NCBI GenBank assembly: GCA_021463465.1
Contig: JAJTYH010000003.1
Location: 3,043-67,042 of the forward strand
Length of the DNA stretch: 64,000 nt
Origin: a bacterium
GTDB lineage: Bacteria > Patescibacteriota > Dojkabacteria > SC72
Direction of reading: 5' to 3'
In this document: piece after piece, positions 1 to 64,000 of the stretch
Layout: the number at the start of each line of letters is the position of its first letter
Position numbering within the stretch: the first letter of the stretch is position 1
Notes under the pieces: generated by a model
Told to the model about the DNA's origin: nothing
What the model saw: only the letters and a program-made list of their open reading frames with translations
Database searches by the model: none
Made by a program: the position numbers and the translations under genes

Positions 1-2108
1 ACCTTATCGAGGAAATTCATAGTTTCCATAAATTTGGCTACAACTGTATTATATTGAAACCTCTCTAAGGCTGTTTTCGAGAATATATTTACCTTGTTTA
101 GAAAATGAGTTACTTCAGGAGATCCGTCTTCCTTAAACTTCTTCGAATTGTCAGCTACAAAGGAATAAACTCTCGATACAAAGCGCTTAACCCCATTAAG
201 TGCGCTTTCATTCCAAGCCATTGTAGAGTCAAAAGGCCCAATGAACATAAGGTATGCCCTAGCTACATCGGAACCTACTTTGGCTGTTACATCACCAGGA
301 ACAATTACATTTCCACGAGTTTTACTCATCCTTCGATTATCCGAACCCAAAATAACCCCGTGAGATACACGTTGATAGTACGGCTCAGGAGTAGTAACCG
401 CTTTCTGGTCATAAAGAAACTGATGAATAAACCTAGAGTAAAGCAGATGCAGGGTATTATGCTCATCACCACCAATATAAGTATCCACTGGCAACCAGTA
501 ACTCTGTTTGCTAAGGTCGGCAATAAACTCCTTGTTTAAAGGGTCTACATATCTAACAAAGTACCAGTCGCTCCCCGCCCAGTTAGGCATGGTATCCGTT
601 TCTCGCTTTGCAGGACCTTTACATACAGGACATATAGTATTCACCCATTCTTGCATATTCGCCAATGGACTCTCCCCTGTTTCAGTAGGTTCGTAACGCT
701 CTACCTCTGGCAATTTGATGGGCAAATCAGATTTCTTTACAGGAACCCAGCCGCACTTCTCACACTTAATCATAGGAATAGGTTCGCCCCAGTAATGTTG
801 ACGGCTAAAAATCCAATCTCTTAGGTGATACCTAACCGTTTTAGTGCCCCAACCCTGCTTTTCTATATAATCCATCATGAGTTTTGTAGCTTCATTAATC
901 TCTTTACCATCTAAGAAGCCCGAATTAATCATTACTCCAGACTCCTCCTGTACCTGTTTCTTATCAGTTATTTCTGATTGATCCCCGTCCTTGCCCACTA
1001 CAACCCTCAGAATTTCAAGTCCAAACTGCTTAGCGAACTCGAAATCACGAATATCATGACCCGGAACTCCGACTACAGCGCCTGTACCCACACTGCCCAA
1101 TACAAAATCCGTAATCCAAATAGGCATAGGCTTCTTAGTCAAGTGATTAATCGCGTATATACCAGTAAAGACACCTGTCTTTTCACCTTCAGAAACTTCT
1201 TTCTGACGTTCCAACTCAGATTTATCCAAAGTTGCTTTTACATACTTTTGTATTTCATCCAAATCCTGATTTGTCTTAATCTTTCCTTTAATTAGCTTTC
1301 CAACCAAAGGGTGTTCAGCAGCCAAAACAATAAAGGTGGCTCCGAAATTCGTGTCTGGGCGAGTTGTAGCCACTGTTACAGTCTCATCAGTACCTTGAAT
1401 AGGATAAGTGATATCAATCCACTCCTTCTTATCTATCCAGTTGATCTGAGCGGCCTTAACTTTTTCTATAAATGCAGTGTCTTTCAAACCATCAATCAAT
1501 CGATCAGCATAAGCTGTAATCTTTACAATCCACTGACTAATATTTCGCTTACTTGTTTTAGTACCACATCGTTCACAGTTACCATTTACAACCTCTTCAT
1601 CTGCTAACCCAATCTTACAAGAAGGACACCAGTTAATAGGTCGTTCTTCTTTGTAGGCTAAACCTTGTTCAAAGAGTTTAATGAAAATCAACTGAGTCCA
1701 TTTGTAGTAGTTCGGATCTGTTGTATTTACCTCTCGACTCCAGTCAAATGAAAAGCCTAAACTTTTCATCTCTTCCCTGAAGCTGTCCGTATTCTCTTTG
1801 GTTACATCCTGAGGTTTACGCTTCACCTTAATAGCATAGTTTTCTGTAGGTAAACCGAAAGCATCCCAACCCATTGGGAACAACACGTTATACCCTTGCA
1901 TACGCATAAATCGAGCGTAAACGTCACCACCTGTAAATGAAAAAGCGTGACCTACATGTAGCCCGCTACCACTTGGATATGGAAATTCAACAAGCACATA
2001 CTTCTTTTTCCGCCCCTTATCGTTATCGACCGCCTTATACAAATCACCTTCAAACCACTTATCTCGCCACTTCTCTTCTACTTTTTTGAAATCAAATATT
2101 TTTTTCAT
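1..2108 (-). CDS. leuS: Leucyl-tRNA synthetase (3' end runs off the window)
   Basis: Absent from the ORF track (no stop in window). Manual translation from ATG 2108: MKKIFDFKKVEEKW...VEFPYPSGSGLHVGH...PMGWDAFGLPTEN; DWIFSRQHYWGEPIP; KMSKS-equivalent RMSKT near 318-332. Confidence 0.97.
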   Translation of the reverse strand, partial: MKKIFDFKKVEEKWRDKWFEGDLYKAVDNDKGRKKKYVLVEFPYPSGSGLHVGHAFSFTGGDVYARFMRMQGYNVLFPMGWDAFGLPTENYAIKVKRKPQDVTKENTDSFREEMKSLGFSFDWSREVNTTDPNYYKWTQLIFIKLFEQGLAYKEERPINWCPSCKIGLADEEVVNGNCERCGTKTSKRNISQWIVKITAYADRLIDGLKDTAFIEKVKAAQINWIDKKEWIDITYPIQGTDETVTVATTRPDTNFGATFIVLAAEHPLVGKLIKGKIKTNQDLDEIQKYVKATLDKSELERQKEVSEGEKTGVFTGIYAINHLTKKPMPIWITDFVLGSVGTGAVVGVPGHDIRDFEFAKQFGLEILRVVVGKDGDQSEITDKKQVQEESGVMINSGFLDGKEINEATKLMMDYIEKQGWGTKTVRYHLRDWIFSRQHYWGEPIPMIKCEKCGWVPVKKSDLPIKLPEVERYEPTETGESPLANMQEWVNTICPVCKGPAKRETDTMPNWAGSDWYFVRYVDPLNKEFIADLSKQSYWLPVDTYIGGDEHNTLHLLYSRFIHQFLYDQKAVTTPEPYYQRVSHGVILGSDNRRMSKTRGNVIVPGDVTAKVGSDVARAYLMFIGPFDSTMAWNESALNGVKRFVSRVYSFVADNSKKFKEDGSPEVTHFLNKVNIFSKTALERFQYNTVVAKFMETMNFLDK

Positions 2109-2161
2109 AAAGACATTAATCAATTTAAACTGAAATTGGTTTTAATACAAAAGTTGATCCC

Positions 2162-2215
2162 CTAAGGGAGGAGGAGTTTTAATGTCTTAGTTGTGTAGAC
2201 AGAAGATTTTTGCAT
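2162..2215 (-). promoter_or_regulatory. Putative leuS leader peptide uORF MQKSSVYTTKTLKLLLP (attenuator)
   Basis: 17 codons ending TTA AAA CTC CTC CTC CCT TAG; TATAAT (2223-2228) 7 nt before its ATG; 10-bp inverted repeat 2179-2188 / 2110-2119 next to the leuS ATG. Confidence 0.7.
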
Positions 2216-2312
2216 TTACGGGATTATAGCTCAAAGAAAGGAGAAAATAAATAAAAGCGATATCCCTAATTCTTTGATTTCGTCGAGCAGTGAAGATAAA
2301 ACGATTTATCAT

Positions 2313-2389
2313 TGGTGGACCTGGTGGGATTTGAACCCACTACCCCTTCTATGCCATAGAAGTGCTCTAGCCAAGTGAGCTACAGGCCC
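2313..2389 (-). tRNA. tRNA-Ala(GGC), CCA encoded
   Basis: Cloverleaf GGGCCTG...CAGGTCCA-CCA, G3:U70, anticodon arm CTTCT-ATGGCAT-AGAAG. Confidence 0.95.
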
Positions 2390-2407
2390 TAAACTATGTT
2401 GTACTCA

Positions 2408-2480
2408 TGGACTCAGCCGGAGTCGAACCGGCGACCTTCGCAATGCGAATGCGACGTTCTACCAACTGAACTATGAGCCC
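2408..2480 (-). tRNA. tRNA-Ala(CGC), no encoded CCA
   Basis: Cloverleaf GGGCTCA...TGAGTCCA, G3:U70, anticodon arm TCGCA-TTCGCAT-TGCGA. Confidence 0.95.
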
Positions 2481-2509
2481 AACTTCCGCGATTATACCAC
2501 TGCTAAATA

Positions 2510-3934
2510 CTAATACCAACAATAACTAGCGTGTGAAGAAGTTGAGGAGGACTTGAAATACGGAGATGGGTTAACATCGTTCCAACTATCCCATCTACCC
2601 CTAATTAGCATCATGTGTACATGCGTACCTGTGGCATAACCAGTACGGCCCATCTTCCCAATAACCTGGCCACCTGACACTGTTGAGCCACTTCCTACAT
2701 ATATATCGTCCAGATGTCCGTAAATAGTTGAGTACCCATTACCGTGATCAATTGCAACTGTCCAAGCTAAACCAGTCCCTCCCCACGAACCTATGCCCCT
2801 TGGAGGGCAGTTACCACTTTGACATCCTGCAAACACAACCTTACCTGGAGCCGACGCAACAATTTTAGGATAACTACCATTAGTATCTCTAATATCCATA
2901 CCATTATGATACCCATTCCAACATTGGCTTACACCCCCCTGTCCACCCGAGACTGGCCAATTAAGGAATCTATTCGCTGAAGATACTTTAATAGAGCCCT
3001 TTGTAAATGTTACTGGAGGTCTAAACACTCCAGAGTAGATAACCTTAGGAGGTGATTTAATTACAGGTTTTTCTATTGGGGTAGCACCAGGGATAAGGAT
3101 AGTTTCGCCAGATTGAAGCTCATATGGATACTCTTTCAGATTCTTCTCTGCAATAAGCTGTGGGTTAATCTTGTACTTTTTTCCAAGCGTATAGACTGTA
3201 TCACCCTTTTTTGCTTTTACAACAACACCATTGTAAGGAGGAACATTTAATACGTCGCCTGGACGAATTACATCATCTTGAATAAATGGGTTTGCCCATA
3301 AAAGAGTATCAGTTGATATGTCATTGTTCTCAGCTATTTTAAATAGTGTATCACCAGGTTTAACTGTATAATTTAAGAACTCTGTCCTACCTCTTTCCTT
3401 AGGTGAAGGAGTTGTACTTGTCCCCCTTTGTACTAACCTATCTTCTCTGTTTAATGTCGTCGTACCTTGTGCAAATATACTCGTATATCTAACGCCAGAA
3501 ACTGGAGATGACGACTTATAAGCGTAGCCCATAAGAAAGACTAGGAATATAACGAGTACAATAAAATGTAATGAGAATTTGAAGATTCCTCCTCTACCCC
3601 AAAATAGATTTCTAACAAAAAACTTTCTAAAACCCTCTGTATACTGATTTATAAGCTCACCTAACACTCCAACCAATACCAACGCAACTCTCAATCGTAA
3701 TGCAGTGTATGAAAAAAAATCTAGAAAGAACAGTACAATGGCGCTTCCCTTGTATTTCTTCTTAGCATAAGCTACCTGCTGGTTAATTTTTAATCTCCAT
3801 CTAAGGAAGATTGATGTGTCAGAGTAATTAAATGAAAGAGACTCATCTTTAGCAATATCACTATCTTCAACAGAGTCCAGGAGTCGTTTGATACTACGTT
3901 TTGCGATATTTTGTATTGAAGGTTCACCCTTCAT
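2510..3934 (-). CDS. Membrane-anchored LysM + M23 metallopeptidase
   Basis: N-terminal TM segments, two LysM repeats (YTVKPGDTLFKIA; AKKGDTVYTLG), M23 motifs HNGMD, YGHL, HVH. Confidence 0.9.
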   Translation of the reverse strand: MKGEPSIQNIAKRSIKRLLDSVEDSDIAKDESLSFNYSDTSIFLRWRLKINQQVAYAKKKYKGSAIVLFFLDFFSYTALRLRVALVLVGVLGELINQYTEGFRKFFVRNLFWGRGGIFKFSLHFIVLVIFLVFLMGYAYKSSSPVSGVRYTSIFAQGTTTLNREDRLVQRGTSTTPSPKERGRTEFLNYTVKPGDTLFKIAENNDISTDTLLWANPFIQDDVIRPGDVLNVPPYNGVVVKAKKGDTVYTLGKKYKINPQLIAEKNLKEYPYELQSGETILIPGATPIEKPVIKSPPKVIYSGVFRPPVTFTKGSIKVSSANRFLNWPVSGGQGGVSQCWNGYHNGMDIRDTNGSYPKIVASAPGKVVFAGCQSGNCPPRGIGSWGGTGLAWTVAIDHGNGYSTIYGHLDDIYVGSGSTVSGGQVIGKMGRTGYATGTHVHMMLIRGRWDSWNDVNPSPYFKSSSTSSHASYCWY

Positions 3935-3954
3935 AGTCTTTGATTATACCAGAA

Positions 3955-5211
3955 TTAAGCCTCGTGCAACTTGGCTAAGAATTCCACATTATTTTTGGTC
4001 TTCTTCATTCTGGAAACAAGCACTTCAGTTGGCTCTTCATTGTTATCTAAAACCTCAAGCATACGCCTAATTCTCCATGATTGGTTTAGTACTTCCTTAC
4101 CGAGCAAGAACTCTTCATTTCGAGTTCCGGAATTAATAACATCGATTGCGGGATAGATTCTACGGTTAGAAAGATTTCTGTCTAAATGCAATTCCATGTT
4201 ACCTGTACCTTTGAATTCTTCATAAACCAAGTCATCCATCTTGGAACCTGTATTCACAAGTGCAGTAGCCACAATGGTTAAACTACCGCCATTCTCAAAA
4301 TTTCGAGCAGCACCAAAGAATCTCTTTGGAGGATAAAGGGCCACTGGATCAAATCCACCTGATAGAGTCTTACCTGATGTAGGCATAGTAATGTTATAAG
4401 CACGAGCCAAACGCGTAACGCTATCCATAAGGATAACTACATCTTCACCCCACTCAACCATTCGCTTAGCTTTTTCAAGCGCCATTTCGGCAACCTTACA
4501 GTTATACTCTGGCATCTCGTCAAAGTTAGAGGCAAAGACTTCACCTTTAACACTTCGCTGCATGTCCGTGACCTCTTCGGGTCTCTCACCCACTAACACT
4601 ACAATCAATTTAGCCTCGGGATGATTCTTCGTAATACCAGCAGCGATATCTTTAAGTAACCACGTCTTACCTGATTTAGGAGGCGAAACAATCATAGATC
4701 GCTGACCAAAACCGATAGGACTAAGTAAATCGATTACTCTGGTAGAGATAATATCGCTTTCAGTCTCAAGTTTAATCTGTTTGTTTGGAAAGATTGGAGT
4801 TAACTTATGGAAGAAAGGTCTTGCAGCAGCTTCAGCAGCTGGCCTACCGTAAACGGTATCAACCCTGAGCAAACTCAAATACTTTTCTTTATCCTTTGGA
4901 AGCCTTGCAGGACCAGCAACTACATCTCCTGGTCTTAAGCTAAACTTTTTAATCTGTGAACCGGAAATATATACATCGTTTTCCCCTTGTAATGGACCAT
5001 CGGTTCTCAAAACACCATGTGAACCATCGTTCATCACTTCAAGAAGCCCCTCAACAAAGATAAAGCCTTCTTTTTCAGTAGAAAGCTTTAATATTTCAAT
5101 AATCAAATCTCTCTTGGGTAATTCCATGAAATCTTGCATGCCAATTTCTTTGGCTTTGGTGCGCAACTGAGCCAGCGTTTGCTGCTCCAAATCTTTTATT
5201 GATACGTCCAT
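3955..5211 (-). CDS. rho: Transcription termination factor Rho
   Basis: [51 protein letters not shown]. Confidence 0.98.
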
Positions 5212-5297
5212 AATGGGAAAAAATAAATAATGAAAATAAAGATAATGGGTTCGACAGGTAAAGTATATGTAACAGAAAAATTAATGTCAAACTTGAG

Positions 5298-5548
5298 AAT
5301 AAAAGGGTGGGATCGGTACTGCCCCGACCGACCCCGATCTCTTAGTACAGAGAGTACAAACAAATCGGCGTGCAATAGTATTGCATCCACAATCCCCTTT
5401 TCCGAGGGCCCAGTAAATGGGTTTACCAAACCAAACCCTGGGAAAAAGAGACTATTTTCTTTATGAATTTTTCCTGTTGCCCAGCAGTGTTTAGCACCCC
5501 AGACAAAGGGAGAAATCCACAAAGATTTACACGCCTTTTGAAAGATCT
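5298..5548 (-). ncRNA. Putative structured RNA / long rho leader
   Basis: Downstream of a near-consensus promoter; nested long-range helices (5527-5535 with 5367-5375 and others) and a 3' GC hairpin 5309-5335 followed by a U-rich tract. Confidence 0.45.
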
Positions 5549-5554
5549 ATTCGA

Positions 5555-5583
5555 AGTATATCCCAGTTAAGGTATATTGTCAA
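5555..5583 (-). promoter_or_regulatory. sigma70-type promoter
   Basis: TTGACA-17 nt-TATACT. Confidence 0.85.
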
Positions 5584-5724
5584 CCTATAAGAATAGTCCT
5601 TAAGCAGACCTTCCTGTTTAAAGCCGTGCTCGTGGGCTAAGTTCCTTGGTACTACCGCATATGTTACGATTACAATAAGGCAGCGTTATTGTTACGAAAA
5701 GTGTGGAAACATGGACGCAAAAAT

Positions 5725-7023
5725 TTATAACTGCTTTATATTCGTTGAACCTGACATGCCCGAAACAAGCTTGTAGCCGAGTCTTTTAGCCTCTTTGGCT
5801 ACTGTTTTGTATGTGCCCCCTCGCCTTATTTCACCAGTCAACCCTACTTCCCCGAAATACACAGACTTAGAGCTTAACGTTTCATCTCTGGATGCCGACT
5901 TGATCGCCATGCATAGAGCAAGGTCTAAAGAAGGATCGCCGACCTCCACACCTCCGACAACATTTACAAACACATCTTTGTCGCCTAAATAAACGCCGCC
6001 TCTACGCGACAACACCGCACATAACATATCCAATCTTTGCTTCCTAACGCCATTAGCCACGCGCCTTAAAGGGCCGAATTCACTTCCCCTATCAACCACT
6101 AACGCTTGAACCTCTACAAATACCACCCTAGATCCCTTTAATATAGAGCCAATCGCTGTACCTTCCCCCCAGTTCTCATCATCTAAAAAGGCTTGGGAAG
6201 GATTTTCAACCTGAACCATACCCTCTGAACTCATTTCGAATACTCCTATTTCATCTGTCGCTCCAAACCTATTCTTCCCAGCCCTAAGTATCCTAAACTG
6301 CGAATATTCACCTCCTTCAAAAAACATTACAGAATCAACAATATGCTCCAATACTTTAGGGCCAGCAACGCTACCCTCTTTTGTAATCTGACCGATAACA
6401 AAAACTGCGGCATTATAAAACTTAGCTATACGTGTTAACTTCGCACCGCAAACCCTTACCTGACCTATACTTCCAGCATAACTCCTTACGGTTTCAGAGG
6501 AGAGCGACTGTACGGAATCAACTATCACCAAATCAGGCATTTCCGCTTCTACCAAAGCATCTATAGCTTCCACTACAACATCTTCAGAAACTAATAAGTT
6601 ACTATAGGAGTTTGCTTTTGATATACGTTTTATCCTAGAGTAAATTTGGCTAGCTGACTCCTCTCCTGAGATGTAAAGAACCTTTTTAGTTTGTGATAGA
6701 TTGACCGCAATCTGAGATAAAAGCGTTGATTTACCTATACCAGGTTCACCCGCAATTAAAGTTATACTGCCAGGTACAATTCCACCTCCCAAAACTCTGT
6801 CAAACTCAGTAAAACCACTAAGTAGCCTTGCAGATGGAGCATTAGACTTTCTGCTTATTTCATTGAATTTATAAGCCTTACCAACGTATTCTTTCTTTTT
6901 ACTTTTGCCTTCAGCTTTCGAATCTTCTACAGCCTCCTGAAGACTATCCCACTCACCACAAGCAGAGCACCTTCCTGACCATTTTAAATACTCAGCATTA
7001 CAGTTAGTACAAAAGTATTTCAT
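5725..7023 (-). CDS. radA: DNA repair protein RadA/Sms
   Basis: C4 zinc finger, GEPGIGKST, KNRFG motif, Lon-like C-terminus. Confidence 0.97.
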   Translation of the reverse strand: MKYFCTNCNAEYLKWSGRCSACGEWDSLQEAVEDSKAEGKSKKKEYVGKAYKFNEISRKSNAPSARLLSGFTEFDRVLGGGIVPGSITLIAGEPGIGKSTLLSQIAVNLSQTKKVLYISGEESASQIYSRIKRISKANSYSNLLVSEDVVVEAIDALVEAEMPDLVIVDSVQSLSSETVRSYAGSIGQVRVCGAKLTRIAKFYNAAVFVIGQITKEGSVAGPKVLEHIVDSVMFFEGGEYSQFRILRAGKNRFGATDEIGVFEMSSEGMVQVENPSQAFLDDENWGEGTAIGSILKGSRVVFVEVQALVVDRGSEFGPLRRVANGVRKQRLDMLCAVLSRRGGVYLGDKDVFVNVVGGVEVGDPSLDLALCMAIKSASRDETLSSKSVYFGEVGLTGEIRRGGTYKTVAKEAKRLGYKLVSGMSGSTNIKQL

Positions 7024-9506
7024 TTCGCTATATATATCTCAGAGTTTTTGATATCTAAAACAACTTCTTTAAGCTTCTTATCACCCTCGTTTTCAGGATT
7101 TTCAAGGATATGGTTAGCAAGTACACTTTCAACACTATCCTGAAGCATACGGCGCAATGGCCTTGCTCCATATTCATCACTAAACCCTTCCCTGACCAAG
7201 TGCTCTTTAACTTTATCCTTAATCAGGACCTTAAAACCAACACTCTTCAATCTCTTATTTAGCTGCGAAATAAGTAGATCTACGATTTTTTTAGCATCTG
7301 ATTTTGTTAAGGAACGGAAAATGACAATATCGTCTAACCGATTAATCAATTCTGGCCGTAAAGTCTCCTTCAGTCTCTTAACTAGCTGGTCTCTCATACT
7401 CTCATAAGCGCCCTCAGTCTTACTATCAGTCCTATTATCACTCTCTCCTCGATCTGCAACAAATCCTAAAACTTTATCTCTTCTTATATCTTCAGCACCA
7501 ATGTTGGAAGTAAGTACTACTACGGTATTCTTAAAGTCTACACGTCGCCCTTTCCCATCAGTTAGATGGCCGTACTCTAAAATCTGTAGCAGAATATTAA
7601 GTACATCATTATGAGCTTTTTCTATTTCATCAAACAAAACTACCGAATGTGGATGCTGACGAATCTTCTCAGTTAATTGACCACCTTCGCGATACCCAAT
7701 ATAGCCAGGGGGTGAGCCAATAAGCTTGGATACACTATGCATCTCCATAAGCTCACTCATATCAATTTGTACCAGCCTATCCTCATTTCCAAAAAGTTCC
7801 TCGGTAAGAGCCTTTGCAAGCTCCGTCTTACCTACCCCAGTTGGACCCAGAAACAAGAAAGATGCCCATGGCCTATCCTCGTCTGATATCCCTGTTCTGG
7901 CTCTCTTAATAGCATTGGACACGACATCTACAGCTTCATTTTGTCCAACAACTCTCCTATTAAGTGACTTATTTATGTTTATCAGCCCGGATCTCTCATC
8001 ATTACCTAAGGTAGTAATCGGGATACCAGTCCACTTTGAGACAACCTTTCTAACAGTAGAAATATCTACCTCATACTCTTTACTTTTAGCAACTTCTAAC
8101 CTCTTTTTCTCGAACTTATCAATCTCAGATTTGAGCTTGTGCTCTTTTGACTTAAGGACCTGAGCCTCTTCCATAAGATCCTTTTTAATAGCTGATACCT
8201 TCTCTACTTGAACTGTCCTTAGCTCACTTAAAAGATCAGAAATACCTCCGTATTCAGCCTCAGCCTCAAGCTTCATAGTAGCTGCGGCCTCATCAAGTAG
8301 GTCGATTGCCTTATCAGGTAGAAATCTTTCACTGACATATCTATCTGATAATTTAACTGAACCTTCTAGGGCTTCTTTGCTAATCCTTACACCGTGGTGA
8401 GTTTCAAGAATTGGTTTAATCCGTTTTAGAATTTGAATCGTATCTAATACAGAGGTTTCCTCAACAAATACTGGCTGGAACCTTCTTACTAAAGCATTAT
8501 CCTCTTCAAAATACTGTCGGTACTCGTTACTCGTTGTTGCACCGATACATCTAAAATCATTACGAGTTAAAGCTGGTTTTAGTACCGCAACAATATCCGA
8601 AGGCATACCAGGAATTCCGCTGCTTAATATGTTATGAATTTCATCGATAAAAACAATAATGTCAGAGGAAGACGTCACTTCTTTAACTATAGCCATCATT
8701 TTCTCCTCCACATCCCCTCTCATTTTGCTTCCCGCCATGATACTTGAAATATCCAGAGCAATGATTCTAGATTCTTTTAAAGCTTGAGGTACGTTTCCAT
8801 CAGCAATTCGTTGGGACAAAGCTTCAATCAATGCTGTCTTACCTACTCCTGCCTCACCTACAATAATAGGATTATTCTTTTTTCTACGGCTTAGTACATT
8901 GATTATCTTTTCTATTTCAGTATCTCGGCCAATAACAGGATCAAGCTGACCTGCCTCTGCTTCCTTTACTAAATCCCTCCCAAATACGCTAAGTGCTGAC
9001 TGTTCCGGCATTATGGAAGGTACATTATCAGGCTTAGAAAGAATCCCCATAGGATAGGTAGCATAGTTAAACAATGCTTCTTCAAAAGCTTTGTAATCCA
9101 AACCCTTCTTACCCAGGTTTAATGTGAACTCATCTTGTTGCTTAAGTAGTGATAATAGTATATGTTCTGTTCCCACATATACATGCGAGAGCTTACTAGC
9201 TATTGAATACGCACCCCTAATTATCTTCTTGGTGGATTCTGATAAATTGAAATCTAACCGAGTCTTTGAATCTTTTTTAAACTCAAATTGCTTATCATTT
9301 ACTATATACTTTAAAATATCGCCCATATCTACTCCCATAGTATATAGCGTGCGAGTACCCAATGATGCCTTGTTGTGTATAATGCCTAAAAATATATGAA
9401 TAGGTTCAATCTCATGTGAGAACATCTGAATAGCTATTTCAGCCGCTAGATTGATCGACTGTCGAGCATTTTCACTTAGTTTTGTAAGAATGTTGCCTTT
9501 AGTCAT
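7020..9506 (-). CDS. clpC: ATP-dependent Clp protease ATPase ClpC
   Basis: Clp N repeats, two AAA+ modules (GEAGVGKT, GPTGVGKT), short middle coiled coil, LGF ClpP-docking loop. Confidence 0.93.
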   Translation of the reverse strand: MTKGNILTKLSENARQSINLAAEIAIQMFSHEIEPIHIFLGIIHNKASLGTRTLYTMGVDMGDILKYIVNDKQFEFKKDSKTRLDFNLSESTKKIIRGAYSIASKLSHVYVGTEHILLSLLKQQDEFTLNLGKKGLDYKAFEEALFNYATYPMGILSKPDNVPSIMPEQSALSVFGRDLVKEAEAGQLDPVIGRDTEIEKIINVLSRRKKNNPIIVGEAGVGKTALIEALSQRIADGNVPQALKESRIIALDISSIMAGSKMRGDVEEKMMAIVKEVTSSSDIIVFIDEIHNILSSGIPGMPSDIVAVLKPALTRNDFRCIGATTSNEYRQYFEEDNALVRRFQPVFVEETSVLDTIQILKRIKPILETHHGVRISKEALEGSVKLSDRYVSERFLPDKAIDLLDEAAATMKLEAEAEYGGISDLLSELRTVQVEKVSAIKKDLMEEAQVLKSKEHKLKSEIDKFEKKRLEVAKSKEYEVDISTVRKVVSKWTGIPITTLGNDERSGLININKSLNRRVVGQNEAVDVVSNAIKRARTGISDEDRPWASFLFLGPTGVGKTELAKALTEELFGNEDRLVQIDMSELMEMHSVSKLIGSPPGYIGYREGGQLTEKIRQHPHSVVLFDEIEKAHNDVLNILLQILEYGHLTDGKGRRVDFKNTVVVLTSNIGAEDIRRDKVLGFVADRGESDNRTDSKTEGAYESMRDQLVKRLKETLRPELINRLDDIVIFRSLTKSDAKKIVDLLISQLNKRLKSVGFKVLIKDKVKEHLVREGFSDEYGARPLRRMLQDSVESVLANHILENPENEGDKKLKEVVLDIKNSEIYIAK

Positions 9507-9570
9507 AGCTGATGCTTACGCCATTAATTATACCATAGAGGTCAACAACGACTTCTTTAATAATTACAGA

Positions 9571-10779
9571 TTATTCTTTAGGAAGTTCCGCCTCAATCGC
9601 CTCTTCAACAGCTGCGGCCAACTCCTTTTTTGAAATCTTCTTAACTTTCTTTTCAGTCTGAACTGCTTTGATACTAAGTCCCAAATGACGTTCAGTTGAG
9701 CTGATTGAAAGAATCTTAACTTTAACTGGATCGCCTTCTTTAACTATATCTTCAGGGTTTTTAACCAACATATCTGACATTTCAGAAATGTGAATCAAAC
9801 CGTTAAGGCCTTCGCCCAGTCGGACAAATGCACCGTAAGGTACGACTCTTTGCACACTACCTTCAACCACATCACCAACCTTGAACTTAGAAATAGCTTC
9901 AGACCAAGGGTCTTTTTGTAGTCGCTTAATACTGTAAGCAACACGCTTACCACTATCAAACATCCCAATTACCATAACATCTACTGGATCCCCTACTTTA
10001 TAGATATTGCTAATGTCTTCAACCTTGTCCCATGAAAGCTCAGATAAATGAACTAAACCTTCCAGTCCAGCTGCGTTAACGAATACACCAAACGGCGCAA
10101 TACCACTGATATGACCTTTAAGGGTATCACCTTCCTTAACCTTCTTAAGGGTGTCTTCTCGCTGCTCAATATCTCGGGCCTGTGTGACCATTTTCTCGGA
10201 AAGGATAATCCTATTCTTCTCACGATCAAGCTCAATAATCTTAGTCTTAATCTTGGTACCAATAAGAGAAGTAAGTTTCTTTTGAACTTTCTCGTTAATA
10301 TCCTTACCAACTCTCCTTACCCCATCTGCATAAACGCGCGAGGCATCAAGCTGAGAAGTGGGGATAAATCCACGAATATCCTTGCCTAACTCTACTATAA
10401 GTCCACCGTTATTAGACTCAACAACAGTAGCGTCAACAACATCATTCTTTTTCTTTGCTTCATCCAATTTCAACCAGGTACCTGCCTGCTGAGTTCTTCT
10501 AACAGAAAGAATCAACTGACCTTCTTCATCTTCGGGCTTAACCACGTACACCAAAAGCTTATCTCCAACCTTTTGATCCAGAGGGTTAAATCCATCAGCC
10601 TTAAGTTCTCTCCCAGCAACAATACCTTCTGATTTGTAACCAACATCTACTACAATAATTCCAGGTCTAACATCAACAATAAGACCTTCTACAATATCTC
10701 CACGGTGGAGAATCTTAGGTTGATTAGCTGAATCTGAAATGAATTTCTGCAGTGCAGAATATAACTTCTTGTCGTCCAT
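9571..10779 (-). CDS. rpsA: 30S ribosomal protein S1 (4 S1 domains)
   Basis: Repeated S1 motifs (GLVHLSELSW, GLIHISEMS); start placed at MDDKKL. Confidence 0.93.
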   Translation of the reverse strand: MDDKKLYSALQKFISDSANQPKILHRGDIVEGLIVDVRPGIIVVDVGYKSEGIVAGRELKADGFNPLDQKVGDKLLVYVVKPEDEEGQLILSVRRTQQAGTWLKLDEAKKKNDVVDATVVESNNGGLIVELGKDIRGFIPTSQLDASRVYADGVRRVGKDINEKVQKKLTSLIGTKIKTKIIELDREKNRIILSEKMVTQARDIEQREDTLKKVKEGDTLKGHISGIAPFGVFVNAAGLEGLVHLSELSWDKVEDISNIYKVGDPVDVMVIGMFDSGKRVAYSIKRLQKDPWSEAISKFKVGDVVEGSVQRVVPYGAFVRLGEGLNGLIHISEMSDMLVKNPEDIVKEGDPVKVKILSISSTERHLGLSIKAVQTEKKVKKISKKELAAAVEEAIEAELPKE

Positions 10780-10889
10780 AATGATAAAAAATGGCCCAGA
10801 CTGGCGGAACAATCTAAAGGCGTACATCTTCAAAATATTATTTACCCGCGGTCAGAGTATACCACAAAGTCCCTACTGAGGAAATATTC

Positions 10890-10918
10890 TTGACTTAAAG
10901 GGTTTAATTGAGTAGTAT
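10890..10918 (+). promoter_or_regulatory. sigma70-type promoter for greA (near-leaderless)
   Basis: TTGACT-17 nt-TAGTAT, 8 nt before ATG 10927. Confidence 0.65.
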
Positions 10919-10926
10919 CTGGCTCC

Positions 10927-11388
10927 ATGGAGCAGATTGAGAGGCCCTTAATAACCAAAGTAGGACTTGAGAAGCTCAAGGCAGAACTATACCAAAGGGA
11001 GAATGTCAAAAAACAATCCCTCGTCTCTACCCTAATATCCTCAAAAGAAGCTGGTGACGAAAGAGAAAACGACGGCTTCAGCCTAGCATTTGAAGATTTC
11101 CAAATCAACGAACAGAGGATCCTCGACTTAAAGGAAACTATAAAATTCCATCAATTGGTTATCCCTAAACAGAATAACTTTGTGGAACTGGGGCATAAAA
11201 TAATACTTAAAGACCTGAAAGGGAAAGAACGTATACTGCAATTAGTACCTCCAATAGAAGTCGACCCTTTCTTGGGTAAGATTTCAGATAAATCGCAAAT
11301 CGGTGAAATGCTTCTCAAAAAGACAGTTGGTACAAAAATAGTTTTAGGAGGTAAACTTTACAAAATTATAAAGATTGTTACCTTTTAG
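10927..11388 (+). CDS. greA: GreA/GreB family elongation factor
   Basis: ITKVGLEKLKAEL, GDEREN acidic tip, GKISDKSQIG. Confidence 0.88.
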   Translation: MEQIERPLITKVGLEKLKAELYQRENVKKQSLVSTLISSKEAGDERENDGFSLAFEDFQINEQRILDLKETIKFHQLVIPKQNNFVELGHKIILKDLKGKERILQLVPPIEVDPFLGKISDKSQIGEMLLKKTVGTKIVLGGKLYKIIKIVTF

Positions 11389-11941
11389 CCAAGTATGCAT
11401 ACTTCTTTATCAAATGTCTAGTTGAAAAATCCTTAAGTTTACTCTTACCAATTTCCAAGATAGTTGCAACTTCCATTATACGGGCCTCATTTGGAGCTTC
11501 AATCTCCATAAACTCAGGTATATGACTAAGTGCTCCAAGATACCTATCAAAAACAATACTAGCATCACCTAACTTCCATGACCTTCTGATTTTTTCATCT
11601 TCCCTTACAACCCTTTTAAAACCCAACTTTTCAAGAAGAGTTCTTGTTGTATCAAAGCTTGAAACACTTATTTCAGTTTCAATTCTCTTTTTAACCTTAC
11701 TACCCTTTTTCTTATTTCCTGGGACTTCTTTAAGCGTCAGCACAGTACTTTCACCCTCTTGCCTAAGTCTTAAGGTCTTATGTGAAGCCTGAACGTCATT
11801 TTGATTATTATCTAGGCTCAGTGCATGGAATTTTAACTCAAATTCAAACTCTGCCCCAAGTATTTTGAGTTTATCTTCTATCGCTTTTCGATTTATTTCT
11901 AATACTTTTACTTCTATCTCTTCCATTATTTGTCTTTGCAA
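11378..11941 (-). CDS. CYTH-domain (class IV adenylate cyclase-like) protein
   Basis: EIEVK ExExK motif, LRLR, LTLK, EIE; true start may be 11926. Confidence 0.85.
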   Translation of the reverse strand: MQRQIMEEIEVKVLEINRKAIEDKLKILGAEFEFELKFHALSLDNNQNDVQASHKTLRLRQEGESTVLTLKEVPGNKKKGSKVKKRIETEISVSSFDTTRTLLEKLGFKRVVREDEKIRRSWKLGDASIVFDRYLGALSHIPEFMEIEAPNEARIMEVATILEIGKSKLKDFSTRHLIKKYAYLAKR

Positions 11942-12552
11942 TATGAACAGTACTCTTTAAGTATACACCTTGATTCATTCATCCTAGCTTTACAGACATA
12001 TCTACCATAAAGTACGAATGTCGAATTTACTCTATGCCAGACTTCTTGAGGGTAAAGCTTTTGTAAATCCAAAGCTACTTTCTTTGGGTCCGAATGTTTG
12101 GTTAGTCCCATTCTCTGCGCAACTCGAATCACATGAGTATCAGCACCTATACCTTCATTCTTTTTATACAAATCATTAAGAAATACATTGGCTGTCTTTA
12201 TACCCACACCTTTAAGCCTAATCAGTTCATCAACTGTATCGGGTACCACCCCACCAAAATTAGTCTCAAGCGTCTGTGCAGTTTCAACGAGATACTTAGC
12301 CTTAGATTTAAAATAGTTCACCCCAGCTATCAGTTCTTCAATGTCCGAAATATTAGCCATTGACAGTTTTTTAGAGGTTGGATACTTATCAAAGAGTTTC
12401 GATGTCACTGTATTGACTTTTTTATCAGTCGTCTGAGCCGAAAGAATTATACAAATCAGGAATTGAAAAGGCGTTTTCCAATTGCCAAGTTCAGATTTAG
12501 CATCAGGAAATAAGCTTTCTATCTTTTTTAATATTGTTTGTGATTTATTCAT
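11926..12552 (-). CDS. nth: Endonuclease III
   Basis: ILSAQTTDKKVN, HhH LKGVGIKTA, catalytic Asp in ADTHV. Confidence 0.95.
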   Translation of the reverse strand: MNKSQTILKKIESLFPDAKSELGNWKTPFQFLICIILSAQTTDKKVNTVTSKLFDKYPTSKKLSMANISDIEELIAGVNYFKSKAKYLVETAQTLETNFGGVVPDTVDELIRLKGVGIKTANVFLNDLYKKNEGIGADTHVIRVAQRMGLTKHSDPKKVALDLQKLYPQEVWHRVNSTFVLYGRYVCKARMNESRCILKEYCSYCKDK

Positions 12553-12574
12553 ATAAACTTTTTAAATCCAGTTA

Positions 12575-13810
12575 CTAATAAAACTTTGGGTTTTTAACAA
12601 CAACCTCTCGAAGATCTTTTGCAAGGATAACCTCTGATTCATATAAACTTTCAGTACGTCTCTTAAATCTCATCCCTTTATATATTATTCCGACATCGCC
12701 AGTGTAGTAAAGTAACGGGATATCGTTATAAAAGTATCGTGGCTCAGGTCTCTCATAAAACGCACTGAACGTTTCAGATACATAAGATGCTGGTACAAAT
12801 GGATTAAGTCCCAAATTTCCTATACGTTCCAAAACATCTAACAGATTTATTTTAATGCTGTTTATCCCATCTCCCTCATCAAACCAATTCAAAGACCCTT
12901 GGTAGTTCCTTAAGCATATAATTAAAGCTATAACAAAAGGGAGATGATTAATATGAAAATCAATTCCAGACGTATCATTCTCTATATATATTATATCTTT
13001 TGAGAACTCAAATCCTAATCGGTTTCTTAAATTTAAGTAATTTTGTAATTGCGTTATTCTTAATTTATCGTGAATATCTTCATCATGACTTCTGACACTA
13101 AGGCTTCGCAACCATCTTTCACTATTATTCGGAACAACGACAAATGTTACATCCTCCTTAAGTAATTCCTTATTCTTGTATAACGCTTTAACCATCTCTT
13201 GTACTTCTGTGTCGTCACCTTGAAACACATCAGTAGATGCGGTTCCTCTATCTTTAATTAAAACACGACTAAATTCATTTCTTTCATTAACCCCAAAAAT
13301 ATCGGGTAACATTTTGACAAATGGAGGTAGTCTTTCTGTAAAAGTCCATGAGAAAACCTCATTCATAAAGTTTTCCAATATACATCTTGAAGTAAGAAAT
13401 CCTTCTGCAAATCTGGCGTTTTCAGAACATGCTCTACTCCCATTAAGTAAAACATCCCCATTAATACCTTCCTTCAAAACCCTCCTCCAATTAGGATACT
13501 CAACATCTAGATTTAGAGTTACTTCTATAAGGCTTTTCCAGTACTCAGGTCCTAAAGACTTTCTGATTTCTGAAAACAATTGGGGTGTATTTAGCTCTCT
13601 CTCAGAATAACTTCCATTACGATGTGGAAATACAATGGGTAAATCTGGAGGTTCAATTACAGAAGCGACTTTAAATGGGATTTCTCCATTTTCTTGGCAA
13701 ATTTTAGACATAAATGACACTATGAAATGAATCCTTTCTAATAAAGTGCCTTTGCCTATTTGATTTGGCCCCTCAATAGATGTAAGCAAAAATTTCTCAT
13801 CCGATACCAT
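12575..13810 (-). CDS. Hypothetical protein with thymidylate-kinase-like P-loop domain
   Basis: SIEGPNQIGKGT and KDRGTASTDVFQG resemble Tmk motifs, but the protein is about twice Tmk size. Confidence 0.5.
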   Translation of the reverse strand: MVSDEKFLLTSIEGPNQIGKGTLLERIHFIVSFMSKICQENGEIPFKVASVIEPPDLPIVFPHRNGSYSERELNTPQLFSEIRKSLGPEYWKSLIEVTLNLDVEYPNWRRVLKEGINGDVLLNGSRACSENARFAEGFLTSRCILENFMNEVFSWTFTERLPPFVKMLPDIFGVNERNEFSRVLIKDRGTASTDVFQGDDTEVQEMVKALYKNKELLKEDVTFVVVPNNSERWLRSLSVRSHDEDIHDKLRITQLQNYLNLRNRLGFEFSKDIIYIENDTSGIDFHINHLPFVIALIICLRNYQGSLNWFDEGDGINSIKINLLDVLERIGNLGLNPFVPASYVSETFSAFYERPEPRYFYNDIPLLYYTGDVGIIYKGMRFKRRTESLYESEVILAKDLREVVVKNPKFY

Positions 13811-13849
13811 AAAGCATTATAGCAACAATAATGGGATAAATAGAGAAAC

Positions 13850-13877
13850 AAAAAACCCACCTTTCAGGTGGGTTTAA
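13850..13877 (-). terminator. Intrinsic terminator of the rRNA operon
   Basis: AAACCCACCT-GAA-AGGTGGGTTT followed by a T run, just after the 5S gene. Confidence 0.85.
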
Positions 13878-13883
13878 TGACAG

Positions 13884-14002
13884 TCCCGGCGACGACCTAT
13901 CTTCCCAGATCCGTACGGACCAAGTATTTTAGGCGCTGGAGCGTTTTACTTCTGAGTTCGGGATGGAATCAGGTAGTTCCACTCCGCTACAACCGCCAGG
14001 CA
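13884..14002 (-). rRNA. rrf: 5S rRNA
   Basis: CCTGGCGG...CCATCCCGAACTCAGAAG...TCGCCGGG; ends approximate. Confidence 0.95.
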
Positions 14003-14504
14003 TAAGTCCTAAAAATTTTAGAACTCGTGCCTGGCCTCTTCTTACGAAGAAGTCAGGACTAAATTCATAAAGAGCAAAAGAGTGTTTGCACACTCAAAAC
14101 TGAATAGAAATATACCTACCTAAAAATATCAAAGCTTTTGATTTATTAGTACTTCTAGGCTGAACACATTACTGTGCTTACACCAGAAGCCTATCAACGT
14201 GGTCATCTTCCACGAATCTTCCGCTAGGTCAAGCCTAGCAAGCAAATTTCATCTTAGGACGAGCTTCGCACTTATATGCTTTCAGTGCTTATCTCTTAGC
14301 GACTTAGCTACCCTGCGATGCTCTTGGTAGAACAGCAGGTGTACTAGAGGTCACCTCGCCCCGATCCTTTCGTACTAGGGGCCACCTCCCTCAAATTTGC
14401 AACGCCCGCATCGGATAGAGACCGACCTGGCTCACGCCGGTCTGAACCCAGCTCACGTACCGCTTTAATGGACGAACAGTCCAACCCTTGGGTGCTTGTC
14501 CACA

Positions 14505-14536
<32 letters not shown>

Positions 14537-15107
14537 GAACGGTGCCGTCAATATGAACTATCGGGCACCACCAGCCTGTTATCCCCGGGGTAACTTATCT
14601 CCGTTAAACAATAGCGATTCCACATTCTGCTAAAGGGTCACTTAGACCTGCTTTCGCAACTGCTCGGGGTGTCCCCCTCACAGTAAAGCATCCTTATGCC
14701 TATGCACTCTTCATCCGATTTCCATCCGGATTGAGGATACCTTAGTGCTCTTGCGATACTCTTTCGCAAGAAACCGCCCCAGTCAAACTGCCTGCCGTGC
14801 ACTGTTCCTTGGCTAGATCATAGCCACAGGTAAGAAATAAAACGTTAAAAGGGTGGTATTACACTTGGCGCCTCCGCTAGACCTGACGATCCAGCTTCAA
14901 AGGCTCCCACCTATACTCTACATCCAAAGTTTTATCCCAATGCAAAGCTGCAGTAAAGCTCCACGGGGTCTTTTTGTCCTTATGCGGGTAGGCCGCATCT
15001 TCACAGCCATTTCAATTTCGCCGGGCACGTTGTCGAGACAGTGAAAGAATCGTTACGCCTTTCATGCAAGCCACTAATTAAGTGGCGAGGTATTACGCTA
15101 CCTTAGG

Positions 15108-15898
15108 CATTCCTGTTACTTATATCTAGAAAAACTAGATGACCTAATTACTTAGGCGGATACATGTTCATGTATCTCACTACATTGCTGTAGTGGTCGG
15201 ACTATATCTTCACATATTACTATGTGTCTAACATTTAGCCTCTGAGGATTCTATCAATTACTATTTTTCTGTCCCACTTTTTACCTTTACCTAACCGATT
15301 TATCTTGTAAGCATAATCAACTAGCTTTAAAAAACCAGTACGATTGAGATGCTTTTTGTAGTACATCAGAGTAACTGCTTCTGAAAAAATTTCAAAAGCT
15401 TCTGACTTTACAATTAACGGATATTTCTTGAAGAAAGGTATGACTTTAGTAAAACATGGAGTAATTCCAGATATTTGATAGGTAAACACATTAGAAGGAT
15501 TACTCTTTCTATGTATAGAACCAGTATCAAACATACTTTGGATTAATTTAAGAATATCTAAACCTTTCTCATGTTGATAAACATAAAAAGCCGGTTCAAT
15601 TCTTAAACCATATTTCACATTATTTCTATTCTTAATATTAAGACAGAAACTACCTTCTCCATCAATAAATCCTGAGATAAACCAATTAATGTAATGCGTA
15701 TTTGCGGGAACTGTATTTGAAAGTCTTTCCTGCTGATTGTCCAAAAGCATAAAATTTTTACTCTTTAAAAAGTATTTATACCGTTTAGGATGTCCCAGCA
15801 TATAGTTAGATTTTATAACGGCCCAATATCTTGTAGCAACACACTTAATTTCTTTGAAATGAATTTCTAAGAAAATTAAGAGTAGATATTTATCTACC
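15108..15898 (-). mobile_element. Group I intron at 23S position 1923 (E. coli numbering), 791 nt
   Basis: Interrupts AACTATAACGGT^CCTAAGG; ends in omega-G; IGS GGGCCGTTATA; core AATCAGCAGG (Q), CAGAGGCTA (R), AAGATATAGTCC (S). Confidence 0.93.
15235..15750 (-). CDS. Intron-encoded single-motif LAGLIDADG homing endonuclease
   Basis: WFISGFIDGEGSF motif; start uncertain (15750 or 15801). Confidence 0.9.
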   Translation of the reverse strand: MLLDNQQERLSNTVPANTHYINWFISGFIDGEGSFCLNIKNRNNVKYGLRIEPAFYVYQHEKGLDILKLIQSMFDTGSIHRKSNPSNVFTYQISGITPCFTKVIPFFKKYPLIVKSEAFEIFSEAVTLMYYKKHLNRTGFLKLVDYAYKINRLGKGKKWDRKIVIDRILRG

Positions 15899-18112
15899 AC
15901 CGTTATAGTTACAGCCGCCATTGACCAGGGCTTAAGTCGTCCGCTTCACAGCAGCTAGGACACCGAAGTGTACCTAGGAGCCGATCACAAACTTCCTTAA
16001 CCTTCTGGCATTGGGCAGGCGTCAGCACTTATACATCTTCTTACGAATTTGCAAGCGCCTGTAGTTTTGTTAACTAGTCGTTCTTTCCAATTTCATGCTG
16101 CCATAATCAACACTAGATAAATCTTGTGTTGTATGGCCCTCCTTCTCGCGAACTTACGGAGTTAATTTGCCGAGTTCCTTAACAACGCATCACCCGTACG
16201 CCTTGGTGCATTCACACCAGTCCACCAGTGTCGGTTTGCAGTACGATTGCAAGTAAATTTAGTATCCCCGAAGGGATACAGTTAGAAGTTTTTCCAGGAG
16301 GATTAAATACGACAAATCGGCTTCCCGAAGGTTACCTTTACGTCACAGCTCACATACGTTTACCCGAAGGTAAACACGTCTCCCCGGATTTACCTGAGAA
16401 GACTAGTTCACTGCTTGTGCCCCAATCCTTAAGGGGCCTGCCTTTTCAATCCCCGAACTCCATCACAATACTAGCAGTACAGGAATATTAACCTGTTGCC
16501 CATCGCATACGCCTTTCGGCCTGTGCTTAGGATCGACTAACCCATGGATGACTGACATAGCCATGGAAACCTTAGACATTCGGCGAGCAGAGTTTTCATC
16601 TGCTTTGCGCTACTCATCCCTACATTCTCACTTCTATGCGCTCCAGAAACTACTTACGTGTTCCCTTCACAGCGTTGTCTAACCTGCTAAGGCTAGCATG
16701 CATAGAACGCTCCCCTACCGCCCATATCCGTCGAAACGGAAATGTACTTGTAACTTCGGAATCTACCTTCAGCCCCGTTAAATCTTAGGTGCAAAGTCTC
16801 TTGACTAGTAAGCTTTTACGCACTTTTTAAAGGGTGGCTGCCTCTAAGCCAACCTCCTAGCTGTCTGAGAATCTTTACCGCCTTCTCCACTCAGGTAGAA
16901 TTTAGGGTCCTTATTTGACAATCTGGGCTGTTTCCCTCTTGAGCATAGGAACTTAGCTCCCTAGCTCTAACTGCTGCAATATACATACCGGTATTTGGAG
17001 TTTAACAAGACAAAGTACGATTACTCGCCTTCGATCTTATTAGTGCTCTACCCCCAGTACTTAAATTGCAACGCTAGCCCTAAAGCTATTTCGGGGAGAA
17101 CCAGCTATAACCAGGTTCGTTTGGCATATTACCGCTAACCACGTCTCATCTCATAGATTCGCAAGTCTAATGAGTTCGGTCCTCGATCCTAATTTCTTAG
17201 GACTTCAACCTGGACGAGGCTAGATCACCTGGATTCGGGTCCAGTGCATACGACTCAAATCGCCCTATTCGGACTCGCTTTCGCTTCGGCTCCACCGTTT
17301 CCGGCTTAACCTTGCCGTACACAACTGACTCGCAGGGTCATTCTTCAATAGGCACGCCGTCACGGGATATACCCGCTCCGACTGTTTGTAAGTATATGGT
17401 TTCAGTATCTATTTCACTCCCCTAACAGGGGTTCTTTTCGCCTTTCCCTCTCGGAACTTTGTTCACTATCGGTCGTAGAAAGTGTTTAGCCTTGCCAAGT
17501 GGTCTTGGCAGCTTCCCACAGAATTTCACTTACTCCGTGGTACTTAGGAAAATTAAAAGAAGATGTACTGATTTAATGTACGCAACTGTCATGCTCTACG
17601 GTCTACCTTTCCAGGTATGTTCCAATATCAGTATATTTTGTAACTTCTCAAGAACCTTGCTGTGTTCTTATATAATTCCCTACAACTCCAATGTCGCACG
17701 AACAGCAATTTACGGACTCTCCGCATCAATCATCGCAACGCGAATCATGAATTAGATACTCCTTACACGACATTAGTTTAGGCTTCTCCCTTTTCGCTCG
17801 CCACTACTAAGGGAATAATCCTGTTGGTATTTTTTCCTCCGGTTACTGAGAGGTTTCACTTCACCGGGTGCCTTTCCTAGCAGCTATGAATTCACTGCTG
17901 GATGATCAGACATGACTCTGATCGGGTTACCCCATTCGGAAATCTCCGGGTTCTAATGTTTGTTTGGCAACTCCCCGAAGCATATCGCAGCCTACCACGT
18001 CCTTCTTCAGCTTTCTACGCCAAGGCATTCACCATATACCTGTAGCATCGCTTTATATATTTTTATTAAAATGGTTGTATTATTTCTATTCAGTTTTTAA
18101 AGTGCAAAATCT

Positions 18113-18186
18113 TGGACCTGGGTGGACTCGAACCACCTACCTCTTCATTGCAAATGAAGTGTTCTAGCCAGCTGAACTACAGGCCC
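18113..18186 (-). tRNA. tRNA-Ala(TGC) in the rRNA spacer
   Basis: Cloverleaf, anticodon arm CTTCA-TTTGCAA-TGAAG. Confidence 0.95.
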
Positions 18187-18218
18187 ATACCTATCTATAG
18201 TTTTCAAAAAAGAGCATC

Positions 18219-18292
18219 TGGGCGCACCAAGAATCGAACTTGGGACCTCAGTCTTATCAGGACTGTGCTCTAACCAGCTGAGCTATGCGCCC
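18219..18292 (-). tRNA. tRNA-Ile(GAT) in the rRNA spacer
   Basis: Cloverleaf, anticodon arm CAGTC-CTGATAA-GACTG. Confidence 0.95.
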
Positions 18293-18370
18293 TCTGATTC
18301 TAGATAATTTGATAAAGATCTAACTTTGAAAACTAGATAGTGGTAGGAAGTACTTTTTGGGTACTCCTTA

Positions 18371-19918
<1,548 letters not shown>

Positions 19919-20202
19919 AAGCATTGTTTCCTGTACAAAAGAGTACAAGAAAACTGTTGACGCTACCCAACAGATTTTTCACTCACAAGGACATTACGTT
20001 TGCGTATTCAAATTTTTAAAAATGAATTTGCAGGAAATGTCAAAAAATTACTTTTGACTTCCTACCACTATTTAATTTTCAAAGCGCAAAATGAATTGGT
20101 GCATACCATATACAAACTTTGCGTGTAGTAAGAAATTCGTTAGAAATCTAAATTTCTAAGAGGAATTCTGATTCTCAAGTATCCCAAACTCAATGTGGGG
20201 GT

Positions 20203-20231
20203 ATTATACACACAAAAAACCGATGACACAA
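20203..20231 (-). promoter_or_regulatory. rRNA operon promoter
   Basis: TTGTGT-17 nt-TATAAT with extended -10 TG; boxA-like TGCGCTTTGAAAA at about 20076-20088. Confidence 0.75.
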
Positions 20232-20254
20232 GTGCTTAAACCAGAAATATTTAC

Positions 20255-22048
20255 CTAAGCAAACATGTGCTCTAACTCTTCCACAGTAGTAACCTGATTT
20301 ACTGCTTTCTCCCTATCAAATTCAATCATTCGGGGGAACCTCAAGGACAAACCGCGGGCAGGCGTATCTGCAACCCCCTTAGTTGTTATTGCCTTCGTTA
20401 TATCATCCGCTTCAATAGTACAGACCACCTCAGGGATTACCCACACATCTGGCTCCAAGATTTTACTAACTATGACATTTCTCGGGATTTTCTTAACAAC
20501 CAAAGGCTTCAATCTAACCAAAATCTTCTCCCATAGCTCATCTGTAACCCCAGTACCCAAACGTGTCACTGACTCAAAAAGCTCTTTTTCATGGTTGTAA
20601 ACTCCACAAAGTAGCGCTCCTATACCAAAAGTCGCACGCTTACCCGACCCTAGGTAGTACCCAAGAATAACTACGTCAATCGAATCACTCAAACCAGACA
20701 TGAACGATTTTTTGAGCTTAATCCATTCAAAGTTTCTACTCCCTGGGGTATATCCTCCAGAGGGTAACTTAGCTATTAAACCCTCTAACCCGGCTTCTAC
20801 CCACCTGCTAAAATTCTCTTTCAAGGCACCCTCGTCAGTTATCCGCACACTTTCTGCCTCTAAAATATCAGTATTCGCACTCTTCAAAAGCAAACTCAAC
20901 TTACCTATACGACTTTCCGTACCCTCATTAATCTGATTTTGACCATCTAAGTACATTAAATCAAAAGCAAAAGACTTTACAGGGATATCCGCAGATATTT
21001 TACTAACCGCATACTTACGTTTTCTTAACATTGTATCTTGGTAAGACTTAAAGTGAGCCCTCTGCGAGTCCCACCCTATTACCTCACTATCTAAAATAAA
21101 GGATTCTGATTTAAGCCGTTTTGCAGCCTCTACAATCTCAGGAAACATCTGAGTGACGTCTTCCAGATTACGTGTAAACAACTTTACTTGAGTCACGTCG
21201 CCACCAAATAGCCCTGCCTGGCTTTCCTGCTTTAAGTATTTAAACCAGATTCGATCTGAATATATAGCGCCGAAACCTTTGACTGACTTATGAATTTGAA
21301 GCCTCAAACCGTCAAACTTAGGTTGGACAACATAACTTTCTCCCATCCGAACTGTAATCTCTTCAAAACTTTTAGCTCGTTCTACTAATCTCGAAAGAAT
21401 TGGTATGCCAGGTTTAACTTCAATCTTTCTCAAATCATCAATTGACCTATTTTGGCATACAACCTGCGCTATATATCCAATATCCGCACTCACTCCATAC
21501 GCCTTATCTAACTCTTCTCTGACACTCTTATCCCCTTTGAACAAAAAGGAGAAGACATCTAGCAATGTCTTAACACTCGCCCCTAATCTCAAACTTCCGC
21601 AAACTATCCGAGCGAAAAACTTACCTTCAAGTTTTGAGAAATCAGAAAGAGCTTTAACCAAAATTAGCTGCTTCCTTTCAGCCGAACCTAAACCTCTGGC
21701 ATTAACAATACTCCACAGCAACTCATAGACTTCCATTACCTCCATATTCGAACCATTACTCTTTAATACATAATAAACGACTGTGCCTATATCCCCGCGG
21801 GCTTTACGCAAATCCAAAACACTCTCTGAAGTTAAACTTTGAAGAGCTTTCAAAAAGGTTTTTTCGGATGTTTGGAATTCACTATCTACAAACAATGGAG
21901 CAACACGACCATCAAGCATATACGAGACAACAGTGACTTCCTGCAAGTTAAGGCTATTGTAAAGTTCAACGAGCTTAGCAGTCATTTCATTACGCGACGA
22001 TACAGCTTCAATCGATTCCAACACCGAAACTAACTGAGAAAATTTCAT
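20255..22048 (-). CDS. ATP-dependent DNA ligase (DBD + adenylation + OB domains)
   Basis: QPKFDGLR, EGLIAK, WIKLK, SLRFPR motifs. Confidence 0.93.
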   Translation of the reverse strand: MKFSQLVSVLESIEAVSSRNEMTAKLVELYNSLNLQEVTVVSYMLDGRVAPLFVDSEFQTSEKTFLKALQSLTSESVLDLRKARGDIGTVVYYVLKSNGSNMEVMEVYELLWSIVNARGLGSAERKQLILVKALSDFSKLEGKFFARIVCGSLRLGASVKTLLDVFSFLFKGDKSVREELDKAYGVSADIGYIAQVVCQNRSIDDLRKIEVKPGIPILSRLVERAKSFEEITVRMGESYVVQPKFDGLRLQIHKSVKGFGAIYSDRIWFKYLKQESQAGLFGGDVTQVKLFTRNLEDVTQMFPEIVEAAKRLKSESFILDSEVIGWDSQRAHFKSYQDTMLRKRKYAVSKISADIPVKSFAFDLMYLDGQNQINEGTESRIGKLSLLLKSANTDILEAESVRITDEGALKENFSRWVEAGLEGLIAKLPSGGYTPGSRNFEWIKLKKSFMSGLSDSIDVVILGYYLGSGKRATFGIGALLCGVYNHEKELFESVTRLGTGVTDELWEKILVRLKPLVVKKIPRNVIVSKILEPDVWVIPEVVCTIEADDITKAITTKGVADTPARGLSLRFPRMIEFDREKAVNQVTTVEELEHMFA

Positions 22049-22050
22049 AC

Positions 22051-22449
22051 CTATTTAGCCAGAGTATAGTTGACAGACTTTGTACTCCCATTACGCTTAA
22101 CAAACCCCATTTTTTCAAGCTTATTCAAATCTCGTCTCAAAGTTCGATCTGTCTGAGCAAACAGCTTTACCATATCCGAAACCTTACCCTCTCCTCTCTC
22201 AGATATATAGTCCATAACTCTCATTTGACGATCGTTTAGACCGTTCGAGGCAAAAGTTGACTCCGGTTTAAGGTTCTCTACTTTAAGCGCTTCTTGGACT
22301 TTAACTTTAGGAGGAAAGACTCTTCTTACAATTACAGGTCTACGAGCACCGCGCTTCTTCATGAAAAGATAGTAGATTACCACCACTGGTACTAACAAAA
22401 GGAAAAGAAGATACCCGTAGTTTTGTTTTTTCATGAAAATAAAGCTCAA
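22051..22449 (-). CDS. Membrane-anchored winged-HTH (DeoR-type HTH) protein
   Basis: N-terminal TM; LNDRQMRVM...TDRTLRRDLNKLEKMG. Confidence 0.7.
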   Translation of the reverse strand: MSFIFMKKQNYGYLLFLLLVPVVVIYYLFMKKRGARRPVIVRRVFPPKVKVQEALKVENLKPESTFASNGLNDRQMRVMDYISERGEGKVSDMVKLFAQTDRTLRRDLNKLEKMGFVKRNGSTKSVNYTLAK

Positions 22450-22491
22450 TTTACATTGAATTCTACAATAATTTCCATATGGATGTAATAC

Positions 22492-23952
22492 CTACTTCAG
22501 TTCGCTCATATTGCTTCCAGAGGAGACATTCACTTCCAGCGGAACATTGAGTTTAACGACATTTTTCATAATATCTTTAACCTTCTCACTGAATTCCTCT
22601 ACAAGTTCTTCTTTTACCTCAAAAATCAATTCATCATGAATCTGTAGGAGCATATAAGCTCTATCCCTGTATTTCTTCTGAATCATTTCATCTATCTCGA
22701 CCATTGCAAGCCTCATAATATCAGCTTCACCTCCTTGGATAGGCATATTAACAGCTTCGCGAATTGCCGCATTAAGCATATTTCGATTGCGAGAAGATAG
22801 TCCAGCAATATGCCTTGTCCTCCCAAACATTGACTGAGCGTATCCATACTTAAGTGCTATCTCCTTAGCCCGATTAATATAGTTACCTACCCCCGAGTAT
22901 GTTTTGAAATACTCTTCAATATACTGCTGAGCCAATTCACCAGAAATCCCAGCCAATCGAGATAATCCATACTTGGTTTGACCAAAAAGAATTGCAAAGT
23001 TAATAGTTTTACCCAAATTCCGCTCATCTTTTGTTATTTCACCCTCAGGTTTACCCATAACCCTTGCTGCCGTAGACATATGGATATCCTTCCCTTTAAT
23101 GAAATCTTCGACAAGCGCACTATCCAGAGAAATATCAGCCATAACCCTGAATTCAATCTGCGAATAGTCGGCCCCTACAATTTTAAAACCTTTTCTTGGC
23201 ACAAACACTGAGCGTATCTTCGACGCAAACTCACCTCGTGCTGGGATATTCTGCATATTAGGATTAATAGAAGAGAAACGTCCAGACGAAGAACCAGTCA
23301 TTTTAAAATCGGTATGAACGACAAAACCTTCACCTTCTGATTCAATCGCCATCAAAGGTTTGACATAAGTACTGTGAATCTTAGTAACTTCCCGATACCT
23401 AAGAACTAATTCAATAACCGGATGCAAAGATTTAAGCTCATTAAGGATTTCCTCTCTGGTACTGCGCTTCCGACCGCTCACAGGCAATGAAAGTTCCGTA
23501 AAGAGCACATCAGCCAACTGCTTTGGGGAATTCACATTAAATTCATGACCTATCTCTTCATAAATCCTTTCAGTGACAATCACCGTTTCTTTAGAAAGCA
23601 GTTTATCTATCTCAATGAGCCTATCCCTTCTTAATGTAACACCTCTCTTTTCCATCCTGGAGAGCACCCGTGCAAGCGGTATATCAAGAAAATTAGAAAC
23701 GACTTCGTAAGGAGTTAACCCTCTGCTTTTAAATCTATCCACTAAGAACTCAAACCATTTCTCGACATACTCACTATTTTCCGTATTCTTCATCTGAGCT
23801 TTCAACGCGTCAACAATTTCAATAAATGCTTTCCCTATTTTATTGGCATCACCCTTGTCCAGCTTGTCAGGCAAGGCTTTAGCTACAAACTCAAAAGCGA
23901 TTGAAGGCAAGTCGTATGATTTCTTACCAGAAGAAAGTAAATGGGAAAGCAA
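22492..23952 (-). CDS. polA: DNA polymerase I, polymerase part (-1 frame continuation of 23988-25148)
   Basis: GRFSSINPNMQNIP, ADYSQIEFR, KTINFAILFG, QIHDELIFE; frame is open upstream to about 24018. Confidence 0.95.
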   Translation of the reverse strand: MLSHLLSSGKKSYDLPSIAFEFVAKALPDKLDKGDANKIGKAFIEIVDALKAQMKNTENSEYVEKWFEFLVDRFKSRGLTPYEVVSNFLDIPLARVLSRMEKRGVTLRRDRLIEIDKLLSKETVIVTERIYEEIGHEFNVNSPKQLADVLFTELSLPVSGRKRSTREEILNELKSLHPVIELVLRYREVTKIHSTYVKPLMAIESEGEGFVVHTDFKMTGSSSGRFSSINPNMQNIPARGEFASKIRSVFVPRKGFKIVGADYSQIEFRVMADISLDSALVEDFIKGKDIHMSTAARVMGKPEGEITKDERNLGKTINFAILFGQTKYGLSRLAGISGELAQQYIEEYFKTYSGVGNYINRAKEIALKYGYAQSMFGRTRHIAGLSSRNRNMLNAAIREAVNMPIQGGEADIMRLAMVEIDEMIQKKYRDRAYMLLQIHDELIFEVKEELVEEFSEKVKDIMKNVVKLNVPLEVNVSSGSNMSELK

Positions 23953-23987
23953 CTTTATATCGAAAAAGCTTTTTCCTTTAGCAAAGT

Positions 23988-25148
23988 CTACCTGTTCCCC
24001 TTTCCCACAGCTTCTTCGTAATTATAAAACCAGGTTTCACAGCTTTCATCGTCCGTGAAACTCGGAATAATCTCTGTGGATAAATTCCCCTCCTTATCCG
24101 CGATACATTTTAACCAAAAAGGCTCTACAGCTACCTCTTCCCGAGGAAAGTAGCCATATATAACAGTTCTCGGAGTGCCGACAGGTACAAAACCCTGGGA
24201 CTCACTATCGACCTCAACGCCAAACATCCCTAATTGCTCGCCCCTACTTTGCCTATTTGCCGATTTAGGAATTTTGGTGATTAAAGACCTAAATTCGAGT
24301 TTTTTAAATATTGTCGCCACTTCGTTTTCATCAAAATCACTTAACAAACAACTTTCGAGCTGTAAGTTCAAATCCACACTTTTATTTATTGTAGCTAGAT
24401 CCTTACTAAACTCAGCCTGCTCTACACCTTCCTTTAATAAAGTTGCTACTCTAGGCGTTAAAGAGGTTAAGTTTTTGTATATACCCCCTAGGGTACCGTA
24501 CTTATCCAAAAGATCTTTGGCCGTTTTATCCCCCACGCCTTTAATGCCCGGAATATTATCCGAAGCATCCCCTACAATAGCCTTATACTCCACAACCTGC
24601 TCTGGGTAATAACCATATTTATTAAAAGCAGCATTTCTATCGAAAATACTGAGATTACTAAAACTTCCCTGAGGGATACAAACCTTAACTTTCTTACCGA
24701 TAAGCTGCAAAAAATCCCTATCGCCTGTTATTAAATACGTATCAGTATCGTAATTCGTCCATTTTCCCCTCTCAACCCACTCTGAAATGGTACCTAATAT
24801 ATCATCTGCCTCATATCCATCTTTCTTAAGAATAGGAATATTCATCGCCTTAACTACCTCTTCCACTATTGGAAATTGGTCAATCAGCGATTGATCGGTT
24901 GGTTTACGGTGTGCTTTGTACTCTACATACTTTGCATGTCTAAAAGTTGGCTTACTTGTATCAAAAGCACAGACCACGTACTTAGGATCAAACTGTTTCA
25001 ACACCTGCAAAAGCATCACTGTGAACCCGTACACAGCATTTACCTGAACTCCATCAGACGTAGTTAGTGAAGCGGGATATGCGTGGAATGCTCTGTGAAT
25101 AATTGCGTTTGCATCAATCCCAATGAACAAGTCTTTACCCTTTGCCAT
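23988..25148 (-). CDS. polA: DNA polymerase I, 5'-3' exonuclease part
   Basis: IDANAIIHRAFHA, YEADD, ITGDRD, GDASDNIPGIKGVGDKTA. Confidence 0.95.
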   Translation of the reverse strand: MAKGKDLFIGIDANAIIHRAFHAYPASLTTSDGVQVNAVYGFTVMLLQVLKQFDPKYVVCAFDTSKPTFRHAKYVEYKAHRKPTDQSLIDQFPIVEEVVKAMNIPILKKDGYEADDILGTISEWVERGKWTNYDTDTYLITGDRDFLQLIGKKVKVCIPQGSFSNLSIFDRNAAFNKYGYYPEQVVEYKAIVGDASDNIPGIKGVGDKTAKDLLDKYGTLGGIYKNLTSLTPRVATLLKEGVEQAEFSKDLATINKSVDLNLQLESCLLSDFDENEVATIFKKLEFRSLITKIPKSANRQSRGEQLGMFGVEVDSESQGFVPVGTPRTVIYGYFPREEVAVEPFWLKCIADKEGNLSTEIIPSFTDDESCETWFYNYEEAVGKGNR

Positions 25149-25172
25149 AGCGTATTATACTCTACCAACCAG

Positions 25173-27047
25173 TTACTTCTCAATAACCCTGTTAAATTCC
25201 TCCCTGCTAAGCTCTTCTTTCTCCATCAGTTTGGCCACTAATTTGTCTACATCAACCTTATGGTCGCTGAGAATCTTACGGGCATTTTTCTGAGCCAAAT
25301 CAATGATAGACTTAATCTCATTGTCGATAAGTTCCGCCGTTTTATCGCTATAATCCCTATCGCCCCCATACGAATATCCCAAATGAGTAGTCTCTTCCAT
25401 ATTTCCATATTTAACAAAGCCCAACTTTTCACTCATCCCCCAACGACGAACCATCAATTTAGCGATATCTGTAGCATGTTCAATATCCGAAGCGGCACCA
25501 TTACTCATCTCACCAAACCATATCTCTTCAGCAATTTTTCCACCCACAGAAGACTGAATTGCGGCGAAAAGCTGAGTCTTCGTCTCGTTCGATCTATCTT
25601 CTTCTGGTACATAAACAGTGACACCACCGGACATTCCTCTGGAGATCATAGAAACCAACTCCACAGGAGAAGATCCTTCAGTGAATTTGGCAACAACTGC
25701 ATGCCCCGCCTCATGATAAGCAACTCTTTTAAGGTCTTCTTCGGTTCGTTTGTTTTTAAGCTGCCTTCCAAGTTTAACTTTAAGATATGACTCCAAAAGA
25801 TGCGACTGAGTAATCTCTTTTTTGTTCTCTTTAGCTGCCATAATTGCAGCTTCGTTCAAGAGATTTTCTAAATCTGCACCCGAATACCCCACTGTTTTCT
25901 TCGCAACAATCTCCAAGTTTGTTTTTTCAGCAAACTTTTTATTCACCGCATGGACCTTTAATATATCCAATCTCTCATGGAAGTCTGGCATTCGAACAGT
26001 TATAGTACGGTCAAAACGACCTGGACGAAGAATCGCTGGATCCAATACATCTGGACGATTTGTAGCAGCAAGGACTATTACATTCTCGCGATCTTCAAGT
26101 CCGTCCATTTCAACCAAAATTTGGTTTAGAGTTTGCTCTCCCGCTCCAGAATGGAGCACAGTACCTCTCTTTTTTGCCACAGCATCTATTTCATCAATAA
26201 AAACGATACAAGGAGCGGCTCTTCTAGCTTTTTGGAACAAGTCTCGAACCCTAGAAGCACCTGCGCCAACCAACATCTCTTCAAATTCTGAACCAGAAGT
26301 ATGGAAAAATGGTACTTTAGCCTCACCTGCTACGGCTTTAGCTAAAAGTGTTTTGCCTGTACCAGGTGCACCAGCAAGCAGAACACCCTTAGGGATTCGT
26401 GCGCCTGCATCAGTGTACTTTTTAGGACTTTTCAAAAAATCAACTATCTCAATCAACTCTTCTTTAACGTCTTCAATTCCAGCAACACTATCAAAGGTTA
26501 CTCCAACCTTTTTACCAAAAAGCAGTCTAGCTTTTGACTGACCAAAATCCATAAGTTTACCCCCTGATTGCTGCATCCCGCGAATCATGTTGTACATCAT
26601 CACAAGTCCAACGCTAAGTAGAATCATCCAAATGATATCTGCAATAGAAATCTGAAAAGATGGCTGGTAAAAGTCATTTTTAAGTGTCTTAATGTCCACC
26701 CCAGCATCTGCTAAAACTGAATAGAAATCAGTACCTGGTTGCACCAAAGCAAACGAACGTTGCGTAGTCTTTATCTCAGTTCCGCCAACATTCTGGATAG
26801 CTTCTTTTGAGAGGATAACCATCTCATCTTTGATGGCAACTTTACTGTAATCACCTCGTGAAATATCACTAACGATTGCACTCAATGAAACCTCTTTCCC
26901 TCTTGCTTGTGCACCAAGAAAAAATGACCAGCATGTGAAAACAACAGCAAATATAATAAGCGAAATTAAGAGATTTGTCAGATTAAAGACCTTACTCTCA
27001 GGTTTAAACTTTACGATATTTGGGCTATTTTTTTCTTGTTGAGGCAT
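25173..27047 (-). CDS. ftsH: ATP-dependent zinc metalloprotease FtsH
   Basis: Two TMs, GAPGTGKT, second region of homology, HEAGH. Confidence 0.98.
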   Translation of the reverse strand: MPQQEKNSPNIVKFKPESKVFNLTNLLISLIIFAVVFTCWSFFLGAQARGKEVSLSAIVSDISRGDYSKVAIKDEMVILSKEAIQNVGGTEIKTTQRSFALVQPGTDFYSVLADAGVDIKTLKNDFYQPSFQISIADIIWMILLSVGLVMMYNMIRGMQQSGGKLMDFGQSKARLLFGKKVGVTFDSVAGIEDVKEELIEIVDFLKSPKKYTDAGARIPKGVLLAGAPGTGKTLLAKAVAGEAKVPFFHTSGSEFEEMLVGAGASRVRDLFQKARRAAPCIVFIDEIDAVAKKRGTVLHSGAGEQTLNQILVEMDGLEDRENVIVLAATNRPDVLDPAILRPGRFDRTITVRMPDFHERLDILKVHAVNKKFAEKTNLEIVAKKTVGYSGADLENLLNEAAIMAAKENKKEITQSHLLESYLKVKLGRQLKNKRTEEDLKRVAYHEAGHAVVAKFTEGSSPVELVSMISRGMSGGVTVYVPEEDRSNETKTQLFAAIQSSVGGKIAEEIWFGEMSNGAASDIEHATDIAKLMVRRWGMSEKLGFVKYGNMEETTHLGYSYGGDRDYSDKTAELIDNEIKSIIDLAQKNARKILSDHKVDVDKLVAKLMEKEELSREEFNRVIEK

Positions 27048-27073
27048 TAATATAGAGATAAATGTTAAAAATA

Positions 27074-27147
27074 TGGTGACGACAGGAATCGAACCTGTGA
27101 CCTTGGGTTTATGAATCCCATGCTCTAACCTTCTGAGCTACGTCACC
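27074..27147 (-). tRNA. tRNA-Met(CAT), probably elongator
   Basis: Cloverleaf GGTGACG...CGTCACCA, CAT anticodon, paired 1:72. Confidence 0.88.
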
Positions 27148-27181
27148 AAGTGTCTGAAATTATATCATCAAAGGAAGCTTT

Positions 27182-27745
27182 CTAGCTATTGACCCGACCA
27201 GAATACTCTCCTGTCTCTGTATTCACAATAACAATATCTCCCTCATTAACAAAAAGTGGTACATTTATTTTTAAACCTGTTTCGAGAGTAACTGTTTTAG
27301 TCGGATTACCTGCGGTATTCCCCCTGACTCCATCTGCAGCTTCTGATACTTTTAAATTCACAGATGGTTTACGTCTAACATCCAGGACTTTACCCTCATA
27401 TTCAACTACTAAAGTTTTATCCCCCTCTTTAAGGAACGGTACATAATCTCCAATCATTGCAAAAGACAAAGATACCGTTTCAAATGTTTCTGAATTCATA
27501 AAATACGCACTCTTACCATCATTGTATAAATACTGTACAGACTTAGTTTCTGGTTCAAAAACTTCGACTTTAACTCCAGCTTTAATTGTAATTGTTGAGT
27601 TGTTACCTGTCTCAACACTTCGAAGCTTCAGTGTAAGGAGTCCGCCCTGTCTCCCTTGAGTCTTATACGCCCGGTCCATGATGTAATAATCCTTACCTTC
27701 AAGGCGCATATACATATCTTTTCTTGGCTGATCAGTAAATGGCAT
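27182..27745 (-). CDS. efp: Elongation factor P (Arg32 tip)
   Basis: QYLYNDG, GVRGNTA, LETGLKINVPLFVNEGD, TETGEY. Confidence 0.95.
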   Translation of the reverse strand: MPFTDQPRKDMYMRLEGKDYYIMDRAYKTQGRQGGLLTLKLRSVETGNNSTITIKAGVKVEVFEPETKSVQYLYNDGKSAYFMNSETFETVSLSFAMIGDYVPFLKEGDKTLVVEYEGKVLDVRRKPSVNLKVSEAADGVRGNTAGNPTKTVTLETGLKINVPLFVNEGDIVIVNTETGEYSGRVNS

Positions 27746-27816
27746 AAATTACGGTATCAAAACATTATGAAAAACCTTATATTCTACTATTATATCGCAA
27801 AACCTTGCAACTGGGT

Positions 27817-28728
27817 TTATTTTATAACAAGATTCACAGACGCTTCATGGCTAGCGTCAATTGCTCCAGATTTGGAAATTTGTTTATGTTGACCCGTGCA
27901 AGCACTACCTTTTTTATGCGTTACAGACACATTTATCGTAATTTGTTCTGGGAAACTTTCGGCGACAAAGTGGTTGACTGATACATCCTCACAATTTTGA
28001 GACGCGCCTGTTAATGTGTAGTGCCATTTAGTACCGTCATGTGAATAATGTAGAGTATAACCATGTGAAGTGATTTCCTTTTCAGTCGCCTGACTCGGTT
28101 TGTAATTTTTCAAATCATTAAAACTTCCACCAGTATCATGAGGTTTATTTGCTACAGGTGTACTATCTGGTGAATAGATATTGCAAACTGCCTCGCATGA
28201 AAACATATCTCCACTAAGTGGGTTATGAGGAGGCAGATACTTGCATCCATCAACCTTAGATTTATATCCAACACTTGAAATTGACTTATCCAAAGAAGAT
28301 ATCAAAGAACGAATTGAAGATTTAACAGCATGGCTTGACGTTGAGTCCGCTCCTAATTCTTTTAAGTACCTTGCTAAATCTTCACGGATATCCGCCATTT
28401 TCTTAACTTTAGGATCAGTTTTTGTTGCGTCCTCTACTTGGCATTTTACATATTTATCTGTATTAGGGACGCACACATTAGAATTTGCTTTCGCCATTAC
28501 AACACTTCCGCCATGTTTGCAGACACACTTCGTAGGCAAACATACTGACTTTTCACCAGCACCACATGCCCTGCCTTGACTACAAGTACTAGGTAAGAAT
28601 GCAGCATTAGAGTCACTTGCCCCCAAAAAACCAGAACTGTTCATATACCATCCAGCGCACAGCAATAAGATAAAAAGTACCCCACCGATTATCATTACAA
28701 TCTTTGACTTTTTGCTCACTGTCTTCAT
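27817..28728 (-). CDS. Hypothetical Cys-rich exported protein
   Basis: N-terminal TM/signal, many Cys, beta-rich C-terminal domain. Confidence 0.65.
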   Translation of the reverse strand: MKTVSKKSKIVMIIGGVLFILLLCAGWYMNSSGFLGASDSNAAFLPSTCSQGRACGAGEKSVCLPTKCVCKHGGSVVMAKANSNVCVPNTDKYVKCQVEDATKTDPKVKKMADIREDLARYLKELGADSTSSHAVKSSIRSLISSLDKSISSVGYKSKVDGCKYLPPHNPLSGDMFSCEAVCNIYSPDSTPVANKPHDTGGSFNDLKNYKPSQATEKEITSHGYTLHYSHDGTKWHYTLTGASQNCEDVSVNHFVAESFPEQITINVSVTHKKGSACTGQHKQISKSGAIDASHEASVNLVIK

Positions 28729-28790
28729 CTGTTAATGCTTGAAAGTTAAGTTAAGAATAAAGTAACAAAAGGGACATGGTTATGCAATCC

Positions 28791-29825
28791 CTATTTTAAG
28801 CTTATTGTTCCAAAAAATGTTAATACTTTGGAGTACGCAGTAACGATAAAGGTATCAATAGCTAAAAGCCAGTCAACCCCTTTATCAATAACTGCAATTG
28901 CATCGATGGTACCCTGTAACTTTTCAGTGTCAATACCTAAAACATCATCTTGAAATAGAACAAGCTGGTTTGGATTATCCTGGGTTCCAAGTACCTCTTT
29001 ACCTAGTACGCTGTTTTGAAGTTCCTCTTCAGCCGTCGTTACTCTTTCCGAAGTGATTATATATGATATGACAGGAAACTCTTTAATAATATTTGTGCCT
29101 TTACCGTCATTGGCTAATACCATTGAAGTTGGGAGGAATTCTACCTGCGTAAGTCCAGCACTTTTCGATTTAAAATATACTGTACCAAAAACCCCACTCT
29201 CTTTATCAAATCCAGGATGTGGTAATCCGCCAGTAAGTCGAGAATAGCCAGTTTCGTTATTAATCTCTTTCTGAATAAATACATTGGCAAAAGATTCTGA
29301 AGTGGTAATATCTACTACTTCAATTTTTTCAGGGTCAAAAGCTAAATCGGCTTGTACTGCATTAATTGGAGTCTTAACGCCAGAAATCTCAATTTTCATT
29401 GGAAATATCTCTCCTATCTTATACTGTGACTTATCAGGAATCACGAAAGAAACTGTCTTTGGTACTTTAATCAAACCAAGCGATTCAATTACCTGACGCT
29501 CAATAAACACCACAGCAACTGAAAGGACTGTTACCATAAATACTAGGAGCCCATTATAAAGAGATGAGGTTAATGTCTTTGGTTCAACGCCTTGAGATTT
29601 GAGGACTTTTTCATGGCACAATCTACACATCTGCCCATCTTCACGTGAACGACACGAGAAGCATACTAACGATTTTGGGAAAAATAACCACCATATTGGA
29701 TAGGCTGCCGCTACGAAAAGTCCGAAGATACTAAATAAGTGAACAAGCACCCATGATAATGGTATGTATAGCACAAAACGTAAAAAAGATAGGAAAAGTG
29801 CTGGTTTTAACTCGAGTTTTTCCAT
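28791..29825 (-). CDS. Membrane protein with cohesin domain
   Basis: TMs, CxxC...CxxC, then INAVQADLAFDPEKIEVVDI...FGTVYFKSKSAG cohesin-like pattern. Confidence 0.75.
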   Translation of the reverse strand: MEKLELKPALFLSFLRFVLYIPLSWVLVHLFSIFGLFVAAAYPIWWLFFPKSLVCFSCRSREDGQMCRLCHEKVLKSQGVEPKTLTSSLYNGLLVFMVTVLSVAVVFIERQVIESLGLIKVPKTVSFVIPDKSQYKIGEIFPMKIEISGVKTPINAVQADLAFDPEKIEVVDITTSESFANVFIQKEINNETGYSRLTGGLPHPGFDKESGVFGTVYFKSKSAGLTQVEFLPTSMVLANDGKGTNIIKEFPVISYIITSERVTTAEEELQNSVLGKEVLGTQDNPNQLVLFQDDVLGIDTEKLQGTIDAIAVIDKGVDWLLAIDTFIVTAYSKVLTFFGTISLK

Positions 29826-30403
29826 TCGGAGTAGTATAACAAAATTGAGAAATCAAAGATATCACACTTCCTATCCCCATTTACATCACATCCAGTCCAC
29901 ACAACTTCTTGAGGCGAAGTCAGTGTTTCCTTTGATATAAAAAGGTTCCAGCTACTATTCCAAGACTTCACAAATCGAATAAACTCGTCAGCAACCAACC
30001 AACCGTCCCTATTAATATCATAAGATCTAAGTAATAATGGCAACCTTAAAAGTGGTATGGGTTCAAACGTTGATGTCACAGGTGGCGATAATGTGGGAGA
30101 TGAGACAGGTGGGTTTGGAGTAATTGGAGGGTTTGGAAAAACACATGCACTGAAATCAAACGCACAGCTAGCATCACAAAAAGTCTCTCCCTTACCCATA
30201 CCGTAATCTTGGCAACTATACTGCAAGCCCAGAACTTGCTCACATTCCTCTTGCCCTTCCACAACCCCGTCGCCACACACACTAAGATCAACCGATGCTC
30301 CAATAGTGGAATCAGACTGCGCAAGGATAGAGGATATATATGAAAAAACCGAAAAGAATAAAATTGCCAATACACTAATTAGAGCTGTAATACTTCTGCT
30401 CAT
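29807..30403 (-). CDS. Secreted protein: Cys-rich repeat, Pro linker, dockerin-like domain
   Basis: CGDGVVEGQEECE; two Ca-loop repeats DINRDGWLVADEF and DVNGDRKCDIFDFSIL. Confidence 0.75.
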   Translation of the reverse strand: MSRSITALISVLAILFFSVFSYISSILAQSDSTIGASVDLSVCGDGVVEGQEECEQVLGLQYSCQDYGMGKGETFCDASCAFDFSACVFPNPPITPNPPVSSPTLSPPVTSTFEPIPLLRLPLLLRSYDINRDGWLVADEFIRFVKSWNSSWNLFISKETLTSPQEVVWTGCDVNGDRKCDIFDFSILLYYSEWKNSS

Positions 30404-30408
30404 GAATA

Positions 30409-31017
30409 CTACTTTTCATCTGATTTCTTAGCCTTAATCTCGATATTAAAGTACTTTTTGAACAATAGCATACCTACACCTGCGCCTAGTAAGATTGAAA
30501 CTCTTTGTGGCCAAGGAGCATACAGATTCCATAAGGATACAGCGCGATAGTACACTCCCATTACAACATTCGCTGGATCAACTACAAAATATAACTTCGA
30601 AGCAGCTGCAATCCCTACAGTAGAGCCTTCTCCATTAACTTTCTTAACAGGAGAAGCTTCAAGGTAAGCGAAATAATCACCAGGGACTACTTTAAGAGGT
30701 ACATCCAAGGTTATTTCAACTACCTGAGATTCGTTGGGTTTAAGGTGGAATTGAGAAGGACTAAAAGAAAACCATTCCGCTGCGGGTTTTTGTTCTGGTT
30801 GCTGCTCATGATAAGTCACAGAAACCGTATAATCACCTTCTTCGTCCCCTGTATTCAAGACGGCAATTTGAGGTAGTTTGTAAATAATTCCAGGTTTTAG
30901 TTTTTCCTCCACAACTATTTTACCCGTTCCGACTCCAACGCCGATAGAGGCAAAAATATTGCCAGAAAACACAAATACCATTAGGAAGACTAGGAGAATC
31001 AGACCGTATTTATTCAT
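30409..31017 (-). CDS. Ig-fold exported protein (DUF916/PapD-like) with C-terminal TM
   Basis: VLNTGD, WFSFSPSQFHLKPNESQVVEITLDVP..VPGDY. Confidence 0.6.
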   Translation of the reverse strand: MNKYGLILLVFLMVFVFSGNIFASIGVGVGTGKIVVEEKLKPGIIYKLPQIAVLNTGDEEGDYTVSVTYHEQQPEQKPAAEWFSFSPSQFHLKPNESQVVEITLDVPLKVVPGDYFAYLEASPVKKVNGEGSTVGIAAASKLYFVVDPANVVMGVYYRAVSLWNLYAPWPQRVSILLGAGVGMLLFKKYFNIEIKAKKSDEK

Positions 31018-31031
31018 ATACTAACTATTCT

Positions 31032-31541
31032 TTAATCCGCAACAGCCTGTACTATAACATCAACGGATTGCGATGTATAGGAAGAAGAAGATGAAGGAGT
31101 TAATAGCTGTAGATGGAAAGTTTGAGTACCACTTGTAGCAACCGAGTTGGCAAGTGTCTGATAGCTTGTCGTTAGAGCAGTATAGTTGGTGGGTGGTGTA
31201 TTGCAGGTAGCAACACAAAATCTATGCACATATTGATCAGCTCCAATAGAGGATGCAAGCGTCCAAGCAGTACTATTTTGGCCCCTTATGTTGAAATCTT
31301 CAGCGACATTACCGTTATTTGTTGCTGTCTGCATGTCATTGACATCACCAGTAATTGTCGATCTAGAAGTGCTGACTGCCATTATACCGTAAGCAATACT
31401 ACCATCGCTAACCGTTACTGAGATATTTTGAGCAGTTACAGTCGCAGCAACAGTGCCAGTATCAGCAGCGTATGCCATAAATCCTGAAAACATAGTAACT
31501 AGTATTAGATAACCAGCAATAATTTTCTTCGAAAGCTTCAT
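31032..31541 (-). CDS. Secreted Thr/Ser-rich beta protein, putative fibre/WxL-like subunit
   Basis: Signal peptide MKLSKK...AYA, alternating N-terminal strand, WTL; the upstream in-frame start lies inside the tRNA, so start set at 31541. Confidence 0.6.
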   Translation of the reverse strand: MKLSKKIIAGYLILVTMFSGFMAYAADTGTVAATVTAQNISVTVSDGSIAYGIMAVSTSRSTITGDVNDMQTATNNGNVAEDFNIRGQNSTAWTLASSIGADQYVHRFCVATCNTPPTNYTALTTSYQTLANSVATSGTQTFHLQLLTPSSSSSYTSQSVDVIVQAVAD

Positions 31542-31628
31542 ATTCAAAAAATAAAAGTAAATCTGACGCTTAAAATTATCTGAATAACGAGAGTTAGTCA
31601 ACAAGCAAACTTTATAGGGTATTAAGAT

Positions 31629-31703
<75 letters not shown>

Positions 31704-31762
31704 TTAACAACTACGCTACGAGATTATATAGGAAATTTCTCGTATCTTCAATTAAATATTAA

Positions 31763-32215
31763 CTACATACCGTAAATAAAAAAATCTTTCCACGTTTCGG
31801 AAACGCTCTTTTCCTCAGGAATCTTTGCAACTCCAAGTTTTAGAATACTCTCTAATTCTTTTTTAGCTAGATTTAAGGATTGATCTGATAGAACAAAGAT
31901 AACCTCTCCTCTTTTCGAGTAATTCAGCCGATTACGAATATCAGTTTCTGTATAATCATCCGTCTCGATACGTGTTTTATCCAATATCAGGGATATATTT
32001 TTTAATCTCAGATCAGTAACTTCTTCCCTTGCCCTATTAAGTATAGCCATTTTATCTTTGGCAATTTGAATCGAGCGAAAGCTGTTAAATAATAAGAAAA
32101 TTGAAAACACAATAAATCCAATCAAAATAAGTAAATTAACAAAGTATGAAAACCCAGAAGCGCTTTGCAGTGTAGAAGACTGATTTTTCTGTTTCTTAAA
32201 AAGTATTTCCTGCAT
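31763..32215 (-). CDS. FtsB/DivIC-like septum formation initiator
   Basis: TM, coiled coil, then IRNRLNYSKRGEVIF. Confidence 0.7.
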   Translation of the reverse strand: MQEILFKKQKNQSSTLQSASGFSYFVNLLILIGFIVFSIFLLFNSFRSIQIAKDKMAILNRAREEVTDLRLKNISLILDKTRIETDDYTETDIRNRLNYSKRGEVIFVLSDQSLNLAKKELESILKLGVAKIPEEKSVSETWKDFFIYGM

Positions 32216-32278
32216 ACTTTCAAATAGTAGCTTAAAGCTTGTTTTAATACAACAAAGTGTTAAAATGCACCCTATAAA

Positions 32279-33055
32279 ATGCTAGACCTAGGACAAACAG
32301 AAATAATAACGCAGATTGATTTCAGACCACAGACAAGAGAAGCCCTCCTGCTTGCATTATGCCAGCGAATCGATGTATTCGATGAAGTCATTCTGAATAA
32401 CTCAGATAAAGACAGTAACCTCGAGCTATCATCACTTAGCACACCAATGAATATAAAAAATGAGGTTGCATTATTATCAAGAATCCTAAAAAATGGAGAT
32501 ATAACCGATGGATTAATGGGACTTAGATCCGCAATCTATATTATTGAGAATAAAGACATCACCAAAATTGCACCAGATACAGTTTACAATTTTATCGATG
32601 CTTTAATTGAAAATAGTGATAATAAGCTTCGCTTTGGAATTTGGCTATATACGCTATACAAAATCTCATCAACATTAGGCAAAAGCCTTGTAAAGAGCCC
32701 TTTTGACCCAGCAATACCTGTATTCTTAAAGCTTTCCGAGCTACCAAGTAAACTACATTACGAAGGCGACGAAAGCGAAGTAATTACAACATTACTCCTC
32801 TTAACAACGATAAGAATATACGATTACCAAAATCTATTACGAGCACCAATCGAAAGTTTTAATTTACAAATTACAGGTAAACTTGGCGAAATTTTGACTG
32901 GAATAACTAATCCTGAATGCCAAAGAGAGATTTACAAAGCACTATTCACTACCTTCAAAAAAAGTATCCACGAATTAAAGGCGAAAATACCTACACTAAA
33001 AGAGTGGTCGCTAAAAGAAGAAGATATATTAAAAATACAGAAGGAATACCTTTAA
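32279..33055 (+). CDS. Hypothetical protein
   Basis: 258-aa ORF, no recognised motif. Confidence 0.65.
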   Translation: MLDLGQTEIITQIDFRPQTREALLLALCQRIDVFDEVILNNSDKDSNLELSSLSTPMNIKNEVALLSRILKNGDITDGLMGLRSAIYIIENKDITKIAPDTVYNFIDALIENSDNKLRFGIWLYTLYKISSTLGKSLVKSPFDPAIPVFLKLSELPSKLHYEGDESEVITTLLLLTTIRIYDYQNLLRAPIESFNLQITGKLGEILTGITNPECQREIYKALFTTFKKSIHELKAKIPTLKEWSLKEEDILKIQKEYL

Positions 33056-33063
33056 AACTTTTG

Positions 33064-33092
33064 TTGACCCTTCTATTTCACAATGCTATAAT
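33064..33092 (+). promoter_or_regulatory. sigma70-type promoter for the recombinase
   Basis: TTGACC-17 nt-TATAAT with extended TG. Confidence 0.8.
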
Positions 33093-33134
33093 CCCTATAG
33101 TATAGCCCATGCGGTTAACTTATATTGACATAGA

Positions 33135-34025
33135 ATGAGCGCAATAAGAAATCCAGAATTCGCAAAATATCACACTATTTTCGTAGAAGACCTGAAAAAG
33201 AAAAGCAGATCTAACTCAACGGTGATTGCTTACGCAAAAGACATCGAACAGCTTCTAGCGTTTTTCTCTCAAAAGGGTCTACTCGACCTTTCCAAAACAA
33301 CAATAGAAGACCTTGAATCGTACAAGCTCAATCTCCAAGAGAATAACTACACACCAAAAAGCATTTCTCGTAAGATCAATTCGACAAGAACTTTTTACAG
33401 ATACCTTGTTGAGAGAAACCATATCTTAGAAAATCCTTCTGAGAAGCTTGCACACCCAAAATTCGAAATTAAACCTCCACGCGTCCTTTCCGAACTTGAG
33501 TATCGTGCTCTAAGAGACGTCTCACGTATTGACACAAGGCTCTACACTATAATCGAGATATTGCTACAAACTGGAATAAGAATCGGTGAACTAGCGACCT
33601 TAGGCATTGATGACGTTCGTGTATCAAACGATAACAAAATCCCCTACCTTTATGTTAAAGCCCAAGGTAGTCACCCAGCTCGAAAGGTACCATTAAACCA
33701 ATCAGCTTACAAAGCTATTCAGGAGTACCAAAAAATCAGACCAGAGAGCGAAGATGAAACTCTCTTTATTACTAAAAATGGTAAGCCGCTTCTAGTTCGT
33801 AATATAAGAACTACTATTGACAAGGCTTTTGAAAAATCCGGTATTAAGAATGCTAAGGTGAACGACTTAAGGAATACCTTTATCGCCCACCATTTAGCCA
33901 ACGGAATGAGTTTAGTAACTGTTTCCAAACTCGTAGGTCACAAACGACTCTCAACAACCGAAAAGTACCTTAATCTTGTTAATAATAAGCAAGAAGACCA
34001 GGAAAAAGGTTTGAAAGAGCTCTGA
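33135..34025 (+). CDS. XerC/XerD-like tyrosine recombinase
   Basis: SAM-like N domain, TGIRIGE, NDLRNT, LVGH..LSTTEKY. Confidence 0.92.
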   Translation: MSAIRNPEFAKYHTIFVEDLKKKSRSNSTVIAYAKDIEQLLAFFSQKGLLDLSKTTIEDLESYKLNLQENNYTPKSISRKINSTRTFYRYLVERNHILENPSEKLAHPKFEIKPPRVLSELEYRALRDVSRIDTRLYTIIEILLQTGIRIGELATLGIDDVRVSNDNKIPYLYVKAQGSHPARKVPLNQSAYKAIQEYQKIRPESEDETLFITKNGKPLLVRNIRTTIDKAFEKSGIKNAKVNDLRNTFIAHHLANGMSLVTVSKLVGHKRLSTTEKYLNLVNNKQEDQEKGLKEL

Positions 34026-34026
34026 A

Positions 34027-34464
34027 ATGACAAAACTTTTTGGTCATATACTCCCTACTTTTCGTGAACCCTTACCACAGGACTCATTCGAACAATGTCT
34101 TGTGGATTTAAATATCCAATTAACCCCACCAAATATCTTTTTCCTCAATTTCATAGGAAGGAATGCTATTTGGCGTGCAATACAAAGTAAGCAGAGCGAC
34201 AAGCCAATAATCATGAATCACCAAGAAAAGCAGATTATAATTGCCCTCTCTAAATACGAGAGCCCACTTTTAATGGCAAAAGGTGATCCTAAAAACTACG
34301 TCAAACACAATATTCTTAGGCTTGATGATTCATTAGGAAGGCTACTCGTAACAGAGGGTAATGCTATATTAATTGAAAAAGAGGCGGGAGTAACTTCAAT
34401 ATCTGGAACATCGTTTGATAAAGATTTACAGATGTACTTTACATATTCAATTGAACTAAACTGA
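34027..34464 (+). CDS. Hypothetical protein
   Basis: ORF starts 1 nt after the recombinase stop. Confidence 0.6.
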   Translation: MTKLFGHILPTFREPLPQDSFEQCLVDLNIQLTPPNIFFLNFIGRNAIWRAIQSKQSDKPIIMNHQEKQIIIALSKYESPLLMAKGDPKNYVKHNILRLDDSLGRLLVTEGNAILIEKEAGVTSISGTSFDKDLQMYFTYSIELN

Positions 34465-34479
34465 GACGAAGTAACAACA

Positions 34480-34743
34480 ATGGCTTACAATCCTAGTAAG
34501 AATCAAACTATAAGGAAGCACTTTCCACCTTCCATTATCAGTGAAACGCATAATAATCTAAGAAATGAAGTGAGTTCTGCCCGTATTAATAACCCAAGTT
34601 TATGCAGATTATCAGCTCTTTTTCAAAAACCAAATACAACTACTGAACAGTGGTTAAACCCTGATGGCACGATCTATACTGGCGAATTTCTTACCATTAT
34701 GGATAACGTACTAAAGCATGATTTAAATATCCTCCAAAACTGA
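34480..34743 (+). CDS. Hypothetical protein
   Basis: Short ORF in the same apparent operon. Confidence 0.45.
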   Translation: MAYNPSKNQTIRKHFPPSIISETHNNLRNEVSSARINNPSLCRLSALFQKPNTTTEQWLNPDGTIYTGEFLTIMDNVLKHDLNILQN

Positions 34744-34805
34744 TTTAAAATGAAAAGAGAGACATTCATGAAAGAATTTGCTTACTCTCTGATATACTTT
34801 ACTAA

Positions 34806-35111
34806 ATGAACATAAACGTTTCAGAAGGGACCGCTCATAAACTACCAAACGATTTAAAAAGAGACCTTTTGTCGGACAGAACTGCACTTAAAAAATGGGA
34901 AGGGTTAACACCGGTTGCACGTAATGAATGGATTTGCTGGGTTATATCAGTAAAGAAAGAAGAAACTCGTCAAAATCACATGCTTAGATTAATCTCCGAG
35001 CTTAAAGAAGGGAAACGTAGACCCTGTTGCTGGATTGGATGCATTCACAGGGATGATAAAAGAATTAGCCCTTCAGTAATGGGGATAATAAACAAAACGA
35101 ACAAGCCATAA
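34806..35111 (+). CDS. YdeI/OmpD-associated family protein
   Basis: LPNDL...WEGLTPVARNEWICWVISVKKEETR...RPCCW. Confidence 0.85.
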   Translation: MNINVSEGTAHKLPNDLKRDLLSDRTALKKWEGLTPVARNEWICWVISVKKEETRQNHMLRLISELKEGKRRPCCWIGCIHRDDKRISPSVMGIINKTNKP

Positions 35112-35143
35112 CAATTTCAAGCATTCGACTATTCAAAGAAATA

Positions 35144-35217
35144 TGGGGGAGGACGGAATCGAACCGTCGACATCGGCTTTATAAGAACCGCGCTCTAACC
35201 TTCTGAGCTACACCCCC
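35144..35217 (-). tRNA. tRNA-Ile(TAT)
   Basis: Cloverleaf, anticodon arm CGGTT-CTTATAA-AGCCG, discriminator A. Confidence 0.9.
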
Positions 35218-35256
35218 GCCGCTGCAGAATTTTATCAAAATTGCCTGAAATAATCA

Positions 35257-37800
35257 CTATTTAAGCGTTAACGCTGGAGTCCCGCCAGGATTGGTCTGCG
35301 AACCAGGAGCCACGCTCAATTCCGCTCTCTGAGCAATCTCCTCCTCAACTAACTTCACATCCCTACCATACTTTAACCTCGAGAGGTTTTTCACCATCTC
35401 AGCAACCTCTTTATTCACTTTAATATCGAAACCAGAGTCTGGAAAATTAGGACCGTAGGTCGGATCTAATGAGAAAGGCGCTGGGTACTTACCTCCAGAG
35501 ATCATTTTAGCGTAATAATGCATGTTAGGCTGATTCATAAGGTCATTTGCTGTAAACGTAGGCTCAAACTGTGATTCCAAGTACTTAGCATCATCAGGGC
35601 CAGCACGAGCAATTAAGAGCGTACCAACATTACCAAAGACTGCATTCTTGATATCATCGGTTAGCTGTCCTATATACTGGTTGGCAACCGTAAGGTTTAG
35701 TCGATATTTACGGGCTTCAGAAAGAATTGATGCGAACTCATTTGTTGCAAAATTCTGAAACTCATCTACATATAGATAGAAGTCCCGCCTTTGAGATTCA
35801 TCACGGATATCTTCACGACTTAAGGCTGCTGAAACAATTTTAGGGATAATCAAAAGCCCAAGGAACTGAGCATTTTCCTCGCCAATTAATCCTTTCGCAA
35901 GATTTATAATCAGAATCTTACCTTCATCCATCACCTGACGGACATTAAATGAAGACTTTGACTGAGCTACAATATTACGCACAGCCAAGTTAGTGACGAA
36001 TCGGTCAAATTTGGAAGTAATGTAACCTAAGGTTTCTGACTTATGGAAATCACTCGTCTTAGCAATCTGATCGGTCCAGTATCGCTTCACCAAATCATCC
36101 TTAATCAAAGGTACCCACTTCTCCTGTACCCATTTGTCGTCAGTGATAATACGAAGTACCTCAAGAAGGGTTGAACCCTCCTCAGACATAGCTGTCAGCA
36201 TTGAGTTTCTTACTGCGCGCTCCAAAATTGGACCTACAATTCCTTGGTTATGGGGGTCAAAGAGCTTTTTCAACAAATCAATGAAACCGTTAACAATTCT
36301 GTGCTTATCCTGTTCGTTCTGAAACTGCATTAAATTAAAACCCATTGGACGATCGTAGTCAGCTGCATTGAAGTAAATAACATCTTCGGCCCTTTCATGT
36401 GGAATCCTATCTAAAAGCATTTCTGCGGTAGAACCGTGAGGATCAATAAAACAAAGTCCTTCACCATTATAAATATCCTGTATCATCATACGCACCTGCA
36501 GCCACGATTTACCTGAACCAGTCTGACCTAATACATACGCATGTCTTCGACGATCATCCCGCTCAAAGCAGATAGGTTTGGTAATACCCCTATACTTATT
36601 ATTCCCTAGCCAGATTGAGTTTTTAGATTTAATATCAGAGCTTATCCATGTTGCGGCAGGAGCATCTTTGGCCAATAACCAGTTTACGTTGGGCACAGTG
36701 ACATCCTTATTAGGAAAGTGATACATAGAAGCTAACTCTTCGACATTAAAGACTGAACCACCTCGAAGAGGCATTCTTCGATAAAGGACGTCATGCATGA
36801 ACTCACGCTCCTTAAATTTGTTCAACTTATCCTTCTTCAACTCATTGATTCCTGGATTCTTAAACTGATCAAAAGCCGACACAACGTTATTCAAATGCAT
36901 ATTTGCAATATCAGCATTGTTGGCAGTAGCGACAACTCGAACGGCAGCTCTAAAACCCGTCTTAGCAGTCTTCTTGCTTATCGCTTGAATTTGCTCCTGA
37001 CTTACGCTAATCCGACTCTTCTCAGGATCTGAATTATTCTCTTCAACTTTCTGTACAAATTTTCTTCCGTTCTTCTGCCACTTACTCGCAGTTGGAGAAA
37101 TTACAATCTGGATCATTATCCCCTCACCTTTTCCTATTTTGCTAAGTGTAGAAAGAATGTTGGCTAAAGGGTCTCCTTTAAAATCCTCTGCCACTTTCAA
37201 AGGGTAATACTCTTCATCGGTTTGGATTAGACTAGCGTATGCTACCTTCCCACTCTCTTCAAATATATTGTATTCCTCTGATATAGAAACTTCAGCATCC
37301 TGATAAGATCCGAGTATCTGTTGCTCTACTAAATTCGCCAACTTTTTAGGGGCATACACATAGAAACGGATTTCCCCCGGCAACCCTACAATTTCAAAAC
37401 TAACGCTATTACCTACCGTAATGAACTGCTCAATCCCCTTTCCTCCTCCACCTATACCATACAAGTTAGAAAACATCTTCTCTGCGACACCGATTTCAGT
37501 CTCATTACCTCTTGGCACCCTCACCTCAAACAGTACTCCAGATTTAGTCTTTTCGTCACGGTCTTTTTTCTTAAGAAGGTTCATGTAGTAATAGATTAGG
37601 CCACCAATGGCACCTGCAAAAAGTAGTATGAAAATAAACAGTGTGACAATACCTCCCCATTGAAAAGCAGTACCAGGTTGAGGCACATTGTAACTATCCT
37701 GTGGGTAGTTAATAACCTCACCTGGCACAACTCCATCGCCCGGTTGAACCGGCCCTATAACCTGTGAATACACTTGTGAATGTGATGGCAGCTTAAGCAT
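35257..37800 (-). CDS. VirD4/VirB4-like (TraG/HerA-FtsK clade) ATPase with TM anchor
   Basis: RHAYVLGQTGSGKS, IDPHG, YVDEFQNF, SEARKYRL..ANQY, GNVGT. Confidence 0.9.
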   Translation of the reverse strand: MLKLPSHSQVYSQVIGPVQPGDGVVPGEVINYPQDSYNVPQPGTAFQWGGIVTLFIFILLFAGAIGGLIYYYMNLLKKKDRDEKTKSGVLFEVRVPRGNETEIGVAEKMFSNLYGIGGGGKGIEQFITVGNSVSFEIVGLPGEIRFYVYAPKKLANLVEQQILGSYQDAEVSISEEYNIFEESGKVAYASLIQTDEEYYPLKVAEDFKGDPLANILSTLSKIGKGEGIMIQIVISPTASKWQKNGRKFVQKVEENNSDPEKSRISVSQEQIQAISKKTAKTGFRAAVRVVATANNADIANMHLNNVVSAFDQFKNPGINELKKDKLNKFKEREFMHDVLYRRMPLRGGSVFNVEELASMYHFPNKDVTVPNVNWLLAKDAPAATWISSDIKSKNSIWLGNNKYRGITKPICFERDDRRRHAYVLGQTGSGKSWLQVRMMIQDIYNGEGLCFIDPHGSTAEMLLDRIPHERAEDVIYFNAADYDRPMGFNLMQFQNEQDKHRIVNGFIDLLKKLFDPHNQGIVGPILERAVRNSMLTAMSEEGSTLLEVLRIITDDKWVQEKWVPLIKDDLVKRYWTDQIAKTSDFHKSETLGYITSKFDRFVTNLAVRNIVAQSKSSFNVRQVMDEGKILIINLAKGLIGEENAQFLGLLIIPKIVSAALSREDIRDESQRRDFYLYVDEFQNFATNEFASILSEARKYRLNLTVANQYIGQLTDDIKNAVFGNVGTLLIARAGPDDAKYLESQFEPTFTANDLMNQPNMHYYAKMISGGKYPAPFSLDPTYGPNFPDSGFDIKVNKEVAEMVKNLSRLKYGRDVKLVEEEIAQRAELSVAPGSQTNPGGTPALTLK

Positions 37801-37843
37801 ATCTATCTGGGAAAATATAACACACCAAAGCGATAATAGCTAT

Positions 37844-38395
37844 TTATTCAAACAGACTAAAGATCTTTGCAATCAGAGTTGCAGCCCAAGTTTTGGCGTC
37901 TGAAACAGGAGCATCATTTGAGATACTTTTGGCATTAGTATAGGTAGTAGTTGTGGGCTGATATCCGAAGAAATTGTAGGTTTTAACATTCGCCGTCTTG
38001 GCCTGCTCTGCTTCAACTCTTGCGACTTCTTCAGCTGGCATTACGGGTTTAGCAAAATTTTCACTATTTTTTTTCTCTTCTTTGAGCACGTTTAATGCGA
38101 TTTCAAACTCTTCGTTCTTCTCTACTTTTTGTTCTTGCTGCACAATTACCTCAGGTTTAGTCGACGTTACTGGAGCAACCTCTACTGAAGGAGTAGCTTC
38201 TTCAACCCTAACCTCTTTAACGTATTTCTCATATATTCCGTGTTGCCTTAGCATTTCCTGCTTCTGATCAACAGTGAGAGTTGACCATACAGTTGCAGGT
38301 ACGATATTAACCAACTCGGCAGGAGTCTCTCTTAACCATTCCGCTTGGGGAGGTCCTTTTACCTCGTTGTTATTCTGTAAATCGGTGGGCTGCAT
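37844..38395 (-). CDS. Hypothetical protein
   Basis: 183-aa ORF with Glu/Pro-rich centre. Confidence 0.65.
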   Translation of the reverse strand: MQPTDLQNNNEVKGPPQAEWLRETPAELVNIVPATVWSTLTVDQKQEMLRQHGIYEKYVKEVRVEEATPSVEVAPVTSTKPEVIVQQEQKVEKNEEFEIALNVLKEEKKNSENFAKPVMPAEEVARVEAEQAKTANVKTYNFFGYQPTTTTYTNAKSISNDAPVSDAKTWAATLIAKIFSLFE

Positions 38396-38406
38396 ATTGC
38401 CACAAA

Positions 38407-38847
38407 TTATATCATACTCTCTCGCTTCTCCCTGTGGAATTCACGATTCAAATCACGTTCTTTCTCCTTCAGCTTCTTTTCATAACCTTTTCGACCCCTA
38501 CCTAAACCTATCAAAACTTTTACTTTTCCTCTATTAAAATACATTTTCATAGGAATAATAGTTAAACCACCTTGCTTGCTTTTCGATTGTAAGTTGAGTA
38601 ATTGACCTTTTCTTACTAATAATTTCCTTGACCGGGCTGGATCGTATGTCTCATCACTACTAAATTTGTATCTAGCAATATCCGCATTAACTAACCAGAG
38701 CTCACCTCCAATAACTTTCACATATGCATTCCCCAAGTTGACTCGATTATCTCGAATCGACTTCACTTCTGCACCAGTAAGTACAACACCCGCCTCGATG
38801 CCGTCTTTAACCTCATAGTTACGTAACCCTTTCTTATTTGCGACCAT
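38407..38847 (-). CDS. smpB: SsrA-binding protein
   Basis: EAGVVLTGAEVKSIR, RSRKLL, GRGRKGYEK. Confidence 0.97.
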   Translation of the reverse strand: MVANKKGLRNYEVKDGIEAGVVLTGAEVKSIRDNRVNLGNAYVKVIGGELWLVNADIARYKFSSDETYDPARSRKLLVRKGQLLNLQSKSKQGGLTIIPMKMYFNRGKVKVLIGLGRGRKGYEKKLKEKERDLNREFHREKRESMI

Positions 38848-38863
38848 GGCCAGAGTATATCAC

Positions 38864-41215
38864 CTACTTCAGTTTTAGCTTCAAAATTCTATTGCCATCA
38901 AGAATATAGAGGTTCTCCTCATTATAGTCAGCGGCAATCTCTCGAACATCCTTCAACATATCGTCTCTTGCTCCTCTGTACACGTACTGAGCTAACAACC
39001 GCATCTGATTCGGATGCAATACCTCTCCACCTGCTTCAATCGGCTTCTCAAAAACTAACACCCTTTCATTAGTCTTATCGAACACATACATTCGTGCACC
39101 TTCTCGGGTAACGGTATAGGCAGCTGACAATTCTCCTAAGCCTTCGACATCCTCAACTGTTACAGCATTCAAAACAGTTTTATTTCGAGTATAATCAAAA
39201 GAGTATCGCTCAATTCCCCTATCACCTGAGGTCATCACATAAAGGCTGATATCGTTGGCTAGATTATGCGCAGAATCAAATGACTTACCACTTACATATT
39301 CAAAAGGATAACTGTAACCAGCACCAGTTCGCCCTGACTTCATCACAGCCTTTTCAGAAGGACTGAGAAGATATACGTTATCGATATTGGTAATAATCGC
39401 CATATCCACTACAGTCATTCCCCCTATAACATCACGATCCAGACCTGAGAGTACTCCAAACCTTCCGATACTTCCGTCTTTTCCAAAAGGAGCCCTTACC
39501 ATCCCAGCCTGCTCATCAAATACATAAACCCCACCTTCTCCGTAATCTACATATTTAGGTTGTTTCAAAATATTTTTACTATCATCCAAAGGTACTGCCT
39601 TATTATCAGCCAAACTCATTTTGTAGACCTCAGGTCCACCTGCATTTGAAATGAAAAGAAACTCATTCTGAAATTCATCCTTGTAGCTAGTGATATCAGT
39701 AAGGTTTACAGCATCTCCAAACTGAGTTCTACCGTCCAAAACAAATTCCAAAGTGCCATCTTCCTCCGACACACCTACCTTTTTCGCAATCTTATCCATG
39801 ATTGCCTGCAAACGAGTTTTAAGAGAATTCATTCGAACTTGATCATCTAACGATAGAGTCTTGCCTTCAAGAGGTATGAGCAAGCCGTCATTATTGAAAA
39901 GTATCAGCTCTGCATCATCAGAACTTGTAAGGTAAGTTTTTTCAGCTTCATTAAGAACCTCTTCCATACTCTCAAAAATCCCCACAGCCTGTTTATGCAA
40001 ATCTCTACTCTGCTTTGCGGCAATACTTAACCTTGCACCACCATAGATCAAGAAGATTACTAAAAGCGCCAGAAAGAAAATCCCGAACCGCTTATTCCTT
40101 AATCCGACTTCTTTGTACCCATCAATCTTAAGACCTTGTGCCATTTGCTTTTTCCCGAAACTCAAAAGTGATAACCTAGCCATTAAACTTTTAAACCAGT
40201 TCTGCCTACCGTACTTTTCACGAATCAAGCCGTTTACCCTTGCGACTACCCCACCACCTGCAACACCTAATCTATTTACGATATTGGTAGTGACTTCACC
40301 AATCTTAATGACTCCAGGCCTCACCTTTCCTAAAGCACTCTTTAAAATAACCTGAGCCCTTGAGAGGTGTTTCCCAAAGTTAAAATTCAGCTTTTTATCT
40401 GAGATCACTGATTCTTCAACAATTTCGTCGACGAGCTCTTCACGGGTAGGTAGTTCATCTTTAGAAGTCATTGCCGCTGAAGTTTCAACTTCAACCTTCT
40501 CTTCGCCGAGCTTTACCTCTACTCGTTCTTTACGCACCAAAGGTTCAATAGGTGGTCTTTTAATCACCTTAAACTCTTTGCCAGAAAGTAGAAGCAAGGA
40601 CTCACAGCCCCTGAGATAAGCCGAAAGTTTATCAATACCTTTAGCTATATCATCGGCCGAATCTCCAAGTTTCTTATCGGAGGTAATCTGATCAATAAGT
40701 CCTGGTGAACTCATTATAAGCAAATCAGAATCAGACCATGCCATGCTTAAAACCACACCTTTATTCTGATTGACAATCTGGTCCACCTTCACAAATCCAC
40801 CGTTTTTATAAAGCAAAAGTTGCTGTTCACCAAAAACGGTTAAATAAGCACCCTTACCTTTAAACACTGCCAACGCAAAACTTAGATTGACACCCTTAGA
40901 GTCAAGCTCAGGCTGATTCTTAATCAAATCAGAAGCTTTACGTGCACCCACAGCAACAGAGTGTTTAAGACTATCAATAACTGTAGTAAATGGAGAGTAA
41001 AAATAGCTATCAACAATTGCGTCCCACACGAACTTCGCTACACGGTCAGCTTGTATCCCCTCTGACCCAATAACTGTGATTAAACCATGTAATTCCCCTT
41101 TAGCTTCAAGTTCTTTAGGATTACTGGGGGCAAAGCGATTAGTAGAAGTCAGTGCAAAGTTCTGCACATCATTTGCGATGTATCTTAAAGTGTACAGAGG
41201 CATAGCTTTAACCAA
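38864..41215 (-). CDS. Large single-pass membrane protein (PP2C-like fold, TM, beta-propeller-like)
   Basis: Central TM; NHL-like repeats (VYVFD, MYVFD, LYILD). Confidence 0.6.
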   Translation of the reverse strand: MVKAMPLYTLRYIANDVQNFALTSTNRFAPSNPKELEAKGELHGLITVIGSEGIQADRVAKFVWDAIVDSYFYSPFTTVIDSLKHSVAVGARKASDLIKNQPELDSKGVNLSFALAVFKGKGAYLTVFGEQQLLLYKNGGFVKVDQIVNQNKGVVLSMAWSDSDLLIMSSPGLIDQITSDKKLGDSADDIAKGIDKLSAYLRGCESLLLLSGKEFKVIKRPPIEPLVRKERVEVKLGEEKVEVETSAAMTSKDELPTREELVDEIVEESVISDKKLNFNFGKHLSRAQVILKSALGKVRPGVIKIGEVTTNIVNRLGVAGGGVVARVNGLIREKYGRQNWFKSLMARLSLLSFGKKQMAQGLKIDGYKEVGLRNKRFGIFFLALLVIFLIYGGARLSIAAKQSRDLHKQAVGIFESMEEVLNEAEKTYLTSSDDAELILFNNDGLLIPLEGKTLSLDDQVRMNSLKTRLQAIMDKIAKKVGVSEEDGTLEFVLDGRTQFGDAVNLTDITSYKDEFQNEFLFISNAGGPEVYKMSLADNKAVPLDDSKNILKQPKYVDYGEGGVYVFDEQAGMVRAPFGKDGSIGRFGVLSGLDRDVIGGMTVVDMAIITNIDNVYLLSPSEKAVMKSGRTGAGYSYPFEYVSGKSFDSAHNLANDISLYVMTSGDRGIERYSFDYTRNKTVLNAVTVEDVEGLGELSAAYTVTREGARMYVFDKTNERVLVFEKPIEAGGEVLHPNQMRLLAQYVYRGARDDMLKDVREIAADYNEENLYILDGNRILKLKLK

Positions 41216-41459
41216 GAAGAATTAATATTACTGCGAGAGCACTTCCCACAATCCCAACCAGAAGTAGAGCATATGAGAACAGTTTCGAAGTGTTGTTATT
41301 GGGGGTTTTAACAGTATCAGCTAAAATTCTTACCCTTAAAATTAACAGGAAAACATAGATTAGATAACCTATGACAAGAACTAAAAACAGTAGCTTCAAA
41401 ATATCAGCTACTCCGGAAGATCCAAGTTCGATTGTGCCAATTCCCTCTAAGAAGTCCAT
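41208..41459 (-). CDS. Small two-TM membrane protein
   Basis: Two hydrophobic helices; overlaps neighbours in operon fashion. Confidence 0.65.
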   Translation of the reverse strand: MDFLEGIGTIELGSSGVADILKLLFLVLVIGYLIYVFLLILRVRILADTVKTPNNNTSKLFSYALLLVGIVGSALAVILILLG

Positions 41460-42082
41460 TAGATTTTACCCTCCTGCTTCAATTCAAGTAGATCTAAAAG
41501 CGTATCTTGAACGTCGCGAGGTCTGGGTACATTATCAAACACAAACTCCCGCTGAGCTCCAGCAGTTTGAATATATACATTTCCATAATCAAAAATCGAA
41601 CTGAAAATACCAACAGGTTTGTGAGTCACATCCTCAATCTTTTCTAGCTGAGCTTCTGCAAATTTATGATAAAGAACATTATTAAAATCGACATCTACAA
41701 TCCTCTGATCAGTAATGATATTAACGGTGTAGTACCACTTAAAGTATATGTCCACCGCCAAAGTTACTGCTAATAACACGAATAAAAGAGAAGATCCTGC
41801 TGACAATCCAAAGTTGCTTCCTTCCAGAAGCGAATCAATTACTCTAGTAAAGACTATTGGAGTAATAAGAAGCAAAAGGAAAAGTAGGAAATGAGGGAAA
41901 AACACAATCGGGTGCTTTCTTACGAGTAGAATTACACTCTCTTCATGATCTTGTCCGTTGAAACTTACATCGGTAGGGAAAGCACAAAACGAGCTTGTAT
42001 TACTGCCATTTTCTCCATTACTAAGTCGATCGATGAAACTTTTTTTCAGTTTGGCGAATTTTTTAGGCACCACCACCTTCAT
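41459..42082 (-). CDS. Bacterial PH-domain membrane protein
   Basis: Two TMs, IITDQRIVD, DYGNVYIQTAG. Confidence 0.8.
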   Translation of the reverse strand: MKVVVPKKFAKLKKSFIDRLSNGENGSNTSSFCAFPTDVSFNGQDHEESVILLVRKHPIVFFPHFLLFLLLLITPIVFTRVIDSLLEGSNFGLSAGSSLLFVLLAVTLAVDIYFKWYYTVNIITDQRIVDVDFNNVLYHKFAEAQLEKIEDVTHKPVGIFSSIFDYGNVYIQTAGAQREFVFDNVPRPRDVQDTLLDLLELKQEGKI

Positions 42083-42123
42083 ATAAATATGAAGATAGCA
42101 TAAACACGGGAAAAACTAAACCT

Positions 42124-43920
42124 TTACTTCTTCAAAACGTCTATGAATACATAGTTGTTTTGAGGTATGGAGAGATACCCAGGGGCTCTCATGTTAAAGA
42201 CCTGTTTGAAATCTGCACCGCTTAACTCGACCGCACCTCTATTAGTAACAAAACTCACTTTTGTAGTAGCTCCAGCACCATTTTGGGTAACCACAGGATT
42301 ACCATTAATAGATGTCACTGGGCTACTAAGCAAAGACTTCATCTCGTCCATTGAATACGGGTTACCCGAGAGACCGCTTATTTTGCACTGCGGAAGGGTC
42401 ACAGGAATTATACGGCTTGTATTTACATAACCTGTTACCCCACTACCTTTAAGTACTAAATAAGTGTTTAAAAGATCGGCCATCTCAGCCTGTGAAAGCC
42501 ATGGATTAGGCTGCGCAGAACAGGCTGCAGAACTGTCTGAATATGTTTGACGATACCATGCTCGATAAAACCAAGGGCTATTCGCTTTGCTCTCCCAAGC
42601 ATTAGTAGTCCAACCATTCCCTCCACCTTGTCCATCAGTAGTATCCCATCCGCTGGTCGTGAGGTAACCACCAGAGGTGGCGGAATAGTAAGTAACAACT
42701 CCACTGATTATTTTTCCATTAGTCTCATCCACTGCCTGCTTCCACCTAGAAGGAGGATTGGCCGACTTAGAAGGGTTCCATACCTGGCAACTCTGAGTTA
42801 TGCAGATTGTAGTGCCGTTGTAATAATAGTTGTAAGCATAAGTTCGAGCGGCAACCGCCTGAGCCTTTAAAGCTTCAAGGTCCCAACTGGACGGCATTTC
42901 AGCAATGCCATATAGATAATCAGTCTCAAAATCCATAGAGCCATATCCTTGCACTTTGATATCACCTGAAGTACCTCTAGTTACTGGACTTTTACTGTAG
43001 TACGCCTTCAATATTGTTTTGTAATCCTGGTTTCCAACAACGGCCCTAGCTTGTGCACCGTACTGACTCATACCTAAACGGTGTGTGTAAGCACCGAAAG
43101 AAAAGACAGCAAAGCTGCCTGTTGGAGCACTCTGTTGAAACCCAGCTAGAGTGGCTGCGGAATCGCCAGAAGTTGGCACAGTTCCTACACTCGTTGTGGC
43201 ACCACTTTTAGCGACAAGGATTGCTACCTGTAAATCTGAAATCTCATCTTTGAGTAAGGTAATCTGTTTTTTCAAACTAACACTCTGCGAATTTTTGGCA
43301 TAAATCTGATTCTCGTAGCTGTTCTTCTGAGCTATCAAATCCAATTTGAGCTTCTCTGTATCCTCTCTCTGGCCATCTAAAGCTTTCTTGTCTTCTGCAA
43401 GTGAAAGCTTTTCACTATTTATTTGCGCAAACTCCTCTCGCTTGCTTCTGAAATTAGCAATATGCTGAGAAAGTAGATACTGTTTATAAAAAAGATTCTG
43501 CGCAAAACCTGCAGAGGAACTGTTCAAAAAGAAGTAATCGAGGATACCTACGCGTGTTACTTTATATAGATCATAAGAGACTTGCCCCAATTGTTCTTTC
43601 TGCTTTTCCAGTAGTTGTTCTTGAGATTTAAGCTGTGCACTTTTGTTCCTAAGCAACTTCAAAGTGTCATTAAGGTAACCTTCCACTTTGAGAATCTCTT
43701 TCTCAATTAGTACGATCTTCTCATCCACACTGGCAGAACTCGCATTGATAGCTTCAATCTCTTTTTTGATTTTTTCCAGATCCTTTTGCTTACTTTCTAC
43801 CTGCCCACTCTTATTATCTAACTCATCCTCCAAGTCACCTAATGACTGGGAGTATACTGGAGAGAAAATCACAGAAAAAAGAAGAGTCAACAAAAGGATT
43901 ATGTTTAGGGCATTCTTCAT
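42124..43920 (-). CDS. Coiled-coil + SpoIID/LytB domain cell-wall enzyme
   Basis: Signal peptide, long coiled coil, GMSQYGA, EMPSSW..EALKAQAVAARTYA. Confidence 0.88.
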   Translation of the reverse strand: MKNALNIILLLTLLFSVIFSPVYSQSLGDLEDELDNKSGQVESKQKDLEKIKKEIEAINASSASVDEKIVLIEKEILKVEGYLNDTLKLLRNKSAQLKSQEQLLEKQKEQLGQVSYDLYKVTRVGILDYFFLNSSSAGFAQNLFYKQYLLSQHIANFRSKREEFAQINSEKLSLAEDKKALDGQREDTEKLKLDLIAQKNSYENQIYAKNSQSVSLKKQITLLKDEISDLQVAILVAKSGATTSVGTVPTSGDSAATLAGFQQSAPTGSFAVFSFGAYTHRLGMSQYGAQARAVVGNQDYKTILKAYYSKSPVTRGTSGDIKVQGYGSMDFETDYLYGIAEMPSSWDLEALKAQAVAARTYAYNYYYNGTTICITQSCQVWNPSKSANPPSRWKQAVDETNGKIISGVVTYYSATSGGYLTTSGWDTTDGQGGGNGWTTNAWESKANSPWFYRAWYRQTYSDSSAACSAQPNPWLSQAEMADLLNTYLVLKGSGVTGYVNTSRIIPVTLPQCKISGLSGNPYSMDEMKSLLSSPVTSINGNPVVTQNGAGATTKVSFVTNRGAVELSGADFKQVFNMRAPGYLSIPQNNYVFIDVLKK

Positions 43921-43945
43921 AACCTTAATATTATACCTGAAATAT

Positions 43946-44266
43946 TTATCCGCCTAAAAAGTCGAATACGAGTTTGAGAACCCAGCTAAATATGAAAAGG
44001 AATATCAAGCCACCAATAGCCCAAGTCAGAGTACCACGTGCTTGATTAGTCTTAGCTGAATCTCCAGCAGAAATTAGCCAAATGTAACCACCGTACACTA
44101 CCATACCTGTCGCTACCAAACCTCCAATAGGTAGAATCATGTCAAAGAAAGCATCCAGAGAACCTCCAAGTTCTTCAAAGCGTGGAGGTGCAGATTGAGC
44201 ATGAACCAAACCCACAGTAAATAAGAAAACTATAATTGTAGTCAGCGCGTTTAGAACTTTCTTCAT
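43946..44266 (-). CDS. TrbC/VirB2-like pilin
   Basis: Signal-AQ, GGYIWLISAGD...ARGTLTWAIGGL. Confidence 0.8.
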   Translation of the reverse strand: MKKVLNALTTIIVFLFTVGLVHAQSAPPRFEELGGSLDAFFDMILPIGGLVATGMVVYGGYIWLISAGDSAKTNQARGTLTWAIGGLIFLFIFSWVLKLVFDFLGG

Positions 44267-44289
44267 ATATCTATTCTAACATGTAATAC

Positions 44290-44320
44290 AAAAAAAGGCA
44301 GGGTTGCCCCTGCCTTTTCC
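44290..44320 (-). terminator. Intrinsic terminator after the 44336-44704 pilin
   Basis: AAAAGGCAGGG-GCAA-CCCTGCCTTTT plus T run. Confidence 0.8.
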
Positions 44321-44335
44321 AATTTCAAACCGAGC

Positions 44336-44704
44336 TTATGAAACTTTAAGTAAGTTTGTAAGCACGAAGTTGACTATAAGGACTGAAACGAAACAGATTA
44401 CCAAACCAACAACGGCATAGGTAATACCCTTTGTAGCCTTCTCAACTTTACCCTCATCCCCTGCAGCCATAATATATTGGATACCACTGTAAACCAAGAT
44501 ACCAACAGCTACTAAAGCTGAAAGTGCAATCACTAAGTTTAGCGCACTCTTAATGAAACTTATAAGGTCACCACTTCCTGCACTGGAAATACCACCAACA
44601 AACTGTCCAGCACTCTGTGCAAATACAGCCGATGTAAGGTAAAGAGATGACGAAACAGCAGAAGCTGCTGCTGCAATCTTTGTCAAAGCATTTCTAACTT
44701 TCAT
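44336..44704 (-). CDS. TrbC/VirB2-like pilin (probable major subunit)
   Basis: SGIQYIMAAGDEGKVEKATKGITYAVVGL; own promoter-like element and terminator. Confidence 0.85.
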   Translation of the reverse strand: MKVRNALTKIAAAASAVSSSLYLTSAVFAQSAGQFVGGISSAGSGDLISFIKSALNLVIALSALVAVGILVYSGIQYIMAAGDEGKVEKATKGITYAVVGLVICFVSVLIVNFVLTNLLKVS

Positions 44705-44780
44705 GTTTATGAGTATTAAATTAACACTGCTATATCAAACAAGAGTATTATATTACACATATAACGCTCTTTTCAATACC

Positions 44781-45113
44781 TTACCTCAAAACTTGTTCAA
44801 CTACAAATTTGATAATTGTTCCAGCCAAAAATACAATTAGCATACCGATTGTAGCTGCTTTGATTGTATTCTGACCCTCAACTAAGTGATCAGCTTCTCC
44901 TTGTGCTGAAATTATGATTTTATATCCACCGTAAACATATAGTGCAACTGTGACCAATGCTGAGAAAGCAATCGCTGTATTAATAAGGAAAGTAAGCCTT
45001 TCAACCGTGCCATCCAATGTCGTAAAAGCGTCTCCTCCAAAAGGGTTAGAAATACCGTACCAAGTAGCAAAAAGAATTCCTTTAGTTTTAATGTATTCCC
45101 AAAATTTTTTCAT
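44781..45113 (-). CDS. TrbC/VirB2-like pilin
   Basis: GGYKIIISAQGE...GQNTIKAATIGM. Confidence 0.75.
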   Translation of the reverse strand: MKKFWEYIKTKGILFATWYGISNPFGGDAFTTLDGTVERLTFLINTAIAFSALVTVALYVYGGYKIIISAQGEADHLVEGQNTIKAATIGMLIVFLAGTIIKFVVEQVLR

Positions 45114-45463
45114 GGCTGAATTCCAGGTATATTAAGTGTGTTTTGAATCAAAAGTAGTATCGCAACCGAAAGAGCAATAAGGGCAAATCCTATGATGGCG
45201 TTAGTAGCCACTTCTCTTGCCTCACCAAGCTTTTCAGGATTTCCCTGACTTGTAATCATAACATATCCTGCATAACTCATTAATGCCATTGCAGCCAAAA
45301 CTCCAAGTGGTACCGATAAACTTACCAACGCATTTACCAACCCAGTAAGGTCCTGTTGTTGAGTCACGTTGTTGATTTGACCAGCAACAATTTCCCCGAG
45401 TGCATCGGCATGAACTTTACCAGTCGGAATCAAGCTAATTATCTTATTTATCAAACTCAACAT
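45110..45463 (-). CDS. TrbC/VirB2-like pilin
   Basis: AGYVMITSQGNPEKLGEAREVATNAIIGF. Confidence 0.82.
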   Translation of the reverse strand: MLSLINKIISLIPTGKVHADALGEIVAGQINNVTQQQDLTGLVNALVSLSVPLGVLAAMALMSYAGYVMITSQGNPEKLGEAREVATNAIIGFALIALSVAILLLIQNTLNIPGIQP

Positions 45464-45481
45464 ATTCTGCGCTATTATACA

Positions 45482-48445
45482 CTAGATTAATCCATCATCC
45501 CATATTTGATTCTTCTCGCAAAAAAAGCAGTAATGCCCTTCAGGCACAGAGAAGTCCCCTGCCCTAATTTTTGCAACTATTTCGCGGATATGCGCGAGCA
45601 CCTGAGTTCTACGCGTCAAATCAACTGTCACTTCAATCTTTTTACAGTGCTCAACATATACATACGAAGCTTTTTGAACTACAAATCCCATTGTTTCAGC
45701 AACAATATATGCATAAAGCTGAAGCTGCCAGTCTTTCTGAGCCTCTTTAATGTCCTTAACCTTACCTGTCTTGTAATCCATTATCTCCACATACTTTTTC
45801 CCATCTTTCTCCTCCAAAAGATCAATCCGGTCAATTCTCCCACGAATCTTAAAGTCATCTAAGGCATATTCAAAAGACCTCTCAATATACAAAGGTTTTT
45901 CCTTTAATGAGTAAAATTTATCAAAGTATTCAGAAAGCGACTTTTCCCCCTCCTCGTAGCGTTTAAGCTCGTGATCCTTACTATCATACCCAGCGCTAAT
46001 CCAATTCTTTCTATAGTACCGAATTAAGTCTTCCTTTGTTGGTAAAGTTACAAAACCATCCAAACTTTGCCTCGAAGCAGCCAACTGCTCGTAAACGTTC
46101 TTCAGTGTATTGTGAACCGCACTCCCAAAAGATGATGCACTCGAAATTGGCGATGGTAGTTTCAGAATATATTCATACTTATACTGTCGGGGACACATCT
46201 CATACATATGGAGTTGTGTGTAGCTGAATTCGTTAAGAGTTTTAATCCCAAGCTTTACATAGTCAAGTGCAGGCGCAATAGATTTAACCTTTACCTCTTT
46301 CGATTCGACCTCTGGTACTACTTGCTTGATAACCTCTTCATCTAGGCTTTCAAAGATAAAAGGGCTGAGTTTTTTCTTACGCTTACCCTCACCGTAATAC
46401 TGTGCCCCAGTAAGGTAGAGGATTTCCTTAGCCCGAGTATATGCGACATAAGCTAATCTACGTTCCTCCATAGTATGCTCAGCCTTTGGGTTTTCCGGTA
46501 AAATTTCTTTAATCAGTGCGTCCGGAATTGGAATAGTATCTTGACGATTTCGACTCGGAAATCTTTCAGATACCATATTAGCAACGAAAACCACAGGGAA
46601 TTCTAAGCCCTTTGAAGAATGGATTGTAAGAACATTTACTGCATCGTATTCGTCAAACGAGGAGGCATCTACCGTTGGGCTTTCCCCTACTTCTGCACTA
46701 TACTCGAGATAATCCAGATATTCATAGAGGTTAGTACCAGGATTCTTATGCCAAAAGGTATTGAGCATATCAAAGTATTTACGTACATTCTCTACAATAA
46801 AAGTATTCTTACCACTGTCATCCTCAGTATATTTAGCTTTCAAACCACTATGTTCAAAAAAATGGTAAAGGATTTCACCTGCAGATTTCCCCTTAGCCAA
46901 CATTTCCATTGCTCCATCATATATATCTACCAACTGCTTTATTCCCCCAACAGTCGAGATCTTTATATTGCTAGCCTCAATGCTTTCATCGCTCCCAATC
47001 TTCTTTCCTGCAATTCGTTCCAGAACTTCCAAAGTCGTTTGCTTTTCTAACTTAGCCACTCTCAGAATTTCGACGATATCACGGGGTTTAAGCTGCCATT
47101 GAGGCATGCTCAGTATATTAAAAGAGCTCACAGCATCGCCACTGTTCACCAATGATTTCAGAAAGGAGATTAAGATTACCACCTCAGGCCTTTGGTACAA
47201 ACTTCTTGAACCACCTAATTTGTATGGAATACCCCTATGTCTAAGCGTATCAATAATTTCATCAGCATGTTGATTTGCCCTTACCAGAATAGCGAAATCC
47301 TGAAAGCTGTATTCACCCTCTTTGTGAAGCTGCGTAATCTCTTGCGCAATCTTTTCTGCTTCGCTATCAGAGGTATTTTCGTGTAGTAATCTAACGCTTG
47401 CTTCCCCTCCTTTGCCTACCTCGGACTTCAGCTGCTTGTCGATTTTTTCTTTGACTTCTAACCGGTAAGGATTGTTATGCTTTACCAGCTTGTAGGCCAC
47501 ATCTAGAATGGCCTGATTTGACCGATAATTAGTAGTTAAAACAACGCTTTTTGCCTCAGGATAGCTCTTTTTAAATTGGAGGATATTAGAGATTGCAGCA
47601 CCTCGGAACTTGTATATCGCCTGGTCATCATCCCCAACAACGGTGATGTTAGCACTTTTTCTATCCTTTGCTGTAGCAACAGGTTCTTCCTTTCCTAGAG
47701 CCAATAAGTTGACTAATACATTCTGTGTATAGTTGGTATCTTGAAACTCGTCAACCAGAATATACTTAAACTGTTTATGATATTTCTCAAGAATGTTAGG
47801 TTTTGTTCTGAAAAGTCTCAATACAGTAATTATCAGGTCTCCAAAATCCAATTTTGAATTGACAATCTTTACTTCAGAATACATCTTGTAGGTGGCGCTT
47901 AATTCCATTGCCTCTTCTTTAACCTCTTGTTCCTCTTTAGTGGTAGCTTTTAGGTTGTTGGCATAATCAATGTAATCCTGGGGGCTTACATCTTCATCTT
48001 GAAGCCTGGAAAAGTGGGAAAGGATGTCTGAAATGAACCTCGTAGGGTTACCCAGAGGCCTGAACTTCTTCAAAGGGAAAGCAAAAAGGTTTCTGCGGAA
48101 AAGGATATACGCTTCAGACTGAGTCATCAAACTGTAGCTGCTGTCTAAACCAATATATATACCTTCTTGTTTGAGAATTTTGTCAGCAAATGAATGAAAG
48201 GTAGAAATCCAAGGCTGCTCATAGCCTAAAGGCATCATTACATCTACTCTTTCTTCCATCTCATTAGCAGCCTTTTCAGTGAAGGTGAGCGCCAAGACCT
48301 CAGAGGGTTGCGCCCATTTCTCATTTAAAATATGCCCTATTCGCTCAGTGATTACTTTAGTCTTACCGGTACCTGCACCAGCAATAATAAGGAGCGGACC
48401 AGATTTATGTTTAACAGCTTTAAGTTGATTAGGATTTAAATCCAT
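45482..48445 (-). CDS. UvrD/PcrA-family helicase fused to a C-terminal PD-(D/E)xK nuclease (AdnAB/AddA-like)
   Basis: AGAGTGKT, DEFQDTN, VGDDDQAIY, EERRLAYVAYTRA; FSYTQL, GRIDRID, DYKTG. Confidence 0.93.
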   Translation of the reverse strand: MDLNPNQLKAVKHKSGPLLIIAGAGTGKTKVITERIGHILNEKWAQPSEVLALTFTEKAANEMEERVDVMMPLGYEQPWISTFHSFADKILKQEGIYIGLDSSYSLMTQSEAYILFRRNLFAFPLKKFRPLGNPTRFISDILSHFSRLQDEDVSPQDYIDYANNLKATTKEEQEVKEEAMELSATYKMYSEVKIVNSKLDFGDLIITVLRLFRTKPNILEKYHKQFKYILVDEFQDTNYTQNVLVNLLALGKEEPVATAKDRKSANITVVGDDDQAIYKFRGAAISNILQFKKSYPEAKSVVLTTNYRSNQAILDVAYKLVKHNNPYRLEVKEKIDKQLKSEVGKGGEASVRLLHENTSDSEAEKIAQEITQLHKEGEYSFQDFAILVRANQHADEIIDTLRHRGIPYKLGGSRSLYQRPEVVILISFLKSLVNSGDAVSSFNILSMPQWQLKPRDIVEILRVAKLEKQTTLEVLERIAGKKIGSDESIEASNIKISTVGGIKQLVDIYDGAMEMLAKGKSAGEILYHFFEHSGLKAKYTEDDSGKNTFIVENVRKYFDMLNTFWHKNPGTNLYEYLDYLEYSAEVGESPTVDASSFDEYDAVNVLTIHSSKGLEFPVVFVANMVSERFPSRNRQDTIPIPDALIKEILPENPKAEHTMEERRLAYVAYTRAKEILYLTGAQYYGEGKRKKKLSPFIFESLDEEVIKQVVPEVESKEVKVKSIAPALDYVKLGIKTLNEFSYTQLHMYEMCPRQYKYEYILKLPSPISSASSFGSAVHNTLKNVYEQLAASRQSLDGFVTLPTKEDLIRYYRKNWISAGYDSKDHELKRYEEGEKSLSEYFDKFYSLKEKPLYIERSFEYALDDFKIRGRIDRIDLLEEKDGKKYVEIMDYKTGKVKDIKEAQKDWQLQLYAYIVAETMGFVVQKASYVYVEHCKKIEVTVDLTRRTQVLAHIREIVAKIRAGDFSVPEGHYCFFCEKNQIWDDGLI

Positions 48446-49317
48446 TATTTTGCTATCGATTTAAGTACTTCACACTCTTTTCCAAATGTCTCGGGTTTCT
48501 TCAAGTTCGGAGTTTCAAGAATGAAAGGGATATCCTTCAATTTAGGATGATTAACAATATTTGTAATAGCTTCTAAACCAATCTGGCCTTCGCCTAAGTT
48601 GGCATGTCGATCTTTATGGCTATTAAAAGGTACCATCGAATCATTTAAATGGAAACATTTAATATTCTCCAAACCTAAAATTGACTCTATTTTCTTAATA
48701 ATTCCCTCCAAATCATTTACCCAATCGTAACCACTCACGAACATATGCTCAGTATCAAGCACGTAACCAATCCGTTCTTTCTTTTGCACCCCATCACGCA
48801 TACTGGCCAGTTCTTCCAATGTATCGCCCATAACCGCTCCAGATCCCGCAGAACTTTCAAGCAGAATTGGACATTCTCCCTGGGTGTTATCAATAACCCA
48901 ATCTAATCCATAACTAATGCGTTTTATCCCTTCTTCAGGGGTTAAATCCTTTGCTGAACCAGGGTGAAAGGTAACTCCTATCACTTCAAGGTCAGAACCT
49001 AGCTCTTTGGCATATTTCATGAGATTTGCGCCATAGTTAACGTAAGTTGCTACTGAAAGCTTGCTTAAATGGAACATCTGGCTATCCTGTCTTGCAAGAT
49101 TAATCAGATACACTCCGTGCATCAATACCTTCTTAACACTGCTATTCTTTTGCAGCTCTACAAAAAGCTTAGCGTTCTCCTCAGGAAGTTCTTTAGCACT
49201 CCATCGCATAGGAGCAGAAGGCATAATCTGAACAGTGTTAATACCGTATGTATCAGCCATCTTCATAGTATTAGCTGGACCACCTGCAGAAGTAACGTGA
49301 GCACCTATATATCGCAT
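48445..49317 (-). CDS. nfo: Endonuclease IV
   Basis: IGAHV, HPGS, LDTEH, HLNDS, DRH, LETP; start at MRYIGAH. Confidence 0.95.
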   Translation of the reverse strand: MRYIGAHVTSAGGPANTMKMADTYGINTVQIMPSAPMRWSAKELPEENAKLFVELQKNSSVKKVLMHGVYLINLARQDSQMFHLSKLSVATYVNYGANLMKYAKELGSDLEVIGVTFHPGSAKDLTPEEGIKRISYGLDWVIDNTQGECPILLESSAGSGAVMGDTLEELASMRDGVQKKERIGYVLDTEHMFVSGYDWVNDLEGIIKKIESILGLENIKCFHLNDSMVPFNSHKDRHANLGEGQIGLEAITNIVNHPKLKDIPFILETPNLKKPETFGKECEVLKSIAK

Positions 49318-49434
49318 AAGGCTAAATATAAATTTAGTTACTTTCTTTTTCAAACACTCTATGAATTGTATCACAGGAAAGTAAAAAGATTGATTAGGAA
49401 GGACATTAAATATATAATTTGCAAGATTTTACGG

Positions 49435-49522
49435 GGAGAGGTGGCTGAGTGGCCGAAAGCGCCTCACTGCTAACGAGGTGTACCTAACGGTACCACGGGT
49501 TCGAATCCCGTCCTCTCCGCCA
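49435..49522 (+). tRNA. tRNA-Ser(GCT), CCA encoded
   Basis: GGAGAGG...CCTCTCCGCCA, long variable arm, GCT anticodon. Confidence 0.95.
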
Positions 49523-49557
49523 TATATTCACGGTAGCGACAAGACCCACCCACCTTC
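49516..49557 (+). repeat. att-like repeat R1 (core overlaps the tRNA 3' end)
   Basis: TCCGCCATATATTCACGGTAGCGACAAGACCCACCCACCTTC; 41/42 identical to 50098-50139. Confidence 0.9.
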
Positions 49558-49687
49558 CTAAGGAAGGCTCACTGGGATTGAGTTATTTCCACCCTTAAAC
49601 CATTGATTTCAAAATAATGGCCTTTGAGTTAAAATGTACCATTCTCAGAGGAGTTTTAGTGTATTCTGGTTTAGTATAAAAATATCA

Positions 49688-50059
49688 TTACGGTTTAAAG
49701 TATGCCTTTGCAATCATTTCCCTATAGGGAAATGATATTTTCATTATCTTAATCTCCTCCTCACTATACCATGAGTACTTATCTGGTAAACTCTTTGTTG
49801 GCTTAAATTTATAAAGCGGTGTGCATGCGTAAACAATAGATATTTGATTGATTTCATCAAAGTTATACGCAGCAATAACACCTAACATTTCTATCGTTAA
49901 TCCAGTGTAATTAAGTAAAAATCTTTTGTAGGCATCTTCAATTCTCTCTCTATCATTTATAGTCGAAAATGGCAGCATAAATTCGTCATTGAGCTTTTCT
50001 AATAAAATTTTATTCTCACTATTAAATAAAACTGCAATTACCTTAATTTCTTTTTTCAT
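49688..50059 (-). CDS. NUDIX-fold protein with degenerate Nudix box
   Basis: KILLEK...LPFSTINDRERIEDAYKRFLLNYTGL; start at MKKEIK. Confidence 0.7.
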   Translation of the reverse strand: MKKEIKVIAVLFNSENKILLEKLNDEFMLPFSTINDRERIEDAYKRFLLNYTGLTIEMLGVIAAYNFDEINQISIVYACTPLYKFKPTKSLPDKYSWYSEEEIKIMKISFPYREMIAKAYFKP

Positions 50060-50081
50060 AATTAGATTATACAACTTTTAG

Positions 50082-50167
50082 TTCCAGACCCGTATGTTCC
50101 GCCATATTTTCACGGTAGCGACAAGACCCACCCACCTTCTTTCAAAATCCTTCCACACTTTAAATTA
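50082..50167 (+). repeat. att-like repeat R2
   Basis: TTCCAGACCCGTATG + 42-bp core + TTTCAAAATCCTTCCACACTTTAAATT. Confidence 0.9.
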
Positions 50168-50352
50168 TATACTGGTGGAGGAAAACATCTCGAATTTCGA
50201 GTTAAATTAGTATAACTCAGTTAGAAGGAGTTACCTTTTTTTTCTTGGGCAAGTGTGATCTTCAAATCCGGTTCCTTTTCTATTCCTATCCCAAAGATTT
50301 TGTTGATAAATTAGCGAAAACATATGTACACCACCATATGATAAAATTAATA

Positions 50353-51030
50353 ATGGAAAAGATTGGGATTATAGGGATAACATCAGAAGGAGCTTCTTTA
50401 TGCTATAAAACTATTATCGCTGAATCCACAAAAACGCTAGGTGGATTTAATAATGTAGAAGTCGTACTAGTCCAGCCAAATTTTAATAATATTTTAGAAG
50501 CTCAAAAGACAAAGGATTGGAATAAAGTAGCTACGATTATTATCGATTCTGGTAAACAACTTGAAAAATTAGGAGTAACTAAAATTGTAATTCCAGCAAA
50601 TTCAATCCATTTTGCAATTAAGAAAATCCAAGCGGGACTGGATATTCCTGTGATTAACATATTAGATGTTGTAAAGGATGTTTGTATAAAGGAGAATTAT
50701 AAAAAAGCTTTGATTCTAGGAGTTGGAATTACGATGAGCGATAATCTTTACAAAGCTGTTCTAGAAAGTAATCATGTAACTTACACCCTTCCAAACGAAG
50801 ATGATTGTAATGCTCTAGATAGAATAATTTACGAAGAACTCGTTAAAGGAATTGTAAGCCCAGAATCGACAAGAAAAATCCTGAATATAATACAAAAAGG
50901 CAAGGATAACTTATGTGACGTTGCTATACTTGCTTGTACTGAACTTCCGATGGCTATAAAGAGCACTAATTCTCCTGTACCAACAATTGATACAACGAGA
51001 GAACTTGCATTAGCTTCTTTGCTAAACTAA
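50353..51030 (+). CDS. Aspartate/glutamate racemase family protein
   Basis: MEKIGIIG, IPANSIH, ILACTELP, IDTT; start at MEKIG. Confidence 0.88.
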   Translation: MEKIGIIGITSEGASLCYKTIIAESTKTLGGFNNVEVVLVQPNFNNILEAQKTKDWNKVATIIIDSGKQLEKLGVTKIVIPANSIHFAIKKIQAGLDIPVINILDVVKDVCIKENYKKALILGVGITMSDNLYKAVLESNHVTYTLPNEDDCNALDRIIYEELVKGIVSPESTRKILNIIQKGKDNLCDVAILACTELPMAIKSTNSPVPTIDTTRELALASLLN

Positions 51031-52040
51031 TTCTTTACGAGGATTTTAAGTTCGTTTAATAAATTATCCTCAACTTCTATTTCACCAGTGGACAATACTT
51101 TTGCCATAGCATCATCACCTTTTTCGCCTGGGAGCTGAACTTTCTTAACTCCTCCAAGTGTTTTTGCATTATGTATTCTTTCAACAACCATATCCATATC
51201 TTTTTTGAATTCATTTATATCTACAAATGCTGAGGGATCAATTGCAATTACAACATTTCCCCAACCAAGTTCAGATTTAATACCGGTAACAGCGGATCTG
51301 ATAACTGGGCCTGTGAGAAGTTCAACAACAAGGTTTAATCCATATCCCTTATAATTTTTATCAAATGGTCGAATAGCTCCTTCCATTGCTTTTGCAGGAT
51401 CTGTTGTTAAATTTCCTTCTCCATCATACGCAACATCACCTGGAATACTCTGTCCAGCAGTTTTTGCTTGTACTAGACCAAACCATGCCATAGCACTTGT
51501 AGCCATATCAAAGACAACAGGTGCTTTTGTTGTTGGAAAACCATAAGCCATAGGATTTGTTCCAAACTTTGGTTCGTATGATCCAAACGGTGCAACAGTT
51601 TCCGGAGACCCAGAATATATCATTCCTACCATATCAGCTTTTGCAATTTCTCTTGCAAAGTATCCAATAGCACCTGTTGAACTAAATGTATTTGTTAAAC
51701 CTACAATTGAAATCCCAAACTCCTTTGCTCGTTCTATTGCCATTTTAATGGCCTTCTTCATTGGCACCATTCCAAAATTCTTTCCTCCATCTAATAATAC
51801 TGAGGCTTTTCTTTCTTTTAAAACTTTAATCTCAGTCGCTTCGGGACTCTTCGGAATTCCTTTCCCAATTAGTTTAACTATTCCTTGGTTATTTCCTCTC
51901 ATCTGTGCATATAGCAGAACTTCACCAATCACATTTGACTCTTCTTCTGTATACCCATATTTTAATAGTGCTTTATGCACGATTTCCTTTAATTCTGATA
52001 ACTGAATTTTCATATTTATTTTTGTTAATTTATCGACCAT
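51027..52040 (-). CDS. Ldh_2 (type 2 malate/L-lactate dehydrogenase) family oxidoreductase
   Basis: LDGGKNFG, FGTNPMAYGFP, FDMATS, KGYGL, LPGE. Confidence 0.9.
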   Translation of the reverse strand: MVDKLTKINMKIQLSELKEIVHKALLKYGYTEEESNVIGEVLLYAQMRGNNQGIVKLIGKGIPKSPEATEIKVLKERKASVLLDGGKNFGMVPMKKAIKMAIERAKEFGISIVGLTNTFSSTGAIGYFAREIAKADMVGMIYSGSPETVAPFGSYEPKFGTNPMAYGFPTTKAPVVFDMATSAMAWFGLVQAKTAGQSIPGDVAYDGEGNLTTDPAKAMEGAIRPFDKNYKGYGLNLVVELLTGPVIRSAVTGIKSELGWGNVVIAIDPSAFVDINEFKKDMDMVVERIHNAKTLGGVKKVQLPGEKGDDAMAKVLSTGEIEVEDNLLNELKILVKN

Positions 52041-52155
52041 AGTTTATCGCAATTACTCCTAAATGACGAATTTGTAATCTGCTGACCTCTTCACCTATGG
52101 TAATGAGGTTTGAACATTTTTCTTTAAAATTCCTTAACAGCTAATAATACTTTCA

Positions 52156-52242
52156 CACGGTTGAAATCCAGCCCTCTCCTCCATAACCGCTCTACAATGA
52201 CAGGGCTCACCATCTTTAAGATTGCTTACAGGAATGTGATTC
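52156..52242 (+). repeat. Decayed att-like repeat R3 (includes tRNA-Ser T arm/acceptor copy)
   Basis: CACGGTTGAAATCCAGCCCTCTCCTCCATA versus tRNA CACGGGTTCGAATCCCGTCCTCTCCGCCATA; downstream TAAGATTGCTTACAGG resembles the R1 flank. Confidence 0.7.
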
Positions 52243-52306
52243 GTTACATACTAAAAAAGTAGTTCCCAAATCTAATTCTTCAATACTTAGTGGTATAATA
52301 ATCCAA

Positions 52307-52813
52307 ATGAAATATATAACCAAAGAACAATTTGAAACCATTAAGAATATTCCAAGGGCACGATTAACAGCACGATTTTTTGTATACACCGGAATAATAA
52401 TTCAAGCAGGAAACAAAATTTTACTCTGTAAACCGAAAAAATCTAAATACCTTGGTTGGCAATTACCTGGAGGAAAGGTTCTGTGGAGCGAAAAATTCAC
52501 AAAATGCATCCAAAGAGAAGTACTTGAAGAAACAGGAATGGAAGTGACATTAAAAGGGATAGTAGGTGTATATCAAAGAAAAACAACACCTGAAGATGAA
52601 GAATTTATTAGAATAATTTATTGCGCCAATACTTTTAAAAAGTTACATCGTAAGCCAATTGATCCCGAAATTGAGAAAGTCCGCTGGTTTGATATTCAGG
52701 AAGTTTTAGAAGGAAAAGTTGAAATTCAATCACTCCAAATCATTAAAGAAATAAAATACTACCTGAGAAACAAGGTTTATCCTTTAAATTTTATTAAGGC
52801 TTATAAATGGTAA
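52307..52813 (+). CDS. NUDIX hydrolase
   Basis: WQLPGGKVLWSE...REVLEETGM. Confidence 0.9.
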   Translation: MKYITKEQFETIKNIPRARLTARFFVYTGIIIQAGNKILLCKPKKSKYLGWQLPGGKVLWSEKFTKCIQREVLEETGMEVTLKGIVGVYQRKTTPEDEEFIRIIYCANTFKKLHRKPIDPEIEKVRWFDIQEVLEGKVEIQSLQIIKEIKYYLRNKVYPLNFIKAYKW

Positions 52814-52845
52814 GAGTTTCGCACATGCTTATAAAAATCTTAATC

Positions 52846-52900
52846 TCCAGACTCGTATGTCCCTCCATATTTTTATGGTAGCAGCAAGACTCAACCCTCC
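52846..52900 (+). repeat. Decayed att-like repeat R4 (R2 type)
   Basis: TCCAGACTCGTATGTCCCTCCATATTTTTATGGTAGCAGCAAGACTCA aligns without gaps to R2. Confidence 0.8.
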
Positions 52901-52948
52901 GCACAAAGATTCATTAAAAAATTAAGTTAAGGCTCTATAACGTTAAGC

Positions 52949-53033
52949 TTCAGACACATATACCCTTCGATGCTCTCACTGTAGTGACAAGGAGCATTAT
53001 CTTTCTTTCAAAACCTTTTGCCAATTTAAGTTA
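52949..53033 (+). repeat. Decayed att-like repeat R5 (R2 type)
   Basis: TTCAGACACATAT...TCACTGTAGTGACAAG...TTCTTTCAAAACCTT...TTTAAGTT aligns to R2. Confidence 0.7.
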
Positions 53034-53189
53034 GCTTTCTCCTAGAATCACTCACTAAAAAGCAGAACCTTGATAAACGAAAATATTAGAAATCGTTTCT
53101 ACTTGTTTCAGGTGGATTGCCACAACTTGATTCGTATGAATAGACTACAAATCCAGTTTATGCCAATTCATTTTCAAACAATCTACTAG

Positions 53190-53744
53190 CTACTTCTTAA
53201 AAATATCCTCAAAAAGTTTTTCAAAGTCGGAGTATCCGGCATCAGTTGTAAAATGTCCTGCATCTTTAACAAACACATACCTCGCTTTAAAAGTCTTTGC
53301 AATTTTTTCACCGTGACTGACCGGAATATAACTATCATTACTGGATTGGTACACAACAAACTTCTTACACTGTCCTTTTATTTTTTTAAAATCAAAAGGT
53401 TTTGCAAAGAAAGTATCTAACAAGCCATTTTCCTTTGGATACCAGAGATAATCAATAAAACCGCCAACCATATAAAGAGTATCAATTTGATAATCAAAAT
53501 CAGTTAGAAGATTTAAAACAAACGATACACCTCTGGAGTGAGCAATAAAAACAGTTTCCTCATTTATTTTATCTTTGTATTTATCTAATTCCTTGTACCA
53601 CCGACTTAATTGATGACCGTCTTCACAAGGAAAATCAGGGACAACACATTGATAACCCTGCTTCTCTATCTTGCTTTTCATCCAAGGAAACCAGTGTACT
53701 TTAGATGAATCATCAGAGCCATGGATTATAAAAAAGTTTTTCAT
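53190..53744 (-). CDS. RBBP9/YdeN-family alpha/beta hydrolase
   Basis: IIHG, HWFPW, AHSRG, SSNDSYIP, AGHF. Confidence 0.9.
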   Translation of the reverse strand: MKNFFIIHGSDDSSKVHWFPWMKSKIEKQGYQCVVPDFPCEDGHQLSRWYKELDKYKDKINEETVFIAHSRGVSFVLNLLTDFDYQIDTLYMVGGFIDYLWYPKENGLLDTFFAKPFDFKKIKGQCKKFVVYQSSNDSYIPVSHGEKIAKTFKARYVFVKDAGHFTTDAGYSDFEKLFEDIFKK

Positions 53745-53767
53745 ATAGTTTTTAAATCGATTATACT

Positions 53768-54685
53768 CTAGTTCATTGATAATCTTTCAAGCCTAGCAAT
53801 CATTTTAGTAAATGTATCCAAATCATCAGATCTTTTAAGTCTTTCAAATGTAAGAAGAGAGTAATACGATTCTTCAACTAAAAATAAAATCTCACTCAGA
53901 ATCCTATATTTACAGTACTTTTCTAACAACGAAAGCCTCTCCCAGGCCTCTAAAAATCTTTCGAAGGTTTTCCTTGATAGAAACAGCTCAGACTCAAAAA
54001 TATCATAGAAGGGTAACGTTGAGTGAACATCATCAAAATCAATAATCCCTGCGTATAAATTATTATCCATATACACATGCCCAGGTATATCTGCATGTAC
54101 TAATCGACCAACTTCTAACTCAACTGAACTATCAATAAGTCCTTTATACTTGTTCTTTAACTTGTCAAAAATAGTAGTTTCGCCAATTTGATAGGACAAG
54201 AGCCCAACAAATGTTTCAAACTTTGAAAGAAAATAATCTTTATAATAACGATACTGACCATATAAGCTCTTACCCTCAACTCTTATATTCCCAAACCCGC
54301 TGACATCTACCCCATTTATAATGGAGAGCTGTTCTGCAATTACCTCTAATTGTTTGTTCCATTGAGATGGCGTACCTGAATCACCTTGTAGTTTATCGAT
54401 AATAAGCACGTGTTTACCGTCAAAAGCACTAAACCTATCTACAAAAGTTATTTCAGGTGTACTAACACCCTTTGCTCTTAGCTGATCAGTGATAAACTTC
54501 TGAACCAGATAATCAGAACTGTTATCATGACTAATCTTTAGATAATGGGAAGTACCGTCAATAAAGCGTAAAATAAACACATTCGAAGATACACCTTTAT
54601 TTAATACTGGGTCGATACTCTCAAGTTTGAAGCCCTTTTGGAACAGGTACCGTTTTACTTCTTCAATATCAATTTTATCAATCAC
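53768..54685 (-). CDS. Aminoglycoside-phosphotransferase/choline-kinase family protein
   Basis: YLKI, LVHADI, GIIDFDD. Confidence 0.8.
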   Translation of the reverse strand: MIDKIDIEEVKRYLFQKGFKLESIDPVLNKGVSSNVFILRFIDGTSHYLKISHDNSSDYLVQKFITDQLRAKGVSTPEITFVDRFSAFDGKHVLIIDKLQGDSGTPSQWNKQLEVIAEQLSIINGVDVSGFGNIRVEGKSLYGQYRYYKDYFLSKFETFVGLLSYQIGETTIFDKLKNKYKGLIDSSVELEVGRLVHADIPGHVYMDNNLYAGIIDFDDVHSTLPFYDIFESELFLSRKTFERFLEAWERLSLLEKYCKYRILSEILFLVEESYYSLLTFERLKRSDDLDTFTKMIARLERLSMN

Positions 54686-54849
54686 TATTATATACAGCTC
54701 TTAACTTTAAGATTTAATTATAGTTTAATAATACCTAAATATCACTTCCCAAAGAATTACAGTCTCTGGAAACAAAAGGAAAACTAGATGACATGACACA
54801 GGCATATCCAATATAGAAAGCATAATTACAACTGATAAGTAAAACTTTA

Positions 54850-55300
54850 AAAATAAGTGCTGTTATTTTTGATAGAGTTGGGGTAACTATCAATAGCGAG
54901 TACACGGTAATTAAATCCGTTACGTCTATTTTTCAAAAGCTAGGATTTAATATAATGAAAAATGATTAAAGTATCTCGTAGGGATAAGTTAAAACACTAA
55001 TAAGAACTACTTTCTAAACAAATCGGGCTTCAACCTTGAAGAATACTAAATACTCTCTTCTACTGGTTATTAGGATCAAGTCCATTATTCAATGAAATCA
55101 TAATGGGAATCAATAACCCCTGCTGGATACAATACAACCTCAACAGTGATTAGATGCTAAATCTTCTAAATAAATTCAACGTGATTGAGGCAAAAGAAGA
55201 TCTTACGAGATCAAAACCTAGCCCTGAACCATATCTAATAACTGTAAAAAGTTAGACTTCCAACTATGCCATGTATTGCGATTGATGATACGGCTGATTC
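54850..55300 (+). pseudogene. Decayed HAD-family phosphatase
   Basis: Fragments KISAVIFDRVGVTINSE, FNVIEAKEDLTRSKPSPEPYL and CIAIDDT separated by stops and frameshifts. Confidence 0.7.
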
Positions 55301-55345
55301 TTGCAAACCCTTCAATTTAACGAGTTTTTAGATTTCAACATATAC

Positions 55346-55375
55346 AAAAAACGCCCGGTAAAAACCGAGCGTTTC
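55346..55375 (-). terminator. Intrinsic terminator of the RRM gene
   Basis: AAACGCTCGGT-TTTT-ACCGGGCGTTT followed by T. Confidence 0.7.
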
Positions 55376-55396
55376 AAGTTCAAGAGTCGAAGTGAA

Positions 55397-55723
55397 TTAG
55401 AAACGTCTGTCGTTTCTGTATCCACCGTTATCTCTTCGACCACCGAAATCTCTTCGGCCGCCACCAGAGAAACTTCTTCGAGGTCTCTCTTCTCTTGGCT
55501 GAGCAAAGTCAACCTTAAGAGTTCGACCATCCAACTCCATGCCATTCATGGCATCGAGAGCTGCTTGAGCCTGCTCTGCTGTCTCGAAGGTAAGGAATCC
55601 GAATCCCTTTCCAACGGGCTTGTATGAGTCAACAACCTTACCATGAGCAGAAGCAACCTCTACCAATGTCTCAATTGTTGTATCGTAGGATAGATTTCCT
55701 ACAAACAATTTTACTTTATCCAT
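55397..55723 (-). CDS. RRM RNA-binding protein with Arg/Gly-rich tail
   Basis: RNP2 LFVGNL, RNP1 KGFGFLTF. Confidence 0.92.
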   Translation of the reverse strand: MDKVKLFVGNLSYDTTIETLVEVASAHGKVVDSYKPVGKGFGFLTFETAEQAQAALDAMNGMELDGRTLKVDFAQPREERPRRSFSGGGRRDFGGRRDNGGYRNDRRF

Positions 55724-55833
55724 TAAAGATAAAAAATAAATTATATACCTTACAATACCAACTAATTGAAACACTAGTTACGATCTGTAAGCAGTGCATT
55801 ATACCATGAAAGTAGTATAATGAAACTATTAGA

Positions 55834-56538
55834 TTGTTTTTACCTAAAATGAAAAGCCGGCATTTACAGTTTCTTCTGCTCGGACTATCTGCAGTGACCT
55901 CGGTGATTATGTATTTCAACTTACCGAATCGAATCCCTTCTCACTGGAATTACCTTGGACAAGTTGATGGATTTAGTTCGAAATTAGCTGTATTAGCAGC
56001 ATTTCCCCTCTTAACCCTGTTCATCTACTCACTTTTAATGCTGATTCCTAAATTTGACCCTCTCAATAAAAATATCAAAGAGTTCTCTGTTGAGTTTGAG
56101 AAATTTATAACCGTGATGATGCTCTTCTTTTTAGTAATACAGTACCAGGTTATTCTGTGGGCGGTAGGGATTAAGCTTTCACCTAATACTCTATTCCCTC
56201 TGATTATCTCAATTCTCTTCTACTCTATCGGTGGGCTTTTATCAAAATCAAAACCCAATTGGAGCATTGGTATAAGGACACCCTGGACATTAAGCAGCGA
56301 AAAGGTATGGGAAAAAACACATTCACTTGGCGCCAAGCTCTTTAAACTATCACCTTTAGTTTTGCTACCCACCCTACTCTTTCCTCGTGCCGCCTTCTTT
56401 GTATTAATCGCTTATATACTTCTTATTACAGCGACATTAATAGCTTACTCGTACCTACAATACCAGCAAACTACAAAAGCTAAAGTTATAGAGATGAAAA
56501 CACGGCCTAAAAAACGGAAAAGAGTTAAGCGAAGCTAA
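55834..56538 (+). CDS. SdpI/DUF1648 family membrane protein
   Basis: LPNRIPSHW..GQVDG, PNWSIGIRTPWTLSSEKVWEKTH. Confidence 0.9.
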   Translation: MFLPKMKSRHLQFLLLGLSAVTSVIMYFNLPNRIPSHWNYLGQVDGFSSKLAVLAAFPLLTLFIYSLLMLIPKFDPLNKNIKEFSVEFEKFITVMMLFFLVIQYQVILWAVGIKLSPNTLFPLIISILFYSIGGLLSKSKPNWSIGIRTPWTLSSEKVWEKTHSLGAKLFKLSPLVLLPTLLFPRAAFFVLIAYILLITATLIAYSYLQYQQTTKAKVIEMKTRPKKRKRVKRS

Positions 56539-56690
56539 AGCCACTTACCATCTTCAAATACTTTCTTACCATCAACGTAAATCTGGCTACCTTTCTTTCT
56601 CATATCTTTAACCTTATCCCCCTTCTTTACTTTAAGTGAGTGATCTACAAAAACTTTAGCAAGTTTAACATTACGCGGATCAGTAAACAT
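56535..56690 (-). pseudogene. Internally deleted M29 (AmpS/AmpT) aminopeptidase remnant, 51 aa
   Basis: MFTDPRNVKLAKVFVDHSLKVKKGDKV joined in frame to KDMRKKGSQIYVDGKKVFEDGKWL. Confidence 0.75.
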
Positions 56691-56766
56691 AGTGCGATTC
56701 ACTTAAGTTATTACTCCATTCTACACCTAAATTTTCAAAAGAGTTATAGGGTGCTATAATCTCAAC

Positions 56767-56893
56767 GTTTGAAGCCGCAGGGTTTCATTCTCCTCCCAGG
56801 CGGGAGCCCTTGTTGGGCGACATGGGTTCCCGACCTGGAGTGGTGTGAGTAATGGCTTCTAAGCCAACGACTTATGTCGTCACTCACACCACT
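56767..56893 (+). ncRNA. Putative structured ncRNA
   Basis: TGcTATAAT at 56752-56760, GC-rich, extensive nested helices. Confidence 0.55.
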
Positions 56894-56905
56894 TACCAAA
56901 TGAAA

Positions 56906-59900
56906 TTATTTCTTTTTTACGATAATCCCCCGATCCACTACTATTTCTTTAGCTTTACGCTTCTTGGTGATTATACTGCTACCACCTTCGTATCTAACTG
57001 CCTTGTATCTTTCATCCATGACTCCAAGTTGATAAGTATCATTTGGCATTACAAATTGATACTGACCCTCTTTGTCTGTAACCCTTTTACCGACATATCT
57101 ATCAAACTTCATCTCTTTCAGAGTTACTGTGACACCCTCTACTGGACTGCCACTCTTTTCAACTACCATTCCAAACGACTGTTTTTTAATAGTTATGTTC
57201 TTAATTAACAACATTGAAGCAGGTAGATACAACAATACAGCGGTGAGATTAAGTGGGCTTGGGAATTTAAAGTAGGTATAGGCACCTAGGGCTAAACCAC
57301 CAAAAAATAGCGTTATATGGAAGATCTTTACGAGGATTGACGCAGAGCTCAAAAACTGTGCAAACACTTTTGAAATAGGAGAGAGAGCCTTTGGATCCAT
57401 CGGTACTACAATATTAAACATACTTTTACGCATAAAATTCACCAACTCTCCGTGGTAAACAGGCTCAAGAGGATAATCCACATGACCAGGCACAATCTTT
57501 GATGGATAAGTGTAGCCTGGTTTAACGACTAAGACCTTATACTTTCCTGGAGGGAGGCTGGCCCCAAATGTTCCAAATGCACTAGTTACATCTGTCCAAA
57601 CTAATCGCTCGCTTGTATTATAAATCCTCACTACAGCACGATTAATTGGCTTTTTGCTCACTGCATCATAAACCAAACCGTAAGGTCTACTTTTTTTAAT
57701 AAAACCGAAGAAGGAAAGTATGCTTACAAGTAATTGAATAAGGAAGTATGGAATATTTGTAAAGCCACCAGCAAATACTGCTATTCCAACAGAAACAGTT
57801 GTAGCAGTAGCGGCTGAAGCAACTACACTTAACTGAGGTTCTGACAGTTTTCCAACAGGTGTAGCATCAATAATTTTCGAAACTTTCTTCGCAGCAACAA
57901 TGGTAGCCTTAGGCGCCTTAACCAATACCGCATCTGCAACCTTTTTAACAGTTGGATTATTGATGCCTTTTACTAGCGACTCTGTAGGAATAACAATATC
58001 TTCCTCAGTCAGTTCTTCCTCAGTTGGAGTAACCTGATTTCCCTCTGTAGGCTCACTAACAGGTGACTCAACTTCAACAATCTCACCCATACCACCAGTT
58101 CCACTCAAGCCAGAAGCTACCCAGTAATCGATATTGCCAATTTTTTCTTTATGAACAACAACATCTTCACCTTCAATCTTTTTTGTCTGTGGGAACACAC
58201 CTTCAAAAATCACTCCTCCCTCACAATTACTATTAACGTCCGCAAGTGTAAGACTCCCTGGACACAGCCTGAATCTAGTTGTTTCACCAGCGGGTGTATA
58301 AAGCGTGAAGTTACCCGATAAACCCTGTTGCTGTGTAATCTTAAATACTGCCTTATTCTCCAACTTACTTGAATCCGCCCTTACGCTGCTCCAGTCTTTA
58401 TCCGAATCAAATAAGACTGGTAGATCAGCAATCAATAAATCTCCTTTAGTGACTTTCAATTCTTTTTCACCCCTTTGTGCGCCTTCAAACTGAGCTACAT
58501 TCACCTCAGGCAAATCTTTCAATACAACTGTAACACCAGCAGGAGCGCTGAATACCACCGCGTTGGTTTTTACAATAATCTTTGTACCATAAATAGTTTC
58601 TACGTTATTTCCGTTTCGTGCCTTTACCTTGAATTCAAAATCAGATGCAGAAGGCAAACCTTTTATTAAAAAACCATTATTGCCGCCAAACTCTTCATAA
58701 GTACCCCATGAAGCAGTGCTTTTAAGCGTTCCGTCTTCTTTCGAAACAAACTTCCCACTTGCAACCTCAAAAATAGCATATAAAACAAGGCTGTCGTTGC
58801 CTGGGTTTACAAGGCGAATTCGACCCCCTGTTGTTGATTGAGTGTTAAATGTAGGCTCTCCTGGTACCAAAGCATTAGTATGCGCCGTTGCCGCATCAGA
58901 ATATTCAGTTTCAACATTCTGTTGGTTTCTTGATTTCACCAAGAAAGTGTAAAATTTGCCAGGTACAAGCTGGGTCACAGTTACACCACTACTCCCACCC
59001 CACTGTGCATATGTTCCCCAAACAGGTGAATCTACCTGCGCACCAGAAAGGTTAACAAATTTATCCAATCCATCAATTTTAATACTAAAGCTACTTGTAC
59101 TAGACGAATACTGATTATCTAACTTCAATTTTATTGAGTTTGTTGAAAGGTTAGACAAACCTAATGGAACAGGGCGCGGCGCAAGGGTTGTAACTTGAAC
59201 ACCTTCAGTTTCAAACGACACAACTTCATCGCCATTTCGAACATAAACTTTGAAAGTGTAAGTTGCATTTGGAGTCAAACCCGTTACAACAACACCATTA
59301 CTCGACCCGAATTCAGAGTATGTACCCCAAATAGCGCTATCACTTAAGTTACCACCAGACTTAGGAACGTATTTAAGCGAATTTTCTCTAATACTAAACT
59401 GGGTTGCTGGAGGATTACCACCATTACTCACCTTTATCCTTACTGAGGTATCAGATACAGCTTCAAGAATTGGAAGGTCAAGAGGTGCTGCATGGGTGTA
59501 CTTTTGACCAGTTAGCGATACATCTGTTTCTACATTATCACTATTTTTTGCCTTAACTGCGAATGTATATTGAGCATTAGCAAACAAACCTACCACATTT
59601 ACCCCTGTTGTTTGACCAAAGTCACTATATGAGCTCCAGGTAGGGGTAGTTCCTAAACTTCCATTGCCTGGATTCACATACAAGCCAGAAACTGTTTCAA
59701 GTAAGGCATAACTTGTTGTTGTATTATTACTTCCAGTATTAATCTTAACGTTAATTGAGGTATTGGAGACCGCACTCACATTAGGGGCATCTGGAATGTT
59801 AGCAAATGTCGTTATAGTAGCTGTGCTAGTGAAATCGCCATTACCATTAGAATCGTAAGCAGCTACTTTACGCGTGTATGAGGTGTTAGCAGTCAGACCG

Positions 59901-62900
59901 AATTCATCACAGTATGTGATATTGCTACTTGCGCACTGTGCAACCTGTACTCCGCTCTCGTCAAAAACCCTAAAGCCTACCTCGTTGGTTAAATCCTCAG
60001 TAAATTTCCATCTGATACTTGTACTGCTTAGCACCTCTGGGGTACCCATAGTTGGAGCGCCAAGTGCCTCGTATTCGCCTGAAGCATTGCTATATGAAGT
60101 TTCTTCACCGTCGTTATTTCTAGCTTTAACCCTAAATGCATAACCAACACCAGGTTCTAAGCCAGAAGCTATAAACCCACTATCTCCACCGTAATCAGCA
60201 AACTGATCCCAAGCTTCATTCTGTACAAAGTTGCCAGATGAATTAACATAATCCCCACTATTAACTTCTTGTACAGCATATGTAACAGAAGCAGGGTTAC
60301 CGTTACTATCAAGTGTTACCCTAGCCGTTGCAGAGCTAATCCTCTGAACATCTGGAACGCCTGGGGTATTTGCAAATGTATATTTCGTAGCCGAACTTCC
60401 AAATACAGTGACCACCTGATCTCCATTTCTTGCCATAACTTGGAAGGTATAGCCATTATTAGGGGATAATCCTGATACACCTAAACCGTTAGACCCTCCC
60501 CACTGAGCATATGTAGCCCAATCTGCGCTGCCCTGTGCCACTCCCGTTTGATGGTTTATATAATTACTACCACCTACCTGAACTGAAAACTCTGTATTAG
60601 AAGGGTTATTGTTAACATCCAAAACAAGCTTTAAAACAGTAGTAGATAGTGCGCTTAAAGTCGGGGCATTTGGTGTTTTAGATCGTGTATAAATAGAAGA
60701 TCCTGTTGATAATGCCCCCTCTATATTATTTATGTTCCTAGCTTTTACCTTATATGTGTACTGAGTATTACTACTTAACCCTATCGAGTCTACCCCGCTA
60801 GTACCGCCCCACTGTGCGTAGGTCCCCCACTGTACCTCCGAAACCAACTGGCCATTAGCTGGATTAAGATATTGATCAGTTACATCCTCAAATACCGCAA
60901 ACTCAGTATTAGAAGGATTTGTTTGAGGGTTAATTTTCACATTAATAACTGTTGATGAAAGCGAGGAAACGGAAGGTGCTACACTATCAGCAGCTAAAGT
61001 AACAAATTGACCTTGTGAGGATTGCGAAGTTTCAACATTAGATTCATTTCTTGCTATAACTGTGGCGAAATACGACGTATTAGGAGTTAAACTTGTAATA
61101 GTAATACCCTCCCACTCTGCTTCGGTTTTCCATGTCGCAGGTGAAGTTACAAGACTTCCGTTCCCATCAACGTAATAAGTATCATCAATTAGTATTTTGA
61201 ACTTAGTATAAGTAGGATTGCCACCTGGATTAATCCCAATTGTTGCCGTAGTTTGGCCAGCAGTAATTGAAGGGGCATCAGGTGTAACCGACAGCGTATA
61301 TAAAGTAGAACTTGAGCTTTTAGAACTCTCAGTTCCTCCATTGTATGCACTTAGTTTTCGAGTGTACGAAGTATTTACATTCAAACTGTTTTCAACACAC
61401 TCGTAAGTATCTCCACTAACTAAATTAGCAGTACAATTAGCAATAAAAGAATCCCCTCCATCATAAAGTTTAAAACCCGTTTCATTAAGACCATTGTTAT
61501 TAAACCTCCAGGAGATGGTATCTCCATCTACAGCTACAGGGGTTAAAATATTAGGGGTTAAAAGATTAGTATAAGTTGAGATACTGCTGCTGTACGCTGT
61601 TTCAGTATTTTCAGAATTCCTAGCTTTTACCTTAAAAGTATACTGTAATCCCTCATCAAGATTATTTACCTGAAAGTTAGTGCCCCAGGAACTTGCTGTA
61701 TACCAGAACGGCGCAACTTGGAGTTGATTCGTTGTACCGTTAACGTATTTGCTACTAGACTCCTCAAAAAATGCATATTCTGTTGAGGTTGGATTACTAT
61801 TTAAATCTGAATTTAAGGCAATCTTTACATAGTTGCTACTAACTTCGGCAAAGGAAGGTACCAATGGAGTATTCGCGGCTGAATATTTATTTGAGGTTGA
61901 AGAATACGCTGTCTCAATACCGTCACCATTTCTTGTTTTTACTCTGAACGTATATTGAGTATTAGGAATTAAACCTGAAATTATTTCAGCGCCATCACTG
62001 TCCCATGATCCACTCTCATTGCAACCGGCAGTAGTACAATCAAACATTACAGCAGACTGACCTTGTCCAAGATTACTTGTACCACTTGTGAGAACTTCAA
62101 TAGATGTAGGTCCTACAGATCCATAAGAGATTGAAGGTACTGATGCTAAAGTATAAATGGTCACATTAGACGAGTATGCTGTCTCTACACCATCACCATT
62201 CCTACCTTTTACTCTAAATGTATATTGCGTATTGTCGGACAAAGATGTGGCAGTCGCATTCATTGACGTTTGCCATGCATTTAACCCTGTGTCACAACTG
62301 GTTCCTGTACAATCAAAATATATACCTGAGCTTCCTTCAGTTTCGTTTGATACCCCACTGGCTGTAAGCGGAATTTCAGATGTCGTTATTGTACCTAATG
62401 CAATCGAAGGGGTCTGGATAAGTGTATACCTACTTATACTTGATGAGTACGTTTGGCTATCGCCATTTTCATTGTATGCTTTTAACTGCCTCTGATACGA
62501 GACATTAGGAGAAAGTCCCGTTTCATCACAGTATGCAATATCAGCGCCGACACAAGTAGCTTTCAGATTGCCTAACATATCAAACACTTTTACTCCATCC
62601 TCATTATCTGCATTATCAGTAAACGTCCACCTGATTGAAGTTGTAGAAAGGGCCGAAGGTGCTGTTGCAGTAGGGGTATCAGGGACATTTAGTTCTTCTG
62701 ATCCAACTGTAAAAGATACAGAGTCCCCTGAATTATCTTTTCGTTGTGCGTATATAACCTGCAAGTAAGGGGGTAAGCTTGATTGAGAGTCAGTTATTGC
62801 GCTACAGCTATGTGTATGCGATGCAGAGGCTGTTGTTGTGACTGTTCCGTAGCTTGTAACCTTATTACTACCTGAATCAACAGATGTTGATAGATTTAAA

Positions 62901-64000
62901 GCGTGTGTATGAGTAGCGGCCCCACCCGTACCACCTGGCGTTGCATTTCCTCTAGGGAATTTACCATCAAGGGCTGTATATCTTTGCCAGCCAAGCGGAG
63001 GGAGTTGATTTACAATAATGATCGAACCTGAAGGCAATTGACCTGCACTATCTTTAGAAGCAAAGAGTAGGTCTAGGTATGGAGGCAATGTGCTTGCATT
63101 TTCAAGGCTACCTGATGGAATTGAATGGAGGTGAGCGAGCTTCACCTCGCTGCTTGAAAGCTGATAAAAGTTCGCTGCAGGTGAGGTTGACCCTGTGTAT
63201 CCAGATCCATAGTAAATAGCGATTCTTCCGTTACCTCCAGTAGCGGTATCAGCAGCACTACCTCCTGTAGCCGTTACTAGACTACTACCCAAAGTAACTG
63301 AATCACCTTTTATAAGTATTCCTCCACCAGCGCCACCTCCTCCATCTCCTCCATAAGCATTTGGGGCTGCAGTTCCAGCGCCACCATTACTTGTTACGCT
63401 TGCGCCAGAGTTAAGGCTTACCGTTGACCCATAAATCATTATAATTCCTCCGCCTCTCCCACCTGCACCACCAAATTGACCTGTACCATTACCACTTTCA
63501 CCGCCGCCACCACTACCACCACCAGATCCAAGGAATATACTACTAAGATTTGCTGGACCAACACTACCACCACCACCACCACCTCCCCCATAATCAGTAT
63601 TTCCTAAATCCTGGCCGGCACCACTACTTCCCGAAGCACCATTACCATCGGAATTCGTTGTACCATTTGACCCTGAGTTTGCACCAGTGTCGCCACCATA
63701 CCCACCTTGTCCAGCAGTCCCATATCCTCCTCCTCCTCCATCACCACCATACCCATTTTCTGAGGCTCCTGTACCAAAAGCAGCACCTCCTCCTCCACCA
63801 GTACCTCCTGACGATGAACCTGATTTAGAAGGATATGCTGTCGTATCAGAACTGCCACCACCACCTCCTCCACAAGTTCCTGAGGCATTGTTTTCTATAC
63901 CTCTATCACCACCCTGTCCTCCCCAATTAGAAGGATTACAAAGCGATCCGCCTCCCCTACCACCTCCGAAACCATCATCCCCTTCAACTGCACCTTCATG
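56906..64000 (-). CDS. Giant surface protein: Gly-rich region, tail-collar-like motif, many FN3 repeats, TMs, carboxypeptidase-regulatory-like domains (5' end likely outside the window)
   Basis: Frame continues upstream of the 63439 ATG as Gly-rich sequence toward the window edge; repeated L.PNT.YTF.VKARN..G.ET. Confidence 0.88.
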   Translation of the reverse strand, partial: HEGAVEGDDGFGGGRGGGSLCNPSNWGGQGGDRGIENNASGTCGGGGGGSSDTTAYPSKSGSSSGGTGGGGGAAFGTGASENGYGGDGGGGGYGTAGQGGYGGDTGANSGSNGTTNSDGNGASGSSGAGQDLGNTDYGGGGGGGGSVGPANLSSIFLGSGGGSGGGGESGNGTGQFGGAGGRGGGIIMIYGSTVSLNSGASVTSNGGAGTAAPNAYGGDGGGGAGGGILIKGDSVTLGSSLVTATGGSAADTATGGNGRIAIYYGSGYTGSTSPAANFYQLSSSEVKLAHLHSIPSGSLENASTLPPYLDLLFASKDSAGQLPSGSIIIVNQLPPLGWQRYTALDGKFPRGNATPGGTGGAATHTHALNLSTSVDSGSNKVTSYGTVTTTASASHTHSCSAITDSQSSLPPYLQVIYAQRKDNSGDSVSFTVGSEELNVPDTPTATAPSALSTTSIRWTFTDNADNEDGVKVFDMLGNLKATCVGADIAYCDETGLSPNVSYQRQLKAYNENGDSQTYSSSISRYTLIQTPSIALGTITTSEIPLTASGVSNETEGSSGIYFDCTGTSCDTGLNAWQTSMNATATSLSDNTQYTFRVKGRNGDGVETAYSSNVTIYTLASVPSISYGSVGPTSIEVLTSGTSNLGQGQSAVMFDCTTAGCNESGSWDSDGAEIISGLIPNTQYTFRVKTRNGDGIETAYSSTSNKYSAANTPLVPSFAEVSSNYVKIALNSDLNSNPTSTEYAFFEESSSKYVNGTTNQLQVAPFWYTASSWGTNFQVNNLDEGLQYTFKVKARNSENTETAYSSSISTYTNLLTPNILTPVAVDGDTISWRFNNNGLNETGFKLYDGGDSFIANCTANLVSGDTYECVENSLNVNTSYTRKLSAYNGGTESSKSSSSTLYTLSVTPDAPSITAGQTTATIGINPGGNPTYTKFKILIDDTYYVDGNGSLVTSPATWKTEAEWEGITITSLTPNTSYFATVIARNESNVETSQSSQGQFVTLAADSVAPSVSSLSSTVINVKINPQTNPSNTEFAVFEDVTDQYLNPANGQLVSEVQWGTYAQWGGTSGVDSIGLSSNTQYTYKVKARNINNIEGALSTGSSIYTRSKTPNAPTLSALSTTVLKLVLDVNNNPSNTEFSVQVGGSNYINHQTGVAQGSADWATYAQWGGSNGLGVSGLSPNNGYTFQVMARNGDQVVTVFGSSATKYTFANTPGVPDVQRISSATARVTLDSNGNPASVTYAVQEVNSGDYVNSSGNFVQNEAWDQFADYGGDSGFIASGLEPGVGYAFRVKARNNDGEETSYSNASGEYEALGAPTMGTPEVLSSTSIRWKFTEDLTNEVGFRVFDESGVQVAQCASSNITYCDEFGLTANTSYTRKVAAYDSNGNGDFTSTATITTFANIPDAPNVSAVSNTSINVKINTGSNNTTTSYALLETVSGLYVNPGNGSLGTTPTWSSYSDFGQTTGVNVVGLFANAQYTFAVKAKNSDNVETDVSLTGQKYTHAAPLDLPILEAVSDTSVRIKVSNGGNPPATQFSIRENSLKYVPKSGGNLSDSAIWGTYSEFGSSNGVVVTGLTPNATYTFKVYVRNGDEVVSFETEGVQVTTLAPRPVPLGLSNLSTNSIKLKLDNQYSSSTSSFSIKIDGLDKFVNLSGAQVDSPVWGTYAQWGGSSGVTVTQLVPGKFYTFLVKSRNQQNVETEYSDAATAHTNALVPGEPTFNTQSTTGGRIRLVNPGNDSLVLYAIFEVASGKFVSKEDGTLKSTASWGTYEEFGGNNGFLIKGLPSASDFEFKVKARNGNNVETIYGTKIIVKTNAVVFSAPAGVTVVLKDLPEVNVAQFEGAQRGEKELKVTKGDLLIADLPVLFDSDKDWSSVRADSSKLENKAVFKITQQQGLSGNFTLYTPAGETTRFRLCPGSLTLADVNSNCEGGVIFEGVFPQTKKIEGEDVVVHKEKIGNIDYWVASGLSGTGGMGEIVEVESPVSEPTEGNQVTPTEEELTEEDIVIPTESLVKGINNPTVKKVADAVLVKAPKATIVAAKKVSKIIDATPVGKLSEPQLSVVASAATATTVSVGIAVFAGGFTNIPYFLIQLLVSILSFFGFIKKSRPYGLVYDAVSKKPINRAVVRIYNTSERLVWTDVTSAFGTFGASLPPGKYKVLVVKPGYTYPSKIVPGHVDYPLEPVYHGELVNFMRKSMFNIVVPMDPKALSPISKVFAQFLSSASILVKIFHITLFFGGLALGAYTYFKFPSPLNLTAVLLYLPASMLLIKNITIKKQSFGMVVEKSGSPVEGVTVTLKEMKFDRYVGKRVTDKEGQYQFVMPNDTYQLGVMDERYKAVRYEGGSSIITKKRKAKEIVVDRGIIVKKK

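What the first reader, a model, noticed from the sequence alone, without database searches (positions are those of the whole stretch)
2106..2228. Leu-rich leader peptide that can pair with the leuS start region: candidate translational attenuator
Seen: TATAAT, 7 nt, then a leaderless 17-codon uORF MQKSSVYTTKTLKLLLP with 4 Leu in the last 6 codons (TTA, CTC x3), ending 53 nt before leuS. uORF mRNA AAGACAUUAA (2188-2179, codons 10-13) is perfectly complementary to UUAAUGUCUU (2119-2110), 1 nt before the leuS AUG. No T-box or strong intrinsic terminator is visible. Known: cognate-codon leader peptides sense tRNA charging, and the Actinobacterial LEU element acts at translation initiation. Inference: a ribosome stalled on the Leu codons masks the 5' strand and frees the leuS start. 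I am not aware of this being described in CPR.
Basis: partly seen in the sequence, partly recalled or inferred. Interest (0 to 1): 0.8.

Follow-up and report, generated by a model that had tools for sequence, protein, structure and literature searches.

The report
Leucine leader-peptide switch before leuS

Summary
The uORF is real and conserved. Eight of the 11 closest leuS loci, 9 genomes in all, keep an in-frame ORF of 15-19 codons ending Leu-Leu-Pro-UAG, mostly 6-9 nt behind a TATAAT. The same core (CTCCCTTAGGGGA) precedes leuS in a distant order titled Saccharibacteria, with five different Leu codons at position -3. The same genome has His-, Ser- and Cys-rich uORFs before hisS, serS and cysS, and T-box leaders before seven other synthetase genes. 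Verdict: a leucine-sensing leader peptide is well supported. How it raises leuS expression is unresolved; I favour hairpin occlusion that relieves a transcription stop. It is a compact variant of a known kind (Streptomyces leuL2-leuS). The scan has earlier notes on the hisS attenuator in this genome and on leuS and serS leaders on other DNA.

The parts
2223..2228 (-). -10 hexamer TATAAT of the leader promoter (P1); 7 nt to the uORF ATG, so the uORF mRNA is predicted to be leaderless or nearly so
   Evidence: Sequence. A TATAAT or TATACT lies 4-11 nt before the uORF start in 14 of 16 leaders. Genome-wide, TATAAT/TATACT ends 5-9 nt before an ATG at 53 of 598 ORFs against 9 in a control register. 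The promoter scan does not call it because the -35 is poor. There are no TSS data.
2162..2215 (-). Leader ORF: 17 codons plus TAG. Leu at codons 12, 14, 15, 16; Pro at 17.
   Evidence: The frame is open in 9 of 9 orthologous leaders, against 1 of 9 and 2 of 9 for the other two frames. Leu makes up 67 of 248 codons in 16 leaders, against 9.6% in the proteome.
2168..2176 (-). Three CTC Leu codons, the predicted sensor codons. The last one is part of the hairpin's 5' arm.
   Evidence: CTC is a rare Leu codon here, 8.9% of Leu codons. Codons -3 and -2 are Leu in 16 of 16 leaders. Codon -3 is spelt CTC 11 times, CTT 2, CTG 1, CTA 1 and TTG 1.
2158..2169 (-). Hairpin UCCC-UUAG-GGGA: 4 bp here, 5 bp in most relatives. 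The UAG stop (2164-2162) lies in the loop.
   Evidence: It is the only RNAalifold consensus helix. Four pairs are invariant in 17 of 17 sequences and the fifth is paired in 9 of 17, with no covariation. dG is -5.8 kcal/mol here and -7.6 for the 5-bp form.
2144..2152 (-). T-rich run (TTTTGTATT) starting 5 nt after the hairpin
   Evidence: T fills 62 of 108 positions after the hairpin in the 9 leaders of the window's family. It fills 42 of 84 in the 7 leaders from the distant order, where the loci read have about 50% G+C. The window's copy does not meet the terminator scan's rule.
2122..2129 (-). Conserved box TTTAAATT (CTTAAATT in most relatives), 13-17 nt before the leuS ATG. Function unknown.
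   Evidence: Alignment A1; spacing read. In some relatives a TATAAT lies in or beside it, so it may belong to a second promoter.
2179..2188 (-).
   Evidence: Significant in this genome only.
2110..2119 (-).
3..2108 (-). leuS (leucine--tRNA ligase), 5' part; it runs off the window
   Evidence: NCBIfam TIGR00396, 805 bits against a cut-off of 548. The N-terminus aligns with relatives from ATG 2108.
2313..2481 (-). tRNA-Ala(GGC) (2313-2389) and tRNA-Ala(CGC) (2407-2481) upstream on the same strand, with a strong promoter-like site at 2519-2491. They are a possible second source of transcripts that enter the leader.
   Evidence: tRNA-Ala(GGC) lies within 1200 nt upstream on the same strand in 19 of 30 leuS loci.

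Best explanation
A conserved 17-codon leader ORF ending Leu-Leu-Leu-Pro-UAG lies 53 nt before leuS, its last codons form one arm of a small hairpin with the stop codon in the loop, and a ribosome waiting for charged tRNA-Leu on those codons would hold the hairpin open, which is predicted to raise leuS expression, most likely by letting transcription continue past the hairpin and its T-rich run.

Shown directly:
- The ORF, its frame conservation and its Leu enrichment.
- Synonymous spelling of the conserved Leu and Pro codons.
- Exclusive linkage to leuS.
- The invariant hairpin-forming core and the T-rich run behind it.
- Sibling uORFs before hisS, serS and cysS.

Inferred:
- The transcript starts at or next to the uORF AUG.
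- The uORF is translated.
- Ribosomes stall on the rare CUC codons when Leu-tRNA is short.
- The closed hairpin lowers expression and the open hairpin raises it.

The step from hairpin to output is the weakest. No antiterminator exists, so this is not a classical three-hairpin attenuator. It looks like a collapsed form of the classical Leu attenuators that relatives in the same order carry before leuS.
For: Conservation near the window:
- 8 of the 11 leuS loci with at least 72% LeuS identity carry the element.
- The 16-mer CTNCTCCCTTAGGGGA occurs once each in 9 of 120 genomes of the order, with 0 control hits. It always lies before leuS.
- An in-frame ATG lies 15-19 codons before the TAG in 9 of 9, and TATAAT lies 6-9 nt before it in 7 of 9.
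- Frame 0 is open in 9 of 9, against 1 of 9 and 2 of 9 for the other frames.

Leucine signal:
- Leu makes up 67 of 248 codons against 9.6% in the proteome (p = 4e-15). Without Met1 and the final Leu-Leu-Pro it is 35 of 184 (p = 7e-5).
- Codon -3 is Leu through 5 different codons, and Pro is CCT or CCG.

Distant occurrence:
- The core precedes leuS in a distant, much larger order, where LeuS is 40-56% identical and the loci read have about 50% G+C.

Structure:
- The hairpin is the only consensus structure.

Context in relatives and in this genome:
- Relatives in the same order (L013, L020) and a metagenome contig (L053) have leaderless Leu uORFs followed by alternative hairpins and a strong terminator before leuS.
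- The same genome has His-, Ser- and Cys-run uORFs behind -10 hexamers before hisS, serS and cysS. Each is kept in at least the sister genome.
- The serS hairpin also holds the stop codon in its loop and covaries.
- The genome uses no Shine-Dalgarno sequence and shows a leaderless signal.

Precedent:
- S. lividans leuL2 before leuS is leaderless and followed by a hairpin and a U stretch.
Against: - There are no expression data. Three RNA runs hold none of the leader.
- The hairpin is weak, at -5.8 kcal/mol here. It shows no covariation because it is invariant.
- The window's T-run fails the terminator scan.
- In this genome, hairpins of -9 to -5 kcal/mol with a T-run are no commoner at gene ends (15) than inside genes (14).
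- The parallel serS hairpins lack a T-run in relatives. That argues against plain intrinsic termination as the shared output.
- Timing problem (my inference): RNA polymerase at the end of the T-run leaves room for a ribosome only as far as the Leu codons. A single-hairpin intrinsic terminator therefore cannot easily tell a stalled ribosome from a closely following one.
- The P1 promoter has no good -35.
- Transcripts may also come from the tRNA-Ala promoter.
- Instances in the distant order were found with the motif itself, so the motif's invariance there is partly by construction.
Confidence: 0.55

Rival explanations
1. The leader acts on translation: uORF codons 10-13 pair with the 10 nt just before the leuS AUG and hide the start, and a ribosome stalled on the Leu codons covers the 5' strand and would free the start.
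For: - The helix is perfect and unlikely by chance in this sequence: 1 of 1000 shuffles; -10.1 kcal/mol, z = -3.49.
- With a ribosome footprint placed on the Leu codons, the mean unpaired probability of the start region rises from 0.32 to 0.45.
- The genome has no Shine-Dalgarno signal, so an open start region should matter.
- This mechanism is shown for mycobacterial leaderless poly-Cys short ORFs (10.1101/834739, abstract and section 11).
Against: - It is absent from all 8 orthologous leaders, including the same genus.
- It is not in the consensus fold.
- The minimum-energy fold of the leader does not use it; only the centroid keeps 8 of its pairs. The leader folds no better than shuffles.
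- It does not explain the invariant hairpin or the T-run.
- It was found by eye in a 64-kb window.
Confidence: 0.12
2. Same leucine sensor, but the output is Rho-dependent termination, like the tna operon (recalled). After normal termination at UAG the bare, C-rich leader would let Rho load and stop RNA polymerase before leuS is translated. A ribosome stalled on the Leu codons would block Rho. The hairpin and T-run would act as a pause site.
For: - rho is present, 587 bits, and lies in the window at 3955-5211 on the minus strand.
- There is no antiterminator, and the hairpin is weak.
- The serS counterpart has a hairpin but no T-run.
- C exceeds G in 9 of 9 leaders, with skew 0.07-0.45 overall and 0.33-0.68 within the uORFs.
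- It solves the timing problem of a single hairpin (inference).
- Rho was proposed for actinobacterial leader ORFs that lack terminators (PMC1262725, passage).
Against: - The skew is only about 1 sd above background. 5% of the regions upstream of ORFs reach the window's value.
- Total C content is low.
- Leaders of 107-120 nt leave little room for Rho.
- There is no direct evidence of any kind.
Confidence: 0.2
3. No sensing at all. The hairpin and T-run simply end a short transcript or the tRNA-Ala operon, and the uORF is incidental or encodes a small protein.
For: - tRNA-Ala(GGC) lies upstream of leuS in 19 of 30 loci. In two genomes the uORF starts 8-14 nt after it.
- In G258 the same 13-mer ends a long upstream ORF of at least 210 codons rather than a short one.
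Against: - The frame is conserved while the N-terminal peptide sequence is not.
- Leu is enriched beyond the motif.
- Synonymous Leu and Pro codons are used.
- The motif occurs once per genome and only before leuS.
- His, Ser and Cys runs precede the matching synthetase genes.
Confidence: 0.05
4. The invariant core is a binding site for a protein, for example LeuRS itself recognising a hairpin shaped like the long variable arm of tRNA-Leu, or a DNA-binding repressor on the near-palindrome CCCTTAGGG.
For: - 12 columns are invariant in 17 sequences from two orders, without covariation.
- The tRNA-Leu variable arms of this genome are stems of 4-5 bp with small loops. One of them, tRNA-Leu(UAA), has the 3' arm GGGAG.
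Against: - It explains neither the ORF, nor the Leu enrichment, nor the sibling uORFs.
- The invariance in the distant order is partly due to the search pattern.
- That bacterial LeuRS reads the variable arm is not established (recalled).
Confidence: 0.05

Closest known systems
Streptomyces leuS leader (leuL2): candidate classical attenuators before leuS in S. avermitilis and S. coelicolor (Seliverstov et al. 2005, PMC1262725, abstract and passages), and leaderless leuL2 before leuS in S. lividans (Droste et al. 2021, PMC8079986, passages)
   Same: A short leaderless ORF with a run of Leu codons lies directly before leuS and is followed by a hairpin and a U stretch. It is presumed to sense charged tRNA-Leu.
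   Different: The phylum differs (CPR). No antiterminator was found here. The stop codon sits inside the hairpin loop, and the sensor codons are themselves the 5' arm. The hairpin is much weaker. A 13-nt core is invariant across two orders.
E. coli pheM-pheST attenuator and the classical trpL/leuL/hisL leaders (recalled, not read here)
   Same: A leader peptide with cognate codons controls a downstream gene, for pheST a synthetase, through ribosome position.
   Different: Those leaders use a Shine-Dalgarno-led ORF, a pause hairpin, an antiterminator and a strong terminator. Here only one small hairpin is present.
Actinobacterial ilvB leader ORFs that overlap the terminator hairpin (PMC1262725, passage)
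   Same: Regulatory codons overlap a hairpin followed by poly-U, with no antiterminator. The mode of action was stated as unclear.
   Different: That case controls a biosynthetic operon, not a synthetase. The authors cite codon substitutions in S. coelicolor ilvB as having no effect, which warns against assuming function.
Mycobacterial leaderless poly-Cys short ORFs ('Cys ribulon', Canestrari et al., bioRxiv 10.1101/834739, abstract and section 11)
   Same: Leaderless sensory short ORFs. Several loci share one design.
   Different: There the duplex is the tested, required element. Here the duplex exists in one genome only, and the conserved structure does not touch the leuS start.
Actinobacterial LEU element before leuA (PMC1262725, passages)
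   Same: A Leu-codon run pairs with a purine-rich partner.
   Different: [quoted passage not shown] Here the partner (GGGGA) lies 50 nt or more before the start, and the genome uses no Shine-Dalgarno sequence.

Membership tests
Classical leader-peptide transcription attenuator (trpL, leuL, pheM, Streptomyces leuL2 type) | Short leader ORF with a run of codons for the cognate amino acid | tested here: met
   4 Leu in the last 6 codons. Leu is 67 of 248 codons in 16 leaders, against 9.6% in the proteome.
Classical leader-peptide transcription attenuator (trpL, leuL, pheM, Streptomyces leuL2 type) | The ORF is conserved as a frame in orthologous leaders | tested here: met
   Frame 0 is open in 9 of 9, the other frames in 1 of 9 and 2 of 9. 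The leaders are 13-19 codons long and all 16 end Leu-Leu-Pro-stop.
Classical leader-peptide transcription attenuator (trpL, leuL, pheM, Streptomyces leuL2 type) | Intrinsic terminator (G+C-rich hairpin plus U tract) between the leader ORF and the gene | tested here: inconclusive
   The hairpin has 4-5 bp and -5.8 to -7.6 kcal/mol. A T-rich run starts 2-5 nt after it. The scan does not call it. Such weak hairpins are not enriched at gene ends in this genome.
Classical leader-peptide transcription attenuator (trpL, leuL, pheM, Streptomyces leuL2 type) | Alternative antiterminator hairpin that competes with the terminator | tested here: not met
   RNAalifold on 9 leaders gives only the one hairpin. 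No conserved partner for either arm was seen. Relatives L013, L020 and L053 do have such alternatives.
Classical leader-peptide transcription attenuator (trpL, leuL, pheM, Streptomyces leuL2 type) | Expression responds to charging of the cognate tRNA | not testable with these tools
   The organism is uncultured. The RNA runs held no part of the leader.
   A -10 hexamer lies 4-11 nt before the start in 14 of 16 leaders, and the genome shows a leaderless signal. There are no 5'-end data.
   It is present in the window (10 bp; 1 of 1000 shuffles) but absent in 8 of 8 orthologues. It is therefore not a property of the family of leaders.
T-box leader (Rfam RF00230) | Match to the T-box covariance model upstream of the synthetase gene | tested here: not met
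   There is no match before leuS at E up to 10 or 0.01. In contrast, 7 of 18 synthetase leaders of the genome match at E of 0.0066 or less, all below the gathering score.
Actinobacterial LEU element | [quoted passage not shown] | tested here: not met
   The Leu codons pair with GGGGA directly after the stop codon, 50 nt before the start. No Shine-Dalgarno signal exists in this genome: 39 of 598 against 40 of 598 in the control.
Rho-dependent leader-peptide control (tna type, recalled) | Rho is present, and a C-rich, G-poor loading site lies at or after the leader ORF's end | tested here: inconclusive
   rho is present. C exceeds G in 9 of 9 leaders, but only by about 1 sd above background.

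The most novel reading that the evidence does not exclude
The Leu-Leu-Pro-UAG/GGGGA leader is a distinct class of ribosome-operated switch without an antiterminator, in which the sensor codons and the stop codon are built into a single hairpin. It is shared, with an invariant core, by two deeply separated CPR orders and is paralleled by a covarying stop-codon hairpin before serS. It works by something other than classical attenuation, for example control of Rho or of polymerase pausing. Together with the His, Ser and Cys leaders it forms a synthetase 'ribulon' that complements T-boxes in these minimal genomes.
Probability: 0.3. Interest if true: 0.7.

Novelty: new variant of a known kind. Interest (0 to 1): 0.5.

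Why it matters
CPR bacteria have tiny genomes and few known regulators. This genome appears to control at least four synthetase genes with leader peptides and seven with reduced T-boxes, so it senses tRNA charging in two ways.

The leuS leader is a natural minimal design: one weak hairpin, no antiterminator, no Shine-Dalgarno sequence and a leaderless start. Textbook attenuation kinetics do not readily explain it. That makes it a compact test case for how ribosome position is read out in organisms with leaderless, Shine-Dalgarno-free translation.

For annotation, it also gives a simple signature for finding such leaders: a -10 hexamer, an ATG, 13-19 codons and CTCCCTTAGGGGA.

Tried and rejected
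Expression data:
- One search for sequencing runs and one laying of three RNA runs and one DNA run. The RNA contigs cover other parts of the stretch but not the leader, so they give no information on start, end or level.

Metagenome scan with the LeuS N-terminus:
- One search gave no answer and was repeated.
- 80 loci came back. Only L040 has the motif, and it matches the WS6 contig already held. No new members were gained.

Rfam:
- Nothing but tRNAs at leuS.

Covariation for the leuS hairpin:
- None is possible, since 4 of 5 pairs never vary.

Possible third segment:
- The conserved box CTTAAATT could pair with UAGGGG in a few genomes (6 bp in L002) but hardly at all in the window. I read this by eye and dropped it.

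Ideas checked by eye and dropped for lack of conservation:
- A -1 frameshift on C-CCU.
- A second small ORF starting at ATT after GGGGAG.
- The GGGGAG arm as a Shine-Dalgarno or standby site. The genome shows no Shine-Dalgarno use.
- The mini-ORF ATG TCT TTA TGA that overlaps the leuS ATG, which occurs in the window only.

Other checks:
- tRNA-Leu variable-arm mimicry: shapes are similar but sequences are not identical. It is kept only as a low-odds rival.
- Terminator census: weak hairpins with a T-run are not enriched at gene ends.

I stopped that step. I took the counts by hand from the table and ran only the sequence-free parts.

Not done:
- No covariance-model search for diverged hairpin variants.
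- No supplementary files read.
- No structure or complex prediction, as neither is relevant here.
Full report
**1. The observation.**
On the minus strand the sequence reads as the finding says.
- TATAAT lies at 2228-2223 and is followed by 7 nt.
- ATG at 2215 opens a 17-codon frame with Leu at codons 12 and 14-16. It ends at TAG 2164-2162.
- A 53-nt spacer leads to the leuS ATG at 2108. The gene is leuS by NCBIfam (805 bits).
- The 10-nt stretch 2188-2179 is the exact complement of 2119-2110.

A complement that long between the uORF and the start region appears in 1 of 1000 dinucleotide shuffles. Its duplex energy is -10.1 kcal/mol, z = -3.49. The leader as a whole folds no better than shuffles (z = -0.74). 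Rfam finds no T-box or other family there.

Two tRNA-Ala genes and a strong promoter-like site lie just upstream on the same strand.

**2. Conservation near the window.**
The genome has 790 kb in 3 contigs. Records of its family are titled candidate division WS6 or Candidatus Dojkabacteria. Three relatives are titled 'uncultured Candidatus Saccharibacteria'.

I searched 61 relatives with the LeuS N-terminus and read 30 loci.
- Eight of the 11 loci with at least 72% identity carry the element. They have an in-frame ORF ending Leu-Leu-Pro-TAG inside the string CTCCTCCCTTAGGGGA, followed by a T-rich run. A second box, CTTAAATT, lies 13-17 nt before the leuS ATG.
- The three exceptions differ. In two, tRNA-Ala ends 18-20 nt before leuS. 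In one, a TATAAT lies 7 nt before the leuS ATG.

The pattern CTNCTCCCTTAGGGGA occurs once each in 9 of 120 genomes of the order, with no control hit. It always lies before leuS.
- All 9 have an ATG 15-19 codons before the TAG.
- 7 of 9 have TATAAT 6-9 nt before that ATG. In the other two the ORF starts 8-14 nt after tRNA-Ala(GGC).
- The frame is open in 9 of 9. The other two frames are open in 1 and 2 of 9.
- The N-terminal peptide sequences are not alike.

**3. Conservation far away.**
An exact scan of one genome per species for CTCCTCCCTTAGGGGA gave 75 loci.
- Ten are followed by leuS within 400 nt.
- Seven of these belong to the clade above.
- Three belong to records titled Saccharibacteria or Saccharimonadales, with LeuS 42-55% identical and about 50% G+C in the loci read.

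In 401 sampled genomes of that second order, the 13-mer core hit 6 genomes, against 2 control hits. Four of the 5 new hits lie before leuS.

Among the 30 closest LeuS loci of one of these genomes, 3 carry the element. One of them spells Pro as CCG, which changes a loop base.

Over 16 typical leaders:
- Length is 13-19 codons.
- A -10 hexamer lies 4-11 nt before the start in 14.
- Codons -3 and -2 are always Leu. Codon -3 is CTC 11 times, CTT 2, CTG 1, CTA 1 and TTG 1.

Leu makes up 67 of 248 codons against 9.6% in this genome's proteome. Without the first Met and the last three codons it is 35 of 184 (p = 7e-5). CTC is a rare Leu codon here, at 8.9%.

One further genome (G258) has the 13-mer at the end of a long upstream ORF instead.

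The members from the second order were found through the motif. Its invariance there is therefore partly by construction, and most genomes of that order lack it.

**4.
In the 8 orthologous leaders the longest complement between the uORF and the leuS start is 4-7 nt. That length is reached by 202 to 1000 of 1000 shuffles. Their duplex z-scores run from -1.29 to +1.10. RNAalifold on the 9 leaders returns only the small hairpin.

The helix is thus a private feature of this genome. It may still matter here. The genome shows no Shine-Dalgarno signal, with 39 of 598 ORFs against 40 in the control, so an open start region should count. A ribosome footprint placed on the Leu codons raises the unpaired probability of the start region from 0.32 to 0.45.

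**5. The conserved structure.**
The last Leu codon and the first two bases of the Pro codon pair with GGGA(G) directly after the stop codon. UUAG, which includes the stop, forms the loop (window 2169-2158).
- Four pairs are invariant in 17 of 17 sequences and the fifth is paired in 9 of 17. There is no covariation.
- The energy is -5.8 kcal/mol here and -7.6 in the 5-bp form.
- The 12 nt that follow hold T at 62 of 108 positions in the window's family. In the second order it is 42 of 84.

This looks like a weak terminator or a pause signal. Several observations speak against a plain terminator.
- The scan does not call it.
- In this genome such weak hairpins with a T-run are as common inside genes (14) as at gene ends (15). 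Strong ones are rare, 7 against 1.
- By my own reckoning of footprints (inference), a polymerase at the end of the T-run leaves room for a ribosome only up to the Leu codons. A single hairpin then cannot easily tell a stalled ribosome from a closely coupled one.
- rho is present. The leaders have more C than G in 9 of 9 cases, though only by about one standard deviation.

**6. Siblings in the same genome.**
I scanned for short ORFs behind a -10 hexamer that carry runs of one amino acid. I then looked at the leaders of 18 synthetase genes. The results:
- hisS: a 15-codon uORF with His at codons 10-12 and 15, ending 73 nt before the gene.
- serS: a 16-codon uORF with Ser at codons 9 and 11-13, ending 59 nt before the gene.
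- cysS: a 16-codon uORF with Cys at codons 6 and 10-12, ending 104 nt before the gene.

The three genes are confirmed by NCBIfam equivalog models above cut-off. His is 1.5% and Cys 0.7% of the proteome.

- The hisS leader has a strong terminator and a plausible antiterminator. It is kept in 3 of 20 loci.
- The cysS uORF is kept in 2 of 24 loci.
- A Ser-run uORF occurs in 10 of 30 serS loci.
- The serS hairpin also holds the stop codon in its loop. It has 6-7 bp and covaries among relatives, with a G-U pair in one. It mostly lacks a T-run.
- Seven other synthetase leaders match the T-box model at E of 0.0066 or less, all below the gathering score.

**7. Relatives with the full device.**
Two genomes of another family in the order (L013, L020) and one metagenome contig (L053) have, before leuS, a leaderless Leu-run uORF. 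It is followed by GGGAGG-type and CCUCCC-type segments that can pair in alternative ways, and by a 6-bp terminator with a T6 run (-11.1 kcal/mol).

In these leaders the stop codon also lies between the Leu codons and their first partner. The window's hairpin therefore reads as a collapsed version of such an attenuator. This is inference.

**8. What is known.**
- Candidate classical attenuators before leuS of Streptomyces, and ilvB leader ORFs that overlap terminator hairpins with unclear action, are in Seliverstov et al. 2005 (PMC1262725; abstract and passages).
- In S. lividans the leuS leader leuL2 is reported as leaderless and followed by a hairpin and a U stretch (PMC8079986; passages).
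- pheM-pheST, tna, pyrBI and ermC are recalled, not read here.
- No paper on such leaders in CPR turned up in three searches. 'leader peptide' with 'Patescibacteria' gave 2 unrelated listings. 'candidate phyla radiation' with 'T-box' and 'aminoacyl-tRNA synthetase' gave 0. 'leuS', 'leader peptide' and 'attenuation' gave 9 listings, none on CPR by title. Supplements were not read.
- Earlier notes of this scan describe the hisS attenuator and five T-boxes of this same genome. They also describe a serS leader in another Dojkabacteria genome, and leuS leaders in Actinobacteria and archaea. I reached the hisS, serS and T-box results on my own calls.

**9. Verdict.**
A leucine-sensing leader peptide tied to leuS is well supported; I put it at about 0.8.

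Its read-out is open. My odds are:
- Occlusion of the hairpin relieving a stop or pause of transcription: 0.55, with the intrinsic-or-assisted question included.
- A Rho-dependent version: 0.2.
- No sensing: 0.05.
- A protein-binding site: 0.05.

It fails the antiterminator test, so it is not a member of the classical attenuator family, but it most likely works like one. I class it as a compact variant of a known kind.

Noticed in passing
G000 contig C2: uORF at 153959-154006 (+), hisS at 154080-155354 (outside the window): A 15-codon uORF with His at codons 10-12 and 15 lies 9 nt behind a TATAAT. It is followed by a 6-bp GAAA-loop terminator with a T6 run. A TATACT then lies 6 nt before the hisS ATG, so hisS itself looks leaderless from a second promoter. 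The arrangement is kept in 3 of 20 relatives' loci.
   Followed up: partly
G000 contig C3: uORF at 260646-260696 (+), serS at 260756-262024 (outside the window): A 16-codon uORF with Ser at codons 9 and 11-13 has its last codons forming a 7-bp hairpin (-12.3 kcal/mol) with the stop codon in the loop. The hairpin covaries among relatives and mostly lacks a T-run. In one relative (G008) the hairpin is kept but the stop codon lies 18 nt further on.
   Followed up: partly
G000 contig C2, minus strand: uORF 155-104 nt upstream of the cysS start at 268914 (outside the window): A 16-codon uORF with Cys at codons 6 and 10-12 lies behind a TATACT. A second TATACT lies 8 nt before the cysS ATG. A Cys-run uORF is also present in the sister genome, so in 2 of 24 loci.
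   Followed up: partly
G000, 18 synthetase leaders (loci L266-L283): Seven leaders match the Rfam T-box model at 26.8-72.9 bits, all below the gathering score of 93. By my provisional naming they precede two Tyr/Trp genes and the Asp, Lys/Asn, Pro, Arg and one Ile/Val gene. The genome thus mixes reduced T-boxes and leader peptides.
   Followed up: partly
G000, whole genome: There is no Shine-Dalgarno signal: GGAG, GAGG or AGGA lies at -18 to -5 in 39 of 598 ORFs, against 40 in a control register. There is a clear leaderless signal: TATAAT or TATACT ends 5-9 nt before the ATG in 53 ORFs, against 9. Strong intrinsic terminators are rare, at 7 of 629 gene ends.
   Followed up: partly
window 3955-5211 (-) and 2510-3934 (-): The transcription termination factor gene rho (587 bits) lies two genes upstream of leuS. 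Between them is a 474-aa protein with weak matches, all below cut-off, to M23-type cell-wall hydrolase or amidase-activator models.
   Followed up: no
window 35144-35217 (-): ARAGORN calls a tRNA-Ile with anticodon TAT, beside two tRNA-Met(CAT) genes at 27073-27148 and 31629-31703. A UAU tRNA-Ile is unusual in bacteria (recalled).
   Followed up: no
window 2106-2117 (-): A four-codon frame, ATG TCT TTA TGA, has its TGA overlapping the leuS ATG in an ATGA arrangement. It is not present in relatives.
   Followed up: partly
L201 (G258), locus positions about 1483-1539: In one genome of the Saccharibacteria-titled order, the 13-mer core with its stop codon ends an upstream ORF of at least 210 codons rather than a short uORF. 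It lies 57 nt before leuS.
   Followed up: no
L015, L016, L018, L021, L024, L030 and L022, L023, L026-L029 (leuS upstream regions of more distant family members): Two other conserved types of leuS leader occur. One has an ATGTAAAACG box, a start codon directly followed by a stop. The other has a repeated GTTCCACA motif before a TAGAAT-type -10. Neither was analysed.
   Followed up: no
leuS loci L001-L030: tRNA-Ala(GGC), often with tRNA-Ala(CGC), lies upstream of leuS on the same strand within 1200 nt in 19 of 30 loci. In two loci it ends only 18-20 nt before the leuS ATG.
   Followed up: no
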